Shown: piece by piece, positions 1-64,000 of the stretch
How the letters are laid out: each line of letters starts with the position of its first letter
How positions within the stretch are numbered: the first letter of the stretch is position 1
Assembly: GCF_052425735.1 (NCBI RefSeq)
Contig: NC_135771.1
Span: forward strand, 9,672,001 to 9,736,000
From: Oculina patagonica
Lineage: Eukaryota
Length of the DNA: 64,000 nucleotides
Direction of reading: 5' to 3'
Position numbers and translations under genes: made by a program
The notes under the pieces: generated by a model
Told to the model about the DNA's origin: nothing
The model's database searches: none
The model's input: the letters and a program-made list of their open reading frames with translations, nothing else

Positions 1-11308: not shown

Positions 11309-14300
11309 ATATAAACAATAGCCTCCATTTGGCGCGAAAATATGCACTGTTACATGTATTTGTCCGCAGACATTATATGTTCCGAGAAGCGAACAGTATT
11401 CCGAGAGCGAAACTCGAGGTAAACTGTGATCTTTGAGGAACAGATAATGTCCGCGGACAAATATCAGTGCATATTTTTGAAGTCAAATGGAGGCTATTGT
11501 GTTTATTATCCGTCAAATATTTTTACACGAGGCCGCTCAGTTTCGGAAGATCTTTTTCAAAAGATTTTTAACATCGAAGTAATTTTGTTGTGTTTAGCTT
11601 TTTCAAAATGTTCAGTTTTATCCAATTTAGAAATTTGTTCGAGATGAAAACTAAAGGTGCAAATGTGAAACGCAAAGTTCGAAGACTGGAGAATATTACT
11701 TGGGGAATATCACCTGTGGGTGATATTCCCACAGGTGAAATTCTTTGACACCCCTCTGTAACAGACCCAGTGGAATCTGAAAAAAGTCACTGGGTTGGCG
11801 AATTTCCCACTGGATCGCTTTATTTGGGCTCGTTTCTAAAGTAGGTTTATTCGACATAAGTCACAACGCACAGTCACTGGGGAAGCACAAAAATAGGCGG
11901 GTTAAATCAAAATATTCGCTGGGTACCGGGGAGACTAAATTTTCACTGGGTAGGGGAAATAATCCACTGGGTCGGGTTCCAGTGGGTCTGTTACAGAGGG
12001 GTGTTCTTTGGGTGTTTTTAATAAAAACAATTATTCCACTCGTGCTAGTTGGATATGATATAGGTATAGCTAACTCGGCGCTCCGTAGCTATCTACCATC
12101 TCATATCCAAGGCGCGCTCATGGACTAAAGGGACACCGTCACCAGTTTCACTTCATCAACTTAAGATCTTAAAGACATAAGGAAACTACGTATAGTGATC
12201 CAATTTTGTTAAAAATCACTATGCAAGTGTACTGAAGCGATAACCAAGTGATATTATTGTGATGCTATCAGGAACTTTAGATCTCAACTTGAAAAAGTCA
12301 GGCTGATTTTTTCAATTGCAAGTTTTGTCCTTGTGGACTGGAAAATCACCTCAAAATTATTATGTCTCCCGTCTTTCTTCAACAACAATTTACTTTATAT
12401 CTCCATCTTGATGTACTAAGTGCATTTTTTGTACGAGAAGACCTTTTCGCCAATTTTAGTACTTTTTACCAAAAAGCATTAAAATCCCCGTGACAGTGTC
12501 TCTTTAATTAATATTCCCCAGTTTTTGGTAACGTAATTATTCATTCAAAACGCACCTTTATGCAGTTAATAAATTTAAATTTCTCCTTTGCTTATAAATA
12601 AGTTTCACGTTGGTTTAAGAAGGCAGATTTTAAACACTGCTAATGGAAATATTTATAGTTATGGCCTAGTGGCTCATTTATCCGCATTATGACTTGTTAT
12701 ATATAATTAAGAACACTTCTTTGAGAAAGTGAATCAAACTTGGAAATGAAAAATTGAAACACCCCTTAACCGTAACCGATAATTTAATAAACATAACCGA
12801 TAATTTAATAAACATGCATAACAATCTGTCAAGACAATCATTTTCTTGTCGATCAAAATGAAAACATTCTATTTTCCGTTAAAATGTGACAATTTATCGG
12901 CCTAAAAAAATAAACCAAAAACGGCTTTGCGTTCCTCGGGAACTTCTGGGATTTAACCTCTATAAATTAAAGTCAATTAATTTCTTGGGCCTTCTATCGA
13001 AGTATCCAACTACGTTGGGAAATGATCGCTATTCACCCCTCAGAACGAAAAAGAAAAAGAAAGACAAAGAGAGAATCACCCGGCTGATAATCACATGTAT
13101 TGTCAACGTCAAAACCAAAACAGAGACCTATTAATTCCAAGTACAACTATGAATTAGAGCACCCAGACAAAACCAAAATTGATTTTACCAACCATTTTAT
13201 CTGCGTTTAGAAAATCAACAAGATTTAAACTAGGAACGGTCTCTTGCGCTCGGGAACGAACACATACTCATGGAATTTTTGAACACGGCACATTTACACC
13301 CAAAACACTTTTCAGCTAATGAAAGAGATTATTTGGACGGAAAAGCAATTAGTTTTGAACTTCGTCCAAATTCCAATCCTTTGTTTGCCATCAATACACG
13401 CTCACCTCCATCGAAATAAGCAATGACGTGTCTGTACAGAAAACAAAACAAATGATAATGGCACACATGAAGAAATTGATTGCGATATCTTTCCTTTTTT
13501 CTCAAAAGCACACTACTTATTCCACTCTTATTCCATACAATCCCGAGTGGATCAGCAATAACCACCGTAAATCTACTAATGAAACACAGCAACCCACTTC
13601 AAAATCACGGCCACATACAACAAACAAGGATAATATTCGTACACTGTTACTGACACTTTCAGTCAAGTTGAGATAAACTTGAAAAATGTCGGACTGACGT
13701 TTTTCAAGTTAACCCAAACGCAATCCGTTTTAATCTTCTCGTATAGCGTTCAGTTACGTTTTTAATTTCCCATACATTTGTCTATAATTTCTCCCGCGAA
13801 CCGCGTCAATCATGCGGAAATATGGAAATATCCGCTGGTTACGGAGTTTCTGGCCAGGTAATCGCAATGATTGCTGCTCGGAACATTCGCAGCTTCAATA
13901 CATCTTTGTCGTCCTTTAGGTTGATTAATTGAGTTAAGAAACTAACTGTAAACTACCATTATTGAGTTTTATAAAGATCTTTCAACGCGGTTTTTTAATC
14001 CCTGAAAATACAGTGCTTCTTTATTCATTGTTCTAGCAAACTTATAAAACAAAAGGCAAGTCATTAATTTTCTGTATTGATCATACATTTATTTCAAAGT
14101 GCTTTCAAAGAATTCATTCATGACAAGATTATTAGGCCAAAACGTCTCCCATGAAGTACTAATAAACACTTAAAAAAAAAGCTAAAAAAGTTTGGAATCG
14201 GGAATTTCGCAAAATTTAGAATCCCGAATCCTCAGGACATGGAATCCAGAATCCAGTCGTTGAAATCCGGAAGCCACGGAGGGGAATCTGTATTATCCAA

Positions 14301-15043
14301 TAGAATAGAATAGAAACTTTATTGACGTGAACAATACAAGACTCTCTTGGAGTCCTTTACATGAGACGCCCCAAGTAAAGGAATCCAAGAGTCTTGTATT
14401 CGATAATAAGGACTCTCCACCGTGGTTTCCGAATTTCATCGACTGGATTTCGGATTCCATGTCTGTGAATTCGGGTTTCCGCTAAACTTTGTGAAGTTCC
14501 GGATTCCAAACCTTTTACGTTCTTTTTGTTATTGTTTATTGTAGTATTCTTAGGGAGACGTGTTGGCCTTGTCATGAATTCGAATGAATTCTTTGAACGC
14601 ACTTTGAAATGAATGTATGGTCATGACTAATACAAAGAATTTATGCCTTGCCTTTTATTAATTTTGCTAGAACAATGAATAAAGAAGGGGTTTAAGGGTT
14701 AAAGGGATTATTTATTTAACTGTTTACCGACCAGAGGTATACCTCACTAACCACATTTATTTTTATTTGTCTTTGTCCTGATGTTTAGGATTTGTTTACC
14801 TTCGATGAATGAAGAAAAACCAGCGGGTTTAAAGAAATTTAAGTCAGTAAAATGTAATCCTCACAACAACTGCTACAACAGATCTTTATGCATGTTTATT
14901 AAATTATCGGTTACAAATATGCATACTACAATAAAAAAGACTTCGCTTCCAAATGAATTAAGATACAAAATTGGTTACACAAATTGAAAAGACTGAATCT
15001 TATCTCGAAAATTTAAAGCTCACAAAACAGTCTTGGTGGCCAT

Positions 15044-15304
15044 TCAGTAATAGCAGGTTCTGCGATGTCCGTCAAAGGAACAAATCTGGCATTGGTATTT
15101 CACTCCATTGAAATCTGAGGGGCACCCGGTGTTACAGCACTCGCTAGAACTGCTGCATTCCGCTCCCTTCTCTTTGCAACCCCGGCGGGACAACACCCAC
15201 TTTCGGAACACGTCTGGTTCATAATAGCGATCGTCATCACGAGCCGACACCAGTGCAATCACACAAATGGTCAGCAGACACACCAAGAGCAAGGAGTACT
15301 TCAT
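15044..15304 (-). CDS. Secreted knottin-like peptide precursor, copy 2 (same protein as copy 1)
   Basis: Same protein, same acceptor context and same flanks as 6928-7188. Confidence 0.9.
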   Translation of the reverse strand: MKYSLLLVCLLTICVIALVSARDDDRYYEPDVFRKWVLSRRGCKEKGAECSSSSECCNTGCPSDFNGVKYQCQICSFDGHRRTCYY

Positions 15305-18300
15305 GTCTGTTAGACAAAAAAATTGACGTAAATTATTAATAATAAGGCCAGTTAATAAAAAACAATTTACCAACAGTTAGGATTATAATCGTACAAATCG
15401 AAGTGTCCACGTTGATATGTGCGATGTCGTGTGCTGGACTAGTGCGGTAAGTCCACGTGTGTACGCGCATTAAATCGAGGTCGATAACATGAAAACGAGG
15501 CATTTTGCTAACTCCAAAATTTCCCCTGGTATATGCTGGACACCAAGTATGTGCACAGGAAACCAAACGAAATAAGGAAAGCGTTCTCCTTCGTCGAACG
15601 TGATCAGTGTAACAGATAAATCAAATTAAACAACGCTTCACTTTGTCTATCAGTTTAATAATTATATTTGCAGCCGACAATCGGCGGGAATTTAGAAAAA
15701 AATCTTTTACGACTTCCCTTTTATTTTAACTCACCTGTGTTGCAGGACGTTTTCCGGTTTCTTCTGCAAAGGAAAGATTTGACACCACTAAGGCGAGGCG
15801 AGAATTTTGATGCTGGGTTTTACTGCTCAAATGACTCTCAAACTTTGTAGCGTCCTTACTTATACAACAAACCATAAAGCCAGGCAACGCATTGTGATTG
15901 GTTGTAATGGAAGCCTATTGAAATCGGCATTACTCAATACCGGCGGCGGCATCCTTTCAGGGATTAATAAAACCGCGTCGAAAGATCTTTATAAAACTCG
16001 ATGGTAGTTTCTTAACTCGATAATCAACCTAAAGACAACAAAAATGTATTGAACCTGCGAATGTCGCGAGCACCAATCACTGCGATTACCTGGCCAGGAA
16101 CTCCGTAGCTAGCGGGACGTGATTAGTTTACGATTACATCTTCAAAACACTTATAGACCGACGCGAAAATGAGGATTAACTGAATTAGGTACGGTCGTAA
16201 ATAAACTAATTAAAGTACTAGTGTTTTTACGACCCGCCTTGTCTGATCTTTGTGTCGCACCATGTAAAGGAATCGAAGAGAGTCTTGTATTGGACATTAC
16301 GGATTTCCCACCGTTTTTCGGGATTCCAACGACTGGATTCCTGATTCCATGTCTGTGGATTGGGGATTCTAAACTTTGCGAAATTCGGGATTCCAAAACT
16401 TTTTCGCTCTTTTCTTTTTATTGTTTATAAGTACTTCACGGGAGATGTGTTGGCCTAATAGAGATGTTTCGCATAAGCCCACTCCATACGCTAATGATCC
16501 GTTATTAGTGGATTTAGCAGAAATACCCAGGAGACAACCCTTTGCTTTGTTTTAAAGGACGGGAATAGAACTTTGTTGGGCAGATTGTTTAATTGTCGTT
16601 AAAAAAACAACCTTGCAGTTGAAAACTTATGGTGCCATCCTAGATGGTTTCGGCCAGCCAACTATCGCACAGAGGCACGCTGTACAAAAGTAACGTTGAG
16701 TGAACGTAAAAAAGCGTAAGATGCTTTGAACGTATTTTTCATTTAAAGTTAACCGTTATTCCAGTGGGAATATGACATAGAATCGGAAATAAAGATGATT
16801 TTATGTGAGGTAACATGAAACAATCACGGTTCGCAAGATTTTTTTATCAAAGACTGCGAGTCATGGCCCTGCCGTTAGTAGTTGTTGTTGTTGTTGCTTT
16901 TCTTTTTTGCCCGTGGCATTTCTGCGCAAAATAGAACGCTTTGATTGTAATTGACAAGAAAATGATTGTCTTGAACAAAAAACAAAGGCTTGTGTATGTT
17001 CCTTTGCAATCAAAACTGGTCTCCTGTGTAATTCTACTAAATCCACTAATAGTAGATGATTAGCATATGGAGTGGTCTTATGTGAAACATCTCTAATAAT
17101 CTTGTCATGAATGAATTCTTTGAACGCATTTTGAAATGAATGTATGACCAATACAGAGAATTTGTACCTTGCCTTTTGTTTAATAAGTTTGCTAGAACAA
17201 TGAATAAAGAAGCACCGTATTTTCAGGGATTAATAAAACTGCGTTGAAAGATCTTTATAAAACTCAATGGTAGTTTATAGTTAGTTTCTTGACTCAACAA
17301 TCAACTTAAAGGACAGGAAAAATGTATTGAACCTGCGAATGTTCCGAGCACCAATCACTGCGATTACCTGGCCAGGAACTCCGTAGCCAGTTTACGATGA
17401 CATCTTCAAATCACTTAAAGACCGACGCGAAAATGAGGATTAACTGAATAAGGTACGCCGTCGTAAATAAACTAATTGAAGTGTTTTTACGACCCGCCTT
17501 GTCTGATCTTTGTGTCGCACCATGTAAAGGAATCCAAGAGAGTCTTGTATTGGATAATACAGATTCCCCACCGTGGTTTCCGGATTTCAACGACTGGATT
17601 CCGGATTCCATGCCTGTGGATTGGGGATTCTAAACTTTGCGAAATTCGGGATTCCAAAACTTTTTCGCTCTTTTCTTTTTATTGTTTATTAGTATTTCAT
17701 GAGAGACGTGGAGGCCTAATAATCTTGTCATGAATGAATTCTTTGAACGAATTTTGAAAAGAACTGATGTATGACCAATACAGAGAATTAATGACTTGCC
17801 TTTTGTTTAATAAGTTTGCTAGAACAATGAATAAATCTTCTTGATTGTTCTTTCATTCACCCTAACGACAACCAATATCAGCGTTAGGGTCGAGCAATAT
17901 GTCTGCCCTGTGTGAACTTTGTGTGTCTTTTTCGCTTTAGTAGAAGAAAGAAGGAACAAAACATTATGCAGCCAATAAACACATCAAGCTTATTAGAGAT
18001 GTTTCGCTTTCGCATAAAGCCACTCCATATGGTAATGATCTACTATTAGTGCGTGGGTTTAGTAGAAATACAAAGGAGACCAGTTTTGATCACAGACCGA
18101 ACATGCAACAGCCTTTGTTCTTGCTCAAGACGATCATTTTCTTGTCGATCAAAATAAAAGCGTTCTATTTGCGTATGAATGAATGATATAGGTTCTTACT
18201 GACAGCGCATTTACAAAGCTCAATGCACTTCACAATTAGAATTATGGAATGAGACCGGACATCAGTATATCAGGCGCCTTTGGCAGCCGCTACCCGTCCA

Positions 18301-18544
18301 TGCGTATATGATCTCACCCCACCAGGTCCACCCAAACTATAGATACATGTGGATAGGCCAGCCCACAACACCGGGAACTCCGTGCCCGACTCTTTACGAT
18401 TTGTGTGTGGGTTCTTTAACGGCCCCTGCTGATCATAACACTGGAGATGCAGGAGACGGGGCCTACGGTTTCAGTATCGCCTTATCCGAGAAGACTAGAA
18501 CGTATAGCAATTTGCAGATGTCACTTCAAAGGTAGCACGTTCTT

Positions 18545-18580
<36 letters not shown>

Positions 18581-18970
18581 TGGCCGGGAGTCGAACCCGA
18601 GACCTCCTGCACGACAGTCCGGCGCTCTACCAACTGAGATAACCGGTCGGCGTTGTTTATATTTTAGTCTCACTCAGTAAAAAGCAATGATTAAGCTGTA
18701 GAATCCAAGCTTCGTTGTTCCTCAAAGAGAGCGCTGTCTGATAGTAGCTAGGAGTAACGAGAATAAAATATTTTACTGTCATTGATCAATGAATTCTAAA
18801 AGCAGTGTACCCTGTGGCTAGAAGAATGCAAATCGCGCAATTCCAGAGAAGCTTATTTGCAGTATGGGAATTGCAGATACTGTGCTTGGGTTTCCAGTGA
18901 TGCTCGAAGCGAGTTTTAAAACTTTAACTTTTGAAACTGCTCTCACGAGCTGCAAATACCCGTATATAAA

Positions 18971-20338
18971 CTAGTTGTACCTATCGGTAAGTGCCAACGA
19001 GCGAAATACTCATGTTTGTTCATAAGAACAGATATTAAATGGTTTTTGATAGAACTATATTTGAAATGACCAAAATATGCCGTAAATTGTATTTTAGGTA
19101 ATATGCGAAAAAAGTGCTATTTCTCTGGTGTTCATAAATGACACAGGCTTGATAGCCTGCGTAGCAGGCGCCGTAGTTTCCAGCGCGCGTATTCTCGCGA
19201 TCGCGCACTCTTTTAAACACACTAAAAAACGTACACAGATGTCTGCTACGCAGGCTACGGGTTTGACAGATTGATAACTCTTGACAAATCTTTAAATTCT
19301 TTTCAACGTTAAAATGTCACAAAATGTAGGCAATAGTTAACTATTAAATGAGGTTTAATCACTGTTTGTTAAATACAACACGCGATGGTTAAAATGTTTC
19401 CGTCCACAATAGGGATAGTTGCATTTCAAGAACTTCTTATAAATCAAATCTCAAAATCAAAACTGCTAAGATGCTTTTTTAAAAATAATTTTCAGTAATC
19501 AGAGACAGTAATGCACGGGTCAGATTTCAGTCTCGCATGCGAAGTGTCATGTTCAGTTACGCAAAACTTGAAAAATTTGAACAGAAAACAAAACTTGAAC
19601 GGTCAAGGATTATTTGGAGACAAAATTTGTATTCAAGTTAACATTATATTTGCCGTTAGAAGCAAAAATTTTTTGACTATCTTGTGTGTATGACATGCAG
19701 TAATTTTAGTGAGCGTCGCTTTGTATTGATGTTATTCCTACGCGGAGCGAAAATGCGTGCCAAATAAAATATAAACGGTATTTGATTTGGAATAAATCAT
19801 CGGTCAAACAATTACTATAAACACAATCAACACTAAAAGGAAGCATTCACCCGACTTCAGCATTCTCATAAGTCAAGAATACTCTATTTGAAGTCAACAG
19901 TCCGCTTTTGATTTTCATGTCTCTCTTCGATCGTAAATCAAAGGACTCCAAAGTCGAAAGATTATTTCATCGCTTTGAAGACCTTGATGTTCATTTTTTC
20001 GGCGGTCGAATATTCTGTAGGGTATTCTCTTTCGATTTATAATTCCCTAAAGGTGTATTTATCGGTAAAGGGATGAATGACCACATTGAAAATTTTAACA
20101 GCGAGCCGCGTGGACGCCATTTTGGTCATCTGCTCTCTAGCAAGGAGTGAGAGACTGGGAACCAGTTGGGAAGAACAATACAACCCAAATATGGGGTTTA
20201 CTTACACCCAAATATGGTAAAAAAAAGTCCCTTACGCAGAACTTAAGATTTTCTCTGCCTATACACTCATACGCACACGGCTCTATGATTCTGCCGCCTC
20301 GACAGCCTCGCCTCTTGGCTCGGCTGTCTCGTTGGCAA
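18971..20338 (-). mobile_element. Unit-C-specific ~1.37-kb non-autonomous Helentron/HINE-like element
   Basis: No TSD, inserted in an A run. Asymmetric 10-bp inverted repeats TGCCAACGAG (18992-19001) and CTCGTTGGCA (20328-20337), mini-hairpin TACC-TATC-GGTA (18978-18989) and a CTAG terminus. Confidence 0.6.
19153..19257. mobile_element. Short TAGCCTGCG MITE nested in the Helentron-like element
   Basis: TAGCCTGCGTAGCAG...CTGCTACGCAGGCTA with an imperfect 9-bp TSD (CAGGCTTGA/CGGGTTTGA). Confidence 0.75.
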
Positions 20339-21216
20339 CAATAGCCTCCATTTGGCGCGAATATATGCACTGATATTTGTCCGCAGACATTTAATGGCTG
20401 CGGTCACATCTACGACGTAACTAAAGTTTAACTATAGTTAGTCTCAAGTTACGTGACGTCATACCTAACTATAGTTAGTGCTTTCGGTCGTCTTTGCGGT
20501 CACACCAATGCAGTTAACTATAATTAGTTCTGATAAGTTGTGAATAATTTGGTTTTTTTAATTAGTTCATGACAGCCCTTGTTGTTTATTTGTGTCCAGT
20601 TGTTCCTCTATTTTTTCTATTTTTGGACGGCATTTCGGCGTTGAAGAAAATAAAATGAAGTAAGGATGCTAGAAACAGAAGAATTCAAGCTTTATTTTTG
20701 CTAACATTGGTGATATGTAATTTCGTGGCATGTTGTTTTTCTTGTTTTCCTTCCCTTGTCGCTTTGTTTTGCATGTTTATGTTCATCTCGCACGTGCGAA
20801 AAGAATTGTCGCATTCTGATTGGTTTTTCGTTTGTAAACGTAAGACTAACCCATGAACCTTGCTTGGGTATAACTATAGTTAGTGTGTATTGTTTTGGAT
20901 CAGCGAGGCGTAAATTTTCTAACTATAGTTAGAGCGAACAGAGAAGCGGTCACATTAGCGAAATAGCTAACTATAGTTAACGCCGTCCTAACTATAGTTA
21001 GCAGTCTAGATGTGACCGCAGCCATTATCTGTTCCGAGAAGCAAACAGTATTCCGAGAGCGAAACTCGAGGTAAATTGTGATCTTTGAGGAACAGATAAT
21101 GTCCGCGGACAAATGTCAGTGCATATTTTTGAAGTCAAATGGAGGCTATTGTGTTTCTTATCCGTCAAATATTTTTACACGAGGCCGCTAATTTTCGGGA
21201 GATCTTTTTCAAAAGA

Positions 21217-21284
21217 AAAAGGGCCCCACTGAAAACCCACTGAAAACCACCTTTTTGTGACGTGGGCTCCCTGCTAAAATATCT

Positions 21285-21370
<86 letters not shown>
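21217..21370 (+). mobile_element. 5'-truncated non-LTR retrotransposon 3' end with an (ATT)28 tail, unit C only
   Basis: About 70 bp of unique sequence plus ATT repeats at 21287-21370 interrupt CAAAAGATTTTTAACATC, which is intact in A, B and D. Confidence 0.7.
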
Positions 21371-21373
<3 letters not shown>

Positions 21374-21678
21374 ATCGAAGTAATTTTGTTGTGTTTAGCT
21401 TTTTCAAAATGTTCAGTTCTATCCAATTTAGAAATTTGTTCGAGATGAAAACTAAAGGTGCAAATGTAAAACGCAAAGTTCGAAAACTGGAGAATATTAC
21501 TTGGGGAATATCACCTGTGGGTGATATTCCCACAGGTGAAATTCTTTGACACCCCTCTGTAACAGACCCAGTGGAATCTGAAAAAAGTCACTGGGTTGGC
21601 GAATTTCCCACTGGATCGCTTTATTTGGGCTCGTTTCTAAAGTAGGTTTATTCGACATAAGTCACAACGCACAGTCAC

Positions 21679-22207
21679 TAGGCTTTTATAGATTGTGCTC
21701 CTAAAAGTGGCATATTATGCTACTAGCAGTGCTCAAAATTTTGCCAAATTATGCAAAAATTATGCCAGAATTCCCAAATTATGCTTCTGATTTCCGAAAT
21801 TATGCTCACAAAATGACGTAGATTCTATACATAGAGGTGCGCAATAACGACACCAAATTATGATGTTTTTTAAATAAACTGTTGTTGTAAATTTATTTGT
21901 GTTTATGGCAGTTTATCACGGCCGTCAGCTGTCCAAATTAGCTGCTCGCATCTCTAAACCGTTTGTAAAATGCCTCCAACGACTTAACAATCACAATTGT
22001 ATAGCTAAAACACGCATTGCAAGAACAAACTACCTAAATTTCATTTATTTCTGTAGAAAGTACACCATATTTACTACATTTTATGAATTTATGCTCCAAA
22101 AAGTGCTAAAAATTGCTAATTATGCCGTGGCAGTGCTCGTTTCACAAATTATGCTTTTTAGCTCCAATTATGCCAAAAATTATGCTAGCACAATCTATAA
22201 AAGCCTA
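21679..22207. mobile_element. hAT-like MITE, unit C only, nested in another MITE
   Basis: 21-bp TIR TAGGCTTTTATAGATTGTGCT and a perfect 8-bp TSD ACAGTCAC (21671-21678, 22208-22215). Confidence 0.9.
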
Positions 22208-25200
22208 ACAGTCACTGGGGAAGCACAAAAATAGGCGGGTTAAATCAAAATATTCGCTGGGTACCGGGGAGACTAAATTTTCACTGGGTAGGGGAAAATA
22301 ATCCACTGGGTCGGGTTCCAGTGGGTCTGTTACAGAGGGGTGTTCTTTGGGTGTTTTTAATAAAAACAATTATTCCACTCGTGCTAGTTGGATATGATAT
22401 AGGTATAGCTAACTCGGCGCTCCGTAGCTATCTACCATCTCATATCCAAGGCGCGCTCATGGACTAAAGGGACGCCGTCACCAGTTTCACTTCATCAACT
22501 TAAGATCTTAAAGACATAAGGAAACTACGTATAGTGATCCAATTTTGTTAAAAATCACTATGCAAGTGTACTGAAGCGATAACCAAGTGATATTATTGTG
22601 ATGCTATCAGGAACTTTAGATCTCAACTTGAAAAAGTCAGGCTGATTTTTTCAATTGCAAGTTTTGTCCTTGTGGACTGGAAAATCACCTGAAAATTATT
22701 ATGTCTCCCGTCTTTCTTCAACAACAATTTACTTTATATCTCCATCTTGATGTACTAAGTGCATTTTTTGTACGAGAAGACCTATTCACCAATTTTAGTA
22801 CTTTTTACCAAAAAGCATTAAAATCTCCGTGACAGTGTCCCTTTAATTAATATTCCCCAGGTAACATAATTATTCATTCAAAACGCACCTTTATGCAGTT
22901 AATAAATTTAAATTTCTCCTTTGCTTATAAATAAGTTTCACGTTGGTTTTAAAAGGCAGATTTTAAACACTGCTAATGGAAATATTTATAGTTATGGCCT
23001 AGTGGCTCATTTATCCGCATTATGACTTGTTATATATAATTAAGAACACTTCTTTGAGAAAGTGAATCAAACTTGGAAATGAAAAATTGGAACACCCCTT
23101 AACCGTAACCGATAATTTAATAAACATAACCGATAATTTAATAAACATGCATAACAATCTGTCAAGACGATCATTTTCTTGTCGATCAAAATGAAAACAT
23201 TCTATTTTCCGTTAAAATGTGACAATTTATCGGCCTAAAAAAATAAACCAAAAACGGCTTTGCGTTCCTCGGGAACTTCGGGGATTTAACCTCTATAAAT
23301 TAAAGTCAATTAATTTCTTGGGCCTTCTATCGAAGTATCCAACTACGTTGGGAAATGATCGCTATTCACCCCTCAGAACGAAAAAGAAAAAGAAAGACAA
23401 AGAGAGAATCACCCGGCTGATAATCACATGTATTGTCAACGTCAAAACCAAAACAGAGACCTATTAATTCCAAGTACAACTATGAATTAGAGCACCCAGA
23501 CAAAACCAAAATTGATTTTACCAACCATTTTATCTGCGTTCAGAAAATCAACAAGATTTCAACTAGGAACGGTCTCTTGCGCTCGGGAACGAACACATAC
23601 TCATGGGATTTTTGAACACGGCACATTTACACCCAAAACACTTTTCAGCTAATGAAAGAGATTATTTGGACGGAAAAGCAATTAGTTTTGAACTTCGTCC
23701 AAATTCCAATCCTTTGTTTGCCATCAATACACGCCCACCTCCATCAAAATAAGCAATGACGTTTCTGTACAGAAAACAAATCAAATGATAATGGCACACA
23801 TGAAGAAATTGATTGCGATATCTTTCCTTTTTTCTCAAAAGCACACTACTTATTCCATACAATCCCGAGTGGATCAGCAATAACCACCGTAAATCTACTA
23901 ATGAAACACAGCAACCCACTTCAAAATCACGGCCACATATTTATAACAAACAAGGATAATATTCGTACACTGTTACTGACACTTTCAGTCAAGTTGAGAT
24001 AAACTTGAAAAATGTCGGACTGACGTTTTTCAAGTTAACCCAAACGCAATCCGTTTTAATCTTCTCGTATAGCGTTCAGTTACGTTTTTAATTTCCCATA
24101 CATTTGTCAATAATTTCTCCCACGAACCGCGTCAATCATGCGGAAATATGGAAATATCCGCTGGTTACGGAGTTTCTGGCCAGGTAATCGCAATGCATGA
24201 TTGCTGCTCGGAACATTCGCAGGTTCAATACATCTTTGTCGTCCTTTAGGTTGATTAATTGAGTTAAGAAACTAACTGTAAACTACCATTATTGAGTTTT
24301 ATAAAGATCTTTCAACGCGGTTTTTTAATCCCTGAAAATACAGTGCTTCTTTATTCATTGTTCTAGCAAACTTATAAAACAAAAGGCAAGTCATTAATTT
24401 TCTGTATTGATCATACATTTATTTCAAAGTGCTTTCAAAGAATTCATTCATGACAAGATTATTAGGCCAAAACGTCTCCCATGAAGTACTAATAAACACT
24501 TAAAAAAAAAGCTAAAAAGGTTTGGAATCGGGAATTTCGCAAAATTTAGAATCCCGAATCCTCAGGACATGGAATCCAGAATCCAGTCGTTGAAATCCGG
24601 AAGCCACGGAGGGGAATCTGTATTATCCAATAGAATAGAATAGAAACTTTATTGACGTGAACAATACAAGACTCTCTTGGAGTCCTTTACATGAGACGCC
24701 CCATGTAAAGGAATCCAAGAGTCTTGTATTCGATAATAAGGACTCTCCACCGTGGTTTCCGGATTTCATCGACTGGATTTCGGATTCCATGTCTGTGAAT
24801 TCGGGTTTCCGCTAAACTTTGTGAAGTTCCGGATTCCAAACCTTTTACGTTCTTTTTGTTATTGTTTATTGTAGTAATTTTAGGGAGACGTGTTGGCCTT
24901 GTCATGAATTCGAATGAATTCTTTGAACGCACTTTGAAATGAATGTATGGTCATGACTAATACAAAGAATTTATGCCTTGCCTTTTATTTGCTAGAACAA
25001 TGAATAAAGAAAGGGTTTAAGGGTTAAAGGGATTATTTATTTAACTGTTTACCGACCAGAGTTATACCTCACTAACCACATTTATTTTTATTTGTCTTTG
25101 TCCTGATGTTTAGAATTTGTTTACCTTCCATGAATGAAGAAAAACCAGCGGGTTTAAAGAAATTAAAGTCAGTAAAATGTAATCCTCACAACAACTGCTA

Positions 25201-25368
25201 CAACAGATCTTTATGCATGTTTATTAAATTATCGGTTACAAATATGCATACTACAATAAAAAAGACTTCGCTTCCAAATGAATTAAGATACAAAATTGGT
25301 TACACAAATTGAAAAGACTGAATCTTATCTCGAAAATTTAAAGCTCACAAAACAGTCTTGGTGGCCAT

Positions 25369-36242: not shown

Positions 36243-39200
36243 ATGGCCATAAAACACTCCTTTTACACGCCAGTTTTGCTTATCCTTTGTCAAATGATGT
36301 ATGAGGCAGCAGCTACTCAGCGGTGCAGCGTTACCGAAACTTCCATATATGGTATGATGCTACGGCGACACATCTTTAAGACGATCGCAGGCGCATCACG
36401 AGGTGATGTGTGCTTGCTGGAGTGTTATCGTGACATCAGGTGCCAAAGCTACAATTACGTCATTTCCAAACGCATGTGTGAGTTGAACGACCGTACCAAA
36501 GAAGCCAGACCTGAAGATTTCATTCCTGCCTCTCACAGATATTACTTTAGACGGGACAAGGATAGAGGTAGGTTAATTAGATATATAAAAATTATTTATG
36601 CGTTAATTTCGTATACCGGATAACCAAGGGCGCTCTCCAGGCGACCAAAAATCCCGGTTTGAAATACCGGGTATTCCATGTGGCGAATGGAACAGTATTT
36701 TCCGGTTGTTTGCACCAACAAAGCAAAACAAATGGCGGACTCGTTGCCTCTTTTATTTGCCATGCAGTTGTTCGACGACTCTGAAGCTAAAACGAACGAT
36801 ATTTTAAGGAAGGACGATGATATTTTTTCAGTGTAGCCTGCGAAGAAATTTAAATAGAGTTGGCGACTACTTTGCTTACGATACCAGCATATTTTCCTGA
36901 CGAGTCCAAGAGTACAGTCACTTTCGAAGGACGAGAGAAACATGCGCCTGTTTACTCGCCAGGCCATGCTAACAGGAAGGATACCACTTCGTATCGGATC
37001 TTGACGAGCAATCAATCATGCTCGAGTAAGAGCTGTAAGCTTTCGGTGACAAACAAACACGCCGAGCACTGTGTTGAGAAGCCATCTTGATGTGCGGGCA
37101 CGTTTAATTCCGGCTCGGAGAAGCTGGGCCCAAGCAGGAATAGTCGAATGGAACGGTATTTTCCGGTTGTTCCGATTTTCCGGAATTTTAAGACAACCTC
37201 GCGAGGTTGTGATATATTAGTTATATAAAACACAAGCCCAGTAAACTAACTGTACACAGCTAGATTAAAATTAGGTGGCATGTTCCTTTAATTTTCAGTC
37301 ATTCTTGGTTCCATTCCTGAGCTGCCCGCTGAATCATGTAAAGAAATCAAAGCAAGTGAAGGAGAAGAAGCGGCTAGCGGCAAATACTGGTTTGATTCTA
37401 TTATACCAGGGAGAACTGTACTTGCTCATTGTGACATGAACAAAAGAGGTAACTAAATTAATCATGGATGTTATTTTTATACTTAGCGTGAAATGAATAA
37501 TAAAATAAAGGGCTCTACATGGACCGATCGACATTAAAACAATCTAATCATTTCCTCATAAAAGCTCCGGAAATGTTGCCAGTTATTAATAAAGCTGCAA
37601 CACTGGATAATGTATTTCCAGAATTTTGATTGGCTAAGTGGCCGTCGGATATTTAACAATTATTCCACGAGCGCGCGTTGGATATGAGATGGTTGATAGC
37701 CAACGAGGCGCGCAGCCATTATTAACTTATAGCTGTTCATTATTTGTTCTTCCACAGCTGAGAATTGTGGTGAGCTGTACAAATTTGGTGAACGAGTCAA
37801 CGGTGTTTACACAATCGACCCAGATAGTAAAGGTGCCTTTGATGTGTTCTGTGACCAAACAACATCCGGAGGGGGATGGACTGTGTTGCAGAGGAGACTC
37901 GACGGCTCGGTTGATTTCTTCCGAGACTGGGCTGATTACAAAAGTGGCTTCGGTAATCTGACGGGCGAATTTTGGCTCGGGCTGGGAAAGATAAACAACC
38001 TGACCAGAAGTGGCAAACACAAGCTTCGTGTTGAACTGGAAGACACCGAAGGAAACGCTGCTTATGCCGAGTACGATGTGTTTGTGGTTGCGAATGAGGA
38101 GACTAACTATCGGCTGAGTGTAGGAAATTACTCAGGTGTGCATTTTTTTGTTACCTTATTACATGAAATTTTCGCGACACGTTAATTTCGCGATTTTGAG
38201 GTGCGCATATTTCGCGACACCTAAATTACGCGATTTGGCGAAAAGTTTGTATTTTGAATCACTTTAATTTCGCGTTTTTGAGTAAGACACAGTTTACAAT
38301 TCCTTGGCAATATTACTTTACATTCCATTGAATTTAAACGACTTCAAGGACGGGAACAACAGAGTAGTTCTCACAATGTCTACAAGTAGGTTATACTTGT
38401 ACGTACATAAGTTATTGTTCTTGAGTCAATTAACGACAACATCAAGAGAGGATGACAACATCCATTAAGATTAATAATTCCTTCCTTCAGTGGTACTAAA
38501 CTTATTCTATCTTGATTATTGACATAATGTGAGTCACTTAATTTTCGCGTCATGTTATGTTCGCGACACCTATTGTTCGCGTCACTTTAATTTCGCGATT
38601 TTTTTGGAATCGCGAAATTCGCGAAATTAACGTGTCGCGAAAATTTCATGTAATAAGGTACTACCTTTATGACTACTGAGTAGGATCCCAATTTCTCGAG
38701 CCTTGAAGGGGAACTAAACTTGGTTCGAGACATCGGGAATTCGAGAAATCGGGGAAAAAGTTCAGTGTTCGAAATGGAGAAGGAAACAAATTTTTGGTTC
38801 GAATTATCGGGATGTTCGAGAAATCGGGATTTCACTGTTTTTAGAGTTTCAGCGATGTTTTTCAGTTGCTTTGAAAAAGAATATTAACAATAATTCTACG
38901 AAATCGAGCGGAACATTTCTTAATATATAATCGACAAGAAAATAGGCCATACACGGCCCAGGTTTTTTTTTTTTGTACCGGGAAATTACTCAGGTAATCA
39001 TAATGCATTGATTAAAATAATATATATGAGACCAAACAAGAGAACAATTTGCGCGTGTCTCAAGCTGAAATTTACACCCCTAAGCGACCCGACGAGCATC
39101 CCCACCCATTTGATGGCACTGTAGTGTCTCTGGAACCTGAACCTGGACCGTTCATCCCGCCAGAGTAGTCCAGCGCACTAACCATAGCTTTTTGTTCTAC

Positions 39201-39485
39201 TGTACATGTACTTCAGGAAACGCAGGCGATTCGCTGACTAACCATGATGGCTACCCATTCACAACAAAAGACCAGGACAACGACCAATCTTTCAATCACA
39301 ACTGTGCTGTCATTCAAAAAGGAGCTTGGTGGTACAAAAAATGTCACACAGCCAACCTGAATGGTTTCTATCATCTGGGGAATTACTCAGGCGGTTGGGC
39401 GGATGGTGTTGTCTGGAAAACGTGGAAAGGAATTTGGTATTCTGCAAAAACAACTGAGATGAAGATCAGACCGTTGGATTTTTAG
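36243..39485 (+). CDS. Secreted PAN/apple + fibrinogen C-terminal domain (FReD; ficolin/MFAP4-like) protein, 4 coding exons, ~373 aa
   Basis: Exons 36243-36567, 37299-37448, 37758-38135 and 39217-39485 have GT-AG phase-1 junctions and sum to 1122 nt. Signal-like N-terminus, PAN-type CLLEC..CQSYN..CELN, and FBG motifs [46 protein letters not shown]. Confidence 0.92.
38152..38660. mobile_element. Intronic MITE with ~40-bp TIRs
   Basis: TACCTTATTACATGAAATTTTCGCGACACGTTAATTTCGCGA with its reverse complement ending at 38660. Confidence 0.88.
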
Positions 39486-39627
39486 GAGTCTGCGCTTTTG
39501 GCTGTTCGTTTCTCTTTTAACAATATTAGACTACAAGCTTTAATTTTCATGAGCGATAATCAACTCGACTGCGCCGCTTTGATTATTCGCTCATAGAAAA
39601 CGCCGACTCGTAATCTAATTGTTAGAT

Positions 39628-40088
39628 CACAGGCAGACCGAGCGATGCCTTTGTTTATAATTTGCAATGGTCTTTCTAGGTTTGATTCAAACGATCGAAA
39701 AAAATACTCCATAAATCGCTTAATTTGAGATCTTTTGTTCCTAAATTACCATAAACTGTAAGCCAGCTAAATAAAGATCACTGACCTAATGTTGATTGTG
39801 TGTTATTGTAAGATTTGGTGGGGTTTTGGGACGATTTATTTCATTAGTAGGGAGCGTTAGCGGCAAGTGAGAAATTAATCGTCCCAAAACCCCACCAAAT
39901 CTCACAATAATACACTATCAACATTAGGTTAGTGATCTTTATTTATCTGGCTTACGGTTAATTATAATTTATGAAAAAAAGATCTCAAATTCAGTGATTT
40001 TTGGATGTTTATTTTCGATCGTTTGTCGAATCAAACCGAGAACGACCGTTGCTAATTATAAACAAAGCCATCGCTTGGTCTGCCTGTG
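39628..40088. mobile_element. 461-bp foldback (near-palindromic) element with a 7-bp TSD
   Basis: CACAGGCAGACC...GGTCTGCCTGTG with ~215-bp arms, flanked by GTTAGAT (39621-39627, 40089-40095). Confidence 0.9.
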
Positions 40089-43000
40089 GTTAGATTCGAG
40101 AAATTTTCACTAGAACACGCTTAGTGGCAACTGATCCGTATGAAGTAGTTGTGTTAGTTCATTGATGTTCTTTAATATCTATATGAGTAAGTTAATTAGA
40201 TTTAGACAAAACTAAAACAGAAGTGTTATTGCTGACAATACTTTATTGTTACTTCTGAAAGCTTGAACTTTCTCAGAGATACTTGTATTTGTTAAGTGAT
40301 AGATGGTATAGAATTTCAGGACTGGCGAAAGAGGAAAGAATGCTTTAAGGTTGTGTTGCTGCTAACCCAAATAATATATAACATTTTACCTTATTTATTA
40401 TCTTTCTAAGCACGTAGTTTTGGTGTATCCAAATAATAATAATTTTTACAAAAAATTTTTACATTTACCTTATTTATTATTTTTCTAAGCATGTAGTTTA
40501 GGTGTATCCATAAAAAATGATTACACCTGTAAGCTAAAAGATCGAAATCTTAAAAAAGTTGTCTGCTTGTTGTTTGTTTGTTTGTTTACATTCACTCCGA
40601 ATGAAATGAAGGTTAGAATTCTACCAAGAAAATTTTTCCTTGAATTATTGTACGCAGGCTGAAGGCACATAACTCAAGATCGTTTAGGCTAAAACAAATT
40701 ACGCTTCTCTTGCACTTTCTACTTTGCATTTTCTCTCTTCTGAAATTTAGGCTTGATCGTTTAGCTTGTTGTTATTCATGTTTCGGACGATTTCGTGGCA
40801 TGCATCAGGGGTGTTTACCATTTGGTGAAATAAACCGATTGTAATGACCGTTGAATAGTGGTAGGTGTTGAGCAGCAAACCGACCAAAAGAGACGGCGCT
40901 TACCATTCATAATTTAATTTCCGATTATTGTTTTCCCTCGATGGCTCGTTACTGGAAATGGGAAAAATGGACAAATGTTACAGAATTTTCCTATGGTTCT
41001 TACCGACCGAGAGAAAAGGACTACCGTCAAAACGTAAGTCCACAATTTCCGAATGGATTTTCGGGAATATATTACTGTCCAATTTGCTTTCCAACAGAAA
41101 CTTCCGGGATTTTTAATTTGGTTAACCCTTTCGGCACTAAATTACTAGGGCTTCTTTCCTATTAAATTAATAGACCCCCTATGTATGATATACCATTTAA
41201 AAGCTTTTGACCTGTGTATTCCAAAATCACATCAACAATTACGGAAAAAGTGATAGCTTTGACAAAAGATGTTTGAAAAAAACGAAAAAGTCAAAATTTT
41301 CTATTTATTAGTATACACTAACTATACCTTAATTTACAGCTCTCAGTGAAGGACAAACAAATACATTAGAGACCATACAATACTGAAGAAAAAAGTTGCA
41401 AAACTTCAAGTGGTGGTAAACCATATCATGTCTATGACATGGTGGGGGCACAATTTACACTTTCAACGAGTAATTCTTTACAAGACCATTTTGGTGTAAA
41501 AATTTCATCAAAATCGGCCAGATTTGAACCAAACAGTGACGTTGCAAGCACATAAGTGCTCTGCCGTGGCGAAATGGTAAGCACCCCAAGGACTTAGATC
41601 TTCGCACGCAAGACTCCTCAAGGGCTACACGTGCAGAAAGGTGCACGTGTTCGGACGATTCCGTGGCCAGGAGCCAAATTCGACATGTAGCTACATGTTG
41701 GCCGGTGTGGTTGTTTGTGCCTCTTTCTCGTTAGTGATCATGAATTTCGTCAAAACATTTGCAAAGTAGCCTGGGGTTCACTCCAGGACCTTCACATTGT
41801 GGATTCATACTGCCAATACACAAATCTCTTGATGAACAATGCTAAGGACAGACTCAGAACTCTGACGTTTCCGCTTAGTGCCTAATATGCTTTAAGCTCG
41901 TGTCTCCCAGGGCTTTATGGCGAAAATTGTCGTAAAAATAGAATCCACTTTACTGCAGCTAGAATTGCTAAACGATTTACCTGTGATATGTAGATTACCT
42001 AGCATATTGTAATTCCCGATTTGCCTTTTGAAAATGAACTTAAGTGACAGGTGATTCAAAAATTTGTGGAATTAATAAACCACGATAAAAGTGATCTGCT
42101 AAACCTGACAGCAGTCACGAATAAGACTAAGAGTACATCAAATATAAACCTACGTGTTTTAGGTAACTTTGGAGGCTAAGCTCTCCAAGTTTTAAGATTT
42201 TAAGCAATGAAGACTGATCAAGGCCGATCGCAGTGTAAATGTTTGTTTTATTTCAGGAATACAGTGTAAATGTTAATTGGGGTTCGACTGTGTTTTTGAC
42301 TTCTATACGGTGCGAATGGGTATATGTTCTTTAATGAATGAAACATAGTAATTATTACACTGTACTGGCTTAGTGTTTAATTATAGTACGAGTTGTCTGC
42401 AAAGGAAGGTACGATAGAAATAAGACTATTTGATGTAAAAAATAAGAAAAAAAAAAACATCAAAAATGTGAATTAAATGGGGCTTCACCATAATCTTTTT
42501 TGTCCTTTAATTTTTTCTTGTCAGTTTTCTCGCTTGTTCCGATTGCCATCATCCGTTATACACGCAAAACCGTCTTGCACAAGATGACATATTTACTTTA
42601 AATAACGCATTTTAATAAAATACGCTTAGTTCTGCAGCTTTTAAAATGAATGAGAAAATCTTGATTCATATTCAGCTGGCGCTGTCCACCGCTAAAAGAG
42701 TTAAGTGACAAAAGGAATTCGCGCTGTTTGCACTATGGTGTTCTTAAAGCAATTGAGCCCTCTCACTACGGACTTTTTATTACGCTGATGAAACTCAATC
42801 AAATTGTATTTACTTTTCTATCGTGATCTATGCGGTAAACTTGATTGACTCCCGACTGTTTCGAGTTCATCTATGTTTACTTCTGATAAATGTTTTCAGT
42901 ACAATACGGACAACAGTCGAGAAAAATCAATAAAAAAAACATGTCAGTTATTGATTTTCCTCTTTTCAAAACATTAATTCTTGAAATGACCAAGTCATTC

Positions 43001-45648
43001 AAATTCAAATTTAAATTAAAGTTATTTCTTCTGAAAAGTAAACAATTTTTTGTCGTCCTTCGTTCGACCACTAATCTTAGAGATTTTCCGTCACCTTTTG
43101 AGTTAAACAATAGTACGACATCAATTAATATTTCTCTAACTTAATATCTCTGCAGTGGAAACGGAAAACTTATCATGCAAAGCAGCTGTTGTGAAAATAT
43201 TGTCTTTTCTGATGACGTTTATTTTCAACCAAAAGTTCATTTGCGCTGTTTGTCTGTCAGAGCTTTTCGTTTAGTCGTTCTACAAGCAAAGTGCATTTCG
43301 GAAAACAAAGTTCAATTGCAATTTTCACTCCTTGATCGAGGTACAACTTGTGCAAATGGCAAGGACCATCCAGGTAGGGGGTTCCCATGTTGTGTGAAAT
43401 TTTTGTGTTCCTCAATTCACCTTAAATTACAGTAAGATAGCACAATTTTTACCGCAAATGCGAAGAGTTTTCTTTTAACAATTGCACTAAACAATGCCAC
43501 GAACAACGAAAAGTTAGCAATGTGTAATATGTACAAGGGCTAGCGAAATTCCCGTCGTGTCTTTTTTGAGTGCGACGGAACTGGGTTGGTACGGTTTTTG
43601 CGAAAAAACAATTGCAGGTTTTGTTTCATTATCTTTCATTGTATTTTCGGATTCAGTCGACTCTTGACTTAAATCCATTTATTTTGATTAACGGATAAGG
43701 CAGTGCATGGAAACGGAATCTAAGGAAAATTTGCGATGATACTTTTTAGATATAAATTATCAGAAAGTGTATATGGATGAAATATCGTTAACTGTTATAC
43801 TCGGTAGAAAGTAAAAGGAAAAGAAAAAAAGAAGAAAACAATGAAAAGATAATTAAGTTGAGGCATCATTGTGCATTCACTGTGCTGTATGCATCGAAAG
43901 TTCTGGAAAGAAAAAAACTTCACGCTAATATGACAGGTCTTTTGACTGTGCATAGCCAAATAAAAATATAGCTTCTCGTTAAATCGTGCCATAAATTAAA
44001 TCCAGGTAGTTTGTGTCAACAGATAAGCATAAAAGTTAACCCCCCAAAAAACTAAAATTGCCTGTAACATTTAAAACAGCCTTAAGCGACCAAAATTCTT
44101 CATAATTTATGGGCAATAAAGCAATCTTCAATCACCTAAGATTGCTTTTAACGACTTGAAACAACCAAAACAACCGGTCATGCACCAGGTATATATATTC
44201 ATCTTTGATATAACTGAAAGTTGCTCGTTCATGGTTGGAGTATACGGATGTTTAGACTACAGGCAGCATGCACCTGATGGAAGGACAAGGGACATGCACG
44301 CGATAGCAGCTAAAAAAATGTTACGGTTTTGAAAGACTAGTGTACATTTAGCGACGGAGTCGAAGTCGGGTCGGAGTCGTAAGAGCGCTTACGACCTACT
44401 GAAAATCGTATATCGGAGTCGTAAGAGAAGTCATAAGCTCAACCAAAGCGGCGTCGGAAGAATCAAAACGCTTCCGACGTTTTCATTTTCTTCCGACTCA
44501 GCTTATTTTGTCGGAGTCGCAAGAAGAAGCGAAAGAGCAAACCAATCACAATGCTAGTTCTCACGCCCTTCGAGTGCTTCCTTTCTGCTTGCGACTCCAA
44601 CAATCTAGTTTTCACTTGATCATAAGCGACGGAGTTGTAAGCAGAATCTGAAACTCTGCTTACGACTCCGTTGGTTGGAGATTCACTAGATCGTTACGCT
44701 CTGCGCTTCTGATTTCCGGGGAGGGGGAGGGACCCCATATGGTCAACGGGGAGGCTCCGCCCGAGGGCCAAGGCCAGGAAAAAGGGTAGGGAACGAGAGG
44801 AAATAAGGGATGGATCTGTCACTAGGAAAGAGGGCAAAAACGACAGACGCATGACTGAACTATTAAGCGCACGAAAATGACAAGAAACGTCCTGAAGTCC
44901 ACGCCACGAGGAATGAAAGGGGAAACTGAAAATGGAAAAAGGGTAAGGGGGAACGGGGGGAGCCCCCTGGAAAATGTTTGTGTACCCCCCCCCCCCCCCG
45001 GGTTCTGATTACGACTCCAACCACGACTTCGTCGGTAGTGAGTCAGAACCTGCCTTCAAAGATCCACTCATCCACCACGCCTCGAAAATCGAACTTTATT
45101 AAATACTTCAATAGCTGTTATTTCAGTTCTCGGCGGTTTGACATACAAAAGAGGCAAAACAGCTATTCTGCATTGTGTTTACCCAATCTCCTTGTTCGCT
45201 TATTGCAGGCTGAACTGCAATAACAACCATAGCTTCTGGTAATTTTCAAAGCACTGGCACTTTATATGACAGAAAAATAAAATTAATTATTGTTAACACA
45301 AAAATAAACTTGATTAATTACTTGTACTTATTTATTACTTTCCAGCGATGCTTATTCACATCATAATTTCAAATTCAATAAATAAAGGTGTTCCTTAGTT
45401 GCGCATCTTTGCTGCGCAGAATTTTACGCGCAATTATTGCGCTCATAACATAAACAATTTGGCGGCCTTTTTCTATTCCGCTTGGCCTGCGAGAGAGATA
45501 AATTCGTCGTGTTTTTTTCGTAACCATTAACGCTGACCTATCAGTTTTTCCCTCCGCTTACTTCAAGTGTAGCGATCACTCTCTTTAATGTAGACCAATG
45601 ATGGTGTAGAACTGTTGTATGCGTGGAAGTTCTTCAACGCCATTGATC

Positions 45649-45804
45649 TGGCCCCAGTTGTTCAAAGGGTGGATAACGCTATCCACCCGATAAATCACTA
45701 TCCAGTGGACAGCGAGGTAGCTATAGGTTTTATGTGACAGATATCCACTGGATAGCGATTTATCCGGTGGATAGCACTATCCACCCTTTGAACAACTGGG
45801 CCCT
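45649..45804. mobile_element. Palindromic MITE upstream of the GPCR exon
   Basis: CCCAGTTGTTCAAAGGGTGGATA...TATCCACCCTTTGAACAACTGGG. Confidence 0.85.
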
Positions 45805-45922
45805 GTTTGCGAAAAATTCATAATCCATTGGTCAATTTTTACAAGTGCACGTGGGCCGGTTCAAGCAGCCGCACCGTAATTACTGACATTCATTTAATAC
45901 CATTTGCTTGTTTGTTTTCTAG

Positions 45923-46933
45923 GGTCAAATAAACTGTTCTAATCATCTGAGCAATTCATCGTGGAATTTTAACAATACCATTTCCAACAAGTCAGTAATG
46001 CATGCGGAGTCTTCGTTACCGCAGACACACATATCTGTGTTTATATGCTTGGGATTGCTTGGTGCTGCAATCGTGTTTGCAAACTCCGTTGTCATTTTCC
46101 TGTACAGAAGAAAGGAATTTTTGAAAACAAAAACAAACCTTTGTCTAGCCTGTTTGGCAGTGTCGGATATGCTAGCAGGGGCTATTGCCGTTCCCATGGT
46201 AATATCGTGCAATTTGGCAGAGGTAGATATCGCTATAACAATATGTACCGCTATGGACTTGTCTTCAAGATTTATATCCATATCAACCGTGCTGCACCTG
46301 CTTTTGGTAACTATGGAGAGATATTTTATGATAATTCATGCCATGCATTATCCGTACATCGTTACAAGACTTCGGCTGAAAACTGTGCTTGTGTTTATCT
46401 GGTGTTTCTCGCTGGGAACCTCGCTCATTCAGCTCGTCTGGATTCCTGTGGATGGCCCTAGCACAGCTGACGTCCTCGAAAAAGACACAATATACAGCTT
46501 GACGGTGTTTTTTGGAATTGTTGTGCCAAGCTTACTTCTTATGGGTGCTGCTTTATCTTCTATATTCCGAGTTCTTAGAAGGCAAATCCAGAATATAAAG
46601 AGAGGAAACAGTTACAAAACGAGGGCTTACCAAAGCAGACGGATACCTTTAGAGGGCAAGGCAGTGATTGTGTTTGGCTCAATGATATTAACTTTTATAG
46701 CCTGCTGGTTTTCATATTTTCTTGACGGGCTGATGCAGGATTTGGACCTTAAAGCCCCTTATCTACCGGACTGGGCCCGTGTTGTGCTCATGTTTTTCCG
46801 ATTTGGCTCGTCGGTATTGAATCCGATACTTTACACTTTCTTCAAGGAGGATTTTAAAAGAGCTGCACTGGTGTCGTTTGTAGGGTCACGAAGATCGTCT
46901 CGTTTCACCACTTACGATGTATCACCAGTCTGA
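45923..46933 (+). CDS. Class A (rhodopsin-like) GPCR, aminergic/adenosine-receptor-like orphan; main coding exon
   Basis: Seven hydrophobic segments with LAVSD (TM2), ERY (TM3), TM4 Trp, CWFSY (TM6) and NPILY (TM7). The frame is open from the acceptor TTTTCTAG| at 45923, 25 codons before the ATG at 45998. Confidence 0.93.
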   Translation, partial: GQINCSNHLSNSSWNFNNTISNKSVMHAESSLPQTHISVFICLGLLGAAIVFANSVVIFLYRRKEFLKTKTNLCLACLAVSDMLAGAIAVPMVISCNLAEVDIAITICTAMDLSSRFISISTVLHLLLVTMERYFMIIHAMHYPYIVTRLRLKTVLVFIWCFSLGTSLIQLVWIPVDGPSTADVLEKDTIYSLTVFFGIVVPSLLLMGAALSSIFRVLRRQIQNIKRGNSYKTRAYQSRRIPLEGKAVIVFGSMILTFIACWFSYFLDGLMQDLDLKAPYLPDWARVVLMFFRFGSSVLNPILYTFFKEDFKRAALVSFVGSRRSSRFTTYDVSPV

Positions 46934-47000
46934 GTTGCCAGTCTAAAGTTGGAAATAATACGGATTGTAATTAAATCTCAACCAGCCCGACGATAGTTAA

Positions 47001-47365
47001 AGGGACACTGTCACCGGTTTCACTTCAAAAACTCAAAAGCCTTAAGACATGGAAACTACGAATAGTGGTTCAATTTTGTTAAAAATTACCATGCAAGTGT
47101 ACTAAAGTGATAAACAAGTGATATTATTGTGATGCCATCAGGAACTTTAGATCTCAACTTTAAAAAGTCAGTCTGATTTTTTCAAGTTTTGTCCTTGTGA
47201 ACTGGAAAAATACCTGAAAATTATTATGGTTCCCTTCTTCCTTCAACAACAATTTACTTTATATCTTCATCTTGATGTACTAGGTGCATTTATGACGAGA
47301 AGACCTATTCGCCAATTTGAGTACTTTTTACCGAAAAGCACTAAAATCCCCGAAAGAGTGTCCCT
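47001..47365. mobile_element. TTAA-targeting MITE (same family as 4028-4403)
   Basis: TTAA|AGGGACAC...GTGTCCCT|TTAA, colinear with the array copies. Confidence 0.88.
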
Positions 47366-48038
47366 TTAAGTAATTGGAAGGAGGCGATTTCGGGGGTAAG
47401 AGAGATCGAGAGCTCCAATACGACTGGTACGGGGGACATCGCTGCGGGGAGTGGGATGGTCGCCAATGCTTCAGTCCTCTGACATCATCAATTCACGAAA
47501 AGACAGAATACGCGTCAACCAGGAAGCTATATATACGAACATGGTCAGCGGCAGGCTTGCCGTTGCCAAAGTAACTGGGCCCGTGCAATGGGAAATAAGG
47601 GTGTTTTTGGCGCGGGCCCCGGTTAGCATACTTCTTAATGTATATATACGCTAATTATTAAGTTGTATTCCTTAGTTATCCGTTTCTCCTCATTTGAAAA
47701 CCAGGGGACTCCTCAAAATTAGCGTTAACGTACGACTCGGAATGTTTGAAGAAAATGTCAGTGCTGAAATTAAAATATATTTAAAACATTTAATGTTACT
47801 TTTCAAATTGTTCGCCCTCTTCATTGGAATTGTATATTCTCTTAAAGCCCTATATATTTAGCTCTTCGTATTTAGCCACACTGCCTTTAAGACTGCCATT
47901 TTGGAGATTTCGTGGATTTTAATAAAGCAAGAGGCCGCTCGTAACCTACACTCGCGCCGGTCTAAATATTAGTGATTATAAGCTATTTGTCTGTATCTTA
48001 ATATTTTCTGTTTCTTTTTCCATGTACATGTACAAAAC

Positions 48039-48089
<51 letters not shown>

Positions 48090-50165
48090 CATGTACAACC
48101 TAGTCAAAGCATTAAAAAAATTGCGACTACTCATGCAGCTCGTTTAGTTTATTTCTACTCTGAGTAGCTTATATTTCCTATTTTAATAGATTAATTAATT
48201 TTTATGCTGTAAAATATTCTATCATTTTTTTTTCTGTAAAATAAAATGGTTCCTATTGTTGTTGATTTCTTACAAGGTCTACAGCTCCCTACCACCTCCC
48301 CCACAGACCTGTACTGTCGTTTGGACAATAATAATAATGTTTCGATTGCAAAACGACACAGAATCTAATGCAAATTTCTCGTAATACATGCGGGCATCGT
48401 AATCTGTTACTTTAGGGTCTTTTAAGTGTTTTGTGATGCACTTCTTCTTTCCTGGACGTGTGCCTTTGCCGTGATAGAATGCCAAAGATAGAAGGGTCCA
48501 AAGCATTGCAAACTTTACCCGTATCACATTTAAAAGAAAGCTACACGTGTTGCTTTCTGCACGTGTCAACAGGGTCTTTAACGGGTCTTTTTTTTTTTCC
48601 TTGATCGTTTTGCGGGTTCATCTAACATAAGTCAACATAATGATGGATGAAATGTTTGTACGTTCACTTAGCTGGGGCTTTTAAAACACTATAAAACACC
48701 TTTTCAATATCACTGAAATCATTTCATCCTGGAGGTTTTTTCGGTGTTGTCAAGACTTATACATAGCCTGAAGAAGAAACCGAATTTGACAGACACGACA
48801 AAGATAATGACGCCGCATGCATTATACAATCAAAGATTGCCAAAACTGATTATAATCAGAAGGATGTGCAGTTTTACTTAATGTCATTATTTCATGCGCG
48901 TTTATTTTATGGTAATTTCTTTACTCTCCTGCGTGTGCATCAGGTTAACCACCATTCTGTTTTTAGAGAGTGGATACTCAAGTGTTTATTCACATTGATT
49001 CACATGCTTGACCACGTGCTGGGGAACACGTGACTGAGATGCCGAGAAAATAACGGCATAGCCGTCACGAGAAAACGCTCTTATTTTCATCATTTGAACT
49101 TGTCGAATTATTTATCGCTGCAAAATGGACGATTATGAGCCGAGAAGAGAAGGAGATAGATAATCTACGCCTGAACGTAGATGCACAACGACAAACTGAA
49201 CATCAATCACAATATATATTATTGAATATTGTTTGGTAAGAAACATATTTTATAGCTAAAGCTGGCTCTATTTTGGACATTATTCTACTGAGGAAGGGAT
49301 AAGCTCGAAACGTTTAGAATGAGCCTAAATATTTTGGCACTTTTTATTTAACTTTTGTTTTGCTTTTAACTACTAAGTCTTCATTTTTCAGTTCAAACTG
49401 CGGATATCTATTTTAGATAGCCGTTTGACGGCGCAAGATTACGATCCTAGGTGACATGTTCTTGGCATCAGTATTTGAGGTAGTTCAATTAATACATGAC
49501 AAATCGAACTAGATCAAAACGTTTAAGGATTTTACAGTGGCTAGAAAGAAAATCGGCAATTTACCCAAATCTAACTGAGCTCAACTGCGTTTTTCAGTGC
49601 AGGCAGCTATTTAGCCACGCATTTGCTAGCCCCGTATGTATACAATAATATAAGCAATGCAATTTTTAGAAAAGCAGCGTACTGTTCTGTAGGTGTGTTG
49701 CTCATATTGTAACTCTAATTGTTATGTGAAGTTGATTATGTAATTATAAGTGCGTCAAACCCTGTAATTGTTATGTTATTCCAAAAAATGTGTACAAGTT
49801 GTTAAGCAGATTTCGCCATAATTAATAAAAGTTTTATTCACTTGGGAACTCTTTACATATGTTGCAGGTACAACTACGCGTACATTTTCATAATCACTGC
49901 TTTCAAAATCTTAATCCAAGAATATATGAGGACATTTCTAAGTCTTATCTCTTCCAAAATCACTCGTCTGTGTTTGATCACTCCAGCAAACAGTTAGTAT
50001 TGGTTTTCTTTGACCAATACGATTGATACAGCCACAACAACTTGAGATAAAGTGAAATTTAAAACAATTCAAGTAAACCCAAAACTAAGAGTTCTCATTT
50101 ACTGAGATTCCTTTGCTAATGTTTCTATTGGTTAATCTACTTTGGGTTTTTATCACGGGGACGTC

Positions 50166-50903
50166 TTAGCGACACCCACATTCCTCAACAATCATCTCCT
50201 TAAAAGTGTGCATCACGAACATTCCACGGCGTGCAAGGTAATAAGTGAAAGACATCGGCCGCAGTTTGGTCGGGACACAGCATGCCTCGCCATCCGTTTT
50301 ATTGCCGTTTCTCTCCTTTAAGACGGCCATAAGCAAAGAGTGCGGAGTGACGAACTTGTTCTTCTGTGATAGGGAGCACTGGCCTTTGCACTGATAGGCG
50401 TTGAAACTCTCAGGGCCGATGACCTTGGTGGACAAGCTAAGATCTGCTGTGTGGACGATCATGTCCATCTTTCGGCAGGCATCAACTTCGTCTTCGGTCT
50501 TTGCTGGAAGAACGTCAGCGCGGCCATAGGAAGCTAAATAAAATGAGGAAGAGAACGGATGATCATTAACTTTGTGAACTTCTGATTGCCTTAATTATTT
50601 ATTAAATGGCTCCTGACAGAGCCTTGGGAACTAACAAAGATGGATGACAGAGAAAATTGATTCTATTCCTTTTTGTAAATTCATGTAAAACGTGGTTGCA
50701 CGATCTACAGATGCGATGTAAGGCACGCCCATTAAAACTCCTAAAGAAAATTCCTTTCGCATAGGAACTTTTCACGCATTGCATCAACAACAAAGAAAAC
50801 GGGCTCTTTCTAGTTCTTTATTCTCACCTTTTCGGATCACAGATGTACTCGCCAAGTACAACTGCGAGGCGAAAATCAAGAAAACCAGCTGCGGCATCGT
50901 CAT
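50166..50903 (-). CDS. TGF-beta/BMP superfamily ligand, 2 exons, ~147 aa, apparently without a prodomain
   Basis: Exon 1 50903-50828 (MTMPQLVFLIFASQLYLASTSVIRK, donor AAG|GTGAG) and exon 2 50533-50166 (acceptor TTTTATTTAG|) join in frame (444 nt). Seven-Cys knot: CRK..CKGQC..CCVPTKL..MIVEECGCR. Confidence 0.88.
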
Positions 50904-51603
50904 GGTGTTAACGGCAAGCTTTTGATAGCGTCAAGTTGATCCTTCGAATGCCTCCACGAAAGTGACCCAAAGATGGTTGCGGCTGTCACTATATACTAAG
51001 CACGCCTCCGCGTGTTGCCTAAACCAATAGCACTCACACATTTGATGTTTGTGTTATTCTAGAAGCTTTATAATTTTGAATAGAAAAGGAAGCTCTATCA
51101 CTGCGTTAACGATACTTCCATAATTTCTTAATAATGTGTATGGCTTTGAAGAAGGCCTTGACCCCAAAAGGGAGTATTGTTATTAAAACAAGTTAAATCT
51201 TCTAAAACTGTTTACCTTATAGTGAAAAGTGTGGAATGTCAATATACTGTATATTGACAAAAACGTGTTTATTTATAGTGTTTGTTATGTTTTCAGAAAT
51301 AATGAGGTGAATCGAAAAATGTGTGTCGGTCAGTTCTTGATGAATAGTGCAATGTCGTCAGTGTAATATTTTCCACTAACCACACTGCTACAGTAAACAA
51401 TCTTCGTGCCCCGCGGACTTGTAACTTTGTCTTGTTTGTTTCCGGCTCGATCAAAAAAGATAAACAGGAGTGGTTGATTGGAACTTTCAAGCTTTATCAA
51501 AAGAGAGTCGACTGGAGCCGAGGTTTAAGAGTTACACGACACTTCTTTTATACCCTTTCATTCCATCGACTATTAGTCAACGAGCTACGCGAAAGTCAAT
51601 TGA

Positions 51604-52120
51604 CATTGTTCATATTATCTGAGTACAAATTCTCGTGGACTGGGTTCAAGGTCTGAAAAGTTCTGCGTGCACTTCCGCGGAAATCGATCGAGCCTTTCAT
51701 AATAGTAAACAAAATAATCCCAGCAATGTGTAAACAGATTTTGTAGTGTCTTCGTACTTCCTAAATTTAATAACAATATCATGACATCTACGGGTTGCGG
51801 GAACTGCATGGTCTTTTATCGCGGGTTTTAAAACATCTGTACTTCCTACAGACTGAGGCAATTTCCATTGTTGTCCATTGTTCATATTATCTGTGTACAA
51901 ATTCTCGTGGACTGGGTTCAATGTCTGAAAAGTTCTGCGTGCACTTCCGCGGTAATCGAGCCATGCATTCAAAATAGTTAACAAAATAATCCCAGCAATG
52001 TGCAAACAGATTTTATAGTGTTTTCGTACTTCCTAAATTTAATAACAATATCATGACGTCTCCGGGTTGCTGGAATTGCATGGTCTTTTATCGCGGGTTT
52101 TAAAACATTTGTACTTCCTA
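51604..52120. repeat. Two-copy tandem repeat, period ~272 bp
   Basis: CATTGTTCATATTATCTG starts at 51604 and 51876, and the copies are colinear. Confidence 0.9.
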
Positions 52121-52796
52121 CAGGGCCGAAGCCAGAACAAAATCATGACTGAGGCAATTTCCATTGTTAAATTGTCTATCTAGATAGTGACTCTGCCCCT
52201 TCAAAAGAAAATAACAAAAAACGGAAAAAACGATTGAGGCAAGTGACTCGGTTTGCCTCAAAGCGGCTACGGCCCTGCCCTAGACAGAAAAAAAAAAACA
52301 ATATATGGAAATAACTTTTCATTTTGCATGTTAATCCCTCAAAAAAGCTGTATGAAGCTTAGGATTTCTTTCACGAAGTTGAAAGTGCGTAGACGATATA
52401 GTAACTTCGCGTTGGCCTATGCAAGAGTGTTTTACTTATCAAAATAACCCTCGCCGAAATTGTTATCGGGGGATGCATAGTTAACGTACGTTCCTGTTTC
52501 CCTTAGACAAGAGAATGCTGGCACGGTTAAGTAAACAACTTTTCTCTTTTCGAAAGAATGTAAATAACTGATTAAACGGAAATTTTTACTGATCAGATAA
52601 AGGCTGGTTGTTTCTGGGCATAAGTACAACCATAAGCATTAGGACATAAGAAGAAAGCACACTCACTCAGTCATAATTTGTTTTCCTGGTTTATAGGGTG
52701 AAATTTAAATTTTATCCAATCTTATGTTGTTTTCCCCTGGTGATATTCGAATAGCTAAACGTGCATGTGCTTTGATGCTCAGCATTTATATATTCG

Positions 52797-54115
52797 CACG
52801 TGTAAGGGTCATCACGTGTAATAATCAGTTATTTTTAAGCTGGTGTCAAGTGGCCATAAGCACAAGTATTATCGCATAAAAACGCACGTTTTGTCGGTCT
52901 TAAATTACTTTGCTGGTTTTGGGATCTAAATTCGAATTGTTTTCCACTGTACGTTGATATGACAAAGACTTGAACTCCGTTCCACACGTGTCAATAGCTA
53001 CACGTGTCAATATTGTTTAAAACTGCTCACTTTTCCCACACGTGCCAAGATCTTCACGTGCGATAATCAATTATTCTAAAGCTGGTCGCACAACTTTTTT
53101 ATGTTTCAGGCATATAAAATTATTTCATTTAATCTTGTGATTATTTCACAAGATTAAGCATATTAAAGGGTAGGGATATCGGTCATTTAGGTATTTAAAA
53201 GGGCCTACAATTAAAATATTTCAAACAGACGCACCTTATGACTGTATCATTTAAATTTATTAAACGCTACATAAAAATGGCATCAAGACTTCCTGTTTTA
53301 GGCATATGTCATGTCTTTTCGGTGTATGAAATTGGTACCTTTTAGCTTTTTTCAAGAAAAGGTACACGGAAGGGGTGCATTTTCTGTCAAAATGGTACAT
53401 AAAAGGGTAAATAAATACAAGAGGTTGGACCTCGGGGCAAAGCCTCCCATTAGAAAAGCTTTTTGAGCCGTCCCCCGGAAGCGGGCGACCCTCGTTGCCG
53501 GCGCTTCGCACCGTTTGCGTGTTTCAGGAAGCCTGCTCGCAGGCTACTAGGAATTGGCTTAAGCATAAGCCCAAGGAGAACGAACAATGCTGTATTCTTG
53601 AGCGCGCTGATGTTAGACATGTATTTCTTGTGGACGGCATAAAAAAACTGTGTTCGTTCTTCTTATTCGCTTATGCAATTCTTGTGTTTGTACTTGCAAT
53701 CATTGGTCATTTTCAGTTGTTAGTAGACGTAAATCAATCAGTTTCATAGTTTCCCCCTCTTTATTTTGATAGGAAAAAGCGCCGTTATAAACACGTGTTT
53801 AGTAATGACTACACGTGACGATGCTAATTAATAATTATTTATCCGCGCACGTGTCAGGGTCTTCACATGTAAAAAATTCTCAATAATCTCCCTAACACTC
53901 CACGATTTGATGCTGGTTTATGGGGCATAATTTGACACGTAACTTCAAATATCTTTGTCCTTAAGGCCCGGTTTAACTTTTATTTGTGTACACTTGTTTT
54001 TCCCTTGTTGGAATAAGAATAGGATAGAAACACCGTTCAACACATGTTAATAGATAACTACACGTGCTGATGTTGTTCACTCTCAGTTATCCACATGTGC
54101 CAGCTTCTTCACGTG
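52797..54115. promoter_or_regulatory. Cluster of paired E-boxes (11 CACGTG + 3 CACATG) in a degenerate ~250-bp repeat upstream of the TGF-beta-like gene
   Basis: CACGTG at 52797, 52813, 52985, 53001, 53039, 53055, 53792, 53812, 53848, 54061 and 54110. CACATG at 53864, 54041 and 54092. Confidence 0.5.
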
Positions 54116-54339
54116 CAGTAATCTGTCTAACTGTGTAACATTACACGATTTGTTACTGGTTTATACGACCTTTTTACCAGGCCGTTACCAGACCTTTGCC
54201 ATAGACGAGGCAAGATCTTGCTAGTAAGTTCTGGAGCATACCCTACAGAAAATTTTGAAATCTAGAAGCTACGAATCTCTTTCAGAAACATTTTTCATGA
54301 GGCCGTAATCCGGACCCCCCCCCCCCCCCCCCCCAAATC

Positions 54340-54383
<44 letters not shown>

Positions 54384-55408
54384 TTTCCCCCCCCCCCCCC
54401 CCCCCTACGGTATTTCTTGAGAAAAATCAATCTTGTTCGACTGGGGATTATTTTCCCAACAAAACATATTTTGTTTCGGTTTTGGGTAAAAATTTAGACG
54501 AGGCAAGTGGCTCGTCTTGCCTCTTGCTAGTTACGGCCCTGTTTTATGGTGATTATTCTTCCAGCTATTTTCGTAATAGAACAGCTTTTCCCATAGAGTG
54601 TAGTCAAATTATTTTGTCTAAAGGGCTTCTGGGGAGCACCAAACCAAGTCCCGGGTATTCAGTTTTGACTTGACAGCCTTCTTCCTTCTAGAAAAGCCGC
54701 AAAGTATTGGGTTTATTTGTTTTCAAAGGTAGAGATAAAAAAAATGTTTGTTTCCGCCAAAAGCGCGTGCATTGAATTGATTAGGTCAGTGCAACATTGA
54801 GTTACAGGAAGAATTCATTTCCAGTTTGGTAAACTGTAGTCCTTTTAATCTTTGAAAAATTCACAATTCTACACTACGGTGGAATAAGAACAATAAAACA
54901 GTTCAAAAAATTGCTATTATTACCCTTATCCGACCCGGCTTAATTGGAGGGTCGTAATGGGGTGGGAGGGGGGGGGGGGGATTGCTTTGACGGTTAAATT
55001 TTTACCGATTTTGACGGTTGACGGTTATTAAAAGAAAATTTCTTTCATGATTTCAAATTCATCATAAATTTTGTGTTTTGTTATATTAACCTTTGTGTTA
55101 AGGATTTTGTTTTTGTTCGTTCAGTAATGAAACCAAGTGACATTTTAACATTCTTCTCCAAGAATTCATATAACTATCTTTATCAATGCAGTTAATTATT
55201 AATTAATTAATGAATAATGAATATTAACATTTTGACACCGGAAATACTTTCAGATTAAAGCATGAAAACTGATTTACCAGTTAAAATAATTCTCTGAAAG
55301 CCAAAAGTTTGAAGTGAATAGCTAAAATCATGAGATTTGAAAGTTTGAAACGTTTTAGGTAAAAATTTTTTTGGGTTGGTATTTTTTTTTTTTTTGGTGG
55401 GGGGGACT

Positions 55409-55670
55409 TTGGGCGACTTAAGGCGACTTTTAGGCGATTTTAGCTTATTTTGCCAAAATTACGGGCGATTTGGGCGATTTAACGCGATTTTGGGCGACTT
55501 TGGGCGATTTTGAGCGACTTTAGGCAATTTTGGTTATAAAATTGCCTAAAGGTGACCGACCTAAGTACAGTTGTGGTATACATGTACATGGGAATTATCA
55601 TGGTACACCATAAAGAAATATCTATACTAGCGACTTTGGGCGACTTTAGGCGATTTGGGGCGATTTTGGG
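55409..55670. repeat. Short GGCGA(C/T)TT repeat array, probably transposon subterminal repeats
   Basis: More than ten copies of (G)GCGA(C/T)TT at 10-12 bp spacing. Confidence 0.65.
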
Positions 55671-55688
55671 TCCCAGAGTAGGCCTCAA

Positions 55689-55915
55689 CTCATTCGAAAG
55701 AGACAGAAGCTGATAAAAATCGCCGATAAGAGCAAAGATGGTTGGCAGATTGTCGCTGAATACGAGTCTGACGAGCTTACATCAGGATCAAAGAAGAAAA
55801 GCGCCTTAAAAAAAGCCAGGGAGTGGCTGGTCGCAAACGTCGTTGAGAGCAGGCGAGCAACGATCGCGGGAAAAAAACAGAGTTTTGGTGCTTGTGCTGA
55901 CAATCAGCTTTTTCC
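55689..55915 (+). mobile_element. Degenerate fragment of a DIRS/tyrosine-recombinase retrotransposon ORF1 (gag-like)
   Basis: Translates LIRKRQKLIKIADKSKDGWQIVAEYESDELTSGS, a motif I recall from DIRS-type ORF1 proteins. It is frameshifted afterwards. Confidence 0.6.
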
Positions 55916-58676
55916 CGTTAAGACCTTATTTATCCAATGCCTCGTTTACTTTGTGATTTCTCTTAATTTGGACTCGCTTGCGAATCCAACCGTATTTCTT
56001 GTCTGCCTGATCGTTTACGGGAATTTAAGGTAAAATAATTTACGTTCGGTTGAGCGAAGCGAATTAGAACGTAACAAGCAAAAAAATATAATGCCGACAA
56101 CAGGTTAGCTGCTGGTACATGTCTCATCCAAGAGTTATATCAATACCCTGCATTGAGGGTGGGGGCCAGAGAGACAAAAAAATAACAAACTCACTCTAAT
56201 AGCTGTGTAGACATGGAAATCACTGTTGATATCTGCCAGTCAGCAAAGGAAAATATGCCCATCATGCATCTCTGCTCCCCTTTGTTCAAACCAAAATCGC
56301 CAAAAACCATCTGGTCAGAAAAGTACGCCTGCAAGGAGAACTTTGCACCATCTTTTGTCGTTGCCTCTACCCAGACTCCTAGAAGTCAAATACGCTACAC
56401 TGGCCTTATTCCAGGCTGAACCTAGATTAAGTTACCGATTGCGGAGTACGATTGAACACCGTGATTGGTAAAAACGAATTTCACTAAAAAAATCATCTAA
56501 TTTTCCAATTCTCTCTTTTTTAGCAACAGCCTCGAGGAGAATGCCGGAAATGATATTTCTGGCCCTCTTGAAATTGATACAAAACCTTTTATTTGTTTAT
56601 CTTAATTTAATAAAATATTGTGTCATAAACAAGATTCAGCATCGTGACTTGAATTAATTTAAAGAAAACTCGGAAACACAAGGGAAATTGAGATATGGCA
56701 CTAAGTGATCTACTTATAAGGAGATCAAAACAGTGAAACTAAAACTCGCTGTAATCGCGTTGAAACGGCCCCTAAACGCAAGTAACAAGACAGAACAGGA
56801 GACGTTAGTCATTTTTATTATTCTTTTCCATTTTTCGAACTTACATTTCCATACAAACTCCTATGTTAAGGATGTTACGCAATGCCATTTAATGTTCACG
56901 GCTCTCAAGGAGCTCAGGCTACCTGTAGCGGCCCGTAGAAATTGAAAGTTGACGCCATGATTGAAAATGTCTAATAAGTCTAATAATTACTTGTGTCATT
57001 GTTAATTTTGAAGAAGGTTTAGATTATTTAAGACGCGGGCTAATGTAGATTTATCATTTCGATTTGGACTTCTTATAGAGCGGTTCGCGAGGTTACCCAA
57101 GTTCTGATCCAGGAAACGAGTTAGCGATTGTAAGAAATACGTATCTCGCAGGAACTCGCAAAGGTAGGTGTTTTATTATGTTGTACTGAGAGTCTGTCAT
57201 TAATTTTCTCTCATATCAGTGGTGATTTGTATAATCGTTCATGCTCAGTTTCTGTATCCATTCTGTCTACCGAAGAGCACAAGAGTGAGGTTTGCCACAT
57301 CTTTTCTGTATACTGCAGCGCGCAAGAGCAAGGCTCGCGATATCATACGGTTTAGACCGTACCGAGAATGGATTAAGTTAAAGTGTTACAACATTTATAA
57401 AGGAATTTTTGTAAAATTGAAATTCATCAACCCTGAATGAGTGGTTGAGTGGATTATTCTGAAGCATTTTTCTTTGCCTGCCTGATCTCATAAAGTAAAA
57501 ACGAAGAATAAAGACTTTCACTAAAATTTCTTTCAGTAAAATCGGTTAACATCTGGACCAAAGATGCCATAAATAAACCGGTGCAATTTTTTCCTTATCT
57601 TGTAGAGAAAGTTCCTGTTGTTAACTGCCGCTGCTACTTTTGTATTCTTTCCACTCGGCAGGAAAGTGGTGAGTACAAACTTAATTTGATTTTCGCCTAG
57701 GCAATGGTTCATACTGCTCTTGAATAAATCTGAAATATCATATAGCTAAGTGTGTTATTTAAAATTACTTTTTTAATGCATAAGAATAAGAAATCTCTCG
57801 GTACTCAATAACGATGTTAGAATGCGAATAACTTAATAATAAAAACATTTTACCTTGTTAAAATTTCACTTTCTGGAGGTAAGAGATTGGATGAAGAGAT
57901 CACTCGCGCGTGTCATTTTTAAAGGGAGCACTAGACTGATTTTCTTATGACTTTGCGAGTTAAGACAAATGTTTTAAAACTCTGACGTTTTTAAACAGAG
58001 GCTCCGAAACAACTAAGATTTCTTTTCTCATTTCTCCTTTTTAATAAATTTTGTTGCGTGCAGTGCTAGAAAGATTGCAGTCTAAATTGAAAGCTAGTTC
58101 CATGGTAAGAAGAGTTCTAATACATATGCCATCGTGTTTTTGAAAGGGTTTATAAGATTTCTGTCTAGCAAATTATACTGATTTTACTGTCAGTTGTAGT
58201 TTTTCACTCGTTATACATTTCACTTTAGTAAATAAAGGTCAAAATTGAACTTTATATGGTTACATCACCTCGCATAAAAAGCCGGTCTATAAAGTATTCA
58301 TACAACACTGAAAAGGTAGCATTTAACATATACTAACATTTCCATGTTATTTGGTGTTTACATGTTCATCGAGACATTTTTACTTAAATGTTAAGACAAT
58401 ATAAATGGTACTCCTTTCTCGTGATTGAGGGTGAACAATTATTGGGACTGAGAACGTGACGTGACAGTCCTGATTTCACTTTTTGGCGATTTATTTTATG
58501 AAGGTAGAAGAACAAACCAAGTCATAGCTACATTACAGAAGACATGCGCTGTCGGTACCGAAATTGTAATTCGTCACAAATTACCAGTGACTGATCAGAA
58601 CAACGTACTGAGTGAGACGGGAGACTAACATCTTTATTTATGATTTACGTAGTTTTAGTTTTAATTAAAATTTAAT

Positions 58677-58957
58677 GCGGTTTCAGTGAAATGCGAACTC
58701 TGAAATTCAATCATCAACCAACGGTTTGCACTTTTTGCTGCCATCAATCATCATAGCGGTCCTCTCGGCAAACAAGTTCACTTCAACCGGGTCGAAAGGT
58801 CACGTCTGTCAGTTGAGATTGGTAGATTTCGATCCATTTTGTTTTCTGTTTTTTTGTGGTTCGTTAGCTGTCGGCATAATTGTGATTGACGGCAGCTAAA
58901 AACGCAAACGTTACTTGGATTTTAAATTTCAGAGTTCGCATTTCACTGAAAACCGCA
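58677..58957. mobile_element. MITE with ~30-bp TIRs
   Basis: GCGGTTTCAGTGAAATGCGAACTCTGAAATT ... AATTTCAGAGTTCGCATTTCACTGAAAACCGC. Confidence 0.8.
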
Positions 58958-59343
58958 ATAAGTGTAGCGAACGATTTGTTGGGGGAGAAAGTTTCTCTCT
59001 CCTCCGAGGGGTCTTTTGGGGGGGGGATGGGGGGGGGGGGGGGGAAAGGGGGGGGAAAAAGGGGGGACCCCCCCCTTTTTTCCCCCCCCCGGCGGGGGGA
59101 GGGAACAGTTTTTAGAAAAAACTTTCAGGTAATCTCAGTCCGTTCCAAATAGGCTATCATCTTCCGATCTGCCATCACTACGATCATTTAGTTCAGTGCA
59201 GTTTCCTAGCAGTGGTAAAGAAACGCAATAACTATAAATGTTCTCGATATCGTTAGGAGGACTTTTTCAAATGTACTACAAACATCAAAGGACTAATTTA
59301 ACTTTGATTTTATTCTCTTCTTATTCTGACAGAAGTGCTTGAC

Positions 59344-62241
59344 ATGAACAACATAGATGAAATTACACAAGCCATCTCTATCGGCCTCATTGTTGCCAAT
59401 TTCCTTATCAACACCCGTCGAGTCCTAAAAGCCATCGAGTTATGCAAAGAATGTTTGTTCATTTTCGACAACACACAACTCGTAAAAGAAGAGAAGAAAT
59501 ATAAATTGCTTTGCAAGCATATCTATTCAACGGTGTTACTGGCGTACTGGTTTATTAATGATTTGACAAATGCAATAAAATACGGTAAAAAACTTCTCTA
59601 CATTCTTCAAAAATGCAGACAAGGGAAGGAAGAATGTCAAATAAACATAACACTAGCGACATTGTATCACTGCCAAAGTAAGTACGCAGAAGCAAAAGAA
59701 CACAGCGAGAAAGCACTGTTAATCAGTACAGAAATTGGTCACAAAAAGGGGAAGCTTCCTGTTACGGAAACCTTGGAGCGGTGTATCAGTCAGTTGGAGA
59801 ATACGAGAAAGCAAAAGATTATTGCTTGAAAGCACTTGCCATCAGAAGAGAAATTGGTGATAGAAATGGAGAAGCCTCCTGTTACGGAAAACTCGGAGCG
59901 GTTTTTCGATCTGTTGGCGAATATGAGAAGGCAAGAGACTATCACATGAGAGCACTAACGATAAGAAAGGAAATGGTGGACAGAAACGGAGAAGCCTGCT
60001 GCTATGGTGACCTTGGAATTGTGTTTCAATCTTTTGGTGAATATGATAAGGCTAACGAATATCATCAGAAAGCACTTACGATCAATAATGAAACTGGTAA
60101 CAGAAAAGGAGCGGCTTGCTGTTATGGAAACCTCGGAATCCGTACTTAAATCACTTGGAGAGTATGAGAAGGCGAAAGAGTATCTTGAAGAAGCACTTGC
60201 AATCAAAAAAGAAATCGGCGACAGAGAAGGAGAATCCTCCTGTTACAGAAACCTTGGAAACGTGTTTCAAGCTGTTGGTGAGTATGTCAAAGCCAAAAAA
60301 TATTACGAAAAAGAACTTGCGATCACAAAGGAAATTGGTGACAGAAAAGGTGAGGGAGCTGTTTATGGAAACCTTGGGGCTGTGTTTATCTCTCTTGGTA
60401 CATATGCAAAGGCTAACGAATATCTTCAGAAAGCACTTGCTCTCATTAAAGAGGTTGGTGACAGAAAAGGTGAAGCCGGTGTCTACGGAAACCTTGGAAT
60501 TATGTTTCAGTCAATTGGTGACTACAAGCAAGCTAGAGAATATCTAGAGAAGGCACTTACGATCAGTAAAGAAATTGGCGACAAAAACGGAGAAGCCTCA
60601 ATTTATGGAAATCTTGGAGGTCTTTTTGAATTGCTTGGTGAATACATCGAGGCGGAAGAATCTCATAAAAGGGCGCTGGCAAAAGGTGAAGAGATTGGAG
60701 ACGTTAAGAAACAATCTGGATCACTTTGCAGTCTTGGATGGATTATGCTAAAAACAGGAAAGTTTCAGGAAGCTTTGTCGTTTCTCCTTCCAAGTATTCA
60801 GAAATGCGAGGACTTACGATGACTTACGATGTTTTCTTCGAGACAACGATCAATTTAAGATAACTTTTTCCCACGAACATGGTTCTCCTTACTGGGTACT
60901 TACTGCATTCTTCTGTCATGAGGGAAATCCTAATCAAGCTTTGGTCGTTTCAGAGCTTCTTCGGGCCAGAGCTCTGGCAGAATTAATGTCAGCTCAGTAC
61001 TCCGTTGAGAATCAAATCGCAGATATTCCTCAGTCCTGGGTTGGCATTGAAAGTGAAATGGACAAAAAACTTAGTTGTTCTTGCCTATACTTCTTTTACA
61101 CTGATTGCGTTGTATTTTCGTGGATTCTAAAGGCTGGAAAAGTCGAGCATTTCCAGAATGTGAATGGAAAAGGAAAGATTGTTCACGAAGGATTGGTCGA
61201 AAATTTGGACGAGTTTTTTGCTAGCGAACGCTTCAGACGTTTTTGCATTTTACCAGACGAACATTCCGAAGACCGATCTTTAAACGATATTGAACAGAAA
61301 ACTTACGAGGAAGACATCCGTAAAGCGTCGGGAATTGTAAATGATGGTAAAGATAATCAAGGTAACGCCAATTGGAAACTTTCCCTGTGTCATAAATTGC
61401 TCATCGCTCCTGTGAAAGAATTACTTGAGGACCCTGAAATCATCATAGTCGCTGAACGGTCTTTATACAACATTCCATTTGCCGCGTTACCTGATGAAAG
61501 TGGAAAATACTTATCAGAGACTTTCAGAATCCGCGTCCTTCCTTCCTTGACGACTCTCAAGCTTATTCAGGACAGCCCAGCAGATTATCACAGTCAGACT
61601 GGTGCACTGATAGTGGGAAATCCTGATGTTGGTAGGGTGTGCTACAAGGAACGTCTTAAATACATATCGCGACTACCTTGTGCAGAAAGTGAAGCAAATT
61701 AAACATGATAGGAGAAAAGCTTGGTGTCAAGCCGTTTCTGGGACGGCAAGCAACTAAGCAAGCAGTACTTCATGTTATAAATTCAGTAAGTCTGATACAT
61801 TTCGCTGCACACGGTGATGCAGAAAGAGGAGAAATCGTACTTGCCCCTCTTCGTACTCTCAACAGGATCCCAAAAGAAGAAGATTACTTATTGACAATGT
61901 CTGATATTTCAAAAGTTCAACTGCGTGCTAAACTGGTAGTACTAAGCTGTTGTCACAGTGGACGTGGACAGATTAGAGCCGAGGGAGTTGTTGGAATCGC
62001 TCGAGCATTCCTAGGATCTGGTGCATGCTCAGTGTTAGTGGCACTGTGGGCTCTAGAAGACAGTGCGACAGAGCGGTTCATGAGTCGTTTCTACGAGCAC
62101 CTTGTTGGTGGGGATAGCGCCAGTGAATCTCTTCACGAGACCATGAAGTGGATGAGATGTAACGGCTATTCTGACGTGAGACATTGGGCACCTTTTATGC
62201 TGATTGGTGATAACGTGACATTTGATTTTGGAAAATCATAG
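59344..62241 (+). pseudogene. TPR-CHAT (TTC28-like) gene with four frame-disrupting lesions
   Basis: 40-aa TPR repeats (YGNLG..F.S.GEY.KA.EY.EKAL.I.KEIGD) followed by a CHAT domain (LIHFAAHG, LVVLSCCHSG, WAPFMLIG). Breaks occur at ~59750, ~60140, 60812-60831 (GACTTACGAT duplicated) and ~61700. Confidence 0.88.
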
Positions 62242-62392
62242 TAAGTTTCAAGAAAACATAGAATTCAAATTTCCTAACAAGTAACAATCTGTTCTATTTC
62301 TAAGAATTGAAAGTGTTAATAATATACCAACAGATTTTTACGGGTTTTACCATTTTTACGAGAACTACATTTTCTATTCAACACTTTAATAC

Positions 62393-62504
62393 TAGCCTGC
62401 GAATACAGCCGCCTCTCATTCGCGTCCCGCAACGAAGAGCGAAACACGAGTGCTTCGCTCTTCGTTGCGGGACGCGAATGTGAGGCGGCTGTATTCGCAG
62501 GCTA
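62393..62504. mobile_element. 112-bp hairpin MITE with TAG termini and a 9-bp TSD (Academ-like)
   Basis: Near-perfect 51-bp arms TAGCCTGCGAATACAGCC..., flanked by CTTTAATAC (62384-62392, 62505-62513). Confidence 0.9.
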
Positions 62505-64000
62505 CTTTAATACATGGACTCAAAGTATTAAGGTATTTTTTGTTGTGGTACTGTTTTAATAATATAATAATTGATAATTAAGTAAAGAAAGAAAGCTTCA
62601 CTCACCGAGGTTGAGCCGCCTGTTAGGTTTTGTTGTATTATATTTCAAATTTTATTTTCGGTAATTTAGTTCAAACACGTTTTGTTTCATTCAAGCCAAT
62701 ATTGTGCTATCTATGCTGAAGTCAAAGACGTAGCCAACACGTCGTAGCGGGAGCGAATGAGATGCGGTTGCACATGTATTCGCAGGCTACCAACGACGGA
62801 AAGTTAAATAGCTAGAAATAAGTTTAAAAAGAATTTCCCTTAATGTGTACTTTTCTAATAGTTATATTGTTAATGGAGGGTATTGTTATTTTTTTTTTAT
62901 CTCTTTTAGGTGTCTTGTCTGCCTCATCAAGTGAGAACTAATGACCCAGCTGAGAGACTACTTGCTAGTGTTGAATAATAAATACTATTATTGTATCTTG
63001 ACGATCGAGGTTTGCTTAGTTTTGCTCGCGTTTTTGCCTGAAAATGCCTCAGTTAGGAACGATATCAAGAGAAACGATTCACCGATTTTTTTTTTGTAAT
63101 TTTGCTAGATACACTCGATCCTTGCCATAAGCGACCACTTTTTAAAATATTAATAATATTTTGCATGTCACATAACTCTAGTCGGAAGTGCTAGTACCTA
63201 ACCGTCCGCAACCCCTGACCTTATTTTAAGTGCTCATGGTTTGAAATTTTTTTTATGTTTTTACCAGTTCATGTGAATCTTATACGTGATTCGAAAATTC
63301 ACTGAAAAGCTAATATGAAGGGAATCTGAAGTTATACTCTGAACTGTAGCAATGTAAGCACTCCAAAGAAAACAACTGTAATGAGTATTGATAAAATAAT
63401 AAAGAATAATTAATTCTATGGAGGAGAAGGCTAGAAATTAATATATAGACGCCTCTTGATATCAAAATCAGTAAGAAGAAGGGATTGAAGGAGGTATGTC
63501 CCCATTTATGAAGATCTTATCCCAGGATCTAAACGCAAAGACTTCTCCTCGTCCAACCCCTTCCATTGAAGGACCTTGAAACCGAAAGGAAAGGATAATT
63601 ATCATCAACTGATAAAATATTATGTCTTAAACAAAATTCTGCGTCGTTACTTGAATCAATGCGAAGAAAACTGAAACACAAGGGAAAGTGGAATATGTGA
63701 GACTAAGTGTAGCAATGACAGATAATATAATATGCAAAAATAGCGCTACGTCAAACTGCTCAAACTTGCCTGAAAGGCACAAACTCAGTTAAACATTGTG
63801 GCATTAACAAGTTTTTGCGTCGTGAATTGAATTAATGCCAACAAAAGTGAGACTAAGTGCAGGTATGACAAATAATATAATATGTAAAAATAGCACTACA
63901 TCAAACCGCTCGCCTGAATGACACTAAATCAGTGACGAGATTATATATACTCGAGGGTGAAATTGCCGAAGAAGTGTGTAGTCACTTTGCGGAATATGTC

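Follow-up and report, generated by a model that had tools for sequence, protein, structure and literature searches.

Large prodomains are regarded in the textbooks as a requirement of TGF-beta/BMP ligands, which need them for folding, dimerising, transport and latency. The locus described here, on the minus strand of a 64-kb stretch of Oculina patagonica DNA (hereafter the window, to which positions given without a contig refer), raises the question of whether a gene of this superfamily can do without that part altogether. An earlier note, made from the letters of the window, had read the locus as a signal-peptide exon spliced to a seven-cysteine exon with essentially no prodomain, and had suggested a latency-free ligand or, otherwise, a decoy, antagonist or heterodimer partner. 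It is asked here whether such a gene is real, where it came from and what its product might do.

Gene structure and transcript

The coding sequence opens with an ATG at 50903-50901 on the minus strand, and the coding part of exon 1 is MTMPQLVFLIFASQLYLASTSVIRK plus one base (features in Table 1). The donor AAAAG/GTGAGA (GT at 50827-50826) was rated good, and with the acceptor TTTAG/CT exon 2 begins at 50533, in frame. Assembled contigs of four public runs (X1, X2, X3, and X10), which may omit rare isoforms, were aligned to 49600-55599. The joint 50533/50828, which the earlier note had named as the junction to look for, was present in contigs of three runs from two studies, X1 and X2 of organism A and X3 of organism B, with a shorter flank of 125-149 nt, and the in-frame union of the two exons across a 294-bp intron was thereby confirmed. 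Judged from their differences, the three runs belong to close relatives (98.5% and 95% identical) rather than to the labelled source species (organism C), and their RNA status is a guess from the run search. A single X1 contig of 864 nt represents the whole mRNA (50976-50828 joined to 50533-49820) without unaligned 5' sequence. The intron and the region 51000-52000 were uncovered in X1, X2, and X3; both were covered in X10, which covers the region evenly throughout and was therefore taken to be a DNA run. The transcript contigs begin about 15-40 nt downstream of the TATATA at 50995-50990, and their 3' ends fall 13 nt beyond the AATAAA. The NCBI prediction for Oculina patagonica has the same 147 amino acids (KAL9950912.1 / XP_078354604.1, ACROYT_G043484) under the name 'hypothetical protein'. 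ACROYT_G043484 is a real, transcribed gene of two exons.

Table 1. Features of the ligand gene ACROYT_G043484, in window positions
Feature	Positions	Strand	Basis
Core promoter TATA box AGTATATAGT	50988-50997	-	Present also in the orthologue L038 and in paralogues; putative promoter role
5' UTR, 73 nt, without upstream ATG	50976-50904	-	Contig starts at 50976, 50963, and 50952
Exon 1 coding part, 25 codons + 1 nt (76 nt, phase 1)	50903-50828	-	Signal-exon homology with paralogues and L038
Predicted signal peptide, residues 1-21	50903-50841	-	Family alignment; cleavage predicted after STS or AST (-3/-1 rule)
Intron, 294 nt, GT..AG	50827-50534	-	Junction in X1, X2, and X3 contigs; intron read through in DNA run X10
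Exon 2 coding part including stop (50168-50166), residues 26-147	50533-50166	-	Reading frame and Pfam
TGF_beta cystine-knot domain, Cys45-Arg147	50477-50169	-	Pfam 84 bits; AF2 model; Foldseek
Finger-1 LSLSTKVIGP (residues 57-66) in place of LGWxxWIIAP, both Trp lost	50441-50412	-	Sequence and BMP10 alignment
Cys110-Cys111; Cys110 is the interchain cysteine	50282-50277	-	Sequence; Cys110-Cys110 at the dyad of the dimer model
3' UTR with AATAAA at 49833-49838	50165-49820	-	Contigs end at 49820 or 49821

Protein features and predicted fold

The product of 147 aa begins with the signal-like MTMPQLVFLIFASQLYLASTS, which together with VIRK makes up the product of exon 1, and continues with VIRKASYGRADVLPAKTEDEVDA as far as Cys45, the first cysteine of the knot. 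Its N-terminus has a hydrophobic core (L6-A18) and small residues at -3/-1 (STS/V), and shows homology to the N-terminus of every member of the family described below. Only about 23 residues separate the signal from Cys1. Exon 2 matched the Pfam family TGF_beta (PF00019) over profile positions 2-104 of 104 with 84 bits (cut-off 27; E 1.3e-23), which is far above chance. The seven cysteines (45, 74, 78, 110, 111, 144, and 146) follow the pattern CxGxC...CC...CxC and the chain terminates in CGCR-stop, i.e., the 7-Cys and not the 9-Cys arrangement, as in the BMP/GDF class. The best solved relatives by sequence were BMP10 (about 60 bits) and BMP7 and BMP9 at 55-60, with activin A nearly equal (54 bits). 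By its domain the product is a member of the TGF-beta superfamily and, judged from its cysteine pattern, of the BMP-like 7-Cys type. Tryptophan and the R..R motif are absent from the whole 147-aa product. The short distance from signal to Cys1, the missing RXXR site, the LSLSTKVIGP segment and the retained CC pair, all noticed in the earlier note, were upheld when the sequence was read again.

An AlphaFold2 model based on a 77-sequence alignment had the two-finger fold, with pLDDT values of 87-96 in the fingers and 55-67 in the wrist helix, and with a disordered N-terminus. Its Foldseek matches, whose target TM-scores were 0.6-0.72, included BMP6, GDF5, activin A, BMP2, BMP7, and BMP9. When two copies of residues 38-147 were modelled together, the score was 0.64 against 0.00 for the best control; of the proteins solved as pairs, 21 of 30 attained that mark (17 of 29 for eukaryotes), and of those solved as single chains 0 of 23. 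The three runs agreed in at least 88% of contacts, with a partner pLDDT of at least 79, and the modelled interface was canonical, the wrist helix (88-100) of each chain lying on the fingers of the other and Cys110 meeting Cys110 at the dyad. Since many such dimers have been solved, the pass may reflect likeness to, or memory of, these structures rather than proof of dimerisation.

Search for a prodomain and a convertase site

When the N-terminal parts (prodomains or linkers) of 18 relatives were compared with the 64-kb window by tblastn, the signal exon alone was matched, and upstream prodomain exons were rejected on this result. No match to TGFb_propeptide (PF00688) was obtained in the 147-aa product at E <= 10, and the mRNA contigs of X1, X2, and X3 contained no further upstream exons. 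The RXXR convertase site is absent from the 147 aa, at a place where the homologous part of the paralogues P0169 and L031 reads RTKR. Because the mRNA has two exons, the window holds no prodomain coding and the product has no convertase site, folding or latency by means of a prodomain in cis is excluded for the 147-aa product. Splicing of exon 2 to distant prodomain exons, which the earlier note had given as the finding that would overturn its reading, was seen neither in the contigs nor in the window. The structural half of that reading (two exons, no prodomain coding in the window, no convertase site) has thus held, and the functional half is retained here as a set of candidate options.

The gene shares with the canonical BMP2/4, BMP5-8, GDF5, and BMP9/10 the 7-Cys knot, the interchain cysteine, the CCVPTK segment, the CGC end, the fold, and the modelled dimer geometry. 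However, the canonical BMP/GDF ligands have a prodomain of 200-300 aa, an RXXR site and the tryptophans, and the coral gene lacks all three, i.e., the prodomain, the RXXR site and the finger-1 tryptophan pair. The coral has ordinary ligands as well: when its own BMP5-8, BMP2/4, and GDF5-like genes are compared with the human ones, they reach 198, 191, and 155 bits, whereas the best match of the studied gene among solved structures (BMP10) is at about 60.

A stony-coral family of short precursors

In the 529-Mb genome of Oculina patagonica 55 TGF_beta domain matches were found; other cnidarians have about ten TGF-beta ligands. Eleven of the 55, including the studied gene, belong to one family, with family-HMM scores of 138-174 against at most 91 for all others, and the studied gene (166) falls inside the range of the other ten copies. 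Six copies are located at 54.07-54.12 Mb of C4 and four on the unplaced contig C1187, and the studied gene stands alone on C14. The relatives found in databases are likewise short, with precursors of 160-220 aa, and come from stony corals, namely Oculina, Desmophyllum, Stylophora, Orbicella, and many other assemblies; several of them are on transcript-sized contigs. They include XP_078355688.1 'BMP7-like' (186 aa) and ACROYT_G016724/27/28/30 (163-203 aa) of O. patagonica, KAJ7380990.1 of Desmophyllum pertusum (217 aa), a 'GDF1-like' protein of Orbicella faveolata (176 aa) and XP_022792321.1 'nodal homolog' of Stylophora pistillata (211 aa). A full-text literature search on coral TGF-beta expansions, prodomain-less ligands and the coral 'nodal homolog' returned no paper on this family, and a BMP review covering Cnidaria makes no mention of the short precursors.

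Behind the family signal consensus MTMLYLFLSLFASQLFLVTPSVI come an acidic linker rich in Ser, Thr, and Pro (EEQVENREEP..NKT..SES..) and, after it, the mature domain. The annotated genomic paralogues have two exons, with exon 1 encoding signal and linker in 37, 70, 77, or 83 aa, compared with 25 aa in the studied gene, and with exon 2 beginning about 19-25 aa ahead of Cys1. The studied gene has the homologous signal exon, a phase-1 acceptor about 19 aa before Cys1 and the mature-domain motifs of the family; promoter, signal exon, and acceptor are homologous to those of the coral relatives, the two-exon plan is the same, the mature domains are 45-69% identical, and NAYQCKGKCS, ACCVPTKLRP, MIVEECGC, and the loss of the finger-1 tryptophan pair are held in common. 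On the other hand, the coral relatives keep an acidic linker of 15-90 aa, of which the studied gene has none, and in the closest of them an R/K-T-K-R site, also missing here, is preserved 13 aa ahead of Cys1. The gene is therefore not the one-off that the earlier note had taken it to be; it belongs to a family of short precursors in stony corals, within which its reduction has gone furthest. The same applies to the lost tryptophans, which are real but not peculiar to this gene: the pair is absent from nearly all members (consensus DLGLSxxIIAP), P0011 alone keeping both (LGWKNWIIYP), and the loss thus belongs to the family as a whole.

In the tree the studied gene was placed within the short family (support 92), and the family formed a 39-row clade (support 96) with the prodomain-bearing sisters P0013 and P0018, while P0015 fell within the family's 14-row subclade on a long branch. 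These three, the nearest proteins outside the family, still have the arm of a TGFb_propeptide domain, with matches (E 3e-6 to 4e-5) at or just under the Pfam cut-off, as well as RXXR sites. The tree was built on 107 columns and its deep forks are weak; the naming of an ancestral subfamily was dropped at that resolution. The family formed its own clade and the coral BMP2/4, BMP5-8, and GDF5-like genes fell elsewhere, so that this tree gives no orthology of the studied gene to Nodal, BMP7, or GDF1, after which its relatives have been named by automatic annotation.

Traces of an older prodomain may persist in the linkers. The motif PPYLLKIY in the linker of P0002 resembles the prodomain motif PxYMxxLY, present in 31 of 71 long relatives, and hhalign of the linker against the long relatives meets at this motif, although weakly (E 0.0012, probability 20%). 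No short family member has a PF00688 match in Pfam. The likeness is suggestive of a decayed remnant of the PxYMxxLY straitjacket in the long linkers. Given the prodomain-bearing sisters and this decayed motif, the family looks like a set of ligands that have lost the prodomain arm and keep a shrinking N-terminal remnant. Some copies retain the RTKR site, and P0167 (163 aa, exon 1 of 37 aa) has an intermediate form. A series is visible in one genome, from the full prodomain of the sisters through an arm-less linker with RTKR and a 15-aa remnant to nothing in the studied gene, which stands at its end.

A second tandem expansion, comprising about 15 TGF-beta genes whose last exons are short, was observed at C4:43441038-43862649 (L006, L010-L012, L014-L016, L018-L020, L027, and L029) and C13:27046661-27087433 (L007 and L028). 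Its finger 1 reads IYGEEDNWIIAP or IYGDGNFVVAP. This arm-less BMP2/4-like tandem family (C4 43.44-43.86 Mb) is similar to the family of the studied gene in its reduced prodomain, short last exons and partial loss of the tryptophan pair, but differs in clade, with family-HMM scores of 47-87 against 138-174. In the tree several of its copies are on the side of BMP2/4 (L002) in a weak group (support 78), and five form a separate clade. In about 8 of 15 copies an RXXR-type site (e.g., RTSRR) stands immediately ahead of Cys1, and as most copies thus retain it, a cleaved pro-piece is to be expected there. TGF_beta fragments with internal stops lie beside intact members at C1187:452792-453090 and C4:43488962-43491452, so the tandem clusters include decayed copies. 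For coral biology, this means two large lineage-specific expansions of TGF-beta ligands in Oculina patagonica.

Possible route of linker and RTKR loss

In a DNA alignment with four paralogues the promoter, the 5' UTR, the signal exon, and the acceptor were homologous. Where the paralogues read ...GAA CAA GTT GAG AAC AGA... (EQVENR), the studied gene has AAA G/GT GAG AAT AAA, a consensus donor, and the frame past this donor closes after 13 codons. The acceptor is thus common to all, and the donor is shifted to directly after the signal peptide. At the start of exon 2 the paralogues have DPDAHA-ERTKR-NIQPKKPE and the studied gene ASYGRA-DVLPAKTE, a deletion of 15 nt (five codons) at the place of ERTKR.

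These differences point, with good support, to an ancestor with a 'mini-prodomain', made up of an acidic linker in which the PxYMxxLY motif had decayed and of an RTKR-type site behind it. A new donor right behind the signal peptide (GTT GAG AAC to G/GT GAG AAT) would have removed the linker from the mRNA, and the five codons with the RTKR site would have been deleted as well. The first 15 nt or so of the intron resemble the start of the linker codons of the paralogues, and tblastn of residues 1-32 of the relatives reaches 50814. Beyond about five codons past the donor, comparison of the intron with exon 1 and intron of the paralogues by blastn gave nothing significant (E > 0.3), and the intron as a whole was not supported as a decayed linker. 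The linker may have been either intronised or deleted.

Conservation and selection

An orthologue, L038, was found on a Tara metagenome scaffold from another coral. It is colinear with 51093-50034 at 73% identity (blastn), and 85% identical in the stretch from promoter to exon 2. L038 shares the TATA box, the signal exon, the donor, the acceptor and the five-codon deletion, has an intron of 259 nt and no pair of basic residues before Cys1 (..VIGKAPNSSAEVLPANTEGEDDAC); the promoter, the splice sites and the poly(A) signal are conserved. The two proteins are identical in 97 of 146 residues and all seven cysteines are kept. With dS about 0.46-0.52, dN/dS was 0.45 over the entire CDS and 0.37 within its mature part. 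Decayed orthologues, which together with missing expression the earlier note had counted among the outcomes that would speak against it, are not what this search found, the frame of L038 being intact. The ratio amounts to purifying selection, much weaker than would be expected of a patterning BMP.

For organism B, 13 of about 27 differences were listed; nine codon changes among them were non-synonymous and one was synonymous, a partial ratio which is not significant alone. Three of the nine non-synonymous changes (T61I, V63F, and G65R) fall in the former tryptophan segment. For organisms A and B together, 12 non-synonymous and 2 synonymous changes were among the differences listed. The picture suggested by these comparisons is that of a maintained, fast-evolving secreted protein.

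Possible mode of action

Based on these results, the product is probably a secreted, disulfide-linked, convertase-independent and non-latent BMP-like ligand or modulator. Signal peptidase alone, cutting after Ser21 or nearby, would release a chain of about 126 aa which, with about 23 residues before Cys1, would have the size of an ordinary mature BMP. This chain would fold without a prodomain and form a Cys110-linked dimer, secreted already mature; as there is no pro-piece to remove or to impose latency, the dimer would leave the cell competent. It would then act on TGF-beta/BMP receptors by way of its type I (wrist) surface, which is remodelled. Remodelling of knuckle and wrist is common to the whole family, and at the receptors the product may serve as agonist, as competitor or as partner in a heterodimer. 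Coral-specific signalling seems more likely than axis patterning, because of the restriction to stony corals, the tandem amplification and the fast evolution. The fuller proposal, that a stony-coral BMP-like mature domain folds, dimerises, and is secreted without a prodomain, and signals or blocks through a re-designed type I surface in a coral-specific role, for instance in immunity, symbiosis control, or skeleton growth, is put forward tentatively, as a conjecture that could well fail.

Prodomains are generally held to be necessary for the folding and secretion of TGF-beta ligands, and this counts against the predicted secretion. Ligands with little pro-region do exist: GDNF-family ligands and the GSDF of fish have precursors of roughly 150-215 aa, in which a pro-piece is still cleaved. 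The GSDF cluster was the second-nearest to the studied gene by language-model features (0.90), although it is not close kin, and no GDNF-family chain (GDNF, neurturin, artemin, or persephin) was among the 41 solved-structure matches at E <= 1e-5. If the proposed reading is true, the gene would be a natural exception to the rule of the prodomain as chaperone of TGF-beta ligands, and the natural minimal form of a prodomain-less BMP-like ligand. In any case it is a transcribed, conserved natural gene for a predicted ligand with no prodomain. If the product is secreted and active, it would show that a mature domain is able to work on its own, and would provide a small BMP scaffold that needs no convertase.

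The product could also be secreted and not signal, either as a receptor trap or antagonist that binds the type II receptor and, with its remodelled wrist, fails to recruit type I, or as an obligate heterodimer partner of canonical BMPs or of other members of its family. We regard this as rather unlikely, though it has several points in its favor. Both finger-1 tryptophans are gone, the changes between close species (T61I, V63F, and G65R) cluster in that segment, the interchain cysteine is retained, and ten paralogues with compatible dimer surfaces occur in the same genome. However, the tryptophans are missing from nearly the whole family, so that their loss is no special inactivation of the studied copy. 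AMH also lacks the finger-1 tryptophans and still signals, which counts against a trap. For the rest, the data do not separate a trap or partner from a directly signalling ligand.

It is quite improbable that the locus is a transcribed but drifting copy which became functionless with the loss of its pro-region and whose open frame survives by recency or chance. The non-synonymous excess in organisms A and B could be taken in this sense, as could the position of the gene as a dispersed single copy apart from the family clusters and the stops in a sister paralogue fragment elsewhere. On the other hand, L038 has kept the architecture, an intact frame and the seven cysteines at a dS of about 0.5 and under the constraint given above, it has also retained the promoter, the splice sites and the poly(A) signal, and the mRNA was assembled in several runs of two organisms. 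Finally, although about 8.4 kb of unannotated DNA extends from exon 1 to the next gene and contigs drop rare isoforms, a prodomain encoded by distant upstream exons of an unassembled isoform is scarcely credible and largely refuted, as three independent contigs stop at 50952-50976, just past the conserved TATA box and without unaligned 5' sequence, as the tblastn search of the window reached the signal exon only, and as exon 1 opens, like that of every paralogue, with a start codon and a signal peptide of its own.

Neighbouring features of the window

At 52794-54123, i.e., 1.9-3.2 kb upstream of the ligand gene, five copies of a 33-nt unit were found, with two CACGTG boxes 16 nt apart. The units are interleaved with segments of high depth in the DNA run (53000-53600 and 54000-54600; about 3,000-37,000 against a baseline of 20); these segments are repeats of high copy number, and a long poly-C tract (54307-54413) belongs to them. 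The next gene upstream, on the opposite strand (59335-62241, +), has long ORFs in which TPR repeats precede a CHAT-like C-terminal part. The neighbours of the ligand gene on its downstream side are an intronless ORF of 311 aa resembling a seven-helix receptor (45998-46933, +) and exons of a fibrinogen-related domain protein (37844-39485, +). Three near-identical copies of a 109-aa ORF lie in tandem, 8-10 kb apart, on the minus strand (6928-7257, 15044-15373, and 25369-25698), each starting like a signal peptide and ending in a small part rich in Cys (..CKEKGAECSSSSECCNTGCPSDFNGVKYQCQIC..); by sequence this trio looks like a recently triplicated gene for a secreted knottin-like peptide.
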